From an uncultured virus (IMG/VR IMGVR_UViG_3300037112_000155) (taxonomy: Duplodnaviria > Heunggongvirae > Uroviricota > Caudoviricetes), in the IMG/VR virus record IMGVR_UViG_3300037112_000155, positions 62,001-123,616 of that record: 61,616 nucleotides of DNA. One strand, 5' to 3'. Numbering within the stretch: the first letter of the stretch is position 1; every line of letters starts with the position of its first letter. Positions 1 to 61,616 of this stretch are shown one piece after another. The notes beneath the pieces were generated by a model. The model searched no databases, was not told the DNA's origin, and worked only from the letters and a program-made list of their open reading frames with translations. Made by a program: the position numbers and the translations under genes.

Positions 1-107
1 TCTCAGCAATCTCCCATGCAGCGCGGTGGAAGAGTGGTACCTGGGAGGGGGAGATGTCTTCGACGATCTGACCCTCGATGACGCGGAACGAGTTCATGGG
101 ACGGCTC

Positions 108-1487
108 CTACGCAGCGAGCTGCGCTTCTTCTTCCGGCTCGGGCCGGAAGTAGAACTTCCCGCCGACAACTGCCATGCGTGACGTGAACATGATGTGTTC
201 GGGCAGCGCCTGGCGGCTCCAGGTGTCGACGTGAACGAGGGCAAACGACTGCTGATAGTTGGTCTTGCCGGGGACGTACTCCGCATCTACCTTGGCCATC
301 GCGCCGGTGGTGAGCGCCCAGATGGGGCCCATCACTTCATTGACCGTCGAACTGAGCTTGGGCTTGTGGGTGTGGCCTCCGACTGAGCACATGGCGAACC
401 CTTCGTCGCCGAAGTGGTTCACGATCACGGTCTCGTAATACTTCTTGTAGTTGCGCTTGACCTCTTCGTGCATCTCCTTGGCGTTGTACGCCGCGAAGTC
501 GCTCTTGCAGATCAGGTTGATCCTGAAGTCGTCCAGCCCGAGCAGCTGCGAGAAGGTGACGCCCATCAGGTCGACGAGGACCTTCATGGCGGGAGAGCGA
601 TCGGCGAGCAGCTTCAGAATGCGCTGTTCGTGGTTACCGATGATGAAATCGATCTGCGTATTCGGGCAGATCCTGCGCAAGGGCTTGAAGAACTGCTCGC
701 GCACGAAGTCGTAACGTGCCCGGATGTTCACCTGCCGCGGATCCTGGTCGAAGCGGGAGAACTCGTACTCGTCGTACATGTCGCCATTGAGGACGATCAC
801 ATCCGGCTGCACGCGCTTGGCGGTGTCCAGGAAGACAGACAGGACGAACGGGTCGGCCTCGACATCATGCAGATCGCTGCCGATCAGCATGGTCTTGATG
901 CGGCCATCGGTCTGCTTGAGTTCGTACTTGCCGACCCAGGGCTTCACTTCTTCGAGGAAGAACTGGCGATAGACGTCGAGGGCGGCGTGGCGGGCGGTCT
1001 TCTTCTCCAGGTGATGCTGGCCGCGGGAGAGCTGCAGGCCAGCGCGCCGCTTGAACTCCTCGAACGTGCCGAAATGACAGTTCCAGGTACTGTCGCTGTA
1101 CTTGCCGTGCACGCGGTAGTAGTTGCGTGAGATGAACGAGTCGGAGTGGTTTTCCTGGACCAAGCGGAGATCGGCGATGCAATCTTCAGGCGTCGCGCTC
1201 CAGTCGGCCTTCTTCGAACGCTCGGACAGGATGGCGCGGGCATGGAGGCTCTTGACCGGAGCGGCCTTGGCCTTCTTGTCCGCGGCACGCTTGGTGGCAG
1301 CCTTGCGGGCGGCACTCTTGACGCCCTTCTTGCCTCCGGTGTGCTCTTTGATCCGCCGGTCAACAGTGTCGCGCGATACGTTGAACTTGATGGCGATCTG
1401 GTTGAAATCCTGCCCTGCAGCCACTTCCGCTGCAATCTGCTCGTAGGTGACGCCTGCTCTTGGCCTGCCGCGTTCGCGCTTCGACAT
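108..1487 (-). CDS. Calcineurin-like metallophosphoesterase with N-terminal HTH-like/basic region
   Basis: Motifs GSDLHD, LNGDMYD, IGNHE, GGHTH; N-terminal helical segment (FNQIAIKFNVSRDTVDRRI). Confidence 0.85.
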   Translation of the reverse strand: MSKRERGRPRAGVTYEQIAAEVAAGQDFNQIAIKFNVSRDTVDRRIKEHTGGKKGVKSAARKAATKRAADKKAKAAPVKSLHARAILSERSKKADWSATPEDCIADLRLVQENHSDSFISRNYYRVHGKYSDSTWNCHFGTFEEFKRRAGLQLSRGQHHLEKKTARHAALDVYRQFFLEEVKPWVGKYELKQTDGRIKTMLIGSDLHDVEADPFVLSVFLDTAKRVQPDVIVLNGDMYDEYEFSRFDQDPRQVNIRARYDFVREQFFKPLRRICPNTQIDFIIGNHEQRILKLLADRSPAMKVLVDLMGVTFSQLLGLDDFRINLICKSDFAAYNAKEMHEEVKRNYKKYYETVIVNHFGDEGFAMCSVGGHTHKPKLSSTVNEVMGPIWALTTGAMAKVDAEYVPGKTNYQQSFALVHVDTWSRQALPEHIMFTSRMAVVGGKFYFRPEPEEEAQLAA

Positions 1488-1571
1488 TGCTACCTCGTAA
1501 GAGAACTAAGCCGGGAGAGTGAACCCTCCCGGCCCGTATTCGGAGCAACCTTCTCTCCGTGTGGGGTATCG

Positions 1572-2306
1572 CTAAACTTGTGGTGAAACCGTTCCCTTGC
1601 GCAGCAGGTCCGCTCGTGCGGACTGTTTGCTGCTCAGGTCCTTCCCGGTTCCCTTGTTCTCCGCCTTCGCCTTCTTCCAGCGTTGTTCCGGAGTGAGCAT
1701 CCAATCCTTCAAGATCATCCTGCGCTGCGTCTGCAGCTGTACCAAAAGCTCGACGTTCGGATGGATGACTTTCTCCCACGAGATAGGCAACAGGGTCTCG
1801 GGGTGCACATCCTTCGGGTTGGTAACGGTGAGCCGGGCCTGCTCGCCCTTGTCGACGATGTGCAGGCAGCGCTGCTCCTGCAGGTCGAGCCAGCAGAGAT
1901 CAGAGATGGCGACGCGGTTGGACTCGTTGAGGGTATCGGGCTCGGTTTCCATCTCCCGGCACCAGGCCCCGAAGCGCTCTTCGACGATCTTGCGTTCGAT
2001 CGGGCAGAGTCGATCCGCGGGCGCCTTGCGGGCGCGCAGGAGGGGGCACTTGGACGAGTAGGGACACTTGTCCTCGTCCGCCACGTTGTCCTGGTTGCCG
2101 GGACACACGAGGACGGCGCCGGCGGCGGGGCCGAGGATGATGAGGGCAGATTGGTAGGTTTCCAGCTCCTGTTGCTCTTCCGTGGTCAGCCCCAGGTCCT
2201 CATCACGAGCCATGAGGCTGTTGATGTTCACTTTGGGGGCGGGAAGTGCCGGTGTGCAGGAGGGAGAAAGGTCTTCGGGTGAGGGGATCAACCCTGGTGT
2301 GCTCAT
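1572..2306 (-). CDS. Putative terminase small subunit-like protein with Cys-rich N-terminal part
   Basis: C-terminal HPNVELL...ILKDWMLTPEQRWK resembles the P27-type TerS NP....GLTP..R motif; Cys cluster CP..KCPYSSKCP..LCPIE. Confidence 0.45.
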   Translation of the reverse strand: MSTPGLIPSPEDLSPSCTPALPAPKVNINSLMARDEDLGLTTEEQQELETYQSALIILGPAAGAVLVCPGNQDNVADEDKCPYSSKCPLLRARKAPADRLCPIERKIVEERFGAWCREMETEPDTLNESNRVAISDLCWLDLQEQRCLHIVDKGEQARLTVTNPKDVHPETLLPISWEKVIHPNVELLVQLQTQRRMILKDWMLTPEQRWKKAKAENKGTGKDLSSKQSARADLLRKGTVSPQV

Positions 2307-2336
2307 ACGACCCTTCCTAGTATAGGATTTTGCGGC

Positions 2337-2639
2337 TCACTGGCCGAACAGCTTCTTTGTCAGCAGGATGGCCAGAACTGAGCCGAAAGACCCGCCCAGG
2401 ACGTAACCCAGGCGGCCCATGGCAGATTTGTTCTCGCTGACCTGCTTGATGATGGTGTAGTTGGCGGCGGCGAAGATCAGGTCGGTGAAGAAGGTCCACG
2501 CCATCCGGCCCTGCGCCAGGGCGCGGGCGTTGACACTGTAGATGAAGTAGCTCAGGAACTGGCAGCCCATCAGCAGGAAGAAGTCGCGGGTGTCGGCCTT
2601 ACTTGGCCGCTTCCAGACGTTCCACATAGCGAACATCAA
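2337..2639 (-). CDS. Small membrane protein
   Basis: Three hydrophobic segments, ending GYVLGGSFGSVLAILL. Confidence 0.6.
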   Translation of the reverse strand: MMFAMWNVWKRPSKADTRDFFLLMGCQFLSYFIYSVNARALAQGRMAWTFFTDLIFAAANYTIIKQVSENKSAMGRLGYVLGGSFGSVLAILLTKKLFGQ

Positions 2640-3180
2640 CCCCGCTCTCCCGGAACATCTGGACGGCTACCTTGAAATCCGGGCCGTACTTGGGGTGATC
2701 GAAGTCGGGCATGTAGGCAACTACCTGAGAGATGCCGGACTGGATGATGGCCCGGGCACAGTCAGCGCAGGGGAACCAGGGCACATAGATGGCAGAGCCC
2801 TGCAAGGCCGGTCCACCGCGGCGGGCAACACCGTAGATGGCGTTGCGCTCGGCGTGCTCGGTCCAGAGGTACTTGGCGGGCTTGTCGTGGCGGGCCTCGA
2901 TAGGGGCCAGTATCCTGGCACGAGACTCCGGATTGATGATTCCCGAGACCATGTACTCCCTCATCTGCAGATGAGGTTCCAGGTCCTCACCGTTCACGTA
3001 GCAGCCGCGGGGAAAGGTGTTGCAGCCGCTTGCCAGGATGGCGTTTTCCTTCACGATGACGCAGCCCACCTTGGTGGAACGGTCGTCCGACATAGTCGCG
3101 GCCAGCATGGCCGTCTGCATGAAGTGGCTCTCCCAGCGGTCCATCTTCTTGACCAGTGGCACAATCTTGGTGGCGCTCAT
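2599..3180 (-). CDS. dCMP deaminase
   Basis: Zinc motifs HAERNAI and PCADC; S.D.STKVGCVIV N-terminus. Confidence 0.92.
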   Translation of the reverse strand: MSATKIVPLVKKMDRWESHFMQTAMLAATMSDDRSTKVGCVIVKENAILASGCNTFPRGCYVNGEDLEPHLQMREYMVSGIINPESRARILAPIEARHDKPAKYLWTEHAERNAIYGVARRGGPALQGSAIYVPWFPCADCARAIIQSGISQVVAYMPDFDHPKYGPDFKVAVQMFRESGVDVRYVERLEAAK

Positions 3181-3182
3181 GA

Positions 3183-3515
3183 TTACCTTTCGATCCAGGC
3201 AAAGACAGACTTGGGAATTCCTTCGCGCCGGCCGTAATCGCCAGCGCAGTTGAAGGAGACGTACTTGGTGTTGCGGGACTCCTCAAAGGTCAGGCGCTCG
3301 CCATTGCGAGGACCACCGACACATAGGAACCTGCCGGTGACCCGCTTCAACAGCTTCGAGCTGTCGAGAACCCACTCACCGTTGACCCGTTTCTCCTGGA
3401 TGTCGCGGTAGCGGTGGACGATCTTGTCGGCGAACCATTCATCGCCTTCGAAGACCTCGATCCGCCGCCAATCGCGCATGGTGTGAACGATCTCGCGATG
3501 GCCTACTTCTGGCAT
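3183..3515 (-). CDS. Hypothetical protein
   Basis: Tightly packed ORF between neighbours; CVGGP.NG motif. Confidence 0.6.
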   Translation of the reverse strand: MPEVGHREIVHTMRDWRRIEVFEGDEWFADKIVHRYRDIQEKRVNGEWVLDSSKLLKRVTGRFLCVGGPRNGERLTFEESRNTKYVSFNCAGDYGRREGIPKSVFAWIER

Positions 3516-3787
3516 GCCACACTCTTCAGCGGCTGCAGGTTGCGGGTGTGCCGGTCAAGCAACGCCATCATGGCGCGATACTGACGCGACGTTGTCTGCT
3601 GCAACGCGGTGGGTTTGCGGCTCGACCAGGGCTGCCCGAGGACTGCCGGGCCAAGATGCACGCCGGTCCAGGCCATGCCTTTCGTGCCATCCTCGTAGCT
3701 GACTTCAACTTGGCCGTCCGATGTGACGAGGCCCTTGCGGCCACGGGAACAGATGGCGATCGTACCCTTGCTAATTACTTGACTCAT
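3503..3787 (-). CDS. Hypothetical protein
   Basis: ATG at 3787 after GGAGG; CTTTGGTA motif about 40 nt upstream. Confidence 0.6.
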   Translation of the reverse strand: MSQVISKGTIAICSRGRKGLVTSDGQVEVSYEDGTKGMAWTGVHLGPAVLGQPWSSRKPTALQQTTSRQYRAMMALLDRHTRNLQPLKSVACQK

Positions 3788-3809
3788 TCGTGCCTCCAGA
3801 GCCAGAGTG

Positions 3810-4274
3810 CTATGCGACAGGGGTGATACCAAAGGCCCGCTTGGCGCTGATCACAATTGCCGGCGCCGGGTTGATGATGGGCCGTTGTTTGCGCAGCTCA
3901 TCGAGGGACTCGTAGAAGCCGAAGCCACAGGTGTAGAGGTAGCAGGCGACCAGGGTAGGGGAGCGGCTCGCGCCCGCATGACAGTGGACCAGGACCTTAC
4001 CGCCGCCCCGCAGGGCCTGGTGGATCCAGTCGACCGCGCCGTAGAGCTTCTGGGTGTGCCACTCGTGACCGTCCAGCTGGTCCATCTGGATGATGTTGAA
4101 CTTGGCACGAGGCAGATCCAGCTTCTCGCTGGTGCAGTTGCAGATGTGGGTGATGCCGAGCGGGTTCTGGCCGCGCAGGTTAAGAGCGTCCTGAAAGCCG
4201 CCGAGATAGAGGCGATCGAGGATCTTGGTGAGTGGGAAGTTGGAGCGATAGCCGAGGTTCGTATCTTGGGACAC
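3810..4274 (-). CDS. Dual-specificity protein phosphatase
   Basis: Active-site VHCHAGASRS (HCxxGxxR); LYLGG and RPIINP motifs. Confidence 0.92.
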   Translation of the reverse strand: MSQDTNLGYRSNFPLTKILDRLYLGGFQDALNLRGQNPLGITHICNCTSEKLDLPRAKFNIIQMDQLDGHEWHTQKLYGAVDWIHQALRGGGKVLVHCHAGASRSPTLVACYLYTCGFGFYESLDELRKQRPIINPAPAIVISAKRAFGITPVA

Positions 4275-4426
4275 GGGTTTTCCTTAGGGGTTGGGAGCGG
4301 GAGGTCAGCGCTGGTGCGCTATTCCTCCCGCCCGGTACTTGAAAGGCAGGTACAAATAACAGGGGGAAAGACAAAGGGGAAATTGGGGAGAGATGCCTCT
4401 CAGAACGTCCGGGAGGAGCCCAACCC

Positions 4427-4807
4427 TTAGATCGGAAAGACCCGGTGCTCGCCGACATCACACAGCGCGGGACCCACGTGCGCAACGCAGCGGTTGGTGC
4501 GCATCAGCTGGTCACTACCGAAGCGAACTTCCCATTCCGACTCGAACAGGCACTGCACACCCTGGTTGTCGGTGTACTCGCACTGGGGAACGGTGGTGCG
4601 CTCCCAGCAGCCCTCGCCGTTCTTGAAGCAGAGGGCGATGTACTTGCCGGCGGCGCGCCGCAGGCGGTACTCAGGAGCTTCGGTGTCGTGACAGTGGTTG
4701 CAGAACAAGGGCACATCCGGCGTGACCAGGACGATGCGGGTCTCGCCTTCAGGCACGCGGATGGCAAACTGCTCGCGGGAGGGGTCGAGGATACGGTCGG
4801 TCGACAC
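4427..4807 (-). CDS. Cys-rich hypothetical protein (possibly Zn-binding)
   Basis: CNHC plus further Cys/His; abuts upstream stop. Confidence 0.6.
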   Translation of the reverse strand: MSTDRILDPSREQFAIRVPEGETRIVLVTPDVPLFCNHCHDTEAPEYRLRRAAGKYIALCFKNGEGCWERTTVPQCEYTDNQGVQCLFESEWEVRFGSDQLMRTNRCVAHVGPALCDVGEHRVFPI

Positions 4808-5178
4808 TAGTACACCTCCGCCATGGCCAGGTGCTTCAAGCCGGTCAAACAGAAATCCGTCAGGACGGGAATGTTCTCCGGATCGAGGACCCGGGCGCGC
4901 ACGCGGTCGATGATGACCTGGCCGTCGAGGGTGCCCAGAATGGTGACCTCATCGTTGACGATGCGCATCTCTTCGGGGTCATGCTCTTCGCCACAGTTCG
5001 GACAGATGCCTTCTTCGGCAGGGAGCAGGTCGGAGGGCAGTTTCGCCGTGAAGCTCACCAGCCAGGTGTGGTTGCGCGGTTCGGACTTGGTGTCCTCGTC
5101 GAGCAGCCGGGAAAGATCGTTTGGGGTGGTCAAGATAGTTCTCCTCTGGAGCCGGTGACCGGCCACATGACTGAGCAT
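4807..5178 (-). CDS. Hypothetical protein with CxxC..H motif (start uncertain)
   Basis: CPNCGEEH; codon usage like neighbours. Confidence 0.55.
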   Translation of the reverse strand: MLSHVAGHRLQRRTILTTPNDLSRLLDEDTKSEPRNHTWLVSFTAKLPSDLLPAEEGICPNCGEEHDPEEMRIVNDEVTILGTLDGQVIIDRVRARVLDPENIPVLTDFCLTGLKHLAMAEVY

Positions 5179-5229
5179 GCGGGATGGTCTGGATCTACCA
5201 AAGGATCGAGCGGGAGGACCCCGCTCTTT

Positions 5230-5340
5230 AGAGGTACTTAATAAAAGCAGTACATCACGTAGAGATGTACTGACTGATTAAGAGGTACTCAATAGTTAAG
5301 ACTTACTTAAAGTCTTTAAGCACTACTCAATGTAAGAAGG
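5230..5340. repeat. AT-rich intergenic tract with inverted and direct repeats
   Basis: IR CAGTACATC/GATGTACTG (5248-5272); IR AAGACTT/AAGTCTT (5298-5316); DR AGAGGTACTYAATA at 5230 and 5281. Confidence 0.7.
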
Positions 5341-5516
5341 TAGAAAGAGCATGACACCCTACCGGACACCCGTCAAAGACTCACGGCACAACTAAGTCAG
5401 AATAGGCATGAATCTAAGAGGTTCCACGTACTCGGGTCAATCATTGAGAACCCACTGACAGTCAGTAGGCACTCGAACCTCCTAACCCCGTTGCGCGGCC
5501 CCCTTCCCTCCGCCAA

Positions 5517-5903
5517 CTAGTCGATGTCGAGGATGTCGAAGCCGGAGATGAACTCACCCGGAGGGCGCCACTCGTGGTCCGGGGGCAACGGGTCATAGAT
5601 CAGCCCATCCCACACCAGCAGCCAGTGGCCAGGGCGGCGCACCTTGCGGCCGTTGACCCGGTAGTTGATGTTGACGATGCCGAACTGGGGTGCGTCCGCG
5701 TTGTGGCGCAGCGTGCGCGTCTTGCCGGTACGAATGCCGAGCTTGGCAAGCCCGCGCTTGAGGTCGGCGCCCCAGGTGCCTGCCGGCATGCCCACGGCGG
5801 CGATCGCGGCCTCCCTGGACACGCCGGCGGCCATTGCGACGCAGGTCTGCCCACAGGTCTTCTCGTAGGCGCCTTGATAAAGCGGTGTGATGTCTCTTGG
5901 CAT
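5517..5903 (-). CDS. Peptidase C39-like cysteine protease
   Basis: Q...TCGQTCVAM and GHWLLVWDGLIYDP give a Cys-His-Asp triad pattern. Confidence 0.75.
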   Translation of the reverse strand: MPRDITPLYQGAYEKTCGQTCVAMAAGVSREAAIAAVGMPAGTWGADLKRGLAKLGIRTGKTRTLRHNADAPQFGIVNINYRVNGRKVRRPGHWLLVWDGLIYDPLPPDHEWRPPGEFISGFDILDID

Positions 5904-5954
5904 AGTAGAAAGGCCCTGCCAGAGCGACAGGGCCTTGAGTGTGCGGGAAGAGTG

Positions 5955-6425
5955 TTACAGCTGCCGGGCCGCCCACTCCTCGGGGGTGTACTTCGTCATG
6001 GCCGGGCCGTCGTAGTAGGCCTTGCCCTCGGCGAGGCAGATCGAATTGCACTCGTCGGTGAAACGAACGAGCACGTCGGCGTGCGGTCCAACTGCGTGCA
6101 ACACCGTGCCATCTTCGAAGCGGATGAGATACTCAGCGACCTTGCGGACGACTGGAGCCGGTGCTCCGTAGCCATCGACCTTCTTTCCGACCTGCTGACG
6201 CAACTGCATTGCCTTGCGGGCAATGCTGGACGGATCAGGGCGAGGCTGAGCGGCTGCCAGTGGGATCGGAGCGGGACGGGGCTTGACCAGGGACTTCACG
6301 GTGATCGGGACCACCGGCGCCAGGACGGCCTTACCCTGCCGCTTGGTCGGTGCTGTGACTGGTGCGCCCTGCTTGGCCAGCTTCTGAGCTGCTGGGGACT
6401 TCTTCTGTGCGGCTTTGGGTGCCAT
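5955..6425 (-). CDS. Basic Pro/Ala/Lys-rich hypothetical protein
   Basis: ATG at 6425 with AAGGAG RBS. Confidence 0.6.
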   Translation of the reverse strand: MAPKAAQKKSPAAQKLAKQGAPVTAPTKRQGKAVLAPVVPITVKSLVKPRPAPIPLAAAQPRPDPSSIARKAMQLRQQVGKKVDGYGAPAPVVRKVAEYLIRFEDGTVLHAVGPHADVLVRFTDECNSICLAEGKAYYDGPAMTKYTPEEWAARQL

Positions 6426-6583
6426 TCTTACGCTCCTTGCTGGCGCGGAACTCCGCATCCAGCTGTGTGGTGTCAAAGAGATCGATGTGGTTGACGGAAA
6501 CGACGGTCGCCATGGGTCCCTCCAACGGAAAAGTTACGATTCACTCCGCAATAATCCCCTGTAGGGACAGGCCTACCAAAGGT

Positions 6584-7498
6584 TCAGGGACCTGGAATGA
6601 AGGACTCCGTGTCCTTGCGGCCTCTCCAGCGCTCCTGGTCCGTCGGGAGAACGCAGGCATCGATGCGGAGACTCGGGGCTACCCGCAACTCGATGGGCTC
6701 GAACTTGCAGCAGTGCATCGCCATGGGAAAAGCCATCAGCACGCCGTTCTTCACCTCGTACTGGACATGCTGCTCGCCTGGGCCGATGCAGCAACAGTCG
6801 GCGAAGGCCTGCTCATGCTTGGGACACCAGGCCTCACCTGTGACGTCGTCGATCGGGAGATCCTTGGGATCGGTGACCTGCTCCCAGCCAGCCAGGGCGG
6901 AGAGGTGGGCCTCGTGATCTTCCTTGGTGACCCAGCCGTGCATCTGGTTGAGCGACTGCTCCCGGTTCTCCCAGCGCAGCCAGTCGTTGAGCTGGATGGG
7001 CTGGAGACGCGCGGCAGTGCGGCCCAGGGCAGCGACCAGCATGCGCATCTCGTAGTTGCGGGCTACATCAGAACGAAGGTCCTTGCGCGGCCGGGCGTGG
7101 ACGGTGATGTGGACCCCGTTGCCCTTCAGTTCCGCCAGGCCCCAGTCCGCCGGCAGCTCCTCCGGCTTGATCAGCTCCTCCGGCTTGATCAGCCCCGCCG
7201 GCACGAAGTAGTAGCGTTCGGCGCCGAGTGCGATGTTCAGGTTCTGGCGGAAGGGCTTGTCGGCGTCGGCTTTGAAGTCGGCGCGGCTGGTCTTGCACTC
7301 GACCAGGACGGAGCGTCCATTGAACTTCCAGCCGATGACGTCAGGGATCTCGCCAGAGTGAGTGGTCATCTCCGTGAGCACGGCCTTGCAGCCGTAGGTA
7401 CCCCACAGCCAGCGGGCGGCCCGGGCTACCAGATCGGCGTGGGTCCATTCCTTCACAGGAGGACCCAGACGTTTTGCACCGCGCCACAGCAGCGGCAA
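6584..7498 (-). CDS. MmcB-like PD-(D/E)xK nuclease with C-terminal Cys-rich extension
   Basis: EIPDVIGW..VECKTSRADF..D..K..G..RYY..P.GLI..ELP..WGL pattern. Confidence 0.7.
   Translation of the reverse strand: MPLLWRGAKRLGPPVKEWTHADLVARAARWLWGTYGCKAVLTEMTTHSGEIPDVIGWKFNGRSVLVECKTSRADFKADADKPFRQNLNIALGAERYYFVPAGLIKPEELIKPEELPADWGLAELKGNGVHITVHARPRKDLRSDVARNYEMRMLVAALGRTAARLQPIQLNDWLRWENREQSLNQMHGWVTKEDHEAHLSALAGWEQVTDPKDLPIDDVTGEAWCPKHEQAFADCCCIGPGEQHVQYEVKNGVLMAFPMAMHCCKFEPIELRVAPSLRIDACVLPTDQERWRGRKDTESFIPGP
7154..7193. repeat. 18-bp in-frame tandem duplication (LIKPEE x2)
   Basis: CAGCTCCTCCGGCTTGAT twice (7154-7171, 7172-7189) plus CAGC. Confidence 0.9.
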
Positions 7499-7565
7499 GT
7501 CTCGATGTAAGGACCGGCCGGGACCCAGCGATGCAGTCCGAAGAAGCAGAGAATTCGATTGAGCA

Positions 7566-7772
7566 TCATGCGGCCTTCCGAAAAGCTTCTACAGCCGGCG
7601 TCTTGATGGCGCGGCGGATCTCCGACAGCTTGTTCATCCAGCCGCGGTCGTCAGTCTTGGTGCCGGTGATCACGATCAGATGACCGTTCAACCGGTAGGC
7701 CTGGTGTTTGTTATGGCGCTCCTCGACTCCGGATTCCTTGAGGAGACGCATGACTTCTTTCTTGGCGTCCAT
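7566..7772 (-). CDS. HicA-like small protein
   Basis: 68 aa; KH..Y...G..IV...T.TD.R...N....IRR pattern. Confidence 0.55.
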   Translation of the reverse strand: MDAKKEVMRLLKESGVEERHNKHQAYRLNGHLIVITGTKTDDRGWMNKLSEIRRAIKTPAVEAFRKAA

Positions 7773-7817
7773 GCACCCAGGATGGGCGCCGCGGCCGGAC
7801 TACCAAAGCCTGGGCAC

Positions 7818-7853
7818 AAAAAGAGGGGCACGGCTTCTTAGGGCCGTACCCCA
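7818..7853 (-). terminator. Rho-independent terminator for leftward transcription
   Basis: GGGG.ACGGC/GCCGT.CCCC hairpin with an A-run on the + strand. Confidence 0.6.
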
Positions 7854-7940
7854 AATCGCGTTTCACCGCTTTGGTTAGATTGAGTATCTGATCAGCGCCG
7901 CCCTGGCGCGATCAGGCGAACCACTTAGAGAAGGTTCGCT

Positions 7941-8168
7941 TCAGAGCTTCGAGCATCCGATGATAGCGAGCGAACCGCCGAGGTCGCGGATCGGGGCCAT
8001 CAGCCGGGTGTCGTTGAACTTCATCAGCAGTGTGCCAACCCTCTCCACCGTCCCGATAAAGGATGATTTCGCTTCCGTGTTCGCTGGAACTACCATTGTG
8101 TCCGGGAAGCAGAGGGCGCTCGGGCCCTTGCCGAAGGTCACCGTGTACTGAATCTGATACAACTTCAT
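7941..8168 (-). CDS. Hypothetical protein
   Basis: GGAG upstream of ATG; overlaps the longer ORF 7912-8418 in another frame. Confidence 0.45.
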   Translation of the reverse strand: MKLYQIQYTVTFGKGPSALCFPDTMVVPANTEAKSSFIGTVERVGTLLMKFNDTRLMAPIRDLGGSLAIIGCSKL

Positions 8169-8417
8169 TGGTCATCTCCACAGTCAGGATCTGGATCAGG
8201 TGAAGGAGGTGGCCACCCTGACTGGGGTCGACCTCCGCGCCGCATTGGCAGCGCTTTACCCACCGGCCACACTCCATGAACATCTCACAGTGGTGCGGGC
8301 CGAACAGATAACGAGCCTGGTCAAGCGTACTCGTCCACCCGCGCCGCTCACAGAGCGCGCTGAGCGTGTTGACCAGCTGCTGGTTCCGGTTGGGTGGCTC
8401 GGAGAGAGGCGGGCGCA

Positions 8418-8639
8418 TTAGGAGTCGCTGGAGATCGAGTTGATCTGCACGGGATCCGAATCCATGTACTCGAGGCCTTCGGTGCTCACGATGGTCTCGA
8501 ACTTGAGGCCCTTGGCGACGGCTACTGCGTCTTCCCAGGAATCCGCCTCGATGTGGACTCCGAGGTCCGCTTTGACGGTGGTGTAGACGATGAACTTCTG
8601 CTTGACGACGGCGCCAGGCTTCTTGCGATTGATTGCCAT
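8418..8639 (-). CDS. Hypothetical protein
   Basis: AGGAAA RBS; phage-type IEADSWEDAV motif. Confidence 0.65.
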   Translation of the reverse strand: MAINRKKPGAVVKQKFIVYTTVKADLGVHIEADSWEDAVAVAKGLKFETIVSTEGLEYMDSDPVQINSISSDS

Positions 8640-8704
8640 GTGTTTCCTTCCAGTTTGGTTCATAAACAGGGCACTAAGCCCTTTAGTGCGTCATAAGGAG
8701 GGCA

Positions 8705-9031
8705 TTACCCCTCCTTCCCATCGTTGTCTTCAACGATGACGCCGACGATGTGAGACTCGTCGGAAAGAGCGAGGCACATGACCCCGTCGTACTCAACCTC
8801 GATCTTGACCTTGGCTTCAAGGACGTAGACGCGATCGCCAGGGACAACCTGGGGTGGGAGAACCTGCCCGCCGGCGGTCACCAGACCGCGGCCGACGGCC
8901 ATGACGGTTCCGGTGCGCTTGGGCACGTTGAACTGCTCGAACGTGCCACCCGGCGTGAGGATGGAGCCGATCTGCTTCTCCGAGGGATCGAGTTTGATGA
9001 TGGTGTACTGACTGAGAGGGCGAATCTTCAT
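8705..9031 (-). CDS. groES: GroES-like co-chaperonin
   Basis: MKIRPL...GTVMAVGRG...V.PGDRV...ESHIVGVI. Confidence 0.85.
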   Translation of the reverse strand: MKIRPLSQYTIIKLDPSEKQIGSILTPGGTFEQFNVPKRTGTVMAVGRGLVTAGGQVLPPQVVPGDRVYVLEAKVKIEVEYDGVMCLALSDESHIVGVIVEDNDGKEG

Positions 9032-9067
9032 TTGAACTGCTCCTGGGTGGATCTGAGGGTGAGGGCT

Positions 9068-9460
9068 TTAGTCTTCCGAGATGATGAAGATGATGCGGGG
9101 CTGGTTGGGCAGCAGGGGTTCGCACTGAACGAGTGTGGCGAAGCCATTGGGGAAGTCGACACCGGCCGCAGGAGTGATGTTTCCCGTGGTGACGAATGGT
9201 GTTCCGCGGAGGCCACCGCACCCTGCGTGGGATACGCCCAGGACTGCTTCCAGAGGAATGACATCGGGATCGGGGAGGGTCTCGTCGTCATCGTCATCGT
9301 CATCGAAGTCGCCGTCTTCCAGGCGATCGAAGAAGGCGTTGACGGCATCGGCGCCGACCTCGAGAGTCCCCTGCAGTTCCTTCAGGCCACCGTGAATCTC
9401 GGTGCTGAGGTTCAACCGGGCATCATCGTCTACACGTGCTTCAATTGCGATACTCCACAT
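9068..9460 (-). CDS. Acidic hypothetical protein
   Basis: AAGGAG RBS; poly-Asp tract. Confidence 0.65.
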   Translation of the reverse strand: MWSIAIEARVDDDARLNLSTEIHGGLKELQGTLEVGADAVNAFFDRLEDGDFDDDDDDDETLPDPDVIPLEAVLGVSHAGCGGLRGTPFVTTGNITPAAGVDFPNGFATLVQCEPLLPNQPRIIFIISED

Positions 9461-9474
9461 GTTGTTTCTCCCTT

Positions 9475-9729
9475 TCAGAGCTTCTTCAGAAGTTCATCAG
9501 CACACATGCTGATGAACGATTCCGTGCGTTCCGTTACGTTGACGACTTCTCCAGCGATCTTGCGCATGCGCTGGATGATCTGTTCCCGTGCGTCCTTCTT
9601 GCCGTCCTCGACTGTGTACAGCGAGATCTCAAGGGTGGTGACGTCTGGAGGCAGGTTGATGGTGAGTGACTTGCCGTCTACGAGGCGGCGGAGATCAGCA
9701 GGCTTGACCTTGATAGCGGCTGTGCGCAT
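9475..9729 (-). CDS. Hypothetical protein
   Basis: Start overlaps the upstream stop. Confidence 0.65.
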   Translation of the reverse strand: MRTAAIKVKPADLRRLVDGKSLTINLPPDVTTLEISLYTVEDGKKDAREQIIQRMRKIAGEVVNVTERTESFISMCADELLKKL

Positions 9730-9953
9730 CAGTCTGCTGCCGGTGCCGTGACCTGGTTGAGGGTCAGCTCATAGAACTCGCCGACGCGGTAGTCATTGAT
9801 GATCGTCTCCTGGCCTACCAGAACGATCCGGCTGCAGCCCTTGCTGTTGGCGCTCTCGAGGGTTACGGTGCCTACGCGGCCGACCTTCTTGTCGCGGATC
9901 TTGGTCTCGGTGACTGCAAACTGAATGGCTTCTTTCTCTGGCATTGCTCTCAT
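9729..9953 (-). CDS. Hypothetical protein
   Basis: GAGGAG RBS; CTTTGGTA motif upstream. Confidence 0.6.
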   Translation of the reverse strand: MRAMPEKEAIQFAVTETKIRDKKVGRVGTVTLESANSKGCSRIVLVGQETIINDYRVGEFYELTLNQVTAPAAD

Positions 9954-10030
9954 CTCCTCGCCCGGTTTGGGCTGATGTGCTGAGTATGGAAGAGGGCAGG
10001 GGACTACCAAAGCCCCGCGCCCAACAACAG

Positions 10031-10054
10031 GAAAAGCCACCCGAAGGTGGCTTC
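10031..10054 (-). terminator. Rho-independent terminator
   Basis: AAGCCACC-CGAA-GGTGGCTT hairpin with an A-run on the + strand. Confidence 0.65.
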
Positions 10055-10125
10055 CTGTAGCCCGGTAACCCGGGTGGTTGTGCCTCGAAGTCGCTTTGCG
10101 GCGAACCGTTCGAGATGCAATGTCG

Positions 10126-10641
10126 TTACTTCTGCTCCGTAGCGCCTTCCTGCGCGCCTGTCTGGGTGCCTACGCCGAAGCCAGTTCCCTCGGTGATCTT
10201 GCCTGCATCACCGGTTTCGCCTGGTGTCTCCTTGGTCTGGGTCTCGATCGGCTCTTCTGTCTTCTCCTGCGCACCCGCGGCGGCCTCGGCTGCAGCAGCT
10301 GCCTTCTTCTCCTTGGCAGTGGGGGCCTTCACGGCCGGTTTCACGACGGGAGCCGAGCTGGCCTCGGTCACTGTGGCGATCGGCAGATCGACGATGGTGT
10401 TGACGCGCACAGTGCGGATCGAACTCGGCTTCTGCAGGTCGGCCGTGCGATACAGGGTGTGCACGCCGTCGATCACCTTCGAGGACAGGCCGGACTGGGT
10501 GTAGAACGCGAGCACGATCTTCTGTGCATCTTCCTGGTCGTTGGCCAACGCGGCAACTTCGATGTCATTGGCGTCGGACTTGTCGGAGTTCAACATGCCA
10601 TCGGTGATGGTGATGTTCAGCAGGTAGTGATTGAGAATCAT
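10126..10641 (-). CDS. Hypothetical protein with low-complexity Ala/Glu/Thr/Gly tail
   Basis: AGGAG RBS before ATG 10641; CTTTGGTA motif upstream. Confidence 0.7.
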   Translation of the reverse strand: MILNHYLLNITITDGMLNSDKSDANDIEVAALANDQEDAQKIVLAFYTQSGLSSKVIDGVHTLYRTADLQKPSSIRTVRVNTIVDLPIATVTEASSAPVVKPAVKAPTAKEKKAAAAAEAAAGAQEKTEEPIETQTKETPGETGDAGKITEGTGFGVGTQTGAQEGATEQK

Positions 10642-10750
10642 AAGTCTCCTGTTATCTGTGATGTTTCCGATTTGCAAATTGGAAACTGGGTTGGTGGCGC
10701 ACTTCTCAGACTGATCTCTGTTCCTGGACTACCAAAGGCAGTTCAGTTCG

Positions 10751-11170
10751 TCAGAGGGTGAACCCGCGAGCAACTGCGATGTGCATGGCTTCCTGGGTGT
10801 TGGGGTGGTGCTCAATCATCAGGACGGCATCGCCATGAACGCCGTCCGGGTAGAGCAGGCTGTCCGAGTAGGCAACGTGGATCCCCTTGAGAGGGATAGG
10901 CATTGAAAAACCCGTGGGCACGATCAGGGCGAACTCACCCGTGCCTCCGCCGATCTCCAGCTGCTTCATCATGACCACCACGTCGACCATCTGCAGGTGT
11001 TCGCGGTCGTAGGTGTAGCCGATGAGAGGCTGCAGCGGAGCGTTCTTCGCGATCGGGGTGTTCCAAAAGACGATGTAGCCGCATTTGACAGCCAGCTCTA
11101 GTTTCTCGTCCGGGTGGTCGATCAGATCGATGATGGTGGGCAACTTCGGGTACGTCATGCCTTGGCACAT
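10751..11170 (-). CDS. Hypothetical protein
   Basis: AAGGAG RBS. Confidence 0.7.
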   Translation of the reverse strand: MCQGMTYPKLPTIIDLIDHPDEKLELAVKCGYIVFWNTPIAKNAPLQPLIGYTYDREHLQMVDVVVMMKQLEIGGGTGEFALIVPTGFSMPIPLKGIHVAYSDSLLYPDGVHGDAVLMIEHHPNTQEAMHIAVARGFTL

Positions 11171-11183
11171 GGTGAAACTCCTT

Positions 11184-11342
11184 CTAGTACGTGACTGCTG
11201 AAACCAAAACTGCAGAGGCCATCCAGTAGATGGCGTGGCGCCAGTCCGCCTGGAGGGCGTACCGGCAGGATGCTGCCACCGACAGCGCCACCATGACGGT
11301 GGGCAGGAACTTCGGACTGCGGATGAGATCAGAGAAGGTCAT
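11184..11342 (-). CDS. 52-aa membrane protein (below ORF-track cutoff)
   Basis: Translated by hand: MTFSDLIRSPKFLPTVMVALSVAASCRYALQADWRHAIYWMASAVLVSAVTY; fills the gap exactly. Confidence 0.65.
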   Translation of the reverse strand: MTFSDLIRSPKFLPTVMVALSVAASCRYALQADWRHAIYWMASAVLVSAVTY

Positions 11343-11671
11343 CAGCACCCCGTCAGGCAAGCACTCGGTTCAAAGAGACGAAGCCAACCTGCCCGAAGGC
11401 GCTGCCACAGGGTTGCCGGCATCGTCTTCTCGTAGACCTGGATCATCAGTCCGTCTGTACCCAGGGAGGTGAGGTCGAAGAGCAGACGATGGGTTTCAAC
11501 GAAGATTTCATCGGAGATCGCCACGTATTTGCCGTCGATCTGCATGACCGGACTGCTGACGATGACGCCATCGGCGTGGTACACGCCGAACTTGCCCGGT
11601 GCGTAGGTGTCCCGCAGTTTGTACTTCGCCGAGCTGGTGCTGATGGGATCGTGCTTGATTGCTTTGCTCAT
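11342..11671 (-). CDS. Hypothetical protein
   Basis: First gene of the leftward block; CTTTGGTA motif 29 nt upstream. Confidence 0.65.
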   Translation of the reverse strand: MSKAIKHDPISTSSAKYKLRDTYAPGKFGVYHADGVIVSSPVMQIDGKYVAISDEIFVETHRLLFDLTSLGTDGLMIQVYEKTMPATLWQRLRAGWLRLFEPSACLTGC

Positions 11672-11950
11672 AGCTCGAGTGTCCAGGAGGGCGCTCGACT
11701 ACCAAAGGCCCACACGCGAGGCCTTTTCTGTTTGCATCCTGGACAGCTTTTGAGCGATGGCTGGCATGCGGCGATTACGTGGGGTATTCACCGCACGCTG
11801 AGTGGGAAAGGTCCCTTGAGCCATCACGAGGGGCGGACAGGTCTGGGGATAGAGACACCAGGTAATCAGTGGTACTGAGTGACCCTCGACTTAGGTTCGA
11901 GCCCACCCGGTCCTAATCAATAACCCCAACCCGTACAAAGGAGAACCACC

Positions 11951-12475
11951 ATGGCAGTTTCCATCAAGGCAGCAACCGCGACCGTCAACTCAACTTCCAA
12001 GAAGTCCACCAAGGCAACCAAGGAGAACACCGTGACCATGACAGCAGAGCAGCTCCAGACCATCATCGCAGCAGCAATCGCCCAGGCAACCACTCAGGTT
12101 GCCGCAACCGCACCGGTGGCAGCACCCATCGCCACCAAGCAGACCCTGGACCAGGCCATCAGCGGCAGCGTCAGCAACCGCTTCATCAACTGGACAGGCA
12201 GCATCATCAAGACCGCTGCAGAGAAGACCGCTCCGGTCGTCGGCAAAGTGGAAGTGCTGGCCGTGCCAGTCACCCTCCACGCCACCGGCTACATGCTGTC
12301 GAAGTCCGCATCCATCGGCGAGAGCATCAGCGGCAAGCTCAGCAAGTGGGGCAAGGCCACGTCCGCAGCATCCATCGCCCGCACCCCTGGTGTGGAGATG
12401 ACCAACCTCGAAGCGCAGCTCAACGGCATGTCCAAGGCTGACCTGATCGCATTGATCGCTCAGTCCGCCAAGTAG
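11951..12475 (+). CDS. Ala/Thr-rich hypothetical protein, first gene of the rightward block
   Basis: AAGGAG RBS; strongly biased codons. Confidence 0.8.
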   Translation: MAVSIKAATATVNSTSKKSTKATKENTVTMTAEQLQTIIAAAIAQATTQVAATAPVAAPIATKQTLDQAISGSVSNRFINWTGSIIKTAAEKTAPVVGKVEVLAVPVTLHATGYMLSKSASIGESISGKLSKWGKATSAASIARTPGVEMTNLEAQLNGMSKADLIALIAQSAK

Positions 12476-12562
12476 TCTGACCAACAGTCTGTTCGTCAAC
12501 CTCACTCTAACTGCCCACAGGTCACCACGACTGTGGGCTTTCTCTTGAAAGGAGAAAGCACC

Positions 12563-12745
12563 ATGTTGATCGCATTCTTCATCGTTTGTTTCCTCGTCGT
12601 TAGCGCACTCCTTCTGTATGTGTACCCAGCCGATAAGCCAGCTACGCCTGTCGAGTCGAACGTCGCATACGCCGCACGCCTTCAGAAGCAGAAGGAAGAC
12701 CACGAGGCGTGGGTACGCAATGTCAACTTCCCGTGGCAGGGGTAA
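12563..12745 (+). CDS. Small N-anchored membrane protein
   Basis: AAGGAG RBS; hydrophobic N-terminus. Confidence 0.7.
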   Translation: MLIAFFIVCFLVVSALLLYVYPADKPATPVESNVAYAARLQKQKEDHEAWVRNVNFPWQG

Positions 12746-12843
12746 GCGCACAGCCCTGCTCCCCCAACTCACAACCACAACTCGCCAGTTACCCGACTGG
12801 CATAGCCGTTCAGATCGTGGAGATCTGGACAAAGGAGAACCAC

Positions 12844-15800
12844 ATGTCTCAGAGAACCGTAGCAGCTCGTGACCCCAAGACTGGTCGCTTCATCGCCCGT
12901 ACCGTTGCCAACGAAGTGGTTGCAGCGTCACCGATCGCTTCAGAGAGCTTTGGAGCGGCCGCAGTCGCAGTCGCAGAAGCCGTTACCCCAACCGAACCCA
13001 CCAGCAAGCTGGCATTCCAGCTGGTGCTGAGCGCCGTATCCCACGGTGCTGAGGGTGAGGTCAACCTGAAGGAGATCACGCGCCGTATCCGCAAGGAAGG
13101 CGCATCCTTCGACTCGAAGACTGCCATCGATGACAGCGAGACCCGTCAGGCTCTCGACGACCTCCTGGCAGAAGGCGTCACCTACGGCTTCGTCAGCTTC
13201 GAAGCATCCGGCAAGAACGCCACCAAGCACATGGCCAACAAGGCCTGGTCGCTGGTGCGCTCCGGCTGGACCGACAAGCAGACGGGCATTCGCTACGTCC
13301 CCATCTACGGCAACGTGATCGATGAGGGCACCGCTCTCTTCGTATCCGACAACTGCAAGGCACGCAGCTTCAAGGATCTGGGTATCTGGGTATCCAGTGA
13401 CGCGAAGGCAGCCAAGCGGTTGCGTCGCTTCCTGGCACCGCATCAGTCCTCGATGCGGGGTCACATCATTGACCGTACGATCGTTCCCGAAGGCACCGCC
13501 TACGAGATCGAGCTGGACAACGGCCGGGTTATCCGCATTCTCGATGCAGACATGACCCGTTTCAACGCAGCTGAAACCGCCACCATCGATGGGATGGGTA
13601 TCTCCAACATCCCCGGGTACTTCAACAAGGCGCTTACCCTCGTCGGCGAGTTCGGCGGAGGCAAGGGCATTTACTGGAAGATGCCGCACATGCGCAGCTA
13701 CGACCTCTATCTCTTCGGTTCGAAGAAGGAGGTTCGCTTCGTGGATGACCGCGTCTTCCTGGGTGCACTCTCGGATGCCGAGGAGCATGACCTCACCCTG
13801 GATAACCAGACCATGGGCAACATGGGCCTGGGTGCCAAGGGCTTAGCAGCCACCACCGGTATCAAGTATATGGACCGTGCGGCGGCAATCCTGTTCGGCA
13901 GCGACGAAGGCAAGCTGCTCGATGAGATCAGCGCATTCGTCAACTCGTGCAACGATGAGAGCGAGAACCGCTGGGCTCTGGTCCGTATGGCAGAGGACGG
14001 GATCGGAACCAAGGCTATGCCGGTGGGCTTCCGTCGCGTCACTCGTCACCTGTTCGACAACATCCTCGACTTGCGTCGGGGTCGTGTGCCCATGCCGCAT
14101 GAGTGGGCGCGTCGTGTCTACGTTGCCCCACCACCGACCGTATTCGTCGACGATGAGCGCATCGTGGATCTCACCCTGTCCCAAGTTCCGGATCACGTCC
14201 TGGCACGTGCCAAGAAGTGTTCGGATCGCTTGGGTATCCCTGTCTTCGTCAACTGCATGCCGGACGCACCGGACGGTGTGTTGGTGACGGCAGGTCGCAA
14301 TCCCAATGCCTGCAGCGCAGAAGCATTGGTATTTCTCAACTACATTCCGGCAGAGCTGAAGAAGTACAAGGGCCAAGGCCGTTGCTTCCTGCTCGAACGG
14401 ATTGCTGAACAGTTGAGCTACCTCAATGGTGGCGATATGGATGACTCGATCTGGGTCTTCTGGAACTCGGTGTACGTACTCCGCGTTGCAGCCAAGATCC
14501 GGGAGTATCCCAAGCAGCCGAAGCTCTCCGTTGAGGAGAAGAAGGACAGCCACTGGGCCGCACGCAACCGCCTCACTCATGAGGGTATCGGGGACGAGTG
14601 GAACTGGAACTGCTTCCGTCGGGACCTCAAGCACTTCACGCAGTATCGTGAGAGCTTGGGTACCTTCATCAACCGCCTCACGCTCGACAACATGCTGTCG
14701 GGCGACAACGTGGTCGTGATCCTGGACTCCCTCATCAACGGCACATACATCGTGCCGAAGGGCTTCCATGCCATGTCGTTGGAAGACGTCAAGATCAACA
14801 CCCCGGAGTGGTTCTGGGAATTCATCCCCGTGGACTACAAGCCGGAGGTGGAGGACTTCGTCCAGCTGTGCATCACGTTCATGAAGGTGCGCCAGCCCTT
14901 CCTGTGCAAGCGCGCAGCGAGCAACTCGGACATGGTCATCGACTACCTGCAGCAGGGTAAGGGCAACAAGAAGATGGTGACCGAACTGTGCCAGGAGGCC
15001 AAGCTGTCGGAGAAGACTCTCATCTTCCCGGCATCCTACGTCCGCCAGGGCCGTGCACCCAAGGACCGGATCGAAGCAGGCAACTACCTGCTGGTCCGCA
15101 CCGAGGTCTGCGCGGCACTGGAAGAGCTGAAGGACCACTATGAGGGAATCATGGAGGAATCCCGTCAGCTCGAGCACAGCTTCAAGAAGCCTCTGCCCCT
15201 GCAGTTGCTCATGGCCTATCCCGGCAGCGATGTCATTACCGACGTCGTCAAAGCGTTGCGCGTCTGGTGGCGTGCGCAGTTCGAAGCAGCCAAGTCCCTC
15301 ACGGGCGAGCTGTCTGAGGATGCGTATGACAACATCGCCAATGGCTGGGATGAGCCGATCGATGTGAAGGATGCCGAAGGCCGTATCGTGAGCAGCACCA
15401 CACTGCATCACCTCGGTCTCAGGGACTTCTACCTCAACCAGTTCACCTCCGAAGGGGAGGGCGTCAAGCTCTCCATCAGCGGCGGCGCCTGGTCGCCTGA
15501 AGTGCGTCGCTCGATCGCAGTCGAGTGGCTCAACAAGGTGTACTCGATGGAGTCCGAGGCCCTGGTGTCCGAGGACGGCAAGACCATCAGCGTAGGTGAC
15601 GGCGTCCCCAACTGGATGCTCAACGAGCTGATGGACTGCATGGAGGAACTGGGCCTGACCGGTCAGGTCGCGTTCATCCACCTCAAGTACAAGGTGAAGG
15701 AGATGCTCAAGGGCACCTCCGTCCATCGCCTGGTACGCGCAACCAATGGCCACGTGCATGATGTGGACAACGACTCGCAGCTGTCAGTAACTGCTCATCC

Positions 15801-15942
15801 GACATTGCCGGATGGCTATTACTCGATGTCTGCCGGCGGCGTCATCGTCATCGCCGAGGCCATCCCTGAACTCCGCTCCGACTTCAAGGCCAACCTGGCC
15901 GAAGCAGTCTCAGCCGGAGAACTCGCCGACGTAGTGTTCTAA
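12844..15942 (+). CDS. Single-subunit two-barrel RNA polymerase, eukaryotic RdRP/YonO-like, with variant DxDD active site
   Basis: Ordered motifs DGMGIS, GGKG, LDNQ, GRNP, GGDMDD.IWVFW, LGTFIN, VID..QG; AAGGAG RBS. Confidence 0.8.
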   Translation: MSQRTVAARDPKTGRFIARTVANEVVAASPIASESFGAAAVAVAEAVTPTEPTSKLAFQLVLSAVSHGAEGEVNLKEITRRIRKEGASFDSKTAIDDSETRQALDDLLAEGVTYGFVSFEASGKNATKHMANKAWSLVRSGWTDKQTGIRYVPIYGNVIDEGTALFVSDNCKARSFKDLGIWVSSDAKAAKRLRRFLAPHQSSMRGHIIDRTIVPEGTAYEIELDNGRVIRILDADMTRFNAAETATIDGMGISNIPGYFNKALTLVGEFGGGKGIYWKMPHMRSYDLYLFGSKKEVRFVDDRVFLGALSDAEEHDLTLDNQTMGNMGLGAKGLAATTGIKYMDRAAAILFGSDEGKLLDEISAFVNSCNDESENRWALVRMAEDGIGTKAMPVGFRRVTRHLFDNILDLRRGRVPMPHEWARRVYVAPPPTVFVDDERIVDLTLSQVPDHVLARAKKCSDRLGIPVFVNCMPDAPDGVLVTAGRNPNACSAEALVFLNYIPAELKKYKGQGRCFLLERIAEQLSYLNGGDMDDSIWVFWNSVYVLRVAAKIREYPKQPKLSVEEKKDSHWAARNRLTHEGIGDEWNWNCFRRDLKHFTQYRESLGTFINRLTLDNMLSGDNVVVILDSLINGTYIVPKGFHAMSLEDVKINTPEWFWEFIPVDYKPEVEDFVQLCITFMKVRQPFLCKRAASNSDMVIDYLQQGKGNKKMVTELCQEAKLSEKTLIFPASYVRQGRAPKDRIEAGNYLLVRTEVCAALEELKDHYEGIMEESRQLEHSFKKPLPLQLLMAYPGSDVITDVVKALRVWWRAQFEAAKSLTGELSEDAYDNIANGWDEPIDVKDAEGRIVSSTTLHHLGLRDFYLNQFTSEGEGVKLSISGGAWSPEVRRSIAVEWLNKVYSMESEALVSEDGKTISVGDGVPNWMLNELMDCMEELGLTGQVAFIHLKYKVKEMLKGTSVHRLVRATNGHVHDVDNDSQLSVTAHPTLPDGYYSMSAGGVIVIAEAIPELRSDFKANLAEAVSAGELADVVF

Positions 15943-15959
15943 TCGCAACCTGATTCAAG

Positions 15960-16175
15960 GGCAGAGCAGTACGCTCTGCCTCAGCTGCAGGACAATCCTG
16001 TGGCTGAGGGAGCGCATACCGCTCCAAGCGCAGTGTCTGTGACAGTAGCGCTGGGCGTTGACCGGGGAAACCTGGGCGTCCAACGTGAACTCACAGGTCG
16101 CACTGACATGTAGTCGCCACCCCTCCGGGGGTCGCTCCTCCGCCAGACTGTCGCATCCGCATGGGGCGGATGCCG
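15960..16175 (+). ncRNA. Candidate structured RNA downstream of the RNAP gene
   Basis: Abutting hairpins at 15960-15980, 15981-16007 (with G-U pairs) and 16009-16025, plus more stems in a ~590-nt gene-free gap. Confidence 0.45.
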
Positions 16176-16537
16176 AGAGGCGGGCTCTTTTGGAGCATGC
16201 TCAGCTATGCAGTAGTGCTAGCGCAGCAGGCATTCAGAGCCCACTCCACAGGATCACAGCATAACCATAGCCAGATCAGCAGGTTAGCCTGCTTAGCAGA
16301 GCTTTGGAGCGCGCGCACGCGTGAGGTTCCTGATCTCTGATAGGACGGAGAGACCTGGTCTGTGTCCATAAAGGCAGTGCAAGCCCAATTACAGCTATCA
16401 CATGCATGGTGTAAGACAACCTGCAGATAGTCAGATGTGGCTCAAGTGCCTATCTATATATAGTCAGGCACTCACCTAAGGGCTTTCCCCTATGGGCTGT
16501 ACTCACAGTCCCCACTCAAGCTTTGAACGGAGGCAGT

Positions 16538-16810
16538 ATGAATCACGCTCAGAAGCAGCGTCGTATCGATTCCCTTGTGGGTACCGAGCCCACCAACGAG
16601 CAGCTGGGTATACCTGAGTCTGTGACTCAAGTACCAGCAAGACCTGGGACTCTCCCGATGATCGAGCGTTGTATCAATGCTCAGGTCTGTCGTGAGCGTA
16701 ACGATGAGCTTCAGCTCGAGGTATACCGAACCGGTTGTGACGGTGAGGTGTCCTATGCCTTTGTCTCTGAGAAGGACATTGTTGAGTTCTTGAATCAACG
16801 TGGTCTTTGA
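16538..16810 (+). CDS. Hypothetical protein
   Basis: GGAGG RBS. Confidence 0.65.
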   Translation: MNHAQKQRRIDSLVGTEPTNEQLGIPESVTQVPARPGTLPMIERCINAQVCRERNDELQLEVYRTGCDGEVSYAFVSEKDIVEFLNQRGL

Positions 16811-16861
16811 TCTCTATTACGCCGCCGAACTTTTGCGTTTACACCCTTGAAAGGAGGGACT

Positions 16862-17149
16862 ATGTACCGCACCCCAACCGAAGAGCACATGCTCTGCGTT
16901 AGCAGGGCCATCAAGTCGATGGCCAAGACCCGTGGTGAGCTGTACTTCGAGGAAGCTCTGAAGTATGAAGCGCTTGGAGATTATCTCAACGCTCAGGCCA
17001 CCGCTGTTGAAGGACTCAGGCTGTGCATGGGCCCCTTCTATCTCGCTGTCCGGGATCAGCTGCAGGATCTTCTTGATCGTGTCAAGCCCTGGACTGCCTT
17101 CGTGATTACGCAGTACGGCGTTCAAGCCGTACAGTGTGCCCACGCCTAA
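16862..17149 (+). CDS. Hypothetical protein
   Basis: AAGGAGG RBS. Confidence 0.7.
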   Translation: MYRTPTEEHMLCVSRAIKSMAKTRGELYFEEALKYEALGDYLNAQATAVEGLRLCMGPFYLAVRDQLQDLLDRVKPWTAFVITQYGVQAVQCAHA

Positions 17150-17355
17150 GAGTTTCACCCGATGGGTTTCTCTACCCCCATCCTCCAACCTTTCTACTGA
17201 TTCTCCACGTAGCAAACCCTGGGTGTATCTCTGACGCCCGCGGTCGCACCACTGCAGGCCCTGTCGGGTACAGGGCCGCAAGTTTCGAGCGTTGAGCCTG
17301 GCTCCGCTCACTGCACCACCGTTTGTTTCAACACCCTGCAACAAGGAGAGCATCC

Positions 17356-17778
17356 ATGCTCGGTTCAATTCACCTCTCTCGGTCGGAAGCGCCTTTCGCT
17401 CCGGCCGGTGCGCCCTCGCACTTCGACCTCACAGTCGAGGGTCTCGACGAGCCCCAAGCTCGTTCCACCATGGCGTTCGCTCAGAACCTCATGCTCGGCT
17501 TTCCCACTCCTCCGCCTGCCGTCTTTCCCGGCAATCCGCTGGAAGCGCTGACCTCGGATGCGCAGAAGAGCCTGGCCATCTTCATCCAGACCTTCGACAG
17601 TATGCGGCATAACAAGATCGTGGCTATCAAGCACGTTCGCCGGATCGTTCCGACAGCCTCGCTTCGAGAGGCCAAGGAGTTCGTGGACTATGCCATCACC
17701 TGCCGCTTCGGTGGTTCATTCCATGAGGAATTCCTCAGCGCGGACAGTACGATCCGTCCCCACTGGGTTCGGTTCTAG
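17356..17778 (+). CDS. Protein with ribosomal L7/L12 C-terminal-like domain
   Basis: NKIVAIKHVRRI...SLREAKEFVD matches the bL12 CTD pattern KI.AIK..R....L.EAK..V. Confidence 0.75.
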   Translation: MLGSIHLSRSEAPFAPAGAPSHFDLTVEGLDEPQARSTMAFAQNLMLGFPTPPPAVFPGNPLEALTSDAQKSLAIFIQTFDSMRHNKIVAIKHVRRIVPTASLREAKEFVDYAITCRFGGSFHEEFLSADSTIRPHWVRF

Positions 17779-17968
17779 TGGCCACCGCGGCATTCATGTC
17801 GCCTGCTGGTGAGCTGGCCGTCCTCTGTGGCGGCCGGCTTCATCGCTACGTTGGCTCAATCGAAGAGCTGATCAACGACTTCCCCGACATCCCGGTCCTG
17901 CCTTGGCAGAGCCGGTAGTTTCAATCCTGTAACGCCCACCCACAATTCAACGCTTCAAGGAGACCGCC

Positions 17969-18163
17969 ATGGCAGCTGTTCGTCATGCAGTTACGCCCCG
18001 TTGCGCCACCGCAGGTTTTGCGCGGCGGCTTGAGACCAGTCAGCGCACCATGCTGGCTGGCTGTATGCCAACCTCGTTCCGTCGTGAGTACGGAACGGAC
18101 TACACAGGCCCCAAGCCTGTCGTGGTCAATCCGGTGCGCTCCACGCCGCCGGCCAAGCTGTAA
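17969..18163 (+). CDS. Hypothetical protein
   Basis: AAGGAG RBS. Confidence 0.55.
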   Translation: MAAVRHAVTPRCATAGFARRLETSQRTMLAGCMPTSFRREYGTDYTGPKPVVVNPVRSTPPAKL

Positions 18164-18498
18164 GGCTTCGAGGGGTGAGCCAATCACCCCGACCCTTTCC
18201 ACCTGCAATGAGGGCGAGATATGTCCCTCGAATCTTGACTAGCGACAGCGCTGCCCAGGCGGCCGTCATAACCCGGACTTGAGCCGGTTCTTGTGGCGGG
18301 ACTACCGACCTGGTACGGCACGGCAAGATGTCAGATTCAGCATGTGAAGCGGCTACATACGCAATCCCTCTCCGGACATTACGGAGCCCTTCGGGGCTGG
18401 CCGACTGTCTTACGAGGCCTAGTGTTGACGCCGCATAGTTCTGAGTGTTGAGCCTTGCTCCACTCACCTGATGTTGTTTATCCCACGGAGGTAGTTCC

Positions 18499-18750
18499 AT
18501 GCTCAATGTTGCCACCCTCAACCCCGATGGCCGTCAGCTGATTCGTGACGGCTTTGTCCACAACCTTGCGGCGGCTACCACCGATGTTGGTCGCAACACC
18601 GTGGTTCGTTCGGCGCACACCGCGCTGCCAGGCTTGGCTCCCAAGCTGCAGCACACCCTCAAGACCATGCCCTTCACGCGCGCTTTCGACGCGGCGGTCT
18701 CCGAGGTGCTGTTCGGCAAGCCGCAGAAGCGGCAGGCCAAGCGGCGCTAA
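18499..18750 (+). CDS. Hypothetical protein
   Basis: GGAGG RBS. Confidence 0.65.
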   Translation: MLNVATLNPDGRQLIRDGFVHNLAAATTDVGRNTVVRSAHTALPGLAPKLQHTLKTMPFTRAFDAAVSEVLFGKPQKRQAKRR

Positions 18751-18885
18751 GTTTTCCAGCGCACTCAGTGTGCTGGAGCGCCGGGATGGGTCCATTCTCC
18801 TTCCTGTCCCGGCGTCGGGTCTCTAAGTGTTTCACCCTATCCCGTTTCAGATTCATCGGTTGTCAAATCCAAGCTGGAGCAGTCC

Positions 18886-19017
18886 ATGCTGACTTTCATC
18901 GCATCGATCCTCGTTCGGGTGATTGCCGGTGTCATCACCGCCCTCATCCTCGCCGCCTTCCTGAAGTCCAACAACTCCGCGACCAACGCGGCAGTGTCGG
19001 CTACCTCGGTTTACTAA
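18886..19017 (+). CDS. 43-aa single-pass membrane peptide (below ORF-track cutoff)
   Basis: GGAG RBS; MLTFIASILVRVIAGVITALILAAFLKSNNSATNAAVSATSVY. Confidence 0.6.
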   Translation: MLTFIASILVRVIAGVITALILAAFLKSNNSATNAAVSATSVY

Positions 19018-19056
19018 CCTGCAACACTGACCTCGACCAGGTCATGGAGCTTCATC

Positions 19057-19536
19057 ATGTCGAAACCCTCAGCCCTCGGAATCTTCGAGTCCGTCGACCG
19101 CGTTGTGACCGGCAGCTGTTACATCGGGGAAGTCATCACCGAGACCATTGAACGTCTCAAGGCCAATCCCGACAACGTCGAAGACGCCATCAAGGCGGCC
19201 ATCATGCAGATCATCATCGACCCTCGGGCCAAGGCCATCGTCTCGATGTACCTGATCCAGTTCAGGGCGAACGAACTGTTCGTCTCCACCCGGAACCTCG
19301 GGTTCAACACCGCCATGGAGCAGGCCAAGACCGAAGTCAATGACCTGCTATCGCCATTCCCCATGCTGGCCCTGGCCAAGCGGATTCACTCCAACAAGGA
19401 GGCTCTCGAGATCGTCTGGACCGACCTGATGGCCGATCCGGATGTGCTGGAAAGCAAGCCGGGATCGTTCACTAAGATCGCCGATGCTTTCCGCATCAGC
19501 CTGTCGTACCTCGAGCCCTTGGATAAGGCAGCCTGA
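19057..19536 (+). CDS. Hypothetical protein
   Basis: GGAG RBS; codon bias. Confidence 0.75.
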   Translation: MSKPSALGIFESVDRVVTGSCYIGEVITETIERLKANPDNVEDAIKAAIMQIIIDPRAKAIVSMYLIQFRANELFVSTRNLGFNTAMEQAKTEVNDLLSPFPMLALAKRIHSNKEALEIVWTDLMADPDVLESKPGSFTKIADAFRISLSYLEPLDKAA

Positions 19537-19898
19537 TGAAGACCTGGGATGCCAGTGCCCTTCTTGGTGGTGATCCGGATCAACCTGGCCGGATCACTAT
19601 CCAGCTGCTGTGCAATCCGGACTTTCCCCTGCCTCTCTCCATCGTGGAGTGCGCAGCCAACCTCGACGTCACCATCCGGATCAAGAAGCCAGAGCTGCAG
19701 GACATTGCTGACCTGGTGATCTTCGATGTGACCTTCGAAGGGCGCTGCCTTGACCTCTCTGAGTTGGACATGCGGATGATTGCATGGACCGAACCTCACG
19801 CAGTGAAACTGAAGAGCCACGAAGAGGTATCGAATGAACGGAATGCCACGTCTGCCACGCCAAACGCTCCCTCGGGAGCTGACGGATCCACAGACTGA
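19536..19898 (+). CDS. Hypothetical protein
   Basis: TGATG overlap with the upstream stop. Confidence 0.65.
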   Translation: MKTWDASALLGGDPDQPGRITIQLLCNPDFPLPLSIVECAANLDVTIRIKKPELQDIADLVIFDVTFEGRCLDLSELDMRMIAWTEPHAVKLKSHEEVSNERNATSATPNAPSGADGSTD

Positions 19899-20163
19899 CC
19901 TTGGCCGGCTGGTTGTACTGACGGGTGATCTCACCGCCGGCACCCAGCTTCGCCGCGCCGTAGCGGGCAAGACCAGAGACTTCATCCAGAAGGCCTGCCC
20001 TCACTACAAGATGTCTCACACCGACGACATTCTGTGTCGCTCCGGGGAAGAAACCGGCCGTGCCTATCGCGGCCGTAACTGTTCGGAATGCACGGTAGGC
20101 CAATTCAGCGCCTCCATGCTGTTCCTGGGCGAGATTCACGAGCCCGATCCAGCTCAGCTCTAA
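19834..20163 (+). CDS. Cys-containing hypothetical protein
   Basis: GAGG RBS; CPHY..C..CSEC. Confidence 0.6.
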   Translation: MNGMPRLPRQTLPRELTDPQTDLGRLVVLTGDLTAGTQLRRAVAGKTRDFIQKACPHYKMSHTDDILCRSGEETGRAYRGRNCSECTVGQFSASMLFLGEIHEPDPAQL

Positions 20164-20232
20164 CTGAGACCGCTTCAACGCGGTATTCCCACAACTGACG
20201 AGAACACAACCGGCCCAAGGAGGGCCTTTTCT

Positions 20233-20628
20233 ATGTATGGAACGAAGACCGTGTACCGCGAGCAGAAGGATTCATCGGGCACCAGCATCGGGATGGACAA
20301 GCACGTCGAGGCCACTGTCGAAGGCCGCGTGCTGATGGCAGCCGGCGAGCCGGTGAAGGACCGCTTCGACCGCCTGTACGTTGGCATCCCGATCGAGGCC
20401 GAGCCTGGTTTCGACCGTTACGTGCAGTCCGCAGATCCGCTGATCCACGAGCAGCTCCTCTCCCTTGCGAAGGGCGACGTTGTGCGTGCGAAGGGCGTGC
20501 TGCAGAGCAGCAAGCGCGGCAACGGCAGCAACATCCGGCTGGAGTCGATCACAGTCATCAGCAAGGCCCCTCAGGGACCTATTGCGGTGGCTGCGGCGTC
20601 ATCCAATTCGGGTGAGCAGGCAGCGTAG
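20233..20628 (+). CDS. Possible OB-fold nucleic-acid-binding protein
   Basis: L.KGDVVRAKGVLQ...IRLESITVI beta-strand pattern; AAGGAGG RBS. Confidence 0.5.
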   Translation: MYGTKTVYREQKDSSGTSIGMDKHVEATVEGRVLMAAGEPVKDRFDRLYVGIPIEAEPGFDRYVQSADPLIHEQLLSLAKGDVVRAKGVLQSSKRGNGSNIRLESITVISKAPQGPIAVAAASSNSGEQAA

Positions 20629-20910
20629 TCGAGCTAAGGTTCGACTTTGTCCATGCGGAGGGTGGGGAATGGCATGTTCCCCTACCCTCCACTGGAGCTT
20701 TTGGAGTGGAACTACGGTTTTCACCGTACTGTTTTCCCGCTCTAGTATAGGCAAACTTGTCTCAACCCGGTAACCAGCGGGTCAGGAAGGGTCATTTTGG
20801 ATACCAAACGGCGCGTCCTGGTGGCTACCAATGCAGCTTTGGTTGGCACCCTCCTGCCAGGCATTCTGGAAGCATCTCAACGCGTCATCGAACTCAAGAA
20901 AGAAGACGAC

Positions 20911-21105
20911 ATGAACTCAGCTGCTGTACTCACCGCCCTCGCCAGTTCGCTTGGCGCCGGCATGCCATCCATCGAGGCTGCAACGCCGTCCGGCGGCGGC
21001 GGCCGTCCACGTCAGTTCAAATGCACCAACGGCAAGTCCAAGGTTTCGCAACGCTCGCGCGGCAACCGCCGCAAGGCTGCGAACAAGGCTCACCGCAAGG
21101 CCTAA
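20911..21105 (+). CDS. Small basic protein (start uncertain)
   Basis: Arg/Lys-rich C-terminus; codon bias. Confidence 0.5.
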   Translation: MNSAAVLTALASSLGAGMPSIEAATPSGGGGRPRQFKCTNGKSKVSQRSRGNRRKAANKAHRKA

Positions 21106-21625
21106 CTGGTGGATCGGGGTATTCATGCGCCTGATTGATCTCTGTCTGTGGTTCCTGCTCCCACTCGCACTCGCGGTGTGGGACCGGTGGGACATCACGG
21201 ACACAATGAAGTTGGGGACGGTTCCGGTTACGCTTCGTTCGGAACCTGTTACGGCCACACTGGCCGTATGCCCTTCGCATCGAAGATTTGGCACAGGGAA
21301 TTGGACCCTGGTCGCCACTTCAAATGATGACCAGCGAAGCAAGTGGAGACACAGGTAACAAAGAGTAAGCGGACTGGTCGCTATCACGGATAGCGTGTCG
21401 ACCGCATTCAGTTTCATCGCCACCAGTCTGTGTGGAATCACCCTGCATGTTCGGACGAGAGATCACGAGTGCAGGTCGGGAGCCGGTCCCGTCCATGAAA
21501 CCGGTAGTTGGCACGCTTGCCAACGGAGGTACGCTTATGAAGAGCCGCTAATGAACTCCTCAGCCAGGAGCCGGGGTGAAAGCCCCGGCCTTTGGTACAT
21601 TCACCTGGCGCTGCATGCTGGGACC

Positions 21626-22084
21626 ATGAAAACGTCACCTGCAGGATTCGCACTGATCCAAGACAACGAAGGATTCAAGCGCTTCGCTACACCGGACGCC
21701 AAGGGCAAGATGTCCATTGGCTACGGTCACGACCTACTTCCCGGTGAATCTTACCCGAATGGAATTGAACAGCCCGAGGGTGCGGAGCTACTGGTCACGG
21801 ACGTTGGCTATGCAGAGCACGCCGTCGACACCTTGGTTCTGACCTCTGTATCCATTCACCAGGAGCAGTATGACTCTCTGGTGGACTGGATCTACAACGA
21901 TGGCACGGAGGCCTTCGCTACCTCAACGCTGCTGCGCCTGCTGAAGGCGGGACGCTTTACTGAAGCAGCGTATGAGATGCACAGCTGGTGCCATGCCGGC
22001 CTCAAGGTTATACGCGGCCTGCTGAAGCGACGCTGCACTGAAGTCGTCCTGTTTCTCACCAATTGCCCGCCTGATAAGGCCTAA
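21626..22084 (+). CDS. Lysozyme / endolysin, GH24
   Basis: NEG...D..G..SIGYGH; Q.DSLV.W.YN.G..AF..STLLRLL..G; GL..RR..E..LF. Confidence 0.9.
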   Translation: MKTSPAGFALIQDNEGFKRFATPDAKGKMSIGYGHDLLPGESYPNGIEQPEGAELLVTDVGYAEHAVDTLVLTSVSIHQEQYDSLVDWIYNDGTEAFATSTLLRLLKAGRFTEAAYEMHSWCHAGLKVIRGLLKRRCTEVVLFLTNCPPDKA

Positions 22085-22113
22085 CCAGATCTGAGCACGC
22101 CTCAGGAGGATTC

Positions 22114-22764
22114 ATGTCAGTACAGAACAAGATTCGCCGTTGGACATTCATTGCCAAGGTTGTCAAGGACGGCAAGGTGAGCACCTTTCAGCCGCCCGCT
22201 CTGACCATTGGCAACCGTGCAGCGGCCCGCAAGGCAGCGAACGAGATGCTTGAGAACATCACCGCAACTGATGGCCGGTTCGTTGGCTGCAAGGTAACGG
22301 TCGAGCCCGAGGCTCACGAGGTGGTCAGCGATGCCATTCTCAACCAGATCAATGGCCTGGAACAGCAGACCAACATGATCATCCGCGCGCTCAAGTCCGC
22401 TTGCACCCGCCTGGTCAACCTGGACCCGGCCAAGCCCGAGTCCGAGGAAGAGTTCAACAATGCCGTCACCGCCCTGATCGGAGAGTTTGCTCTCGAACAG
22501 CAGGCATTGATGGAAGTCGAGAAGCTCAAGGAACGCGGCATCGATCCGAGCACAATCGTGCCCGAGGATCAGGCCCTGGATCTCGAAGGTGAGTTTGCCG
22601 GCGCGTTCACCGCCAGCTCCGAGGACTGCCCCAAGCCGTGTTGCGGTGATGGTGGCTGTGCCGAGGGATGTGGCGACGCAGGATGCGGTAAGAGCGCACC
22701 CGCGGCGGAGCCGGCAGCTGAGCCGTTTCCGGATGGTCAGTTCGCGGAAGAGGTTGCAGCCTAA
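22114..22764 (+). CDS. Hypothetical protein with acidic Cys/Gly-rich tail
   Basis: AGGAGG RBS. Confidence 0.75.
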   Translation: MSVQNKIRRWTFIAKVVKDGKVSTFQPPALTIGNRAAARKAANEMLENITATDGRFVGCKVTVEPEAHEVVSDAILNQINGLEQQTNMIIRALKSACTRLVNLDPAKPESEEEFNNAVTALIGEFALEQQALMEVEKLKERGIDPSTIVPEDQALDLEGEFAGAFTASSEDCPKPCCGDGGCAEGCGDAGCGKSAPAAEPAAEPFPDGQFAEEVAA

Positions 22765-23036
22765 TGGCGGTCAGCCTGCTCAAGATGTCCGAAGAGTTGG
22801 AGGCAGCGTCCCTTCGTATGGAAGGGGCGCTTGCCGAGCTGGGATCCATGGATCGCATGACCAACATCGAGTCCTACATCCTGGGCAACGTGCGCTGCGC
22901 ACAGGCGGGCATTCGCTCCGCCATCGACTTTGTCCAACAGTGCAAGGCCTACAAAGAGGCAGGCACGACCGACAAGGCAGCATCCAAGCGCCAACCATCG
23001 CCAAGGATACTGCCACCTACTACTGAGCCTGGGTGA
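22764..23036 (+). CDS. Hypothetical protein
   Basis: TAATG overlap. Confidence 0.65.
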   Translation: MAVSLLKMSEELEAASLRMEGALAELGSMDRMTNIESYILGNVRCAQAGIRSAIDFVQQCKAYKEAGTTDKAASKRQPSPRILPPTTEPG

Positions 23037-23058
23037 CCAGGCCTAAGTAGTTCACCTG

Positions 23059-23083
23059 AGCCCCGGCTAACCCCGGGGCTTTT
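23059..23083 (+). terminator. Rho-independent terminator
   Basis: AGCCCCGG-CTAACC-CCGGGGCT followed by TTT. Confidence 0.7.
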
Positions 23084-23107
23084 AGTTTGGAACAAGGAGA
23101 TATTCTC

Positions 23108-23584
23108 ATGGCAGAAAACACCTACGTTGAGCCCACATACTGGGGCGACAAGCTGTCCGGCAAGCTCAAGCTGAGCGTGCGTGGTATTGGCACCAGTCTC
23201 AAGGGCTGGCGTCAGAACAACGCCAAGGAGTCTCTCGAGGCCGAGCTGGCCAAGATCATCGAGACCGCCAACGGTCACAAGGCCAAGGGCAAGGCCGCCG
23301 GCAATCCCGTATTCGCGGAGTTGGAGAAGAAGGCCTTCGAACGCATCGACAAGTATTGCACCAAGTACGGGGTTACCCGTGCAGAGGTGGAGGCGCAGGC
23401 GCCCGCGCTCGCGGAGCTGCACGCTCTCACCATCTCCGCCAGGCCCATGTCCCCGGGTCTCAAGATCCTGGGCACGCTAATTGGTGGTGGTCTGTTCCTG
23501 GCCATCATCGGCATGGCTTCAGGCGTCATCAGCGCCAGCCACAGCTGGATGGTTCACATCCTGACTCACACACCGCTTCACTAG
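23108..23584 (+). CDS. Protein with C-terminal transmembrane segment
   Basis: AAGGAG RBS; ILGTLIGGGLFLAIIG. Confidence 0.75.
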   Translation: MAENTYVEPTYWGDKLSGKLKLSVRGIGTSLKGWRQNNAKESLEAELAKIIETANGHKAKGKAAGNPVFAELEKKAFERIDKYCTKYGVTRAEVEAQAPALAELHALTISARPMSPGLKILGTLIGGGLFLAIIGMASGVISASHSWMVHILTHTPLH

Positions 23585-23601
23585 GCCTGAAAGGAGGGCT
23601 T

Positions 23602-23937
23602 ATGCCACTCTGGCTGCTATGGCTGATCCCTTCGTATGAGGTCGGCTTCTGGAGCGCCATCCTGCTCCGTCGCAAGTCTCACAATCCCAAACGGGACCGG
23701 GAGATCTTGATCTACGGTGCAGGTGGTGCTCAACATCACATCCCGATCGTGGATGAACGGCTGCGCAGGCAAGCGGGCTCGGCCACTAAGTGGCAGGCAC
23801 GCGTGGCAAGCTGGACGGTCTCGTGCTCACGCTGGCTGGTGAACTCGAAGGCGTTCGAGCACCTGGCACTCATCGCCATCCGCAAGCGCTGGCCTGGCCA
23901 GAAACCGATCAGCTCGACCGTGAGGTTGTTCACATGA
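23602..23937 (+). CDS. Putative membrane protein
   Basis: AAGGAGG RBS before MPLWLLW. Confidence 0.6.
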   Translation: MPLWLLWLIPSYEVGFWSAILLRRKSHNPKRDREILIYGAGGAQHHIPIVDERLRRQAGSATKWQARVASWTVSCSRWLVNSKAFEHLALIAIRKRWPGQKPISSTVRLFT

Positions 23938-24086
23938 TCGACTTCCTCAGGCTCTATTGCATGATCGCGCTGCCGGTAGGATGTGTGATCTACGTCATCT
24001 ACTGGACGACTCTGAAAATCACCTCCATTGTGGCTGGCTGGATCGATAGTTACTTCGATCGCCAGCTTCAGGAGGATGCGACATGA
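23934..24086 (+). CDS. Small membrane protein
   Basis: ATGA overlap; hydrophobic. Confidence 0.55.
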   Translation: MIDFLRLYCMIALPVGCVIYVIYWTTLKITSIVAGWIDSYFDRQLQEDAT

Positions 24087-24286
24087 CCAAGATCATGGCT
24101 GCATGTGCGCTGGCTGCAGGCGCTGTCCTGCTCTGGCTGGTCTGGCGCGCCGAGTTCATCGTCAAGATGCTCGAGCATACCCAGATCTGCATGGTCAACG
24201 GTGAACGAGCCAGTCTCTGGTTCAAAACGCGTGGCGAGATGAACCGCTACGAAGAACGCAAACGTCAGGAGGCGACACCCGCATGA
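24083..24286 (+). CDS. Small membrane protein
   Basis: AGGAGG RBS; ATGA overlap. Confidence 0.65.
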   Translation: MTKIMAACALAAGAVLLWLVWRAEFIVKMLEHTQICMVNGERASLWFKTRGEMNRYEERKRQEATPA

Positions 24287-24456
24287 TGAGTAAAGTCCTC
24301 GCAATTCTGTACTTCATGGGCCTGGGCTTTGCCTGGGGCATCTGCTACGTCGTCGGGTGTTACACCGGCGAGTGGCTGGTCAGCTATGTCAAGGGCAAGT
24401 ACCAGGAGCGGAAGACACGCTTGCGTGCCAGCTTCAGCAAGCAGGTTGCCGCATGA
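24283..24456 (+). CDS. 57-aa membrane protein (below ORF-track cutoff)
   Basis: MMSKVLAILYFMGLGFAWGICYVVG...FSKQVAA; ATGA overlaps at both ends. Confidence 0.6.
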   Translation: MMSKVLAILYFMGLGFAWGICYVVGCYTGEWLVSYVKGKYQERKTRLRASFSKQVAA

Positions 24457-24800
24457 TGATCACACCATCCAACTCAGGCTCTGCGATCGCCGGCGTCGGC
24501 GTCGGAGCCTTCGCATGGTCGGCCTTTCTCAAGATCGACAAGATCCCGATCCTCAAACGGTTCGTTCCCACCCAGCGCAAGGAGCAGACCCTCGCCTGGA
24601 TGAACAAGAACAAGAGCCTCAGCCTGCTCGGGCTGGAGGCCATCAACTTTGCGATTCATGGCATCACCTCAGCCAACGCTGTGATCTTCGCACTGGGCAA
24701 CACCATCTTCAATGTGGCCATGCTGTTTGCGTATCTGCCGCTACGCCAGCGGAAGATCAGCAAGGAGCACACCAAGACCATTCTGAGAGGAGCGGCATGA
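24453..24800 (+). CDS. Membrane protein
   Basis: ATGA overlap; three hydrophobic segments. Confidence 0.65.
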   Translation: MMITPSNSGSAIAGVGVGAFAWSAFLKIDKIPILKRFVPTQRKEQTLAWMNKNKSLSLLGLEAINFAIHGITSANAVIFALGNTIFNVAMLFAYLPLRQRKISKEHTKTILRGAA

Positions 24801-24958
24801 AACTAACGATCCTGGCCATTCTCGGCCTGATCTTCATTGGGACGGTCAGACTGGCGCAGTTCATCGCTGCCTGCTTCTGCATCCTGTTCTTTGGCTACAC
24901 CACCTACGAATTACTTTGCACGTTTCGTCACCCGGGGCGCAAACAGCGCGCGGCTTAG
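24797..24958 (+). CDS. Small membrane protein
   Basis: GAGGAG RBS; MKLTILAILGLIFIG. Confidence 0.6.
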   Translation: MKLTILAILGLIFIGTVRLAQFIAACFCILFFGYTTYELLCTFRHPGRKQRAA

Positions 24959-24988
24959 CACCACAAATCCAACACCAGGAGCATCACC

Positions 24989-25204
24989 ATGAAACTGATC
25001 TTCGGATTCATCACGCTGGTCCTCGCAGTTGTTCTCACGGGCGGCATCTACCTCTTCGTTCGCAAGGACGAAGGCAAGAAGTCTGACCTGGCCACGTTCA
25101 AGGCCATCCCCACCAAAGCCAAGGCCACCGCGGCCAAGTTCGGTCAGTATCTGACCTCGCTGTTCGCGTCCAAGCCTGCAGCGGACACCGCTCAAGCAGC
25201 GTAG
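24989..25204 (+). CDS. Small N-anchored membrane protein
   Basis: AGGAG RBS. Confidence 0.7.
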   Translation: MKLIFGFITLVLAVVLTGGIYLFVRKDEGKKSDLATFKAIPTKAKATAAKFGQYLTSLFASKPAADTAQAA

Positions 25205-25507
25205 TCCGCATCCCTGAATAACCTGCTCGCATCAGGTGGTGCGAGCAGGGCCTATCTGGAGAACCACATGTTTCAGTTGCTCATCACCACGTTCATCATC
25301 ACGGGCCGGAATGTTCCCGCCGTCACCACGTCCATCACCACGTTTGATCTCGCCAAAGACGCAGAGATCGCATTCAAGTTGCTCAATGAGCCCACGGATT
25401 CAGTAGTCAAGCGATCAGCCATTCGGCTGTACCTGCAGTAGGAGAGTCATGCGCAAGATTCATCCAACGAACTGTCAGTGTCCAAAGTGCAAGCGGAAGG
25501 AGAACCT

Positions 25508-25852
25508 ATGCAAGTAGTCCACTGCAAACGTGAGCCATCCACCGTCTACATCGGTCGTGGCTCCGACATGGGCAATCCGTTCACCCATCTGCCCCTGTCC
25601 AAGACTAAGGCCTACGTCCAGGTCCTTTGCGTTGCTGACGCTGTGTCCTATTGCGAGAACTGGGCACGCGGGAGCACTACGTGGGATCATGTCATCCCAC
25701 CTGCAGTCCGCACCAAGTTCCTGGCCAAGCTCAAGACGCTTCGGGAGACTGACGTGCTGGGCTGCTTTTGCAGGCCGATGCACGAGTGCCACGGCGATAT
25801 CATCGCTGTGCTGCATGCCGAGTATCGTGCAGGAACCTTCATTATCCCTTGA
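25508..25852 (+). CDS. DUF4326-like protein
   Basis: VYIGRGS..GNPF ... LGCFC.P..CHGD. Confidence 0.85.
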   Translation: MQVVHCKREPSTVYIGRGSDMGNPFTHLPLSKTKAYVQVLCVADAVSYCENWARGSTTWDHVIPPAVRTKFLAKLKTLRETDVLGCFCRPMHECHGDIIAVLHAEYRAGTFIIP

Positions 25853-26137
25853 AAGCCTTCATCTTCCTGTTCACCCTCATCATTGCACTCGGCGCCGCCG
25901 TGTGCATCTCTCTCAGGATGTCCGTGAGCCTGCGCAAGCAGGTGCTCGGCGTCCTCATCCCCTTTCCCAACCCGGAGAACGCATGAAAACCGTCCTGTTC
26001 TGGATCGGCGTCGTTATCGTGGGCTTGCTCAGCGTGCAGATCCTGGCCGGCCTGGTCAACCTGTTCTCAGCTGGCATCCAGTCTGTGGCTACCAGCCTCA
26101 GGGTGCGTGCCTACGAGAAAGCTATGAAGGTCGCGGC

Positions 26138-26545
26138 ATGAAAACAGTCATCGCCTTCTGGGCTGCCGTGCTGGCCTTCGCCGGCGGCTGGCTGTACTGG
26201 CGCAATCGGAAGCGCTACATGAAGAAGTCAGTGGTTTGGCTTATATCGAAGAGCGTCACGGAGCTGCTAGTTTTACTCCTGACAGCCTCGGTACTGCCTG
26301 CCCTGCTTATCGTGTGGCTCGTGGTCTGGATCACCAGGCCGATCAAAACCCCCTGGGTGCGCACCGTCATCGGCGTGCTCAGCGGCATCAGCTTCGCCTT
26401 CATGTCCAGCTTCGCGCTGGAGGCTCTCATCTTCCTTGGCATCTTTGCCATCGACATGAAGACGGGCGAACACGAGGGCGGCTTCCTGCACTGCTGGAAG
26501 CAAGCCAAGTCCGAACAATCGACAGACATGCCCATGGCGGCATGA
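26138..26545 (+). CDS. Membrane protein
   Basis: Several hydrophobic helices; ATGA overlap. Confidence 0.7.
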   Translation: MKTVIAFWAAVLAFAGGWLYWRNRKRYMKKSVVWLISKSVTELLVLLLTASVLPALLIVWLVVWITRPIKTPWVRTVIGVLSGISFAFMSSFALEALIFLGIFAIDMKTGEHEGGFLHCWKQAKSEQSTDMPMAA

Positions 26546-26555
26546 GGAGAACACC

Positions 26556-26777
26556 GTGGTCACCATCACCTACACCGAACGCGAGATCAAGCAACTGATC
26601 GCTAACGATGCGAATCAGCGGCTGGGCTCGCTGGCGGTCAGTTCTGACAGCATCCACTTGCTGGTGAAATCCAGCCAGAACTACAAGTCCACCTGGGAGT
26701 CAGCTGGAACGCTGGCGACCAATGACCCTGCGGAGCTGGCCAAGGTGCCAGAGCTGAAGGCCGAGCTGAAAGCCTGA
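26556..26777 (+). CDS. Hypothetical protein
   Basis: GAGGAG RBS; VKS.QNYKS.WE motif. Confidence 0.7.
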   Translation: MVTITYTEREIKQLIANDANQRLGSLAVSSDSIHLLVKSSQNYKSTWESAGTLATNDPAELAKVPELKAELKA

Positions 26778-26787
26778 GGAGGCCTGC

Positions 26788-27096
26788 ATGGCTAACTGGA
26801 TCACGGTGCGTCGCAGCGATGGCTACGACGTCGACATCAACCTGGACATGTGCTCACACATCGCTCGCACTCCGGACTCTATCCGGGTGAGTACAACCAC
26901 CGCTGTGATCCTGTTGAAGGGCGATGAGATCGAGGACTTCGAGAAGAAGCTCGCGAGTGCGTGGCCTCACCGCTATAGCCGTGAGGAGAAGCTGCTCATG
27001 ACGCAGGAATCCAGAACTCGTCCGTGTGCCATGCCCAGCACTGCCCACCTTACTGCCGGCTCGTCCGGCCCACCCGTTCACGCTTCATCTGTCTGA
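26788..27096 (+). CDS. Hypothetical protein
   Basis: GAGGAGG RBS. Confidence 0.65.
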   Translation: MANWITVRRSDGYDVDINLDMCSHIARTPDSIRVSTTTAVILLKGDEIEDFEKKLASAWPHRYSREEKLLMTQESRTRPCAMPSTAHLTAGSSGPPVHASSV

Positions 27097-27103
27097 GGAC
27101 ATT

Positions 27104-27340
27104 ATGGCCAAGCTGATCTATAACCAGGACCTCAACATGGTCTATCCCGCGCCGGAAGACGGCCGGGAACTGAAGTCCTACGAATACGCGCTCCAATGTC
27201 CTGCATGCGGATTCGACGACATGACTGACCTGCGTGCGGCGAAGTTCTTTCCACCCTTCGTGTGTGGGGATGACGAGACAGGGTGTGGCACCATGTTCAC
27301 CCTCGACGAGATTCGTGACTCCTATCTCCAACGGGTCTAG
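27104..27340 (+). CDS. Small Zn-ribbon-like protein
   Basis: CPAC ... CG....GCG. Confidence 0.65.
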   Translation: MAKLIYNQDLNMVYPAPEDGRELKSYEYALQCPACGFDDMTDLRAAKFFPPFVCGDDETGCGTMFTLDEIRDSYLQRV

Positions 27341-27555
27341 TAGTTTCACCTTATTCGATTGGCTTCGGCCAACCGATATGGTGATCACAGCTTGGAGTCA
27401 CCCGCCCAACCTGTCCTGATCGAGACGCGCGGCTTCCATCCTGGTGCGCAGATGTCTCAGGACCTCCAAGCACACGACCTGATATACGAGGCAGTTGGTC
27501 TGCCGCACAGGCTTCTGCCTCGTATACCAGGCACTCAACTGAAAGGGCGACCCAA

Positions 27556-28023
27556 TTGGACAAGTCTCTGCAGCTAGCAAAGGAGTGGAAGACGGCTCCG
27601 CGTATGGACATGGGCATCGCGATCGAGCATCTCGCGCAACAGACCCAGCGCCTGACTGACCTCGTTCGCTACCAGCGGCACGAGCTGTTCGAAGCGAAGC
27701 TCATCAGTCTGGAAGAATTCACAGCCCTGGTCACCGATTCCGAGAACGGACAACGTGTTGCCCGGCTTGAGGGATACGACGAGGCGATCAGGAAGCTGCA
27801 GCCCAGTCCTTCGGCGAGTATCCTGCCCCCGTTGCCGTCCGAACGCTTCTGGTTCGACGACTCGGACGTTATGGCTGAGGTACAGGACACCGAGTACGCC
27901 CGAGGCAAGGTAGCTCACAGCCTCATGGTCATGACTTGCAACGAGAAGTATGCGCTGTATCGTGCTGTGGTTGCCCTGGCACGAAAACAGCTCAACGAGA
28001 CGCCCATAAACACGGCAGTCTGA
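27556..28023 (+). CDS. Hypothetical protein
   Basis: RL.DLVR.QR.EL....LIS.EE...L.......V.RLE.YD pattern. Confidence 0.7.
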   Translation: MDKSLQLAKEWKTAPRMDMGIAIEHLAQQTQRLTDLVRYQRHELFEAKLISLEEFTALVTDSENGQRVARLEGYDEAIRKLQPSPSASILPPLPSERFWFDDSDVMAEVQDTEYARGKVAHSLMVMTCNEKYALYRAVVALARKQLNETPINTAV

Positions 28024-28323
28024 AGCGAAGGGAACCACAGTCTTCACCGTAGGGAGTCCGGACATTGAGTGCCGGACAACTATCCCGATCGTGGACTGCC
28101 CGGGGTCTTCAGACATCAAGGTGGGGCTGGTGAAAACCAGCCCTGCCGCGAGATTGAGAATGCACGGTCGGCGGAGCGCATAGCGCATGTGCGTAGATGT
28201 CAGGCCGTGTTGGAGCGACAAGAGAGACAGCCACGAAGCGGAGATCCGTGATCGGCTCAACCCTCTCGGGCGCCTTGTGCAAAGGGTGCCCTAGCTCCTC
28301 GAATTGAACCAAGGAAGGGAATC

Positions 28324-28800
28324 ATGAACTGGACGGAACTGAATCAGCAAGTCGATGCGAAACGCAAGGAGTATGCAGAGCTTGACACCGCGCGAAGCCG
28401 GGTCATGTCTGAAATGCACGTCCTGGCTATGACCAACGGATGCAAGCACGCCAGGGATTGCATGTACACCACAGCAGATGCTCAAAACACCCGCGGCTGT
28501 TACGGCTGCGATCGGGAAGAACTACTGGAGATGAAGCGGCAAGCAACGCTGATCGATGTCATTATTCAGAGCCCACTCAAGCCATCGCCTGCAGATGTGT
28601 TGGTCTGGGTTCGTCTCGGCAAGAGTATCGGCCCTAACTGGAGAGTTGGCGGCCACAAGAAGGAGGGTGTCGGGACTTGGTTCGTCATCCTCGACGACGG
28701 CGAGAAGCACTATCTTCCGACCAATCAACTTGATGGCTGGATGCCACTTATCAAGCCTTCTGCACCCAATGGATTACCTGTTCAGGAGAAAGCAGCATGA
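28324..28800 (+). CDS. Hypothetical protein
   Basis: AGGAAGG RBS. Confidence 0.7.
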   Translation: MNWTELNQQVDAKRKEYAELDTARSRVMSEMHVLAMTNGCKHARDCMYTTADAQNTRGCYGCDREELLEMKRQATLIDVIIQSPLKPSPADVLVWVRLGKSIGPNWRVGGHKKEGVGTWFVILDDGEKHYLPTNQLDGWMPLIKPSAPNGLPVQEKAA

Positions 28801-29336
28801 GCCAAGGCAAAGGAATCTCTGACGCCGTTCGAGGCGCCATTCGCGAGTGGATCACACCGGACATCATCGATCAACTCTGGGCTGCCAACGCCCCGCTCGC
28901 TGTGGCAACATCCAACTCAGCATCGTTCTTACCACGATCCAAGGACGTGTTCACTCGCGAGATTCGCGGAGCCGATTCCTGGGTCCGCCGGGTCCGCCGT
29001 CGCATTTCCAACGGCTGGGAGCGGGATTACGATTGCAAGGCTTTCCCGCGCAGCGTGGTAGGCCTGCGAGTGCACACCAACTTGGCTGACACCAACATCC
29101 GCTACGTCACCTTCCGTATGAACGGCAGGCTGATCGGCGGCGGTGTGGTCAGCGTACCCAGCGTGCTGGTTTCTCAGCGCGGTAGGAACGCCGCCATTCA
29201 GGACAAGAGCTTCACCGTCGCGCGGCCGGCAGCACCTACATTCCGTCCATTCACGGCCGATGAGCTACACCAGCTGGCTACCGATGTCGAGTTCGGCAGC
29301 GGCACGTTCGACAGCATGTTTGAGGACCGAGTCTAA
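28797..29336 (+). CDS. Hypothetical protein
   Basis: AGGAG RBS; ATGA overlap. Confidence 0.7.
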   Translation: MSQGKGISDAVRGAIREWITPDIIDQLWAANAPLAVATSNSASFLPRSKDVFTREIRGADSWVRRVRRRISNGWERDYDCKAFPRSVVGLRVHTNLADTNIRYVTFRMNGRLIGGGVVSVPSVLVSQRGRNAAIQDKSFTVARPAAPTFRPFTADELHQLATDVEFGSGTFDSMFEDRV

Positions 29337-29530
29337 TGCGATTCACTCACTATCTGCGAAAGCTTCTGGTCACCGGTTCTGTGGAACGATTGCCGTTCGA
29401 CGAATCTCACTTCAGAGAAGTCGGCATGTCCACCATGAGTGGCATGCCGATCCTGGAAGCGTACCAGCTGGTCAACAAGTGGAACGTGGACCAGAACTCC
29501 CAGCGCTTCATGTTCGCTCTCGAGCCATAA
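29336..29530 (+). CDS. Hypothetical protein
   Basis: TAATG overlap. Confidence 0.6.
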   Translation: MRFTHYLRKLLVTGSVERLPFDESHFREVGMSTMSGMPILEAYQLVNKWNVDQNSQRFMFALEP

Positions 29531-29561
29531 CCAGTCGCAACTGATCCAAGGAGGATCATCC

Positions 29562-31589
29562 GTGTTCAGTACACTCAAGATCGCAGTCGCCAAGCAGTTC
29601 GAGATCATGAAGGCAAACGGGTTATACCGTGTCGAGATCGACAAGGATGCCTTCTGGACAGCCTATCTCGCCAGCTTCCCGGCTGGGATGGATCCCATCT
29701 ACAAGGAGCGCACGCAGCACGATTGTAACTGCTGCAAGAGCTTCATCCGCGCAGTCGGCGGCATGGTCAGCATTGTCAACGGCAGCCTCGTCAGTTTATG
29801 GGACATCACGGTTGGCGATGGCTATCAGCCTGTGGTCGATGCGCTTGCCGCGATCGTTCACGGCCTGCCGACCGACAACATCTTCCTGGCAACCGAGAAG
29901 ACAGTCGGCACCGAGAAGAGCTTCGCGGCCGTGCTCGAAGGTGTCACCACCTGGCAGCACTTCCACTTGTCCCTGCCTGCAGAGGTTGTGGTCAATGGCG
30001 AAGCCATCGGACCGCGATCCAATGACGCGCGCACCACGCATGACGTATTCCTCCGTGGACTCAAGGAGATCACACAGGACTCCATCAACACTGTCCTGGA
30101 GCTGATCGGTCAGAACTCGCTGTATCGTGGCGAAGAGCATACCTTCGTCCTCGAGAGCTTCCTCAAACTCAAGAAGCAGTTCGCCCGCATCCCTGTAGCT
30201 GAACAGGATTTGTTCGCCTGGAGTCGCTCGCGCTCAACTCCGCCGGCGGTTACGAAGATCCGCGGGACAGTTATCGGCACCCTGCTGGTTGACCTGTCCG
30301 AAGGCAAGGACCTCGACTACGCCGTCAAGGGCTTCGAGTCCAAGGTGGCGCCGGCTAACTACAAGCGACCGACTGCTCTGGTCACTAAGGCCCAGATCAA
30401 GAAGGCGCAGGAGACGATCGAAGAGATGGGGTTCACCTCAGCTCTGGAGCGTCGCTATGCTGCACTGCCTGACATCACCATCAACAACATCCTGTTCGCC
30501 GACCGCACGACCCGTAGGGCCATGAATGTCTTCGACGAGCTGTCCGACCGGGTTGTGGTCAAGGCCCAGAACCTGGATCGCGTCGAGGAAGTCAGCATCG
30601 TCGACTTCCTGGAGAAGATCCTGCCCAAGGCGGACTCGCTCGAGGTTATGTTCGAGAACGGGCATGCCTCGAACCTGGTCAGCCTGATCGCTCCGGTTGA
30701 TCCCGGCGCGAAGAACATGTTCAAGTGGGGCAACAACTTCTCCTGGTCGTATGCAGGAGAGATGGCTGACTCCATCAAGGAACGCGTGAAGAAGGCTGGT
30801 GGAAGCATCACCGGTGATCTCTGCTGCCGTCTGGCATGGGAGTACACCGATGATCTGGACTTCCACATGGAAGAGCCAGTTACTGGCTTCAAGGGCCGCG
30901 GCAGTACCTACGAGATCATGTTCCAGAATCGCCGGTCGCTTTCCCCGTCCGGCGGCATGCTGGACGTTGACGCCAACGGCGCCGATGGGATGGTACCTCA
31001 TCCGGTCGAGAACATCTTCTATGCCAACCGTCGCACCATGAAGTCGGGTATCTACGTCCTGAAGGTTCACAACTACAGTCGACGCAGCTCCGGCGTTGGC
31101 TTCGAAGTCGAGGTCGAGTTCGGCGGTAAGATCCACCACATGGTCTACGAGAAGGCCGTTCCCACGGGAGCAACCATCGAAGTGGCCCGTATCCAGTGCG
31201 CGCTCGATGGCTCGTTCGAGATCATCAGCTCGCTGCCGTCCACCCAGGCCAGCAAGGAAGTGTGGGGCCTGCCGACTCAGACCTTCCAGAAGGTCAACGT
31301 CGTCATGCTCTCGCCCAACTGCTGGGATCTGCAGAAGAATGGCAACTTGCACTACTTCTTCATGCTCGATCGCTGCCTCAACGACGGCAAGGCTCGTGGC
31401 TTCTTCAACGAGTTCCTGACGCAGGCTCTCGACGAACACCGCAGGGTGTTCGAGATGGTCGGCACCAAGATGAAGACCGAGGAGTCGACCAACCAACTCA
31501 GCGGGCTGGGATTCTCATCGACCCAACGCAACTCACTGCTGTGCCGGGTGAAGGGGAGCTTCAACCGTGTCGTCAAGATCAACTTCTAA
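29562..31589 (+). CDS. Large conserved phage protein with N-terminal HDCxCC motif and YfaP/DUF2135-like domain
   Basis: HDCNCCKSFI; W...DDLDFH.EP...LDVD...PVENI; AAGGAGG RBS before GTG. Confidence 0.75.
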   Translation: MFSTLKIAVAKQFEIMKANGLYRVEIDKDAFWTAYLASFPAGMDPIYKERTQHDCNCCKSFIRAVGGMVSIVNGSLVSLWDITVGDGYQPVVDALAAIVHGLPTDNIFLATEKTVGTEKSFAAVLEGVTTWQHFHLSLPAEVVVNGEAIGPRSNDARTTHDVFLRGLKEITQDSINTVLELIGQNSLYRGEEHTFVLESFLKLKKQFARIPVAEQDLFAWSRSRSTPPAVTKIRGTVIGTLLVDLSEGKDLDYAVKGFESKVAPANYKRPTALVTKAQIKKAQETIEEMGFTSALERRYAALPDITINNILFADRTTRRAMNVFDELSDRVVVKAQNLDRVEEVSIVDFLEKILPKADSLEVMFENGHASNLVSLIAPVDPGAKNMFKWGNNFSWSYAGEMADSIKERVKKAGGSITGDLCCRLAWEYTDDLDFHMEEPVTGFKGRGSTYEIMFQNRRSLSPSGGMLDVDANGADGMVPHPVENIFYANRRTMKSGIYVLKVHNYSRRSSGVGFEVEVEFGGKIHHMVYEKAVPTGATIEVARIQCALDGSFEIISSLPSTQASKEVWGLPTQTFQKVNVVMLSPNCWDLQKNGNLHYFFMLDRCLNDGKARGFFNEFLTQALDEHRRVFEMVGTKMKTEESTNQLSGLGFSSTQRNSLLCRVKGSFNRVVKINF

Positions 31590-31763
31590 GGCTCTGACTC
31601 GGGCAGTGCGCCATCGCCGTGCGCTGCTCGACAAGGAGATCTCAACTACCTCAACGATCCGAAGGCATGTTCGTCGGCTGCTGTCCAAGCTAGACCGCAA
31701 ACTTGCTGTTTTGGAACATCGTCGTTTGGATTACTAACCCGCGCCTCAGGAGGGCGCAATCAC

Positions 31764-32153
31764 ATGTTCGAGAAAGCATCCCGCCTCGCAATTCGTTTCG
31801 AATCACCCAAGGGTCTCCTCACCGTTGAGGACCTCTGGCCGTTGCCGCTCACGGTGCGCAACGGCGGCGCCAGCCTGGACAACATCGCTCGCGCGTTGAA
31901 CAAGCAGATCAAGGACACCGACACCGAGAGTTTCGTGGTCAAGACCACGAAGACTGACGAGGTCACGCAGCTCAAGTTCGACATCGTCAAGCACATCATC
32001 GAAGTGCGTCTCGCCGAAGCCGAAGTGGCAGCGACCGCCGCTGACAAGCGCGAGAAGAAGCAGAAGCTGCTGGCTCTCGTCGCCGAGAAGCAGGACGAAG
32101 CACTGAAGGGTGCCTCGATCGAAGAGCTGATGGCTCAGATCAACGCTCTGTAA
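31764..32153 (+). CDS. Conserved phage hypothetical protein
   Basis: MFEKASR..RF.S.KG.L.VEDLW.LPL; AGGAGG RBS. Confidence 0.8.
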   Translation: MFEKASRLAIRFESPKGLLTVEDLWPLPLTVRNGGASLDNIARALNKQIKDTDTESFVVKTTKTDEVTQLKFDIVKHIIEVRLAEAEVAATAADKREKKQKLLALVAEKQDEALKGASIEELMAQINAL

Positions 32154-32342
32154 ACAACCCAGTGGAGGCCGTCGAAAGACGGCCTCCGCGCAACCAGAAA
32201 GCAGACATGATTCACAGACACTCATACCGTCGCCGCCTACGCCAGATGAGCTGGAGCGTGCTGCGCTCCGAGATCGGCAAAGTCTTCCGACGTTGTCAGA
32301 ATCGTTCCACTCTGGAACGAAAGTACCCAGAAGGAGGACCGC

Positions 32343-33950
32343 ATGGGCTTCGTACGAACACTCACCCGCGCGGCGATTCTGTGGGGCAAAGAGAATGCGC
32401 TTGATTTACTAAGTGCTGTCGTGCTCCCGGGCACCAGCCGCGTCGTTACGCGCACGCTGGGCCGGGAGGCCAGCCGATGGGCCACCAGCAACCTCTGGGC
32501 AGCCCGTACGGTCGATGGCGGTATTCTGGGTGGTGTTAGGCCCCCAGAGGCCGGCGCTAAGTACACGCTGCCCAAAGGCCTGCCCAAGGCCGGCGAGCGC
32601 CACCTGGTCATCGAGAATGGCCCGCATACTCTGGAGGGATTCAATGGAGTCATCGAGTCCGGCTACGGTAAGGGAAGAAAGAGCCTTCTCTTTACTGGCC
32701 GAATACCTGTCAAAGTCGGAGCACAAACATCGCTCCGAAGGGTTGAATATCACGTCCACGACGCGGACGTTGCTGGCTTGCATTATGACCTCGCAGTTGC
32801 CGGCCTGCCGCCTGGAACAGAGCAGTTCGAGCTGAACATCCCCAACGGGGACTTCAAAGGCCGCTACGCCATCGTCAAGACTGCCAAGGGATTTCTATCC
32901 CTGATGCTGAAAGACGAAGGCCCGGTGATCGAGAAGCCATCGTACTCGCTCAAGCCCGCGGCGTTCCTGGATCAGGTCCGCCTGGACAACCAGAACGGCG
33001 AGCGCTGGATCGTCGAGCAGAAGGAAGATGGATCGCTCGGCAACTTCAAGATCGGCAAGGGCAAGGCAGTATTTCACAGCCACCGGGAGGGTGGTCAGAC
33101 CTACTATGATCGAATCCCCGCACTCGAAGATCTCCACAACACCTCACGCTACTGGTCCTCACGCAAGCTCATGCCATACCCCGATCTTGACGGCACTGTC
33201 GGCAAGGTTGAACTTGTCCACCCAGACGGCGTGCATCGTGTTGCGGGAATTCTCAACGCGCTTCCCGAACGTGCTCAAGAGATTCAGAACCTTCGCGGGC
33301 CCGTACAGGCCCACTGCTGGGATCTCGTCAAGTACAAAGGACGTGACGTAAGCGGTTTGCCTTATGTGCAGCGCAGGGCCTTGGCTGAGAAAGTCGTACG
33401 TGAGATCCGGTTTTACAACCGGAACTGGGACATGGTTCAGAAGATGGATGCTGGCGATGATCCAGTCGCGTTCTACAACTCAATCGTGCGTCTGCCTCTG
33501 CCCTTCGGCGAAGGCGTCGTGATCAAGGATGCCAGCGATCCCACCGGCGAGACCTGGTTCAAGGTCAAGCAGGTGGACTTTGCTGACCTGGAGCTGGTGG
33601 AAGTTCTGCCAGGCTCCGGGAAGTATGCCGATTCCGTCGGCAAGCTGGTAGTCCGCAATCCCGCGAACGGTGCGATCGGCGAAGTAGGTTCATTCGCCAT
33701 ACCGGATCAGCAACGGGAGTGGATCTGGAACCACCGAGAGCTGGTCCAGGGATCCACGGTCAAGATCCAAGTGCAGGAACTGACTGCGCGCGGTGCGCCA
33801 CGCGCCGGCGTCTTCATGGGATTCCATGAGGGCAAAGGCAACACCGAAGCAGGCCTGTACATGTATGCCGAGAGCCTAGCTGGCGGCGATCAAGAAGAGA
33901 TGATGCGAACGAAGTATGCCCTGATAGCCGCACAGGGCTGGAGACGCTGA
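32343..33950 (+). CDS. ATP-dependent DNA ligase with LigD 3'-phosphoesterase-like N-terminal domain
   Basis: EQKEDG (KxDG), EGVVIKD, WFKVK, C-terminal OB fold (PR..F); H.A..AGLHYDL. Confidence 0.8.
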   Translation: MGFVRTLTRAAILWGKENALDLLSAVVLPGTSRVVTRTLGREASRWATSNLWAARTVDGGILGGVRPPEAGAKYTLPKGLPKAGERHLVIENGPHTLEGFNGVIESGYGKGRKSLLFTGRIPVKVGAQTSLRRVEYHVHDADVAGLHYDLAVAGLPPGTEQFELNIPNGDFKGRYAIVKTAKGFLSLMLKDEGPVIEKPSYSLKPAAFLDQVRLDNQNGERWIVEQKEDGSLGNFKIGKGKAVFHSHREGGQTYYDRIPALEDLHNTSRYWSSRKLMPYPDLDGTVGKVELVHPDGVHRVAGILNALPERAQEIQNLRGPVQAHCWDLVKYKGRDVSGLPYVQRRALAEKVVREIRFYNRNWDMVQKMDAGDDPVAFYNSIVRLPLPFGEGVVIKDASDPTGETWFKVKQVDFADLELVEVLPGSGKYADSVGKLVVRNPANGAIGEVGSFAIPDQQREWIWNHRELVQGSTVKIQVQELTARGAPRAGVFMGFHEGKGNTEAGLYMYAESLAGGDQEEMMRTKYALIAAQGWRR

Positions 33951-34225
33951 TGAACGCTGCTCAGGCCGTGGCTGCCGCTAAGGGCGGCACGGTCATTACC
34001 CACGACGCTCGCGGCCTGATTATGTACAACGAGGCCAACGGAACCATGCTGCGTCACGTGATCAGCGATGATCCAACCGGCGATCCCTGGTTCGAAGATG
34101 TGGAAGAGTCCTGGCGCCCGCAGCTACTGGCGCAGGATGGCTGGGAAGTACCTTACGAGCCTGGCTGGTTCGAATGGGCGTGGCTTCGGGTTCGCATGTG
34201 GATATCGGATTGGAGAGATCGATGA
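33950..34225 (+). CDS. Hypothetical protein
   Basis: TGATG overlap. Confidence 0.6.
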   Translation: MNAAQAVAAAKGGTVITHDARGLIMYNEANGTMLRHVISDDPTGDPWFEDVEESWRPQLLAQDGWEVPYEPGWFEWAWLRVRMWISDWRDR

Positions 34226-34539
34226 GAGACGTGGACGGGAACTTCTGCAACGGCAATGGTCAGTTGCTACCGGAAACCGGCGAGCAGTATGCCGCTCAGA
34301 TCGCGCGGGAACGCGCTTCAGTTCGACCTGCAGTCGAGGTCGAAGCCGAGGACAAGCGTGCCTACGTGTCCATCACCCACGGCATGCGCGGCTACTTTGC
34401 CGTGTTGCTGACCTGGGACGAGGAGTGTGGTTGCCATACACCTTGGAACTCGGGCTTCGGGAGCTTCGCGACGTCAGAGGCAGCGCATCCGGAGGCCAAA
34501 GCCTGGGCTGAGTCGGAAGGCATCGAGTTCCGCCCATGA
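34222..34539 (+). CDS. Hypothetical protein
   Basis: GGAG RBS; ATGA overlap. Confidence 0.65.
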   Translation: MRDVDGNFCNGNGQLLPETGEQYAAQIARERASVRPAVEVEAEDKRAYVSITHGMRGYFAVLLTWDEECGCHTPWNSGFGSFATSEAAHPEAKAWAESEGIEFRP

Positions 34540-35228
34540 TCATCAAATCGAAGTTCAAGGACTACTACGACTTCTGTGCCAACATATTCGGCGGCGGAGA
34601 TCCGAAGGTGGTGTACAGTCGTGGCCGTCTGGCGCCGATCGACGCCAGGTACGGCAGCTTGGTTGAAACCAAGCTGACTGTTGAGACCGCGGAATGCCCG
34701 TTGTTGTCTCCGACTGCATTCAATCATCGCTATGCGCTGCGCAACTGGGACACCGAGGTCGCCTATCTGATCGTGGCCGGCAAGCTGTATCTGCTGTCCA
34801 GACAGAGAGGCGAGCTGTGGATCGGTCAGAAACCGTATCGGATCGCCAACGAGAAAGACGACCTGTTCAAGTTGAATCCGTGGTCGAGTCGCGCCACATC
34901 CTTCGGCATCGAGGCTCGTGTGGAGCATCCGTTCCTCATCGAGCTGTCGAGGCTGGTTGGCGGTCCCGTGTTCGTGATTGAAGAGATCACGTGGACGGCA
35001 CACAACCGGAGTGCGAAGGTCACAGTGCAGGGCCAGTGCCCGATCCTCAAGGACCTGGGCATGGCGTCCATTGTGCCGGCTAACACGATGTATCAGGATC
35101 TGGCCTATTTCATGGGCAACCTGATGCACAACACCCCGGACATCAACCCTCCCGCGGTACTCAGCGAGAAGGAACGTATCGTGAAGGCCGGCTTCGATCT
35201 GAAGCAGTCTTTTCGTCACAGAACGTAG
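34536..35228 (+). CDS. Conserved phage hypothetical protein
   Basis: MII.SKFKDYYD ... RI..AGFD.K.SFR termini. Confidence 0.75.
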   Translation: MIIKSKFKDYYDFCANIFGGGDPKVVYSRGRLAPIDARYGSLVETKLTVETAECPLLSPTAFNHRYALRNWDTEVAYLIVAGKLYLLSRQRGELWIGQKPYRIANEKDDLFKLNPWSSRATSFGIEARVEHPFLIELSRLVGGPVFVIEEITWTAHNRSAKVTVQGQCPILKDLGMASIVPANTMYQDLAYFMGNLMHNTPDINPPAVLSEKERIVKAGFDLKQSFRHRT

Positions 35229-35240
35229 GGAAGTAGACGC

Positions 35241-35453
35241 ATGACAATCGAATTCGGCGACGTCGTAAAGGACACAGTCACCAGCTTTCAGGGCGTCGCG
35301 CTCGCACGCATGACCGCGCTGCACGAAGCTACCCAGATCCGTATCCATCCGCAGACCCTTTCCACCGACGGTGTCATCATCGGCAGCGTGTGGATCGAGG
35401 AGACGCGCCTGGTCAAAGTAGAGAACAGCCGCACAACAGGATTCCACACGTAA
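35241..35453 (+). CDS. Small SH3/KOW-like hypothetical protein
   Basis: FGDVVKD.VT.FQG pattern. Confidence 0.65.
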   Translation: MTIEFGDVVKDTVTSFQGVALARMTALHEATQIRIHPQTLSTDGVIIGSVWIEETRLVKVENSRTTGFHT

Positions 35454-35465
35454 CAGGGAGCAGTC

Positions 35466-36434
35466 ATGCAAGGAAAGTTCATCGAGATCCACGCAGCGGC
35501 CGAGTACATCGGGCCTGGCGCCATCGAAGTCCCACTGTATCAGTCGGAGATCACCGACATCGTCCGCCGCCGTGGCATGTTCGGTCAGCGGATCAAGTGT
35601 GTGCCGGCTACGGGGCATCCCTCGCGTTTCTTCGAGGACACTCCGTATGAAGACATCCCAACCGGTACCTCCGAGAAGCCTGGCATTGGCCGCGTGCGGT
35701 ATAACCCGGCTCGCCGGGAGCGCTCGGTGCCTTTGAAGGCGATCGTGGCCGAGATCAATTACAACCTGTTCGATATGGAGCTGGGCAAGCAGCAATCCCA
35801 ATTCGCGTATCTGCAGGCCAAGGACCTGGCTGATACGGTCGACGGCGTCATGCGCACGCATGACGTTGCGCTCTGGAACGGCTGCGACACCAGCCTCAAC
35901 GCGCCAACCACCGCTGAGTATTACGGAGCTGCTGGTCAGATCGCCGCCGGCGGTAACACAACCACCGTCGGAACGACCCAGAGCATCGTCGACGGCATCA
36001 AGCATGCTGTGGCGGAGATGATGGCAAACGGGGCATCAATGGGCACGCGGCCGACGGCTATCTACGCCAATCCGGTCCTGCTCGATCTGATCGACCGGGA
36101 GATGAAGACTGAGTTGAATGTCGTCCTCGAGACCGTGCAGCTGGAGTCAGGTTTTAGCGTCAAGGTTCTGACAACGCAGGCGGGTAAGCTGCCTTTGATT
36201 CCGGATTGGACGCTGTCTTATACCGGAACGCCTGGCTCTGGTTCGGCAATCCTGCCGGCTTACATCGTGACCGAAGAACTGATCGAGTATCACTGGCTCT
36301 CGGATCCCAGTCCGCGCATCTTCCAGATGGGCGTGCCTGGTTCGCTGGCGTCGAAGTATGTCGTAGTCAAATTCGGAGGCCTGGTGGTGAAGTGCGCACG
36401 CACTGCGCATCGCCAGGTACTCACAGAGAGGTGA
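35466..36434 (+). CDS. Putative HK97-fold capsid/encapsulin-like protein
   Basis: 322 aa; E-loop-like segment, D.ALWNG....EYYG, RPTAIYANP, VLTTQAG.LPLIPD, YVVVKFGGL, as in HK97-fold shells. Confidence 0.6.
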   Translation: MQGKFIEIHAAAEYIGPGAIEVPLYQSEITDIVRRRGMFGQRIKCVPATGHPSRFFEDTPYEDIPTGTSEKPGIGRVRYNPARRERSVPLKAIVAEINYNLFDMELGKQQSQFAYLQAKDLADTVDGVMRTHDVALWNGCDTSLNAPTTAEYYGAAGQIAAGGNTTTVGTTQSIVDGIKHAVAEMMANGASMGTRPTAIYANPVLLDLIDREMKTELNVVLETVQLESGFSVKVLTTQAGKLPLIPDWTLSYTGTPGSGSAILPAYIVTEELIEYHWLSDPSPRIFQMGVPGSLASKYVVVKFGGLVVKCARTAHRQVLTER

Positions 36435-36620
36435 AGCATGGGCAGGGTTTTCCTGGGATTCATCGTCCTTGTGTGCCTGGGTTGGATCATCATTCCTGCC
36501 CTAATGTGCGCTGCGTCGGTCATCAGCATCCCGGTAGCCATCATTGCCGTGCTGATCATCGGGAAAGCGATCACGAAGCGGGGCTAGTGCTCCGGCAGAA
36601 GAGGAAATGGTGGCTACGTC

Positions 36621-36833
36621 ATGATGGCAGTGAGGCGCACGTTTGAAGCGCTGAACCATCCGAAAGGGTCGACCCAGCGGGCGGCCCTCAACCTTTCAGC
36701 TCTCACCAGCGAGTACATGCCGAGCTATCGGTACATGTTGCTGGATGACAATGGCCGCGCCATGGAGGCGACTACGTCGCGCACTAAGGCTGATGCTGAG
36801 GCTCGAATGCCGTTCCTCATCGGTCTGCGCTAG
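36621..36833 (+). CDS. Hypothetical protein
   Basis: RRTFEAL.HP.GS..RA.LN..ALTSEYM. Confidence 0.6.
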   Translation: MMAVRRTFEALNHPKGSTQRAALNLSALTSEYMPSYRYMLLDDNGRAMEATTSRTKADAEARMPFLIGLR

Positions 36834-37236
36834 CCCAGTCTAAGTGGTTCCCCTTATCGCCGCGGCCATGGTCGCGGCTTTACTGTGCAGAAAGAGAACA
36901 TCGTGACCCTATTGAACCTGGTTGTTGAAGCTGCACTTGTGCCTAAATCCGTTCCCTATGAGACAGCAACACCGTGCTGCGGCGCCCAGGTCCATTTCAA
37001 GACCGCGTTGACTGATTGGACCGGCGTCTACTGTCCTGGTTGCGGGCAATATGCGAGAGTGCGCTGAATGTATGGACTTTACTCACGCGATGAAGAAGAG
37101 CGTTGTCGGAAGCACGACAAGTGGCAACCCTGTCCGGACTGTAAAGCGGCACGTACAGCGGCAGCAGCACAGGCTGCGCATGAGCAGTCGGTGGTAAGAC
37201 AGCGTGCCAAGCTGAAGATCGCCCCATGGAGGATCA

Positions 37237-37437
37237 GTGAATCCGAAGATTGAACTGAAGGAGCACCTTGAGATCCAGGTGATCACGTCGAACGGTCCAA
37301 TGGAACTGCTGCGCGATCGGCCGGAGACCTTGAAGGAAGGTCACTTGTGGCTGAAACGCTGGAAGCGCGAGGACTCTTTGCCCAAGCGCTTGGTGAGGGT
37401 TACGACCGTCACCGTAACTGAGGAGATTGCTTCATGA
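37237..37437 (+). CDS. Hypothetical protein
   Basis: GGAGG RBS. Confidence 0.55.
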   Translation: MNPKIELKEHLEIQVITSNGPMELLRDRPETLKEGHLWLKRWKREDSLPKRLVRVTTVTVTEEIAS

Positions 37438-37826
37438 AGATCATTGTCTTCGGCTCGAACCTGAGTGGCCACCATGGTAAGGGCGCAGCGCTTTACGCCA
37501 AGGAGCACTATGGTGCCCGGCAGCACAACCCATCTGGCTTTCAGGGCCAGTCGTATGCGATTCCCACCAAGGGTGCACGCAACGAGGCATTGCGGGAGAA
37601 ATATCCTATCCTGCCACTGCCGGTGATCGCGGCTTCCATTCGGGTAATGCTGGACGAGGCGCGGCAAAGCCCGTATGACACCTACGCCATCACGCGCATT
37701 GGTTGTGGACTTGCCGGGTATAAGAATGAACAAATTGCGCCCATGTTTGAGGGCGCGCCAAATAACTGCGAGTTCGACCCAGAGTGGGCGCCGTGGGGTT
37801 TGAAGAGCTGGGTTGAAAAGCCCTGA
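37434..37826 (+). CDS. A1S_2505-type phage non-structural protein (macro-like)
   Basis: VFGSNL.G.HG.GAA; GQSYAIPTK; TRIGCGLAG; IAPMF. Confidence 0.85.
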   Translation: MKIIVFGSNLSGHHGKGAALYAKEHYGARQHNPSGFQGQSYAIPTKGARNEALREKYPILPLPVIAASIRVMLDEARQSPYDTYAITRIGCGLAGYKNEQIAPMFEGAPNNCEFDPEWAPWGLKSWVEKP

Positions 37827-37837
37827 GGAGAAACGGA

Positions 37838-38239
37838 ATGTCGAAGTTGGAAATCACTACCCCGGAGCCCCGGACCATCTCGGACAAGCTGGCTGAGGAG
37901 ATCATCCAGTGGGTTGAAGACTCGCAAGGTGCAACGATCGTCGGCTTTGATGCCGAGACGCTGCTGGCTGGTGTGCCCCGGTTGAAGAAACTGGACATCC
38001 TGCTCGACGCGGTCGAGCATGCTTTCAACGACTGCCAGATGCTGCTGAACGGCAACGTCATCGCAGACGACAGCAACACCCAGGCCACGATGGACAGTCT
38101 CGACGATGCCTTTCGTAAGGTCACCGGGATTGGCTGCCGCGAGTTCACCATCATCGAGGATGAAGCAGCCGAGCCGGAAGACGATGACGATGACGACGAC
38201 GACGACGAGGACAATCCGGCACGCGCCGATGTTCTGTAG
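37838..38239 (+). CDS. Acidic hypothetical protein
   Basis: GAGGAG RBS; poly-Asp tail. Confidence 0.7.
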   Translation: MSKLEITTPEPRTISDKLAEEIIQWVEDSQGATIVGFDAETLLAGVPRLKKLDILLDAVEHAFNDCQMLLNGNVIADDSNTQATMDSLDDAFRKVTGIGCREFTIIEDEAAEPEDDDDDDDDDEDNPARADVL

Positions 38240-38241
38240 CC

Positions 38242-38460
38242 ATGGACACCTTCGTGTTACTGGCCAAATCTCTGCTGACTGTGGGCGCTGGGTTGTACCT
38301 GGCGTTCATGGTCTGGCTGTTGTATTGGCTTCGGAAGTGCAGCGGCTGCGATCACAAGTGCAACAACGGCTGGGGCTGTAAACGTGTGCAAGAGCAACCA
38401 CGCCTGGTGTTTCACCATGGAATCGCTGAGGTTGGGGCGATCGGGATAGCAAAGGAGTAA
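38242..38460 (+). CDS. Small membrane protein
   Basis: N-terminal TM; Cys cluster. Confidence 0.55.
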   Translation: MDTFVLLAKSLLTVGAGLYLAFMVWLLYWLRKCSGCDHKCNNGWGCKRVQEQPRLVFHHGIAEVGAIGIAKE

Positions 38461-38462
38461 CC

Positions 38463-38711
38463 GTGCAAGTTGAGAAGGGGAAATACTTCGCCTGGGGCGA
38501 CGTCCTGGCACGCGCGGTCGGGACAACCGACGGCGGCCCATGCCTGGTGGAACAGTTCGAAGTCATGGGCGAGAACGACGAGGTCGTACGTTTCGAAGAT
38601 GGTTGTACGACAGCAGAAGCCACGAAGATCTGTGAGGCTCTCGGGGCGGATACCACCTTCCTGGACCTGCCTGATTCTCCATTGGACGAAGAAGACGAGG
38701 ACGAAGACTGA
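38463..38711 (+). CDS. Acidic hypothetical protein
   Basis: AAGGAG RBS. Confidence 0.6.
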   Translation: MQVEKGKYFAWGDVLARAVGTTDGGPCLVEQFEVMGENDEVVRFEDGCTTAEATKICEALGADTTFLDLPDSPLDEEDEDED

Positions 38712-39265
38712 TGGACCTGAGCCTGGCAATCATTGGCATGCGCGAACCGGACTTGTTTCAGATCGACCTGGCCCAGGAGGTTGCCTGGACGTTGAGCACG
38801 CAGTTAGGCGTCAGGATCCGTACCGGCGGTGCCGACGGCATCGATTACCTGGCCATGATGGGCACGCACCCTGGCATGCTGGACGTGTTCCTTCCCTGGG
38901 GCAGCTACAACCGGGGCAAGATTCCGTCGCTGGCGGCCTGCACGGTCTATGACCCGAAGCACCATCCACTCTGGACTGAGTCGGTCACCAAGTACCATCC
39001 CAATCCTGCGGCTTTGTCGCGCGGCCCCTTTGCCCTGCATGCCCGCAACTATGGGATCGTGGACGGCGCGACAGCGTGCCTGGCTCTGCCCGGTCGCGAC
39101 GGCAGCGGCGGAACAGGGCAGGGAATTCGGATCTGCCGTGGCATCGGCACTCCAATCGGAGTCCACAGCAAAGGCACCCTGACGATCCAGTCTGCACAGG
39201 ATGTCATGCAGAAGCTGATCGCTTTTTACAGCGACAAGCAGAAGGCCATCCTGGCAGCTGCCTAA
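38711..39265 (+). CDS. DprA-like/SLOG-family protein
   Basis: IIG.R; RTGGADGID; LPW; LHARN; GGTGQ. Confidence 0.8.
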   Translation: MDLSLAIIGMREPDLFQIDLAQEVAWTLSTQLGVRIRTGGADGIDYLAMMGTHPGMLDVFLPWGSYNRGKIPSLAACTVYDPKHHPLWTESVTKYHPNPAALSRGPFALHARNYGIVDGATACLALPGRDGSGGTGQGIRICRGIGTPIGVHSKGTLTIQSAQDVMQKLIAFYSDKQKAILAAA

Positions 39266-39313
39266 GTAGTTCACCTGAGTCACAAATCCCTCCTGAGTTT
39301 CTAAGGTAAACAC

Positions 39314-40042
39314 ATGCATATTGTCACTCCCTACGCGAAGATCATTCGCTTCATGGGCGAAGAATCGTTCCCCGCCGAAGCAGACGCAGGCGTTCAAGCT
39401 GTCCGCTTCATTGAAGAGACCGGCCGTAAGTGCTATCGCTCCGAAGGCGCGAGCACGCTGGACTCCTACAAGCAGTTCGTTGGTCAGCACGCGCTGGCCA
39501 GCCGGCACACGTCCATGCTGCGCTTCTCGGCCGTTGTGGTCGACTTCATGGTCGACCGCGGCGTCGCCCAGGAGATCACCCGTCATGGCAAAACGCTGGA
39601 CTTCCAACACGAGTCGCAGCGCTATTGCAACTACGTCAAGGATAAGTTCGGCAGCAGCGTCGGCTTCATCAAGCCGCGCAACCTGACCACGCTCCAGGAT
39701 CAGATCTGGACCATGGGCATGACGTACGCCGAGACCTACTACTTCGACATGCTGAAGGCGGATGCCAAGCCTCAGATCGCGGCCGATCTTCTGCCGCGGG
39801 CGACGGCAAGTCTGTTGACCTGCATCGGCAACTTCCAGGCCTGGCGTCACTTCCTGCTGACCAGGACAACTACCCAGTGCCATCCGAAAATGCTGGATGT
39901 CACCAACAACGACGCGCTCTCTGAGAGCGGCGAGATCCTGAGGAACAGCTTGCTCGATCAGTTCAAGGCGACGTTTCCCATCATCTTTGACGACATCCCG
40001 CACAGCGGCGACTTCGCCAAGAACATGCAGATGGCCCGATGA
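39314..40042 (+). CDS. thyX: FAD-dependent thymidylate synthase
   Basis: GRKCY.S; HTSML; DRGV.QEITRH; ESQRYCNY; WRHF...R. Confidence 0.88.
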   Translation: MHIVTPYAKIIRFMGEESFPAEADAGVQAVRFIEETGRKCYRSEGASTLDSYKQFVGQHALASRHTSMLRFSAVVVDFMVDRGVAQEITRHGKTLDFQHESQRYCNYVKDKFGSSVGFIKPRNLTTLQDQIWTMGMTYAETYYFDMLKADAKPQIAADLLPRATASLLTCIGNFQAWRHFLLTRTTTQCHPKMLDVTNNDALSESGEILRNSLLDQFKATFPIIFDDIPHSGDFAKNMQMAR

Positions 40043-41253
40043 ACAGCAACGAGGTACGAGTAATGAGACCAGCAACATTCAAGACCGGCCGGATCGAGAT
40101 CCCGGACTACTTTGGCGGCACGTTCCTCGACGTAAAAGCCATCGGCGAGCCCTACGGGGCGTACGAATACGTGATGACGCCGGAAGGCATTCGTCACGTG
40201 TTACCCGATGGTGCGACTGGTCTTAGACTGGTTGGCGGCGAGCTGACACATGAGGCAGAGAAGGCGATCTTCCTGAAGGTCGGCACGACTCCAATTGGCC
40301 GAATGACCATCCTGTCCGGCCCTTCCGGGAGCGGCAAGTCCACGGTTGCGTTCAAGCACATCCAGGACAACGGGCATGCGGTCCGGATCAACCGGGACGA
40401 CATCCGTCGGATGACCATCCCTCGTTGGGCTGCCTCGAAGGAGAAGTTCATCATCGAGGCTGAGAAGGCCATTGTCCGTGCGGCGCGGGAACAGGGTAGG
40501 GATGTCATCATCGACGACACCAACCTGACCCCGGGTCACCGGCAGATGTGGCTCGATTACGCCGAAGAGCTGTGCTTCCGCAAGGCCGAGGTGAAGTTCA
40601 TCGACACCCCGATCGCGGATTGTATTGCCCGCGACGCCATGCGCTTCGAAGGCAGACAGGTCGGCCGCCCGGTGATCGAGCGGCAGTACCTTCTGAGCGG
40701 GCGCCTGGATCTGAGCGGCCGTCCGGCTGTGGTCTGTGACCTCGACGGCACGCTGTTCAACCTGGATCACCGGAAGCACCTGGTGAGCGGGATCTGCGCT
40801 CCATGTTATGGCACCGGGAAGGCATTGGACGACCCGGGCGCTATGCCATGCGGGATCTGCCAGGGCACAGGCAAAGCCAAGAAGGATCACTACAAGTTCC
40901 TGCAGGAGTGCATCAACGACGAACCGGTCGAGATCATCCTGAACTGGCTGCACTCTCTCAGTGCCCTGGGCTTCATGATCATCCTGGTCAGCGGCCGCGA
41001 CATGAACTGCTGTGGTCGCGAGACCCTGGCGTCGCTGGACAAACACATGGTGCCGTTCGACCACTTGTTCATGCGCAAAGAACCGGCCCACATCACCGAT
41101 GTCGAGGTGAAAGCCACGATCCTCGAACAGATGCTGGCCTGCAAAGCGGAGATCGCATTTGCGATTGACGACAGGCTCTGTGTGGTTCAGATGTGGCGTG
41201 AACATGGCGTACGGGTCATTCCCGTCCGCTGCTCCGATACCGACCTCGAGTAG
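40039..41253 (+). CDS. Polynucleotide 5'-kinase/3'-phosphatase (T4 PseT-like)
   Basis: GPSGSGKST, NRDDIR, DDTNL; HAD DLDGT, SGR, IDDR. Confidence 0.92.
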   Translation: MNSNEVRVMRPATFKTGRIEIPDYFGGTFLDVKAIGEPYGAYEYVMTPEGIRHVLPDGATGLRLVGGELTHEAEKAIFLKVGTTPIGRMTILSGPSGSGKSTVAFKHIQDNGHAVRINRDDIRRMTIPRWAASKEKFIIEAEKAIVRAAREQGRDVIIDDTNLTPGHRQMWLDYAEELCFRKAEVKFIDTPIADCIARDAMRFEGRQVGRPVIERQYLLSGRLDLSGRPAVVCDLDGTLFNLDHRKHLVSGICAPCYGTGKALDDPGAMPCGICQGTGKAKKDHYKFLQECINDEPVEIILNWLHSLSALGFMIILVSGRDMNCCGRETLASLDKHMVPFDHLFMRKEPAHITDVEVKATILEQMLACKAEIAFAIDDRLCVVQMWREHGVRVIPVRCSDTDLE

Positions 41254-41303
41254 GTCAAATCCAAGGCGCCGGCTAATCCCCGGCGCCAGTTAGGGAAGTT
41301 GAA

Positions 41304-41552
41304 TTGTCCAGAGAATCAAAACGCTCCCTTCGTTATGACGTCTTCTCACCTGGCGCTAGCGCGCCTCTCCGTACAGTCCGAACGATTCAGCGAGCCAAGC
41401 GGCTCGCGCGAAGCCTCGGGTACGGAGCCATTGTGGAGCGTAAGTTATGCTGTCGTGAAAACGGCATGTTGATCTACAAACTCGACCGGTCCTGGTTCAT
41501 CGGTCCCTGCCGGCGAACGATGATGTCTCGTCCGAAAGTGAAACAATCATGA
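41304..41552 (+). CDS. Basic hypothetical protein
   Basis: Ends in an ATGA overlap with the cca gene. Confidence 0.5.
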   Translation: MSRESKRSLRYDVFSPGASAPLRTVRTIQRAKRLARSLGYGAIVERKLCCRENGMLIYKLDRSWFIGPCRRTMMSRPKVKQS

Positions 41553-42838
41553 TCCTCAGAATGCAACCGACCGTCCGTATGGTCGCGGTCGAGAAGCTGA
41601 TCTACCACCTACGCAAGGCCGGCAAAGAAGCCTACCTGATCGGCGGTTGCGTTCGAGATCGTATCCTGGCCAATCTCCCCAAAGACTATGACATCGTCAC
41701 CAACGCAGTGCCTGACGAGGTCATGGCAATCTTCCCAGATTGCTCCAAGCCCGTAGGCGCTAAGTTTGGCGTCGTTCTCGTCACGATCAATGAAGAGAGT
41801 TTCGAGGTCGCCACCTTCCGCGCCGAGGGCGCCTATTCTGACCACCGTCACCCTGATGCTGTGGTCTACAGCAAGACCCTGGCCGAGGACGTTCAGCGGC
41901 GGGACTTCACCATCAATGCCCTGGCCCTGGACATCGAGACCGGTGAGCTGGTGGATCTCACCGGCGGAGTCATGGACATCGCGCACAAGAAGATCCGCTG
42001 CATCGGGGATCCCAACCGGCGCTTTGAAGAAGACGCCCTGCGTTTACTCCGGGCAATCCGATTTGCCGCCCGGCTGGACTTCCAGATTGACGAGCCCACC
42101 TGGGGCGCGATGCGCGTCAATGCTCCCTTACTCGCTGAGATCAGCGGAGAACGGAAGCGCGAGGAGCTGATCGCGATGCTGAGCCAGCCCCGGGCCGTAC
42201 GCGCCCTGGAACTGCTTCTGCTCTCGAACCTGCTGGACTACCTGCTGCCGGAGCTAGATACCGACTTCGGAAGGGTTCTGCGTCGCCTCAACCAGATGCC
42301 TGCAATCTCCTGGTCCAGCGCCTACGGTCAGGCCGTCAAGGATCACGTCCTGATCGCATTGTCTCTGCTGTTCCTGGATCTCGGCACCACGGCACGGAAG
42401 AACGCGCTGCTGGGTCTGAAGTTCTCGACGGCGGATGCTGCCCAGATCACTAACATCATCACCAAGGCACAGGTTTGGAGCTGCATCCCGGACTGGAACC
42501 TGGCAGCACAGCGGCGCTATCGCCGCGATGCGGACTATGACCTGATTCGTCAGGTGGCGCTGCACGATTACTTCGCGCGGCCGGCTTACACCGGGGGCCA
42601 ACGGGCATTTCATCGTGTGGATCAGTTCATGAGCGCGGCGGGTTTGCCTGGGACTTATCCCAAGGTACTGCTCAACGGCGATGACTTGATTGCCCTGGGT
42701 TATAAGCCCAGTTCTGCGTTCGGCTTCGTTCTGCACAATCTCGAGGACGAACAGCTCGAAGAGAAGATCAAAACGCGTGAGGAAGCCGTGGCGTTTGTAA
42801 CGACACAGCTTCGGAACTCGCCAATGGCGGTCTCCTAA
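41549..42838 (+). CDS. cca: CCA-adding tRNA nucleotidyltransferase (class II)
   Basis: GGCVRD..DYD; EVATFR; RRDFTINA; RFEEDALRLLRAIRF; SGER..EE. Confidence 0.9.
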   Translation: MILRMQPTVRMVAVEKLIYHLRKAGKEAYLIGGCVRDRILANLPKDYDIVTNAVPDEVMAIFPDCSKPVGAKFGVVLVTINEESFEVATFRAEGAYSDHRHPDAVVYSKTLAEDVQRRDFTINALALDIETGELVDLTGGVMDIAHKKIRCIGDPNRRFEEDALRLLRAIRFAARLDFQIDEPTWGAMRVNAPLLAEISGERKREELIAMLSQPRAVRALELLLLSNLLDYLLPELDTDFGRVLRRLNQMPAISWSSAYGQAVKDHVLIALSLLFLDLGTTARKNALLGLKFSTADAAQITNIITKAQVWSCIPDWNLAAQRRYRRDADYDLIRQVALHDYFARPAYTGGQRAFHRVDQFMSAAGLPGTYPKVLLNGDDLIALGYKPSSAFGFVLHNLEDEQLEEKIKTREEAVAFVTTQLRNSPMAVS

Positions 42839-43042
42839 TGGAGATCCGCATGATCCTCATCGAGGGCATCGCCGATAGCGAAGAATCGGCGATCAAGGAA
42901 TTCCGGGAGCATCCCTCTTACGCGGCGATCCGAGCGATCGCCGATGACCTGCACATACCGCTTCGCGTATCTGCACACAAGAAAGGAGCCTTCATTCCTG
43001 CATGGATATTGAGGCTCTGGCACCGACGACCGAAGGAGCAAC

Positions 43043-43273
43043 ATGGACAACCGTAGTTTTGCTGGATTCGCCTCTGCGGAGGCTCGTGAAGAGTATCTCG
43101 AACACAACATGGCACCCCAACCCTCGTCTGCTGACGAGATCGTGACCTTTGACCAGGGTGCAATCGAACTCCGACTGGTAGCAGCTGCATCCCGCGGCAC
43201 GCGTCCCCAGACGCTGATGGAGCGGTTTGGCGGCATGCTGGACACCATCAACACCACACCCGCGGCCGCCTAA
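43043..43273 (+). CDS. Hypothetical protein
   Basis: AAGGAG RBS. Confidence 0.6.
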   Translation: MDNRSFAGFASAEAREEYLEHNMAPQPSSADEIVTFDQGAIELRLVAAASRGTRPQTLMERFGGMLDTINTTPAAA

Positions 43274-43605
43274 TGAAGGGCTGCCGAGAGCACTGCCCGC
43301 ACTGCGGTGCGGTCTTAGACAGGACACCTCTGTTCAAGCATTTGAACAAGTGTCCGCGTCGTCCCAAGCTCAAGATCAAGGCCACTCGCCGAGTCGTGAC
43401 GATGTGCATTGAGGCCCGACTGGCCTGTGGGTGCCACGTGAGGCGTTGGTTTGGCGACATCCCGGATGGCCATGTTCATGCTGAAACGGTTCATGCATGC
43501 GAGGCCTGGAAGGATCACAAGTACGACCTGACAGCTCAGGAACAGAAGATGAGCCCGTACGGGAACAAGGTCATTCGCCACGCAAAGGGGCAGACACGAA
43601 TATGA
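43273..43605 (+). CDS. Cys/His-rich hypothetical protein
   Basis: CPHC..H..C; CGCH; overlaps both neighbours. Confidence 0.6.
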   Translation: MKGCREHCPHCGAVLDRTPLFKHLNKCPRRPKLKIKATRRVVTMCIEARLACGCHVRRWFGDIPDGHVHAETVHACEAWKDHKYDLTAQEQKMSPYGNKVIRHAKGQTRI

Positions 43606-44810
43606 AGATGATTTGGACGGACGCACTCAAGCAGGAGATCGCCAATGGTTACATCGGTATTCAACACCACCCGACTCTGCCGTTACGGATCTTCAACTAT
43701 ACCCATAAGGCTACGATCGATGAGCGTTGGAGCACGGAGATCTGCTTCTGCCGCGGTCTGATCATCGATGATACCGATGAGGTCATCGCGCGTCCGCAAC
43801 CGAAGTTCTTCAACCTGGGCCAGACGGTCGACATCGTTGGCCAAGGACTATTGGAATTCTCAGAGGAGTTCGTCCTGGGCATTGCCCGGGCCTACGGCAA
43901 CGAGCTGGAGTTCACCGACAAGATCGACGGCCAGATGGGCATCGTCTGGAACTACAAGGAGCACTGGGGCGTTGCCACTCGCGGGTCGTTCACCTCGGAC
44001 GGCGCGATCTGGGCGACTGCCAAGTTCCAGAAGTTCGTCAAGTATGGCATGGTCGAGTGCATCCCCAAGGGATTGACCTTGATCGTTGAGATCGTCGCCA
44101 AGCATCTCCGCATCGTGATTCCTTACGACTACGAGACCCTGGTGCTTTTGACGGCCGTCATGAACGACACCGGTGACGAGTTGCGCCACTGGCAACTGGA
44201 AGGCCTCTGGAAGGAGCTGAACGCAGGCGCCAAGGGGAAACCCTGGTGCCGTGTAGTGCCTGCCTTCTCGGGCAAGACTCTGATGGCCTGCAGGCAGGAT
44301 AAGGACCTGACCCGTGAAGGTTATGTGGTCTCAGTTCGCCGCGGCGGACAACCTCCGCTCAAGGTGAAGATCAAGCTCGAGGAGTATCTTCGGCTGCATC
44401 GCCTGGTCACGAATGTGACGCCCCAGATGATCTGGGAGCAGATGGGCGATCCGCTCAAGCCCTGGTTGAGGCCGACGCACCTGCAGTCGCAGTTGCCGCC
44501 TCACTTCAAGACCTGGATCGAGGAATGGCAGAGGAGACTCTATCAGGCTTTTCACTTCCAGATCTGTAAGGCGCTGGATGTTCTGGCCTGGATTACACCA
44601 TTGCGCGCCGAGGTCAAGGATGACCGGGAGTTCTATCGCCTGGTGATCGAACGGGACATGGTCCTGGGCCCGATCGCCATGCTGATGATGGACAACCGGA
44701 TCTGGGAGGCCCATGAGGCTCTCTGGAAGATCGTTCGGCCTCACGGCCGGGACGTCTTCTACATCGATGGCCAGGGCGAGGACAAGCCCACTCACCTCAT
44801 CGCAGCATAA
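43602..44810 (+). CDS. RNA ligase, T4 Rnl1 family
   Basis: IFNY; CRGLI; PKFFN; KIDG; ATRGSF.S; EGYVV; KVKIK..EY. Confidence 0.9.
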   Translation: MKMIWTDALKQEIANGYIGIQHHPTLPLRIFNYTHKATIDERWSTEICFCRGLIIDDTDEVIARPQPKFFNLGQTVDIVGQGLLEFSEEFVLGIARAYGNELEFTDKIDGQMGIVWNYKEHWGVATRGSFTSDGAIWATAKFQKFVKYGMVECIPKGLTLIVEIVAKHLRIVIPYDYETLVLLTAVMNDTGDELRHWQLEGLWKELNAGAKGKPWCRVVPAFSGKTLMACRQDKDLTREGYVVSVRRGGQPPLKVKIKLEEYLRLHRLVTNVTPQMIWEQMGDPLKPWLRPTHLQSQLPPHFKTWIEEWQRRLYQAFHFQICKALDVLAWITPLRAEVKDDREFYRLVIERDMVLGPIAMLMMDNRIWEAHEALWKIVRPHGRDVFYIDGQGEDKPTHLIAA

Positions 44811-44823
44811 CCGAAAGGAATAC

Positions 44824-45762
44824 ATGTCACAGGATACTCAAGCCAACGATATAACCGCGCTCACAGCGCAGCTGAGCAATGACCAGCTGTCGACCTGGAG
44901 CGAGGACAAGAAGGCCACGTTCGTCAAGACCTTCAACGACCGCATCCGTGTCGCGCGTTTCATTCTCCTCGCGACCGCCAGGCAGATCGTGAACAAGGCC
45001 AAGGACAGGCATTTCATCTCCGACAAGCACATCAAGCCGCTCAAGGATTCGTGGTGCTCCACACCAGAGGATCTGTTCGAGCCCCAGGGCGCGTACGGGA
45101 CCCCGAGCTATCAGAACTACCGCAAGTTCGTGGGCGGCCGGCCGACCACGGAGCTGGAGGCGATCGCTGCCCTGCGTGCGTCCGACATCATCAACCAGTT
45201 GCCTGGTCTGAATGAGGCGGTTCGCATCATCAGCCCGGAAGTGGCTCTGATGATCGAGAAGCGTTCCAAGCTGCTCAAGCGCGGCAAGGAACTCTTCGAG
45301 GAGTCCGAAGGCCTGACCGGCCCGCTGGACATGGACGACCTGGATCAGACGATGACCCTGGCGACGTTCCGCGAGAACGTCAAACTCCGCGAGAAGCAGA
45401 AGCTTGCCCTGCTGAGCAAGCTGGACGACATCGGAGACGAAGGTCGCAGCCTGGACACCAAGATCGACAAGTTCCTCTACGACGGCCTTCCTGGCCTGTC
45501 GGACGCGGTCATCAAGGTGGTCAAGGAATATGTGGAGCGCTCGGCTGGCTTCTCGGCTCTGAACCGCCGTGTGGCGGAGCAGGTACAGTTCGGCGACAGC
45601 GAAGCTGCCATGGAAATGCTGAAGACGTTCGAGAAGGACGAAGTCAGGATCTCCGGTGACGTCAAGGCGCAGTTCGACGCAGCAATGGAAGCACTCAAGC
45701 TGGCCGGCAAGAAGGGTTTGTCTGCTGGTAGGCAGAAGAAGCTCGCGTCAGGAAAGGTCTAA
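44824..45762 (+). CDS. Helical hypothetical protein
   Basis: AAGGA RBS; long codon-biased ORF. Confidence 0.75.
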   Translation: MSQDTQANDITALTAQLSNDQLSTWSEDKKATFVKTFNDRIRVARFILLATARQIVNKAKDRHFISDKHIKPLKDSWCSTPEDLFEPQGAYGTPSYQNYRKFVGGRPTTELEAIAALRASDIINQLPGLNEAVRIISPEVALMIEKRSKLLKRGKELFEESEGLTGPLDMDDLDQTMTLATFRENVKLREKQKLALLSKLDDIGDEGRSLDTKIDKFLYDGLPGLSDAVIKVVKEYVERSAGFSALNRRVAEQVQFGDSEAAMEMLKTFEKDEVRISGDVKAQFDAAMEALKLAGKKGLSAGRQKKLASGKV

Positions 45763-45764
45763 AC

Positions 45765-46268
45765 GTGCGACGCAAATCGGGAGAAGTACGGGCTTACTTC
45801 AAGCCAAGTGGGGCAATGGCGGTGCAGTCTCTAGGCGATAGTTACAGCTCGTCCTTCTCCCAGTTTGTTCGCAAGATGGATCCGACGTTCGTCGCCGGGT
45901 CCATGTACCGCGCTTACAAGCCTGGTACCGGTGCAGACCCAGAGGGTGTGGCCAATCTGGCCCACAATGGGCACTTCGAGATTCGTAGGCGGAAGAGTAG
46001 TTACAGCTTCGGTTTCGGGTTTCAGGACAACATGCACTGGACGATGGCAACTTTGTTCGGTCAGTTCATCCCGATCGGAAGTCCGTCTATGACGGATGAG
46101 GAAAAGCTCGCAGCCGTTCGGCGCAAGTATCCCTCTCTGGTGGAGGCTGAGCCGAACGAAGATGGCGAACGGACGTTCTGCCTACCCTGTTGTTCTGGCG
46201 ATAAACGCGGCTGGCATACAGCATTCGGCAACAACGAGATCATCGTGCAACACCGTGTCGGAGGGTAA
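45765..46268 (+). CDS. Hypothetical protein
   Basis: Packed between neighbours. Confidence 0.6.
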   Translation: MRRKSGEVRAYFKPSGAMAVQSLGDSYSSSFSQFVRKMDPTFVAGSMYRAYKPGTGADPEGVANLAHNGHFEIRRRKSSYSFGFGFQDNMHWTMATLFGQFIPIGSPSMTDEEKLAAVRRKYPSLVEAEPNEDGERTFCLPCCSGDKRGWHTAFGNNEIIVQHRVGG

Positions 46269-46616
46269 ATGAGAAGCGTGGCGAAGACGAGTTATAGGCG
46301 GCGGGTGAAATCTACCCGTCTGCTGGCCCTGGCAGAGCAGTTACGCATCCAGCATTTCGGGAGCAGCGATCCAGGTCTGATTCCAGTGTGCCGCGAAGTC
46401 CGTCGTCTTTTCGGCGACGAACTGACGCCGGAACAAGGTGGCATTGTCTCCGGCCTGCTCAGCAATGAGCCGGATCCCAGGACCAAGTCGCTACGGAAGG
46501 CGTTCGTCGATCTGCTGGCGGCCGTCTATTGCACCACCAACCAGAGCGTGGAACGCGATCTGAAACAGACTTGCATCAACCGGTTCCTGAAGGAACTGAC
46601 GGTGCTCGGGTACTAA
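46269..46616 (+). CDS. Hypothetical protein
   Basis: GGAGG RBS. Confidence 0.6.
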   Translation: MRSVAKTSYRRRVKSTRLLALAEQLRIQHFGSSDPGLIPVCREVRRLFGDELTPEQGGIVSGLLSNEPDPRTKSLRKAFVDLLAAVYCTTNQSVERDLKQTCINRFLKELTVLGY

Positions 46617-46624
46617 GGAGAACC

Positions 46625-46984
46625 ATGGCGAAGAGCCTGATTGGAAGCGTGACCGACACCACCTGGTCGGACGCCGTAGGCAAAGCGGATGGCCTTACCC
46701 TGGTGCTTTTCGGAGCGGCGTGGTGTGGCCCGTGCGAGCAGATCCGAGTGAATGTCGAGGTCATCGCCAAGCAGAACGCCGGCGTGGTCAACGTGCTTTA
46801 TTACGACGTCGACCTGACCAATCACCGGGCAGCTTCCTACAACGTCCGCGGGGTTCCTACCCTGATCCTGTTCGACGGCGAGAACAAGCTGGCTACTCTG
46901 ACCGGGATGCAGCCCGTCGCCAAGATCCAGAAGGGGATTGACTCCCATCTTTCCCAGGAGGTTGTCGTTGCGAACCCTCTTTAG
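46625..46984 (+). CDS. trxA: Thioredoxin
   Basis: WCGPC; VRGVPTLILF; AAGGAG RBS. Confidence 0.92.
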   Translation: MAKSLIGSVTDTTWSDAVGKADGLTLVLFGAAWCGPCEQIRVNVEVIAKQNAGVVNVLYYDVDLTNHRAASYNVRGVPTLILFDGENKLATLTGMQPVAKIQKGIDSHLSQEVVVANPL

Positions 46985-48065
46985 TTGCCTGTACGGGTCG
47001 AGCCTGTACGGCACGACCATTCCTACCTCTGACCGTGACATCAAGCACGTGATCCTGCCGAAGTTCTCGGATCTCCTGCTGGGCCGTGCGCCCAAGAACA
47101 AGTACCGGTCCACCAAGACCGGCACCGGAAAGAACTCGGCCGAGCACATTGATGTCGAGAACATCCCGCTCCACATCCTGGCGCGGGACTTCATGGGCGG
47201 TCAGAGCTATGCCCTGGAGTTGGTGTTCGCTGTCGACTTCAATGGGGCCGAGCAGACGATCTATGACCCGCGGTTTCGCCAGTTCTGTAATGAGCTGCGC
47301 GAGCGCTTCCTAACCTCACAGATCCGGGCGATTGCCCGGTACTGCGCGGATCAGGCTGGTTTGTACTCCTTGAAGGGCGAGCGGTTGAATGCCGTGCTCG
47401 CCACCATCGAACTGCTCAAAGGCTTCCGGGCCGATGAGCGCCTGTTCATGGTCCAACCGTTCCTTGAAGAGAAGGCGCGGTTGATTGAGAAGGAGTTTCC
47501 GGAATACTTCCACGTTACGGAGTACGATGCCTCCGGTAAGGGTGCCATGCGCCCCTGCATCAAACTGCTCGACAAGATCCTGCCCTATACGTCGAGCTTC
47601 CGCTACAACCTGCAAACTGCAGAGGCTCTGCTCGCCAAGTTTGGCAGCCGCGCTAAGCAGGCGTCAGAGAGCAACGTGGACTGGAAGGCCACGTCTCATG
47701 CTCTCCGTATCGTGAACGAGGGAATCACCATACTCGCGACCGGGAAACTGACGTTTCCGCTTCCTGACCCGCTGCGCACTTACCTGCGCCAAGTGAGACT
47801 CGGGGAGGTCCCTTATCAGCAGGTACTAACCCAGATTGAAACCAGTCTGGCCACACTCGAAGAAATGCGTGGCATCTCGGAGTTACCAGAACTTACACCA
47901 GAGCTGCAATTGGATCTGGAAGTCTGGCTCCTTGGCTGGTTGGGTTATTTCTACTCCGACGTCCTCAGACAGAGGTGGAGTATTGTTCGCATCCTGGAGT
48001 TCTGCAGAGCCACTGTCTCTCGTACGTGGACTCCTCTCTCCCAATTCTTCAAGTCCTCCCCGTAA
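46938..48065 (+). CDS. Pol-beta superfamily nucleotidyltransferase (RlaP/NrdC.11-like)
   Basis: YGSSLYGT....SDRD; DWKA.SHALR. Confidence 0.8.
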   Translation: MTPIFPRRLSLRTLFSCLYGSSLYGTTIPTSDRDIKHVILPKFSDLLLGRAPKNKYRSTKTGTGKNSAEHIDVENIPLHILARDFMGGQSYALELVFAVDFNGAEQTIYDPRFRQFCNELRERFLTSQIRAIARYCADQAGLYSLKGERLNAVLATIELLKGFRADERLFMVQPFLEEKARLIEKEFPEYFHVTEYDASGKGAMRPCIKLLDKILPYTSSFRYNLQTAEALLAKFGSRAKQASESNVDWKATSHALRIVNEGITILATGKLTFPLPDPLRTYLRQVRLGEVPYQQVLTQIETSLATLEEMRGISELPELTPELQLDLEVWLLGWLGYFYSDVLRQRWSIVRILEFCRATVSRTWTPLSQFFKSSP

Positions 48066-48657
48066 CGATGCTGTCAAGCACCGAGGGTCAACCAATGGAT
48101 TCTCCCAGAAGTAGGAAATCGAAACTGCAAATGTCAGCGCTTACTTGTACCGCATGCACAACTCAGCGGATGAAGCGAGCCGTGTGTCTGAAGTGTCACA
48201 ACCAGATGGTAACCAGTCTCGGGTCGAAGATCCGAGAACTCCAGGGCGAAGTCCTGGGTCAGACAGCAACATCGAATTTGCTGAAGGTGATCGCACAAGA
48301 ATGCGTTCACGCAGCAAAGAAGGCCGCATAGCTTTGGCGGTTGCGACACGAAGTCCAGTATGGATCTTGTGCAGCAGGACGACCTGAGACGTATGCAAGC
48401 AGGTAAGGGTTTCACCCGATGCCTGCACGATCCCCGATCCGTAACAATCGGGGAACAGGACCAGTAGCCTTTACTGCTGGTGGTGGAGGTCGCTGCGGTG
48501 TAAACACCGTGACGCCCCAAAAGATGCCTACGACGAGGCGGAGAAGTGATGTCTGTACGACCTCTCCCTACGCCCGGATCGGGCATTTGAGACCGGTGGG
48601 CGCGAATCCGGCACAACAAAACGCGCAGCAGTTCTTCCTTAGAAAGGGATAAACACA

Positions 48658-48879
48658 ATGGCAAAGAAGATCAGTTTCGAATCCTTCCTGGTGACGGCAA
48701 TCAACGCCCAAACCAACGAGCAGGCGACTACGACCAAGAACTTCGTTACAGCCCTGGTGAACGCGAAGACCGCGACCACCACGACTGCGAAGGACACCAA
48801 GGCGAAGTCGACCCGTGGTTCCAAGAACACCGCAGCTCCGGCCGCGGCCACCGAGACGGCGGAAGCTGCAGCGGCATAA
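48658..48879 (+). CDS. Small Ala/Thr/Lys-rich protein
   Basis: AAAGGG RBS; low complexity. Confidence 0.65.
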   Translation: MAKKISFESFLVTAINAQTNEQATTTKNFVTALVNAKTATTTTAKDTKAKSTRGSKNTAAPAAATETAEAAAA

Positions 48880-49101
48880 AGCTCGGCTGCGCAAGCAGCC
48901 AGTGAGGCAGAGGTGGGAATGTACCCTCACCAGCCGTGGACCTCGCACAAGGGCCTGTACGGACCGGCGGGCACGCAGCTAATCGGCGAAATGGGCGCAT
49001 GACAGGTTGTCGGGGACCCAGAGTTAGGGAACCGTCTGCGGAGGGACTTCGGGTGGCTGTTGTAGGGCTGCCCGCTGTCCTGTACCGCTTCAGGAGATCA
49101 G

Positions 49102-49281
49102 ATGAAGAAAGCAGTCAGAATCATCGGAACGCTCGCAATAGCGATCCTCAGCCTGGCAGCCTTGTGCTGGATTGCCGGCAAAACACCGACTCGGGATCTG
49201 CTGTTCTGGTTCCTGTTGGCATTCACGACATTGTTTGTAAGCGCCACGGCGTTCCTGGTGCAGCTGGTTCAGTTGATCTGA
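49102..49281 (+). CDS. 59-aa two-TM membrane protein (below ORF-track cutoff)
   Basis: AGGAG RBS; MKKAVRIIGTLAIAILSLAALCW... Confidence 0.6.
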   Translation: MKKAVRIIGTLAIAILSLAALCWIAGKTPTRDLLFWFLLAFTTLFVSATAFLVQLVQLI

Positions 49282-49296
49282 GCCCTGGAGATTGAG

Positions 49297-49599
49297 ATGG
49301 CAGAGTTAGCAGAAGCGAAGGCGTTGAAGCTCGAAGACGAAACCATCAAGGTGATCTGGACGGTCCTGTTCAAGGACTATCCACCGACCAACGCCGCTGT
49401 TGTGTTGAAGGCCATGCGTGACTGGTACCTGGAGTACGGCAACGGTCCAGTGTTGCGCGCCCTGACCGACTGGTTGACCCAGATCGTAGGGTACAGCGCG
49501 GACATCGTTGGCACTTACAAACTCGGGCAGACAGAGTTCACCGAGAAGACAGCACTCACCGCCGAGTCGAACCCCTGTGGAGCAGTCCATGCCGGCTAA
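49297..49599 (+). CDS. Hypothetical protein
   Basis: GGAG RBS. Confidence 0.65.
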   Translation: MAELAEAKALKLEDETIKVIWTVLFKDYPPTNAAVVLKAMRDWYLEYGNGPVLRALTDWLTQIVGYSADIVGTYKLGQTEFTEKTALTAESNPCGAVHAG

Positions 49600-49963
49600 A
49601 GAGAAGATCGAAGGCATTACCCCGGGCGACTGGTACGTCCTGATCATCCCGGACGGCGTTCCCGGCGCCGGCAAGTTCTTCGTAGCGGCCAAACCATACG
49701 AAGGGCATCCGCACCTGAACCACACGCGGAACTTCGACATCGGCGCCGATGAGAACTATCCCACTAAGTGGGCGGACTGCCATGCGATTTCCGCAACACC
49801 TAAGTTGATCGCTGCGCTCAAGGTTGCGCAGGAGCTGCTGATCCGGGCAACCAACACGCCGCCCGCGTCAGACGAGCGCTGGGCGCAGATCGCCGACGCT
49901 CTGGATCAGGCTACAAATCCGCCGGAAGCACCAGCTAGCGTGTGGAAGTGGGAGGAAGAATGA
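49589..49963 (+). CDS. Hypothetical phage protein
   Basis: TPGDW ... AD..AISATP.L..ALK pattern. Confidence 0.7.
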   Translation: MPAKEKIEGITPGDWYVLIIPDGVPGAGKFFVAAKPYEGHPHLNHTRNFDIGADENYPTKWADCHAISATPKLIAALKVAQELLIRATNTPPASDERWAQIADALDQATNPPEAPASVWKWEEE

Positions 49964-50818
49964 GTAGGTTCTGGAACATCTGGGGAAGTGGATGCCTGGT
50001 CGGTTTCGTAATCGCCTGGTTCATCTTCGGGAAGTAGGAGACATGAAGCTCTGGAACTGGATTGCACCGATCCGCTATCGCGGGCCGGACGCCTGGTATG
50101 ACCGGCAGGTGTTCTTCATCAACGATAACGGCAACCGGGAGCTGCGCGGCCGCTGGGGTCTGCTGTTGGTAATCGGGCTCATGCTGGGCAGTACCTACGT
50201 TGCAACCCACACAAGATAGCCCGCAAGAGCTATGAGGTCCTTCGGGGCTGATGATCTTGCAACCGTCTCCGTCGCGCCCACCGCAAGCAAGGCTAGCTGG
50301 CCTCCAATGGCCAGCGAACACGTCAAGGGCGGTGGGCCCCTCGGGACTCAAGGAGAATAGCGTGGCAGTCCTCAGCTCGATGTCCAAACGATCCACGAAG
50401 CAGTTGCAGGCGCTGTTCAACGGCCGCGGCGGCATCGCTGACACGTATCGAGACGGAGGGCCGTTCACGCCCGAGTTCAAAGAGATGGTTGTGGCCTATC
50501 ACGCGGAGTGCGTGAAGCGCCAGATCCCATCCGGCCTGGTGGAAGAAGATCAGGTATTTCCATTGCCGCCGAGGAGGGCCGCATGAATGAGATTCGTAAT
50601 GACGCCTACGCGATCGCGTGGATCCTGGGCATCGGGCTGGCCTGGTACTGGCTGATACTGTGGTCCAGCGCGGTCGGAAAGTGGCTGCTGAATATGCATA
50701 ACACGCAGGTCCGCACCACGGACCGCTGCAAGCCGCTGAGCCGGGCGCTGGCGCCTGTAATCCGGCAGGGACCGGTGCGCAAACCTTTCCCAGTCGAACG
50801 CTACATTCTGGAGGACTA

Positions 50819-51028
50819 ATGGCATCTGAACCGCACATCGTCATCCCTGAGTGGATGACGCCTGAGCAAGTCGAGGCAATCGGCAAGTTATTCGATCGCA
50901 ATCCGGATGGGTCTGTTGATCGCCATGCATTCTTTGGCCGCGTTCAATCCTACGGAGACTACTGCGGACTGACCTGGGTAAACGGGATGTTCATCGGTAT
51001 CGAGAAAGACGGGTACACGCACTCATGA
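50819..51028 (+). CDS. Conserved small phage protein
   Basis: C-terminal GMFIGIEKDGYTHS. Confidence 0.75.
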   Translation: MASEPHIVIPEWMTPEQVEAIGKLFDRNPDGSVDRHAFFGRVQSYGDYCGLTWVNGMFIGIEKDGYTHS

Positions 51029-51243
51029 TCGACAAGTTGATCTGTTCTGTAGTCGGCCATCGTCCGGCGTTCGGCTACGGCCATCAGGAAGGCAAAGGCT
51101 ACTTCAGCACCAAGTTCGTTGCCGTGGACGGAACCAACCGGATCCACGCCAGCCTGCATTGCAGCTGCGAACGCTGCGGCCGGGTCTATCAGGTGGGCAT
51201 GATCCATGTACTCAGCCTTGCTGAGCTTCTGGGGCGAACCTAG
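51025..51243 (+). CDS. Small Zn-binding-like protein
   Basis: LICSVVGH...CERCG. Confidence 0.6.
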   Translation: MIDKLICSVVGHRPAFGYGHQEGKGYFSTKFVAVDGTNRIHASLHCSCERCGRVYQVGMIHVLSLAELLGRT

Positions 51244-51444
51244 ATGGAACGTGCTGTTCAACTCATGCGCGCCCACACAGTGGAGTCGATCAAGGAATTG
51301 GCCGACTATGTTCACAACACGGATCGCCCTTGCTCGACGTTTACGGACGCGCGACTGGGGTACATCTTTGAACAGATTCAAGTGATCAACGCTTTGCAGA
51401 AACTGAAATCAAACTGGTCGCCACGAGTCTTGGAGATCAAGTAG
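51244..51444 (+). CDS. Hypothetical protein
   Basis: Abuts upstream stop. Confidence 0.5.
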   Translation: MERAVQLMRAHTVESIKELADYVHNTDRPCSTFTDARLGYIFEQIQVINALQKLKSNWSPRVLEIK

Positions 51445-51450
51445 TTCATG

Positions 51451-51573
51451 GGGCCGGTAGTTCAGCGGTTAGAACAGCGGGCCAACTGAAGGCAATCCAC
51501 ACGTTGGGTCAACCAGCAACTGGCTAAAGCCGAGCAAACCCGTAGGTCGCAGGTTCGAATCCTGCCCGGCCCC
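51451..51573 (+). tRNA. tRNA-like gene with a 57-nt anticodon loop (about 50-nt insertion); isotype undetermined
   Basis: Acceptor GGGCCGG/CCGGCCC; D stem GTTC/GAAC; anticodon stem GCGGG/CCCGT; T arm GCAGG-TTCGAAT-CCTGC. Confidence 0.75.
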
Positions 51574-51587
51574 ACTAGGAGAATGAG

Positions 51588-51812
51588 ATGAGTAACGAGT
51601 TAGCGAAGGACCTGCTCGAAGCGATCGTCGTATACAACCGGGTCAAGAATGGCGACTCCGGCGATGCCGAGCACGATGCCGGCGTCGAGATGCAGAATGC
51701 CGCGATCACCTACCTTCGGTCCGAGGCCATCAACAACGTGGACCTGACCGACCTGGTGGCCAGCTTCGGCGACACGCTCGATGAAGACGTCGAGGAAGAC
51801 GAGGAAGAGTAG
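51588..51812 (+). CDS. Acidic hypothetical protein
   Basis: AGGAG RBS. Confidence 0.7.
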   Translation: MSNELAKDLLEAIVVYNRVKNGDSGDAEHDAGVEMQNAAITYLRSEAINNVDLTDLVASFGDTLDEDVEEDEEE

Positions 51813-51814
51813 CC

Positions 51815-52066
51815 ATGACCGCAGACCAAGTGGCAAAGCTGAAGCCTGGCGACAAGGTGTTCTGGCATGACCCGGATGAGGAACTGTGCAGCCGGGTTCT
51901 GACCATCAAGCACATCACGATCGACGGCGAGGATAGTGCCCTGATCTCTGATGTGGGCGGTTCCGACCTCGGCGTGCTGTTTGACGAGATCAACTATTAC
52001 ATGGAAATCCCTTATCCTGCGCCGCTTGGCCGTGATGGCAAACCGTTGGGCGGATCGAGGAAATGA
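51815..52066 (+). CDS. Hypothetical protein
   Basis: LKPGDKVFWHDPD motif. Confidence 0.65.
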   Translation: MTADQVAKLKPGDKVFWHDPDEELCSRVLTIKHITIDGEDSALISDVGGSDLGVLFDEINYYMEIPYPAPLGRDGKPLGGSRK

Positions 52067-52695
52067 TGTCAGAACAAACCTGGTATAGGACTGAAGAACG
52101 TGCGTTCGCTCCCGGTATCGCTGAAGGGTGGCCAACAGTCATTCCGGCGCCGCATTCCAAGCACGGACGCCTGGTCCGCCAGAGCGGCGACCCAGACCGC
52201 TTGCATGCCATCATTCAGGGATGCGCTCAGTGCCTGCCTGAAGACTGGGGCATCACACTCGAGATCGAGCGTGAAGGCGGCGGAGTCGATCTGTACGATC
52301 CCACCGGATCTCGTGTGGACTTCCCATCGAACAGGGAGACCCTGCACGAACAGTTCTCGGATGCCCTACAGTATGCGATCGAGAAAGCGGCCAAGCAGGC
52401 GCTGGTCGTCAATTACCCGGATCCCCAGACCTGGCTGATCAAGCGGGACATCGCCAATAACAAGCTGGTGTTCTTTCAATCGAAGGTGACCCGGGAAACT
52501 GGAGTTTACTCCGAGAGCATGGCCATTGGCGTGGGAACGCAGCATTACGCTGACCATCCCAATTGGTGCATTCTTCGGGTTACCGCGATGGCATCCCCGC
52601 AGGCTCGTGGGGATCAGCGGACCTGGCTCGAAGACTACCTTTCCGGACCGGACTGGCAGGATGAAATCGGAATGAAGGAGCAAGTCAGCAAATGA
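52063..52695 (+). CDS. Hypothetical protein
   Basis: GAGG RBS; ATGA overlaps. Confidence 0.65.
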   Translation: MMSEQTWYRTEERAFAPGIAEGWPTVIPAPHSKHGRLVRQSGDPDRLHAIIQGCAQCLPEDWGITLEIEREGGGVDLYDPTGSRVDFPSNRETLHEQFSDALQYAIEKAAKQALVVNYPDPQTWLIKRDIANNKLVFFQSKVTRETGVYSESMAIGVGTQHYADHPNWCILRVTAMASPQARGDQRTWLEDYLSGPDWQDEIGMKEQVSK

Positions 52696-52952
52696 GTGAG
52701 TTGATCAGTTACGACCTGCCGTTCGGAGTCAAGATCGGTGTCAACGACCGAACCAAGGATCACGAGCCGGGCACGCCGAACAAGGTGGCCACCATCTCGT
52801 CGAACCTGGACACCGAGATCAGCTACGAGTCTGCGGACACGCTGGAGTGGTTCCTCATGAACCTGGCCGATCAGGGTCTGGACATGAACGATCGTCGCTT
52901 CGGCTACGCCCTGGAGGCGACGGTCAAGACGCTCAAGGAACGTCCGAGCTAG
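52692..52952 (+). CDS. Hypothetical protein
   Basis: AAGGAG upstream; ATGA overlap. Confidence 0.65.
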   Translation: MSELISYDLPFGVKIGVNDRTKDHEPGTPNKVATISSNLDTEISYESADTLEWFLMNLADQGLDMNDRRFGYALEATVKTLKERPS

Positions 52953-52981
52953 CTGGATTATGCGATGGGGCTGTGATCTTC

Positions 52982-53110
52982 TATACTAGACAGTGAAGAT
53001 GATCCCCGTGACCCAATCCGCGCAGTGGAATCCGATGAATGGTGACGCCGGGGATCCGTAGTCGATCGCAAGATCGTGACTACGCACCCTCGGCTAACCC
53101 CGAGGGTTTT
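52982..53110 (+). promoter_or_regulatory. Candidate leader peptide/attenuator upstream of the tRNA array
   Basis: TATACT -10 box at 52982; ORF 52993-53061; stems 53001-53056 and 53057-53084; terminator 53086-53110. Confidence 0.5.
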
Positions 53111-53128
53111 GTCGTTTTAGCACCACGA

Positions 53129-53204
53129 TGACGAGTAGCTCAGTTGGTAGAGCGGCGCCCTGTTAAGGCGTTGGTCGCAGGTTCGACCCCTGCCTCGTCA
53201 GCCA
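53129..53204 (+). tRNA. tRNA-Asn(GTT)
   Basis: Full cloverleaf; loop CT-GTT-AA; G73; encoded CCA. Confidence 0.95.
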
Positions 53205-53237
53205 ATCTTAGTGAGCACTGAGTGGTGCTCACATCAC

Positions 53238-53334
53238 GCAGGGTAAGGATCTTTCTGTTCGAGTCGTGACACACTCACGTCTTTGACGCTCGCACGGTGT
53301 AGATCCCTTGGGACGTGAGAACACCCCTCCCTGC
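53238..53334 (+). ncRNA. Candidate pseudoknotted small RNA in the tRNA array
   Basis: GCAGGG/CCCTGC closing stem; GGATCT/AGATCC; crossing pair CTCACGTC/GACGTGAG. Confidence 0.45.
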
Positions 53335-53352
53335 ACCTCTTTGAACCTCCAT

Positions 53353-53401
53353 GGGGCCGCGCGGGCCGTCACCTGCGGGAGGATGGCAACAGGCTCCACC
53401 A
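53353..53401 (+). ncRNA. 49-nt tRNA-Ala-like acceptor minihelix ending in ACCA
   Basis: GGGGCC/GGCTCC with G3-U70, A73 and CCA; internal GCCGTC/GATGGC stem. Confidence 0.55.
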
Positions 53402-53406
53402 AGTTC

Positions 53407-53483
53407 GGCGGTGTAGCTCAGCTGGTTAGAGCGCGACACTCATAACGTCGAGGTCCGTGGTTCAAGTCCACGCACCGCCACCA
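53407..53483 (+). tRNA. tRNA-Met(CAT) (Ile2 not excluded)
   Basis: Cloverleaf; loop CT-CAT-AA; A31-C39 mismatch; CCA. Confidence 0.9.
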
Positions 53484-53732
53484 AGCAGCGCCCTGGAGAC
53501 CGAGGCGACTCTAAGTATCGGTCCAACGCATGCAACCGGAGCTGCTACTCCGATGGTTGCTACAGGCTGTCCGTTGAGCAGAACGGGTTGGCGCGACCGG
53601 CGGGCGCAACTCCCGCCTCCCTTCTTAGGTGTTTCACCCGATTGTTCTGTTTCAGCATGTGTTGAAAATGGCAGTAATGGTGAATGGCGTCCTGATCCGA
53701 GGCGCGGTATCAAGTATCGGTCACCAACCCAC

Positions 53733-53818
53733 AGGGGTGAGGGGCAACGGTTCGGCCCAGCGGTCTCCAAAACCGCCGACGCAAGTCACTGCAGGTTCGA
53801 ATCCTGTCACCCCTGCCA
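53733..53818 (+). tRNA. tRNA-Trp(CCA) with long variable arm
   Basis: AGGGGTG/CACCCCT; loop CT-CCA-AA; G73; CCA; variable hairpin GAC-GCAA-GTC. Confidence 0.88.
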
Positions 53819-53840
53819 ACCGCTTTACCCGAGGAATTGA

Positions 53841-54572
53841 ATGTTACCTACCGACATGAAATGGCCCACCGACCTGGTGATTGTTCGCCACGGCCAGTCC
53901 CAGCGCAACGTAGAGAAGGAACAGGCGAAGGCCAAAGGCCTGCTGAAGTCCTACGTGGGCGACATCCGGGACCAGGACACACCCCTGACGCCCCTGGGCT
54001 TCGGCCAGGCGCTCCACGTAGGTGTGGAGCTGCGCAACCTCTACCCGTTCGACGTCGTGCTCACCTCGCCCTATCTGCGCACCAAGCAGACAACTGACCA
54101 GATCCTCAAGGGCCTGGGCGTAGAGAACAAGGCGGGCCTCGAGCGCTTTCGGCCGGGCATCAAGGTCGTCGAGGACGAACGGCTGCGCGAGATCGAGTTC
54201 GGCATCTTCGACGGGCTGACCCGTGAGGGTCTGCAGGCGAAGTATCCGGAGGAAGTCACCCGGCGGAACAAAGAGGGCAAGTATTGGTATCGCCCACCTG
54301 GCGGGGAGTCGCGCCCGGACGTCGGCATGCGGCTTCACAGCATTCTGGGCACCCTGAGCCGCGACTACGCCGGCGAGAAGGTCCTGGTGGTCACCCACAG
54401 CGTTGTGGTGCTGGTGCTCCGCAAGCTGCTGGAGCGCTGGACCGAGGAACAGTATCTCGATGTTGATGCCAACGACGACGTCAAGAACTGTTCGATCACG
54501 CACTATACGGCCGGAGGGAACAGCCACAAACTGATCCTGAAGTCCTACAACACCGTCTGTTACCCGGAGTGA
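53841..54572 (+). CDS. Histidine phosphatase (phosphoglycerate mutase family)
   Basis: VRHGQS; SPY.RT.QT; LRE..FG; PGGES; VVTH; NCS. Confidence 0.92.
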   Translation: MLPTDMKWPTDLVIVRHGQSQRNVEKEQAKAKGLLKSYVGDIRDQDTPLTPLGFGQALHVGVELRNLYPFDVVLTSPYLRTKQTTDQILKGLGVENKAGLERFRPGIKVVEDERLREIEFGIFDGLTREGLQAKYPEEVTRRNKEGKYWYRPPGGESRPDVGMRLHSILGTLSRDYAGEKVLVVTHSVVVLVLRKLLERWTEEQYLDVDANDDVKNCSITHYTAGGNSHKLILKSYNTVCYPE

Positions 54573-55162
54573 ACATGTTAGCGAATGCAGTGAACCCGAA
54601 CATCCCCAAGGCCAAGACGCGTGTCGACGTGCCTGCCGTGATCCTCAACAACCCGAAATACTCGCACAACATGGCCGGTGTGATCCGAGCTTGCTCCTGC
54701 TGGGGTGTTCCGACTTTGCTATGGACCGGAAGCCGCGTTGTTCCTGAGCAGATGGATCGTCTGCCGCGGGAAGAACGCATGAAGGGCTACAAGGACGTGC
54801 ACTGGCAGCGAACGGAGCGTCCGTTCGATCTGCTTCCCGAGGGAGTGATCCCGGTGTGCATCGAGTTGGTCGAGAACAGCGTGCCATTGACTACCTTCGA
54901 GCATCCTGAGAATGCGGTGTACGTGTTCGGGCCGGAAGATGGAAGCGTGAAGCAGGTGATTCGCCGCTTCTGCCATCAGTTCGTTCACATCCCGACACAC
55001 CATTGCCTCAATCTGTCGCAGGCTGTGAACCTGATCCTGGGTGATCGTCGTATGAAACGCCAGCTTTCCGGCGTGGAAGAGATTGTTCCGCTGAGTCAGA
55101 TGCTGCACGAGACGCGTGGCTATACCAGCGAGATTGATGTACTTGGATGGGACGGAAAGTAA
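54569..55162 (+). CDS. SpoU/TrmH-family RNA methyltransferase
   Basis: P....N...VIRAC; YVFGPEDG; IP...CLNLSQAV. Confidence 0.88.
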   Translation: MNMLANAVNPNIPKAKTRVDVPAVILNNPKYSHNMAGVIRACSCWGVPTLLWTGSRVVPEQMDRLPREERMKGYKDVHWQRTERPFDLLPEGVIPVCIELVENSVPLTTFEHPENAVYVFGPEDGSVKQVIRRFCHQFVHIPTHHCLNLSQAVNLILGDRRMKRQLSGVEEIVPLSQMLHETRGYTSEIDVLGWDGK

Positions 55163-55515
55163 TGAAGGCTGAACCCTGCTTTGACGTGTACGACGACGAT
55201 GTGACCCCACCGATTTATCACCTGATGTTCATGCTGACGCGGGGCACCGGTAATGACCTGACCCACAGCATCAGCATCGATGACATCGATCCGGCGAAGG
55301 TCACGGCCGAACAGCGCGCCTTCTTCGAAGAGCGCATCTTCTCACTGGGCACTACCTTCGGAGGCGGCGACCATGCAGCCGTCACCAAGTTCATCGAGGC
55401 GCGCAAGGGTGTCAAGCCCACCGTCGAAGAAGCGATCGAGGAGTACAAGCAGTTCCTCCGTAAGCATCACTTCAATCCCCAGACCTCCATCGTCAAGGTG
55501 AGTGTCTGGTGGTAA
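55162..55515 (+). CDS. Hypothetical protein
   Basis: TAATG overlap; codon bias. Confidence 0.65.
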   Translation: MKAEPCFDVYDDDVTPPIYHLMFMLTRGTGNDLTHSISIDDIDPAKVTAEQRAFFEERIFSLGTTFGGGDHAAVTKFIEARKGVKPTVEEAIEEYKQFLRKHHFNPQTSIVKVSVWW

Positions 55516-55728
55516 GAGTTTCAACTTAGGGTTTGCCCTGGCTATGTGCGTTACCGTAGCCAAGGTGATCCCAGAAAGGCATCGTCATGCGCGAGTTACT
55601 TGAGTTCCTTGCCATCATTGCCGTGCTCTTCGGAGGCATCGCGGCGCTTTGTCACGATCCACTGGCTGTTGACTGGTCAGCGATGGATGCGTATGTCGAC
55701 AGCTTAGAAGACAAGAAAAAGGAGTCCG

Positions 55729-56082
55729 ATGGGATTGAACACCACAGTTCTGATTCTGAATGACGCTTTGACCCAGATCGAGGGTGATCCAGAGTTCGGC
55801 AGGAAGTTAGTCAAGGTGATCCGGGAACGTGCGCTCTTAGAGAAGATCGTGAGCGGCCGTAAGTGCTCAATCAGCTCCTATGTCAAGGCCGGCAATCATG
55901 TGAATGCCGCTACCGTGATCGAGACTCACAACGCAGATATCACAACCCTGGTCGCGATCGGCGCGAACTACGGCACGGTCTTATACCAAGCACCTTGTCG
56001 CGAACACCACACCAAGCCAGCACAGTGGAAGCTGCTCGAGGATGCGTACAACGCATCCACGAAGGTTGAGCCGAAGCCATGA
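55729..56082 (+). CDS. Hypothetical phage protein
   Basis: MG.NTTV.ILNDAL..I..DP.FG; AAGGAG RBS. Confidence 0.7.
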   Translation: MGLNTTVLILNDALTQIEGDPEFGRKLVKVIRERALLEKIVSGRKCSISSYVKAGNHVNAATVIETHNADITTLVAIGANYGTVLYQAPCREHHTKPAQWKLLEDAYNASTKVEPKP

Positions 56083-56201
56083 TGGGGTACATGAGGATAG
56101 CCAAGCGCAATTGGTATCGCGCTGGAGGGTTTCGCAACTCGTTGTGCGTGAGAGTCACGCGTGGCCGGGCCTGGGCATACTTCTGGGGAGGATCGTTCTA
56201 A

Positions 56202-56408
56202 ATGAGTAAACCGTTAGGAATGACCGCAAGCTTTCAGGTTGTCCGGCCGAGCGGTCTTGAGGACCGCATCTACGACATCGTCGAGGAGTGCGTTCGAGCC
56301 AATATAACTCCTGAACACGTGATCCGCGAGATCCGCGACGACTGGGGCATTGTCCTTACCGAGAAAGCCAATGCCGACGATATGGCATTTGCAAAGGCGC
56401 TCAAATGA
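56202..56408 (+). CDS. Hypothetical protein
   Basis: GGAGG RBS. Confidence 0.6.
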   Translation: MSKPLGMTASFQVVRPSGLEDRIYDIVEECVRANITPEHVIREIRDDWGIVLTEKANADDMAFAKALK

Positions 56409-56692
56409 GGCGAGTTCACTTTGGTAGACCCCGGCATACTTGCTATGGTGGCGGTGGTAAAGGAAAGACCACAGGTTTGGACTTTCGGACGTTTCAGTCC
56501 GCCGGTGATCCGCCCTTTGTTGAGATCCGGCCACTCAATGGAACCGGTGGGGTTGCAACCTGCTACATGCAGATCCCGCTGAACCGGATTCAGGAGTTCG
56601 TCGACGCCCTGCAGGAAGAGGTCGAACGCTATCACGGCGAAGGTGCCGTCGACAAGAATGCCGGCGAAGAACGCTGGGGTTCGCAGCAGTAA
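56405..56692 (+). CDS. Hypothetical protein
   Basis: ATGA overlap. Confidence 0.55.
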   Translation: MRRVHFGRPRHTCYGGGGKGKTTGLDFRTFQSAGDPPFVEIRPLNGTGGVATCYMQIPLNRIQEFVDALQEEVERYHGEGAVDKNAGEERWGSQQ

Positions 56693-56699
56693 CAAACAT

Positions 56700-56777
56700 C
56701 AGTGTGTAGCTCGGTCCGGTTAGAGCGCGCTCATTTGGAGAGCGAGGTCGGGGGTTCAAATCCTTCCACACTGACCA
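56700..56777 (+). tRNA. tRNA with Pro-type body (C1-G72, A73); loop ATTTGGA reads TTG (Gln) or, if shifted, TGG (Pro)
   Basis: CAGTGTG/CACACTG-A-CCA; anticodon stem CGCTC/GAGCG; TTCAAAT T loop. Confidence 0.85.
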
Positions 56778-56791
56778 CTTTTAGGAGAATC

Positions 56792-57331
56792 ATGAAGACT
56801 TGCAAGAGAAACAGCGCGGCGTACAGCTTATGCCTGCACGTATGGCAGAAGAGCCAGCAGGCCACAGACTTCGCCTACATCCGGATCAATCAGTCGATGA
56901 ATACGGCGGTTCGGCTAGCAGTCACCAGCGGCATGCGATTCGGCCTGACTGACTTCAACCGATTCTTTGATGACTTCCGGGCCGGATATTGGATTGGCTG
57001 TAGCCACGAGATGTTCTACAAGGCAGCAGTCGAGGTAGGGAACATGACCGCTTGCCATGCTTATGAGCATTGGCAAGAGCGGAAGCCTTTCATCATCGAC
57101 AACAAGCGTGTCTTCGTTTGTTATCGCTTCGACTGGAATGGTCAGAAAGTCGTTTGCACCAGCATTACGCCAGAGCACATCATTGCTTGTGCGTACAAAC
57201 TGGTTCTGGACAAGAATAAGCACTGGACCCAGAAGTTGGTGAAGCGGTATCGCATCACCCGGGCCGATGTGAGTTCGGTCAAGAAGGCAGCGCGGCAAGG
57301 AGCCGCGGTGCCCCAGGAGCTTGCCGCATGA
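56792..57331 (+). CDS. Hypothetical protein
   Basis: AGGAG RBS. Confidence 0.7.
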   Translation: MKTCKRNSAAYSLCLHVWQKSQQATDFAYIRINQSMNTAVRLAVTSGMRFGLTDFNRFFDDFRAGYWIGCSHEMFYKAAVEVGNMTACHAYEHWQERKPFIIDNKRVFVCYRFDWNGQKVVCTSITPEHIIACAYKLVLDKNKHWTQKLVKRYRITRADVSSVKKAARQGAAVPQELAA

Positions 57332-57500
57332 AGGCCCTATTCGTTGCAACCATCGAAGTCAACGGTGAGCCGCCGAAGCTGATGAGCGAAGATGTGTGGC
57401 TGAAGTGTCTGGCGGGAACGATCGAGAGCCAGATCAAGGAAATGCTCATTGCCGATGTGATCGTTACGTTCCACACGGGAACGGTCAAGCATTGAAGTTT

Positions 57501-57575
57501 GTCGCCATCCTCCAATGGTTAGGAGGCTGCCCTTTCACGGCGGTAATCCGGGTTCAAGTCCCGGTGGCGACACCA
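57501..57575 (+). tRNA. tRNA-Glu(TTC)
   Basis: Cloverleaf; loop CT-TTC-AC; CCA. Confidence 0.95.
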
Positions 57576-57579
57576 AGTT

Positions 57580-57720
57580 TGCAGCGGACGCGCATAGCCC
57601 GAATCCCGGTCTGGTCAAGACTATGCGTGTAATGCCGTGGCTACCTTGCCAACAATGGCTTTGTGATCCCTACACGGTGGGAGCAAACCGGCGTACAGGG
57701 TGGAAGACCTTACCGCTGCA
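57580..57720 (+). ncRNA. Candidate structured RNA after tRNA-Glu
   Basis: Closing stem TGCAGCGG/CCGCTGCA; inner ACGCGCATAG/CTATGCGTGT. Confidence 0.45.
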
Positions 57721-57744
57721 ATTCGATTTGAAAGAAGGAGCATC

Positions 57745-58020
57745 ATGGGACGACAGGTAACCTTTACGGATCTTGAGTGGGAGTACGCACAGCAGAAGTT
57801 CCACGAATCGCTGCAGAACTTCCCCAACACCTTCGAGCAGGGCGAGCAGGACGATCTGGGCGCCAACATCCTGGCGCGTATGGCGGCCGCGACAGCAGTC
57901 GCCGAACCCGACCCAGTCGCTATTGCGGTGCCTGGCGGTATCCAGAGCGAAGGCGATCGCGCCGGCGGTGGGTACCAGGAGAACAACTTCGGAGCAGGGT
58001 TGCCAATCATCCCTCTCTAA
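57745..58020 (+). CDS. Hypothetical protein
   Basis: AAGGAG RBS. Confidence 0.65.
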   Translation: MGRQVTFTDLEWEYAQQKFHESLQNFPNTFEQGEQDDLGANILARMAAATAVAEPDPVAIAVPGGIQSEGDRAGGGYQENNFGAGLPIIPL

Positions 58021-58027
58021 CAAATGT

Positions 58028-58100
58028 GTTGCCCGTAGCTCAGCTGGTAGAGCGCCGACCTGTGGCGTCGGTGGTCGAGAGTTCGATCCTCTCCAGGGAT
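58028..58100 (+). pseudogene. tRNA-His(GTG) with disrupted 3' acceptor strand
   Basis: G-1, D arm, CCGAC-CTGTGGC-GTCGG and T arm intact; 3' strand CAGGGAT instead of CGGGCAA; no CCA. Confidence 0.8.
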
Positions 58101-58230
58101 TCGGAGAGCATTACAAGACGTTTCCAATCAAGCTCAAAGGACTGGAATTGAACCCCCGAATCTGAACCCAAAGGAGTTCGCAAGCCCGACTCGAACCGAG
58201 GTACGGGGCCTTGTATCGAGGGCATACAAT

Positions 58231-58264
58231 CTGGGTTGACATTTATATCAACCCAGTGTATCTT
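58231..58264 (+). promoter_or_regulatory. Sigma70-type promoter overlapped by a palindromic operator
   Basis: TTGACA(58236)-17 bp-TATCTT(58259); IR CTGGGTTGA-N8-TCAACCCAG; ATG 6 nt after the -10 box (leaderless). Confidence 0.8.
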
Positions 58265-58270
58265 TAGCCC

Positions 58271-58579
58271 ATGAAGTTCGGGAAGATTCTGCGCCAATTG
58301 CGGTTGGAGAGTGGGCTAGGCATTAAGTCTCTGGCCCCAGAATTGAGGGTGAACTATACCTACCTGAGCAAATTGGAAAACGAGACTATCAGCCCCTCAG
58401 AGGATCTTGTTGATCGAGTTTCGGAGTATTTTGGGTTTGACCGGGATGCACTCCTGTTATCGGCAGGAAAGGTGCCGGAGGATATACTCCGAATTCTTCG
58501 AGATCATCCGGACGATGCCGTTGCATTTCTGAGAAGGCAATTTGGAGAGACGGATGGCAAATCCGAGCTCAAACCCTGA
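58271..58579 (+). CDS. Xre-family HTH transcriptional regulator
   Basis: FG..LRQLR...G.....LA......TYLSKLEN. Confidence 0.9.
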   Translation: MKFGKILRQLRLESGLGIKSLAPELRVNYTYLSKLENETISPSEDLVDRVSEYFGFDRDALLLSAGKVPEDILRILRDHPDDAVAFLRRQFGETDGKSELKP

Positions 58580-59684
58580 GCCGTTTCTTAGTTTGATCGA
58601 AAGCAAGACCGAACTCTGCGGTCGATTCACCAACATGAAACGGTTGGGGGTCACCGGCGGTGGCGGTACCTTTTCCTTGCTTTTCGAAGCACACGACCAA
58701 GTAACTGGACAGAAGGTGGCACTCAAGTTCTTCGATCCTTCCGTTATTGATCCCTATCGGCTCGAATCATTCACGAGGGAAGTCGAGGTTTTGGGTGGTT
58801 TAGAAGATCAGCCAGACATCTTACGGCGATATTCGGATATGCAGCAGATAGTTGAACCATTCCAACATCCTTTGGGGATGATTCTTCCGGTTACGCTCAG
58901 GTTCTATGCAATGGAATTGGCTTCTTGCGATCTCGGAACAGTCTTAGACACATATGACATTGACCCTGCGGATAAACTTCTTCACTTTCGGACGATTTGC
59001 AGAGCGGTCCAGAGGATACATCGGCAAGGAATCGTCCATCGCGACATTAAGCCGTCAAACTTTCTCGTCATGACGGACGGCACTCTACGGTTGTCCGACT
59101 TCGGTACAGCCCGTTCATTGACAGACTCGAGGGGGCCATTAAAGCGGTACACGGGACCTCCAGGCGACTGGACGTACGCACCCTTAGAGATGGTGGCGTC
59201 GCTCCACGACATTTTGCCAGACATTGCATATGCCGGAGACATGTTCGCCTTGGGAGCTGTACTGTTCGAGATGTTCACAGGTACTCCGTTGAACCTTCAT
59301 CTGTTTAGCAGAAACATGTTGATGGATCTCAATATGGTTATAGGATCGATTCTTCCTGGCGACAAAGTGAACGAATTCCATAAGGGGGTTGGGTCAATAT
59401 CCAATCGATTTCCTCTCCCTGATGTGCGGGACTTCGGTGCCGCTGTGCCGCGCTCAATCGCTCCAATTCTTAATCGTATGTATAGGGCGCTTGCTGCACT
59501 GGATTACCGCCAACGTGCCAAAGACTGCACGTCCACGTTCCTGCAGATTAATCAGTGCCTGGTGGTCCTCAAGAATCAAGCCGCATATGCTCGCTGGATC
59601 GAACGCAAGAAAGCATATCGGAAAGTTCCGGAGTTGAAGCAGTCGCGACTGCAAAATACTCTGACGACTGGAGCAAATTCATGA
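58554..59684 (+). CDS. Hanks-type Ser/Thr protein kinase, cytoplasmic
   Basis: GGGTFS; VALK; HRDIKPSN; DFG; YAPLE; DMFALG. Confidence 0.93.
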   Translation: MANPSSNPEPFLSLIESKTELCGRFTNMKRLGVTGGGGTFSLLFEAHDQVTGQKVALKFFDPSVIDPYRLESFTREVEVLGGLEDQPDILRRYSDMQQIVEPFQHPLGMILPVTLRFYAMELASCDLGTVLDTYDIDPADKLLHFRTICRAVQRIHRQGIVHRDIKPSNFLVMTDGTLRLSDFGTARSLTDSRGPLKRYTGPPGDWTYAPLEMVASLHDILPDIAYAGDMFALGAVLFEMFTGTPLNLHLFSRNMLMDLNMVIGSILPGDKVNEFHKGVGSISNRFPLPDVRDFGAAVPRSIAPILNRMYRALAALDYRQRAKDCTSTFLQINQCLVVLKNQAAYARWIERKKAYRKVPELKQSRLQNTLTTGANS

Positions 59685-61468
59685 ATACAGCTTCCAAAGA
59701 CGAACTTCGAGAATTTGAGAAGAGCACGATCCCCGAGCGATTTGACCTAAGCGCTCCTTCGACAAATGTGTTGCTGCCCGGGACAGCCGCCTCGGTTAGC
59801 CGGAGAGGCGATCAGTCTGTCGAAATCGATTGGCCGAAAGAGGGTGTGGGCGCTACTACGCCTTCGGCAGAGAATATTCTCGCGGGTATTGAGCGATCGG
59901 TGCGTCGGCACAGCGATCGCTTCCCACGTAGTGGTCGCGCACATGCAAATCTTGGGATTGCTCTCTTGAAGCAGGGTCAACCCGATGAGGCCTTGAAGGA
60001 ATTAGAAACCGCCTTGGAACTTGACCCAGGAAACTACCTGGCCAGCATAACTCTCGCTCGGTTACATTTCGAAGCGGGACGTACGGTTGAGGCGGAACGC
60101 TGGTATGAGAAATTGCTTGCTACCTACCCTGATAACCCAGCTGTCGAAGTCGGATTATCAAACGTCCTAATTCAGGCAGGACGCTTCGAAGATGCAAACA
60201 CACATCTCTCAAAGGCGGCAACTCTTAGTCCACGCGATCCGTATGTGCGCTTCCTCTTAGGCATCATGTGTCTCCAGAGGTCGGACCTTCGCCGTGCATT
60301 GAATGAGTTTCGTGCCGCCTCACATTTGGACTTTCGCAGCCCGCAGCTCTACCACTCAATGGGAGTCGCGTACGCTCTTCAGGGTGATCATTCTCGTGCT
60401 GAAAAGGCATTCAAGACGGCCCTCGCTTTGGCGCCTGACTCAGCGACAACCGTGATCAGCCTCGCCGGAACTTTGCTCACGTTTGATAAATCTGATCAAG
60501 CGATTGAAATGTTGCAAGATTTCGTAGAACGGCATCCAGCGGATATACAAGCGCGTGATCAGTTGGCTGCTGCCTACATGCAATCGAAGCGGCATTCGAT
60601 GGCAAGATCGCAAATCGTAAGAATTCTCGAATTGGGAGGGGATACGCTTTCCAGCGATGAGGTTGGGCGCGCCCATTCAAACATCGCGGTAACTTTCGTA
60701 CATGAGAAGTCTTTTGATAGAGCCGTTGTCGAACTGAAGCTTGCAATTGAGAAAGCGCCGAGAAACTCTCATATCCCGTATGACAATTTGGCTCGCGTGT
60801 ATGGGCTAACGAGCAGAAAGCCTCTCGCTATAAAGGTATTGGAGCACGCGGTCGAACTGTTCCCTTCTAGTCGAGAAACGCGCTCACTCTTAAGCATCTT
60901 TTATGCTGAACAAGATAATTACCCAGAAGCAATCTTGCAGATTGAAGCACTACGAACGTTCGGCCCGCTTTCTGCTGACAACTATGCATCGCTCGGAAGC
61001 TATTACGGTGAAGCTGGTTTTGGAGAGAAGGCGATCCAACTGTTGATGGAGGGATATGCTCAATATCCCAAGTCTTTCTCCATCATCAACAACTTATCCT
61101 ATTTCTTGCTAATGGAAGGTCAGACTGCTCAGGCCAAACATGTTCTAGACTCCAGGCCAAGGAACGTTGATGACCATGTTGAGTTGATTGCGACTATAGG
61201 TCTTCTGCACCTGAGGGAAGGAGATTATGAGGCAGGCCGCCGGTTGTACAAACGTGCTGAGAATATGGCGGCCAAGACTTCAAGACGAGATCTAGCTCGA
61301 CAAGTAAGGCAGAAAATGCATCTAGAATTGGCCCGATACCACTTCGAGCAAGGCGACTACGCTGCGACTCAGCGTGAAATACGCGCAGGATTGCAAGAGA
61401 AGAAAGGTCGGCGGGTCTTCATCAGACAGTTAGAGATACTAGCCAAGTCACTTGAGGCCCGAGCTTGA
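59681..61468 (+). CDS. Tetratricopeptide-repeat protein
   Basis: Many TPR-like repeats (AHANLGIAL, ALELDP, ALALAP); ATGA overlap with the kinase. Confidence 0.9.
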   Translation: MNTASKDELREFEKSTIPERFDLSAPSTNVLLPGTAASVSRRGDQSVEIDWPKEGVGATTPSAENILAGIERSVRRHSDRFPRSGRAHANLGIALLKQGQPDEALKELETALELDPGNYLASITLARLHFEAGRTVEAERWYEKLLATYPDNPAVEVGLSNVLIQAGRFEDANTHLSKAATLSPRDPYVRFLLGIMCLQRSDLRRALNEFRAASHLDFRSPQLYHSMGVAYALQGDHSRAEKAFKTALALAPDSATTVISLAGTLLTFDKSDQAIEMLQDFVERHPADIQARDQLAAAYMQSKRHSMARSQIVRILELGGDTLSSDEVGRAHSNIAVTFVHEKSFDRAVVELKLAIEKAPRNSHIPYDNLARVYGLTSRKPLAIKVLEHAVELFPSSRETRSLLSIFYAEQDNYPEAILQIEALRTFGPLSADNYASLGSYYGEAGFGEKAIQLLMEGYAQYPKSFSIINNLSYFLLMEGQTAQAKHVLDSRPRNVDDHVELIATIGLLHLREGDYEAGRRLYKRAENMAAKTSRRDLARQVRQKMHLELARYHFEQGDYAATQREIRAGLQEKKGRRVFIRQLEILAKSLEARA

Positions 61469-61616
61469 TTGCCAGCGCAGTAAGCACTATATACGTTGAT
61501 CACAATGAGGGCATCCATCCGCTAATAGCGGATGGGATTGCGCGCGCATTCGTCGCAACGTGATGATGGAATACGGCCTGATCTCGGCATCCCACAAGGA
61601 AGGAAGTAACTAATGG

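Follow-up and report, generated by a model that had tools for sequence, protein, structure and literature searches.

Inserts in the tRNA genes of bacteriophages have been in print since 2019, and the available part of the report concerned offers no mechanism for them (PMC6784885). As described there, the tRNAs of Lak megaphages contain 'enigmatic' introns, unexplained inserts in the anticodon loop that are neither of the group I nor of the bulge-helix-bulge (BHB) type (Devoto et al. 2019, PMC6784885). Changes at the same place have also been described in phage tRNAs that escape host anticodon nucleases, which according to the accessible text of that study carry mutations in the anticodon loop (PMC10264068). 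In addition, PNKP, Rnl1, a CCA-adding enzyme and a nucleotidyltransferase form a common RNA-repair kit of jumbo phages, directed against host tRNA nucleases, as summarized in the sections available of a further article (PMC7824862). Here we describe, from a large phage of peat soil, a gene with the shape of an isoleucine-type tRNA in which 57 unrelated bases take the place of the anticodon loop, so that reading of codons is probably ruled out. Its clear tRNA-Ile2 ancestry, the disappearance of both the anticodon and the Ile/Met discriminator and the retention of the whole tRNA fold make the gene informative, and they distinguish it from a simple intron.

A complete cloverleaf without an anticodon loop

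The window, a stretch of 61,616 nucleotides, covers the latter half of an IMG/VR virus record of 123.6 kb, whose completeness is put at 57%. A complete tRNA cloverleaf is present on its plus strand at 51450-51573, with G(-1) included (Table 1). In an Rfam search the tRNA family RF00005 (gathering score 29) matched 51451-51573 (+) over model positions 1-71 with 55.8 bits and an E value of 2.5e-9 for the window, and the alignment contains one 56-nt insertion, sited in the anticodon loop. A first-pass annotation, made from the sequence alone, had described intact acceptor, D and T arms and an intact anticodon stem enclosing a 57-nt loop at 51482-51538. Both parts of this description are borne out, the first by the Rfam score and by direct reading, the second by direct reading. 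All stem pairs are intact (21/21), and the nucleotides of the tertiary core, U8, A14, G18G19, G15:C48, G46 and the T-loop TTCGAAT, are present. The whole RNA has a predicted folding energy of -49.9 kcal/mol, more stable than nearly all shuffles (z -2.53; 2/200 shuffles equally good), and the gene is free of overlap with any ORF of at least 40 aa.

Default ARAGORN does not call the gene. With introns allowed, a check that the annotation had proposed, it is called with a 50-nt intron, under the arbitrary identity 'Cys(aca)', and its acceptor stem is drawn with 8 bp, G(-1):C73 among them. The extra pair between these nucleotides (G 51450, C 51573), raised earlier as a possibility, can thus form. 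G(-1):C73 is the main HisRS determinant in Escherichia coli. The target therefore follows the tRNA-His rule in this pair, while the GUG anticodon of tRNA-His has no counterpart, as no GTG occurs in the 57-nt loop.

Table 1. Parts of the tRNA-like gene, its flanking features and the RNA-repair genes, in window coordinates
Feature	Position	Strand	Remarks
PNKP (kinase + HAD phosphatase)	40039-41253	+	HAD_PNKP 8.4e-23, AAA_33 2.5e-17
CCA-adding enzyme / poly(A) polymerase family	41549-42838	+	PolyA_pol 4.2e-38
Rnl1-type RNA ligase	43497-44810	+	RNA_lig_T4_1 2e-8
Nucleotidyltransferase (phrog_388)	46938-48065	+	9e-53
Upstream 66-aa ORF	51244-51444	+	stop codon 5 nt before G(-1)
G(-1)	51450	+	pairing with C73 possible as 8th acceptor pair, cf. 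bacterial tRNA-His
5' body	51451-51481	+	acceptor 5' strand, U8 A9, D arm, A26, anticodon-stem 5' strand; Rfam alignment
Acceptor stem	51451-57 with 51566-72	+	GGGCCGG with CCGGCCC, 7/7 Watson-Crick
D arm	51460-75	+	GTTC-AGCGGTTA-GAAC, D stem 4/4 paired
Anticodon stem	51477-81 with 51539-43	+	GCGGG with CCCGT, 4 Watson-Crick + 1 G-U
Loop in place of 7-nt anticodon loop	51482-51538	+	57 nt; no CAT, no U33; weak structure; single copy
3' body	51539-51573	+	anticodon-stem 3' strand, variable loop, T arm, acceptor 3' strand, C73
Variable loop	51544-48	+	AGGTC
T arm	51549-65	+	GCAGG-TTCGAAT-CCTGC, T stem 5/5
Discriminator C73	51573	+	followed by ACT, no encoded CCA
Shine-Dalgarno sequence	51577-81	+	AGGAG, 4 nt past C73
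Downstream 74-aa ORF	ATG 51588; with Shine-Dalgarno sequence 51577-51812	+	
First downstream terminator-like hairpin	53086-53107	+	

Descent from tRNA-Ile2

Judged by sequence comparison, the body of the target evidently goes back to a tRNA(CAU) lineage, that of tRNA-Ile2 with its lysidine; this ancestry and the change from A73 to C73 go beyond what had been annotated before. A pattern of the D arm and T loop, run on one genome per prokaryote species, gave at least 120 loci, 118 of which, among the matches listed, are tRNA(CAT) genes; the matches listed come mostly from Alphaproteobacteria and in some cases from Acidobacteriota. Up to 58 of 66 exon positions of the target are identical in bacterial tRNA-Ile2-type genes, namely in alphaproteobacterial members, and 28/31 in the 5' body (51451-51481), as compared with 39-48 of 66 for 25 other phage tRNAs (from the window, G004 and G001) and with 45 and 43 of 66 for the elongator Met and initiator tRNAs of one Reyranella genome. 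The CAU tRNAs of this Reyranella genome (G013) are the initiator, in two copies, elongator Met and the target-family member; being the third CAU tRNA, the last is tRNA-Ile2 by elimination. The acceptor stems of the target and of tRNA-Ile2 share C4:G69 and C5:G68, which are determinants for TilS in E. coli.

A search with the target 3' exon retrieved, from three viral contigs (L228, L229 and L233), a phage tRNA(CAU) that is intact; its anticodon loop is CTCATAA and its discriminator A73. Its acceptor stem, variable loop and T arm are those of the target, and 51545-51572 of the target is identical to it. Another viral contig, L230 (25.7 kb), holds the 3' half of a tRNA(CAU) with a CTCATAA loop and a target-like T arm and acceptor 3' strand; this gene has no recognisable 5' half and is possibly an attachment-site remnant.

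Where the stems of the target differ from those of its relatives, at 6:67, at 11:24 and throughout the anticodon stem, the differences are compensatory. What has changed is the loop, which has no CAT anywhere, the discriminator, which is C73 instead of A73, and the tail, which is not CCA. The identity sets of IleRS and MetRS consist of the anticodon and A73. With no CAT in 51482-51538 and C73 in place of A73, both sets have been lost from the target.

The loop and its possible excisions

The first-pass annotation had pointed to small stems in the loop, CCAAC/GTTGG, CCAG/CTGG and GGCT/AGCC. These exist, but they amount to chance structure: the anticodon arm with its insert does not fold beyond shuffles (z -0.95; 36/200 shuffles equally good), which makes the stems unremarkable. 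The reported lack of U33 holds for every way of closing the loop. In the 7-nt loops that can be joined from a loop prefix and suffix (CC-GCA-AA, CC-ACA-AA, CC-AAC-AA and similar), position 33 is C or A and the anticodons are GCA, ACA, AAC and AAA; none of the 8 joins has U at 33, so that no single excision among them gives a 7-nt loop with U33. An internal 5-bp stem with a 7-nt loop of anticodon-loop look was not found within the insert either. The 7-nt anticodon loop, U33 and anticodon of a decoding tRNA are hence all missing from the target.

The same annotation had found no canonical BHB and had considered the insert far too short for a group I intron, and both statements stand. A scan gave no full BHB motif and 8 partial ones (shuffle mean 2.2), none of which connects the two junctions. 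A group I intron was taken to require a ribozyme core and 200 nt or more; the loop has 57 nt, and with E values of up to 10 admitted the only Rfam families that match the region are tRNA, YrlA (weakly, with 17.3 bits where the cut-off is 69) and two plastid UTR families, none of them an intron or a ribozyme. For tmRNA, with its tag ORF and pseudoknots, ARAGORN -m made no call and Rfam gave no match at the target. An 11-codon frame in the loop (GCA...TAA), considered as the tag of a mini-tmRNA, is expected by chance and has no tmRNA call behind it, and a CAC 'specifier' for tRNA-His is likewise expected by chance. The insert was also considered as a repeat or mobile hairpin and rejected, since G000 and G001 contain one copy each; no homologue of it was found outside the target's own lineage.

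The phage, its strains and the genomic context

The finding is confined to one lineage. An identical target gene is present in two other viral contigs (G001 and G002; loci L001/L002), and one allele is common to all five samples examined (the window, G001, G002 and contigs of runs X3 and X18). All target homologues found are identical copies; no insert-free allele and no diverged homologue was found, and a strict exon pattern had no match in genome_contigs. The phage was present in 20/24 listed runs across 19 studies, from peat, permafrost or soil where labelled. Its relative G001 measures 214.3 kb and is 99% complete. Near the end of this contig a tyrosine integrase gene (L226:6204-7504, G001:210504-211804) lies directly before tRNA-Arg(CCG). 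This arrangement suggests that the jumbo phage, probably a temperate one, had integrated at a tRNA gene. No homologue was found for the protein in the host flank.

Over 51000-52000 we compared four runs, three labelled as RNA and one of DNA, as contigs only. The strain in these runs is about 3% diverged over this interval, with 0 differences in 51424-51751 and no joints. In the RNA-labelled run X18, one contig of 731 nt covers 51370-52000 with the target unspliced, which as a contig proves neither transcription nor the absence of splicing; similarly, no joined form occurs in contigs of runs X18, X19, X20 and X3, and contigs cannot show that splicing is absent. The identical block 51424-51751 also takes in 164 nt of the downstream ORF, synonymous sites included, and divergence against G001 is patchy. 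From these two features the block looks like a recombination patch and not like demonstrable selection on the RNA.

The 66-aa ORF upstream of the target is a real gene, since 13/18 of its strain differences fall at third codon positions (hand count). No sigma-70-like promoter was found in 49500-54000, and with the first terminator at 53086 the target lies inside a run of small ORFs on the same strand. No Pfam or PHROG function was found for the neighbouring ORFs, and a 210-aa neighbour protein has no homologue beyond itself and no Atlas lead. The other tRNA genes of the window encode CCA in five cases out of six. The tRNA-His(gtg) gene at 58029-58102 has 3 mismatches in 7 acceptor pairs, no CCA and an Rfam score of 48.9 bits and is possibly a decayed gene; as a second aberrant tRNA gene it indicates that decayed tRNA genes do occur in this phage. 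At 53733-53818 there is a tRNA-Trp(cca) of 86 nt, drawn with an extended variable arm that is base-paired, an unusual feature in Trp; the interval 53841-55162, among the tRNA genes, encodes a histidine-phosphatase-family protein and a SpoU-type RNA methyltransferase.

A tRNA mimic or a decaying gene

We tentatively favour the hypothesis that the target encodes a processed, non-decoding tRNA mimic, in line with a tRNA-shaped decoy or regulatory RNA, the second of two readings offered in the first-pass annotation. The mimic fits best because the stems and tertiary nucleotides have been kept and the anticodon loop, discriminator and tail rewritten, and because no excision yields a usable tRNA. 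A single-copy gene of tRNA-Ile2 shape and ancestry, devoid of anticodon and A73, is present in every strain sampled. According to the hypothesis, it would be transcribed within the run of small ORFs, and the RNA would be released by RNase P and a 3' endonuclease and provided with CCA by a host or phage CCA-adding enzyme. The mature RNA, perhaps charged, would then occupy an enzyme that binds tRNA; the most plausible candidates are a nuclease of the host directed at tRNA and a synthetase. Several observations speak against such a mimic. The 57-nt loop is identical in every copy found and folds no better than shuffles, the identical block with its look of a recombination patch runs on into the downstream ORF, and the phage has the aberrant His(gtg) gene besides. 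Moreover, G(-1) and C73 could have arisen together by chance, with a likelihood that we estimate at roughly 1 in 10.

As an alternative, the target might be a pseudogene: the loop of a phage tRNA(CAU) gene would have been replaced not long ago, through an indel or by illegitimate recombination, and the 214-kb genome would not yet have lost the remnant. We regard this as somewhat unlikely. It would account for the lack of anticodon, U33 and CCA, the last in a window where most tRNA genes encode CCA, and for an insert that is unstructured, unique and without homologues; the defective-looking His(gtg) gene and the lack of any sign of selection on the target locus also agree with it. However, every stem pair and the tertiary nucleotides are intact, whereas the loop, the discriminator and the 3' tail differ from those of every relative, a combination that neutral decay is unlikely to produce unless the event in the loop was very recent. 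A simple recent insertion is contradicted by the ends of the loop, which do not sum to the ancestral CTCATAA. In addition, the allele is fixed in the five samples examined, and the gene is tightly packed between two ORFs.

The proposal of splicing, and expanded tRNA genes in other phages

In the first of its two readings, the first-pass annotation had interpreted the insert as a protein-spliced intron sealed by the phage PNKP/Rnl1 pair. Profile matches support its statement that the genome encodes both enzymes, and a CCA-adding enzyme was found as well (Table 1). In its full form, the proposal would be a new protein-dependent intron, in which an endonuclease cuts the loop twice and PNKP and Rnl1 of the phage heal and seal the exons; we consider this unlikely. 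The insert does lie at the usual site of tRNA introns, with the genes of PNKP, Rnl1 and the CCA-adding enzyme 6.6-11 kb upstream, and if the loop were cut to leave CC|GCAAA, the exons would be joined at 33/34, which we take to be the site repaired by T4 Rnl1. Unexplained inserts in other phage tRNAs, as described in the available part of the Lak report, point in the same direction (Devoto 2019, PMC6784885). Nevertheless, the interpretation is not supported. No excision produces a canonical loop, with C or A at 33 in every join and anticodons (GCA, ACA, AAC, AAA) that fit neither an Ile2 body nor C73, and the region has neither a BHB nor, with E values of up to 10 admitted, a match to an intron or ribozyme family of Rfam. 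The enzymes point the same way. EndA-family endonucleases (PF01974) are absent from G000 and from the 99%-complete G001, as are RtcB and, in a separate search, TROVE/Rsr proteins (PF05731); control genomes were positive in each case. The PNKP, Rnl1, CCA-adding enzyme and nucleotidyltransferase of the phage are an ordinary jumbo-phage RNA-repair set.

The ligase is also not linked to inserts elsewhere. The nearest Rnl1 relatives are 42-47% identical. Five whole viral records of such relatives contain no insert-bearing tRNA, all 37 tRNA matches being at most 88 nt long, and near 58 Rnl1-relative loci (544 kb) there was no genuine case among 30 ARAGORN tRNAs. Two ARAGORN 'intron' calls near these relatives were false, as L044 is without an Rfam match and L057 is a class II tRNA. 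Conversely, neither Rnl1 nor RtcB was found in any of 21 other phage records with expanded tRNA-like genes (0/21; the positive control worked).

These records derive from a search of viral sequences for the target-type D arm followed by 12-42 extra nucleotides before the T loop, which gave 21 loci, 17-18 of them distinct. At L196 (G009:73098-73205) a phage tRNA(CAU) is split as CTC|35 nt|ATAA, between C34 and A35, by an insert that contains a hairpin and whose excision restores CTCATAA exactly, and this locus favours the splicing proposal. Most other expanded loci, like the target, cannot be restored by one excision. Covariation is seen inside the expansion in two groups, the paralogues of G010 and the L199/L200/L216 family, so such expansions can be selected, which counts in favour of the mimic.

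A second match of 109 nt is present in the same genome as L196 (G009:73471-73579). The two paralogues L221:650-766 (-) and L221:3303-3422 (-), of 112-115 nt, are the sole tRNA matches of G010 (32 kb, 94% complete). In each, 7-8 covarying base pairs extend the anticodon stem, an A / GA internal loop is conserved, and the distal loop has about 30 nt. The viral contigs L199, L200, L203, L208 and L216 (8-181 kb) carry tRNA-Ile(TAT) genes with encoded CCA, in which the position of the variable arm holds a second hairpin with the 7-nt loop CTGATAA, the anticodon loop of Ile-GAU. Both arms covary between L199, L200 and L216, and by its sequence the L199-type gene looks like a tRNA with two anticodon-like arms.

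None of the inserts at the 21 loci resembles that of the target. Motifs shared with L202 (AGGCAAT, CCAG-N3-CTGG) were rejected, since the pattern has only 3 matches, 2 of them from the target's own lineage; kinship with L202 was rejected too, as the contigs have no protein homology and the local alignment has z 1.6, with 31/300 shuffles equally good. The CCGAGC shared with G010 stands in a different structural register, and L006/L007, from a spaced pattern, are a truncated tRNA beside tRNA-Tyr, unrelated to the target.

In a bolder version, which we think quite unlikely, the scaffold of a tRNA-Ile2 would have been remodelled by a temperate jumbo phage into a histidine-accepting RNA (G(-1):C73) with no anticodon, one that would be cut from the mRNA, tailed with CCA and used, charged or uncharged, as a decoy against host tRNA-directed defence; or else the target would be the first member of a protein-dependent intron class resealed at 33/34 by the phage PNKP/Rnl1. 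That the cloverleaf is only an RNase P / RNase Z cut site separating or stabilising the flanking mRNAs would suit its position between a stop codon 5 nt before it and a Shine-Dalgarno sequence 4 nt after it, and also a gene with no promoter of its own and its first terminator at 53086, but is very unlikely given that acceptor and T arms suffice for both enzymes and that the D arm, the anticodon stem and the tertiary nucleotides have all been kept.

A stable RNA would mean that phages convert tRNA genes into mimics that do not decode, and the target would offer a defined substrate for finding the enzyme, of host or phage, that binds it. If the RNA is spliced, a cut-and-rejoin route of tRNA splicing would operate in bacteria or their viruses.

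Comparison with known systems

We found no paper on anticodon-less tRNA-Ile2 derivatives in phages, and the only parallel found in print is that of the Lak introns, as far as the available text of the report goes (PMC6784885). The lysidine-modified tRNA-Ile2 (CAU) of bacteria and phages is like the target in C4:G69, C5:G68, D arm, variable loop and T arm. In contrast to its CAU, 7-nt loop and A73, the target has no CAU, a 57-nt loop, C73 and no CCA.

The Lak inserts and that of the target are both unexplained inserts in the anticodon loop of phage tRNA genes. According to the accessible part of the Lak report, the former are defined by alignment to insert-free copies and leave a normal tRNA (PMC6784885), whereas for the target no insert-free allele was found and no excision gives a normal loop. 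The T4 pathway of PrrC, PNKP and Rnl1 has the same enzyme pair as the target genome, which adds a CCA-adding enzyme and a nucleotidyltransferase. However, this pathway repairs a nicked anticodon loop, and nothing observed for the target ties it to the removal of 50 nt.

The phage tRNAs that escape anticodon nucleases are, like the target, altered in the anticodon loop, in their case in a counter-defence setting (PMC10264068). From the portion of that study available we infer that they keep 7-nt loops and decoding, whereas the target is probably non-decoding. Lastly, the tRNA-like domain of tmRNA and YrlA/Y RNA are examples of tRNA mimicry by non-decoding RNA, as proposed for the target. In contrast to these, the target has no tmRNA call, a YrlA score of 17.3 against 69 bits and no TROVE/Rsr partner gene, and it retains the topology of a true tRNA with an open acceptor end.

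Follow-up and report, generated by a model that had tools for sequence, protein, structure and literature searches.

Does the 49-nt hairpin that sits in the tRNA array of this uncultured virus, with an encoded CCA at its 3' end and the terminal pairs of an alanine tRNA, represent a small RNA gene, and if so what could it do? The element lies at 53353-53401 (+) of the window, i.e. the whole stretch of 61,616 nt that was analysed; this stretch makes up the latter half of an IMG/VR virus record of 123.6 kb that comes from peat-type metagenomes. The element is probably a real small RNA, because similar units stand beside tRNA genes in several unrelated phages. Our favoured though tentative reading is of a small RNA gene belonging to a type that recurs among phages, a tRNA-like unit that is anticodon-less and keeps only the alanine-type acceptor end. 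Its product could be a processed, CCA-ended RNA that is chargeable by the host alanyl-tRNA synthetase (AlaRS) and unable to decode, a prediction from sequence that we would put somewhat below an even chance.

The element, GGGGCCGCGCGGGCCGTCACCTGCGGGAGGATGGCAACAGGCTCCACCA, occurs once in the window, even with up to three mismatches allowed. Its ends form a closing helix of six pairs (G1-C72, G2-C71, G3.U70, G4-C69, C5-G68 and C6-G67) between the acceptor-like 5' strand GGGGCC (positions 1-6, 53353..53358, +) and the 3' strand GGCTCC (53392..53397, +), in which the T at 53395 is U70. Position 7:66 is G.A and unpaired, so that the helix has six pairs rather than seven. The discriminator A73 and the encoded CCA follow directly 3' of the helix (53398..53401, +). 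In the MFE fold (-24.7 kcal/mol, 0.805 of the ensemble) the helix opens into a 6x4 internal loop, with GCGCGG on its 5' side (53359..53364, +; G7 opposite A66) and AACA on its 3' side (53388..53391, +), which leads to one inner hairpin (53365..53387, +) whose stem GCCGUC/GAUGGC is followed by CC/GG closing a UGCG tetraloop (53374-53377), i.e. a C(UGCG)G cap. The inner hairpin shows neither T-loop nor anticodon-loop features. The element as a whole lacks D, anticodon and T arms, and neither TTC nor a T-loop motif occurs anywhere in its 49 nt. A preliminary description of this locus had reported a hairpin with G1-C72, G2-C71, G3-U70, A73 and CCA but no D, anticodon or T arm, and both the sequence and the fold bear this out, with the stem fixed at six pairs. 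Two other structures were considered and rejected. In an armless tRNA with the inner hairpin as its anticodon arm, the loop would be 11-13 nt rather than 7, and a larger RNA sharing the element's 3' end would need a second GGRGCC further upstream, which the spacer does not contain.

The G3-U70 pair is the major determinant for AlaRS, minihelices can be alanylated, and the ends of tmRNA, which is itself charged by AlaRS, share the same pattern. The element has the G3.U70 acceptor helix and single-stranded A73-CCA of minihelix-Ala and microhelix-Ala, as well as the tmRNA-type end features G3.U70, A73 and CCA. It has neither twelve stacked pairs nor a 7-bp helix with a small closing loop, its structure being six pairs, the 6x4 internal loop and an unrelated 6-bp hairpin. 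Four of the five bacterial alanine identity elements set out in a passage of Giege and Eriani (2023, PMC9976931) are present (A73, G2-C71, G3.U70 and G4-C69); the fifth, G20, belongs to the D loop, which the element does not have. Rfam searches run at the gathering threshold, and with the cutoff relaxed to E<=10 for a 5.4-kb and for a 231-nt stretch, gave no match for the element; RF00005 (tRNA, the cloverleaf) was not matched in any of them, nor was a tmRNA family even at E<=10. ARAGORN made no call on the element's strand at either default or relaxed thresholds.

The array is encoded on the same strand as the element, in the order tRNA-Asn (53129-53204), element, tRNA-Met (CAT; 53407..53483, +; ARAGORN, Rfam 67 bits) and tRNA-Trp (53733-53818), which confirms the previously described position in a tRNA array, 5 nt before tRNA-Met. 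A structured spacer of 147 nt (53205..53351, +) runs from tRNA-Asn to U(-1) (53352, +), the base preceding the predicted 5' end, and a 5-nt spacer, AGTTC (53402..53406, +), separates the element from tRNA-Met. The 202-nt stretch that holds the element (53205-53406) folds at -78.8 kcal/mol (z -2.46). The element hairpin is kept when this whole stretch is folded, and pairing of U(-1) with A73 and of GAAC (53343-53346) with the GUUC of the 5-nt spacer extends it to the 5' end of tRNA-Met in the predicted precursor. CCA is encoded in five of the seven array tRNAs examined, and was not seen in tRNA-His or in an insertion-bearing tRNA-like gene. Five small ORFs over the array spacers had no PHROG match, and a sigma-70 promoter scan of 52600-54200 found no promoter. 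Upstream in the window, 5-12 kb from the element, PHROG matches identify a tRNA nucleotidyltransferase (CCA-adding enzyme; 41549-42838, +), an RNA ligase (43497-44810, +) and a nucleotidyltransferase (46938-48065, +); an ATP-dependent ligase lies at 32343-33950 (+), also by PHROG match.

The array contains other odd or degenerate tRNA-like pieces. The insertion-bearing tRNA-like gene at 51450-51576 (+) scores 55.8 bits against RF00005 (51451-51573) and was missed by default ARAGORN; its acceptor, D and T arms are normal, and about 57 nt replace the 7-nt anticodon loop, i.e. an insertion of about 50 nt that forms small hairpins. Its acceptor is GGGGCCG/CGGCCCC (G3-C70) with A73, its CCA is unencoded, and both it and the 49-nt element start GGGGCCG with CAT directly before. 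In the tRNA-Trp gene (CCA anticodon; +, 86 nt) the extra region that separates the anticodon arm from the T arm is unusually long, at about 13 nt. A second ACCA-ended hairpin (53694-53726, +; GATCCGA..TCGGTC-A-CCA) lies 6 nt upstream of tRNA-Trp, and in its stem and part of the loop it repeats the hairpin at 53498-53523 (GACCGA..TCGGTC), which comes earlier in the spacer and is without ACCA; the Met-Trp spacer in which both lie is 249 nt long and includes a weak tRNA-like fold at 53577-53653, called by ARAGORN at the 80% threshold only. A terminator-like hairpin with a T-run (53086-53117, +) lies 11 nt upstream of tRNA-Asn, and together with a -10-like TATACT near 52980 it could mark out, in the gap that separates the last ORF from the array, a small RNA of about 110 nt.

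The wider genome can be read from G001, a 214,300-base, 99%-complete IMG/VR record that is 93-99.6% identical, block by block, to the record from which the window comes. No AlaRS or SmpB gene was found in G001, and this was counted against reading the element as a mini-tRNA; the 214-kb genome contains no further copies of the element or its spacers. In G001, ARAGORN calls a permuted (two-piece) tmRNA away from the element, at 75193-75494 (-), 2.7 kb past the end of the window (Rfam RF04321, 68.7 bits), and its acceptor, GGGCCC/GGGTCC-A-CC, has G3.U70. ARAGORN proposes for it a long tag that the program does not recognise. A second permuted tmRNA is found in the distant relative G003 (83183-83611), and the two together suggest hosts with a two-piece tmRNA, e.g. 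Alphaproteobacteria.

Few relatives are available in which conservation of the element can be followed. Protein-guided IMG/VR searches returned only the near-identical G001 and G002 and the distant G003-G005, a protein-guided metagenome scan for relatives returned none, and the closest isolates (phiRSL1 and phiCbK-like phages) have only about 50% protein identity. A blastn search of the array against 50,697 phage records matched tRNAs only. A 16-mer of the element occurs in 96 IMG/VR stretches, and the whole element occurs only in the G001 copy. That copy is unchanged; it lies in a block (52.2-61.6 kb) with three differences in 9.4 kb, the nearest to the element being at 52167 and 55398, and because the surrounding block is near-identical the identity of the element is uninformative. 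G002 (97% protein identity) seems to end about 620 nt short of the element site, assuming colinearity. G003 (281 kb, 54% identity) has three tRNA-Lys genes and its permuted tmRNA but no such mini-unit. None of the divergent relatives found carries the element, which was counted against the mini-tRNA reading. RNA-library contigs, which as assemblies do not show RNA ends, are identical to the phage at 52800-53213, 53194-53344 and 53670-53866, and among the pieces listed none spans the element, which speaks neither for nor against its expression. A contig from a DNA run covers 53341-53501 with no differences, and no sequence variants were seen at the element in the assembled contigs of four runs.

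We looked for similar units by scanning IMG/VR with a pattern fixed as GGGGC/GCTCCACCA and anchored on tRNA-like sequence shortly downstream. The scan GGGGC-N22-42-GCTCCACCA-N8-28-TAGCTCA gave nine loci, three of which are next to a same-strand ARAGORN tRNA: the element itself, a unit of 44 nt lying 1 nt upstream of a tRNA-Trp, and one of 46 nt lying 8 nt upstream of a tRNA-Val. A G3.U70 scan with a T-loop anchor, run without a matched control, gave 29 loci, seven of them tRNA-adjacent and four of these new (52, 53, 53 and 37 nt). A control with a same-composition, non-pairing 3' strand gave five loci, including one family (three loci) that lies 16 nt before tRNA-Arg and has no closing helix, and permitting G.U at 2:71 and/or 4:69 added four loci, none of them tRNA-adjacent. 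When the two G3.U70 scans are pooled there are seven distinct tRNA-adjacent units and 21 others. The six besides the element are 37-53 nt overall and each lies 1-11 nt upstream of a same-strand tRNA.

The tRNA-adjacent units share more than the pattern that was used to find them. A sixth pair, 6:67, is present in all seven even though the pattern left it free, and 7:66 is unpaired in all seven (G.A in three, A.A in two, C.C in two); among the 21 non-adjacent units the sixth pair is present in 10, and in three of those 10 the helix ends there. T is found at -1 in five of the seven, and the sequence TCCAT precedes G1 in both the element and the 37-nt unit. The interiors are more varied: a second hairpin that resembles a T arm is found in three, and only an unrelated hairpin in the other four, the element included. 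We drew up the class as units of 37-53 nt with exactly six acceptor pairs including G3.U70, 7:66 unpaired, an encoded A73-CCA and a same-strand tRNA 1-11 nt downstream; the element has all of these features, although the class was defined post hoc from the GGGGC/GCTCCACCA pattern and the numbers are small. This shared design is in our view the strongest evidence against a stray hairpin and for membership of a class that is heterogeneous but real. The earlier suggestion of an aminoacylatable mini-tRNA is thus a reasonable reading, given four of the five identity elements, a tRNA-Ala acceptor end and tRNA-adjacent recurrence with the G.U specifically at 3:70. Named phages searched with two of the other mini-unit loci matched only the flanking tRNAs, and none of 401 bacterial control genomes (the class of a Mesorhizobium genome) contained the anchored motif; at roughly 1 Gb this sample is too small for the result to carry meaning.

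A pattern in which all pairs are Watson-Crick, GGGGC..GCCCCACCA, gave 24 loci, of which 20 are tRNA-adjacent, in four families. These hairpins, of 43-53 nt, stand in tightly packed arrays at the places of tRNAs, and the changes that distinguish variants are compensatory. The loci L152-L174 (e.g. L152 401-449, L157 401-443, L162 401-446 and L163 401-453) have the form GGGGC..GCCCC-A-CCA, with closing stems of 8-12 pairs and spacers of 1-4 nt between tRNA genes, and can be regarded as a sister class of CCA-ended mini-units that is not of the alanine type.

If the element is not a functional unit, it might be an old, decaying remnant of a phage tRNA-Ala gene or of a gene for a tRNA-like domain, maybe still excised via its surviving ends but with no function of its own. 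Loss of such a gene would fit the near-complete G001 record, in which ARAGORN finds eight tRNAs and no tRNA-Ala, and a remnant would be at home among the other degenerate pieces of the array; the single near-identical second copy also gives no signal of conservation. The acceptor end is that of a common bacterial tRNA-Ala in all 16 end bases, position 66 being different (A in the element, C in the tRNAs). A tRNA-Ala acceptor pattern with positions 1-7 and 67-76 fixed matched at least 120 stretches, and among the matches listed (80) many are alphaproteobacterial, which also fits the phage's two-piece tmRNA. We compared positions 7-39 of the element with the interiors of 59 distinct 76-nt tRNA-Ala genes with the same acceptor stem, i.e. 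those left from the 80 fetched loci after removal of duplicates and of lengths other than 76. The element's interior aligned with them no better than shuffled interiors did (mean z -0.69, maximum 1.47), and the z-scores against the consensus of the tRNA-Ala interiors and against one phage tRNA-Ala were -1.8 and -0.57, respectively. Segments of the D, anticodon or T arms would be expected to survive a recent internal deletion, and none is recognisable, so a freshly deleted tRNA-Ala is unlikely; an old remnant should have lost some of the 16 end bases, and is disfavoured because all sixteen are intact. Moreover, the interior is a closed hairpin with a UNCG-type loop, and decay would not be expected to give the six-pair, unpaired-7:66 design shared by six independent phage units. 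We consider a remnant unlikely on balance.

A second alternative is that the element acts in cis, as tRNA-like punctuation or a leader, by bringing in RNase P or by giving the precursor its shape, and that the released hairpin is waste. The location 5 nt before tRNA-Met would fit such an element, as would the way in which U(-1)-A73 and GAAC/GUUC carry the hairpin exactly to the tRNA-Met 5' end in the precursor fold; the recurrent units also all lie directly upstream of a tRNA, although this was imposed by the search anchor, and the preference for T at -1 points in the same direction. However, a processing mark needs a helix, and perhaps the CCA, but not G3.U70, and moving the wobble to 2:71 or 4:69 gave no tRNA-adjacent unit. 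The tRNAs for Gln, Glu and His in the array have no such leader. We therefore regard a cis-acting element as distinctly unlikely, and hold the same low opinion of its supposed task, the correct cutting of tRNA-Met and of the upstream spacer RNA.

The element could also be a G+C-rich intergenic hairpin whose likeness to an alanine acceptor end is accidental, particularly as it was picked out while looking for many kinds of oddity. Its folding z-score is only -1.50, with 13 of 200 shuffles equally stable, so its stability alone is ordinary for such a G+C content, and this too was counted against the mini-tRNA reading. Using 100 dinucleotide shuffles of the window, both strands included, we found that the G3.U70 + ACCA motif is not rare window-wide: a 6-bp G3.U70 helix followed by ACCA occurs four times in the window against a mean of 1.95 in shuffles, and the GGG-starting form occurs twice against a mean of 0.18, with at least one in 17 of the 100 shuffles. 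The other GGG-starting copy (47081-47115, +; 35 nt, GGGCCG..CGGTCC-A-CCA) lies in the nucleotidyltransferase coding region and is probably due to chance. When the expectation for the GGG form is scaled, by simple proportion, to one strand of the two long array spacers, together 451 nt, it falls to about 7e-4. A chance origin of the element is therefore improbable, as it is on the tRNA strand in an array spacer, 5 nt from a tRNA, with a tRNA-Ala-type acceptor end; nor would chance be expected to give it an architecture common to six other tRNA-adjacent units. The preliminary description had allowed for a chance match or a deleted tRNA-Ala remnant, and the shuffle expectation and the interior comparison respectively speak against these.

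Least probable is that the element inhibits trans-translation as a mimic of the tRNA-like domain (TLD) of tmRNA that would titrate SmpB, the mode of action put forward for the TLD-only tmRNA of DS6A. The element does share G3.U70, A73 and CCA with tmRNA (the phage's own included), and a TLD-only molecule strongly inhibits tmRNA, perhaps by SmpB titration, in a passage of Hudson, Lau and Williams (2014, PMC4131195). However, the 49 nt contain no T arm or D-loop analogue for SmpB and no TTC, match no Rfam tmRNA family at E<=10 and come from a phage that supplies a full permuted tmRNA, which is at odds with blocking the pathway. The tmRNA competitor suggested earlier is likewise unsupported, there being no T arm and the phage having its own two-piece tmRNA.

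Returning to the small, CCA-ended alanine-type RNA that we favour, we infer its transcription, processing, charging and role as follows. The element would be co-transcribed with the tRNA array, and RNase P would cut before G1, guided by the U at -1 and the 3' ACCA. A further RNase P cut at the 5' end of pre-tRNA-Met would leave the element with a 5-nt 3' tail, which a 3' exonuclease could trim back to the helix, exposing the encoded CCA. The 49-nt product would then present G2-C71, G3.U70, G4-C69, A73 and CCA to the host AlaRS and would probably be alanylated. As it has no anticodon, T arm or D arm it could not decode, SmpB binding is unlikely, and it would act through its acceptor end alone. 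Because no T arm is stacked on the acceptor helix, the element is a poor mimic of the classical substrates of RNase P and EF-Tu and of minihelix substrates. It also does not occupy a tight tRNA slot, having 148 nt of other sequence before it, and this was counted against the mini-tRNA reading. Our preferred guess as to role is that it serves as a mimic or decoy for factors that read the acceptor end of tRNA-Ala or tmRNA, candidate targets being AlaRS itself, or nucleases and nucleotidyltransferases of the host that act on the 3' end. A decoy would fit the phage's tRNA-end maintenance genes (the CCA-adding enzyme and RNA ligase) and its own tmRNA, but both this role and that of an alanine donor are speculation.

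A broader possibility, which we hold to be doubtful, is that the element is a natural phage counterpart of microhelix-Ala, one of a family of six-pair, G3.U70, CCA-ended RNAs of about 40-50 nt that would be released from tRNA operons, charged by the host AlaRS and used without decoding. Such a family might, for example, absorb or mislead host factors that attack or sense the acceptor end of tRNA-Ala or tmRNA, or might give alanine to a non-ribosomal acceptor. If true, this would mean that viruses use aminoacylation outside decoding, would provide a simple handle on host systems targeting tRNA 3' ends, and would reveal a layer of phage tRNA clusters that is currently missed by tRNA finders and Rfam. 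The 'second genetic code' of the alanine acceptor stem was worked out with synthetic minihelices, and the value of the present copy is as one more, rather minimal, example.

A full-text literature search found no description of a natural phage minihelix-Ala unit, or of any natural RNA made up of hardly anything beyond the alanine acceptor stem, and only the TLD-only tmRNA of mycobacteriophage DS6A came close. As that molecule is outlined in the passage cited, it is, like the element, a phage-encoded alanine-type acceptor RNA with no coding or decoding part, whereas the element is without a T arm or D-loop analogue and fits no tmRNA model. With two-piece tmRNAs, including the phage's own, the element has in common G3.U70, A73 and a CCA-type end (the terminal A of the phage tmRNA is not encoded), whereas the phage tmRNA is about 300 nt long, has a tag reading frame and pseudoknots, carries the acceptor GGGCCC/GGGTCC and lies about 11 kb away. 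The tRNA cluster of phage T4 encodes species 1 and 2 (rnaC/rnaD), small stable non-tRNA RNAs of about 120-140 nt that are matured by the tRNA-processing machinery. The element resembles them in being a non-tRNA RNA encoded within a phage tRNA cluster, and to our knowledge they are not known as alanine-identity minihelices. A further likeness in design is to the synthetic minihelix-Ala and microhelix-Ala reportedly made by Francklyn and Schimmel in 1989, i.e. an anticodon-less acceptor helix with G3.U70, which the element matches in its G3.U70 acceptor helix, A73, CCA end and absence of an anticodon, with G2-C71 and G4-C69 also present. It differs from these synthetic molecules in having six acceptor pairs rather than seven, and in what lies beyond the helix, namely an internal loop and an unrelated hairpin in place of the coaxially stacked T arm of the minihelix or the small closing loop of the microhelix; and, unlike them, it is natural and phage-encoded.
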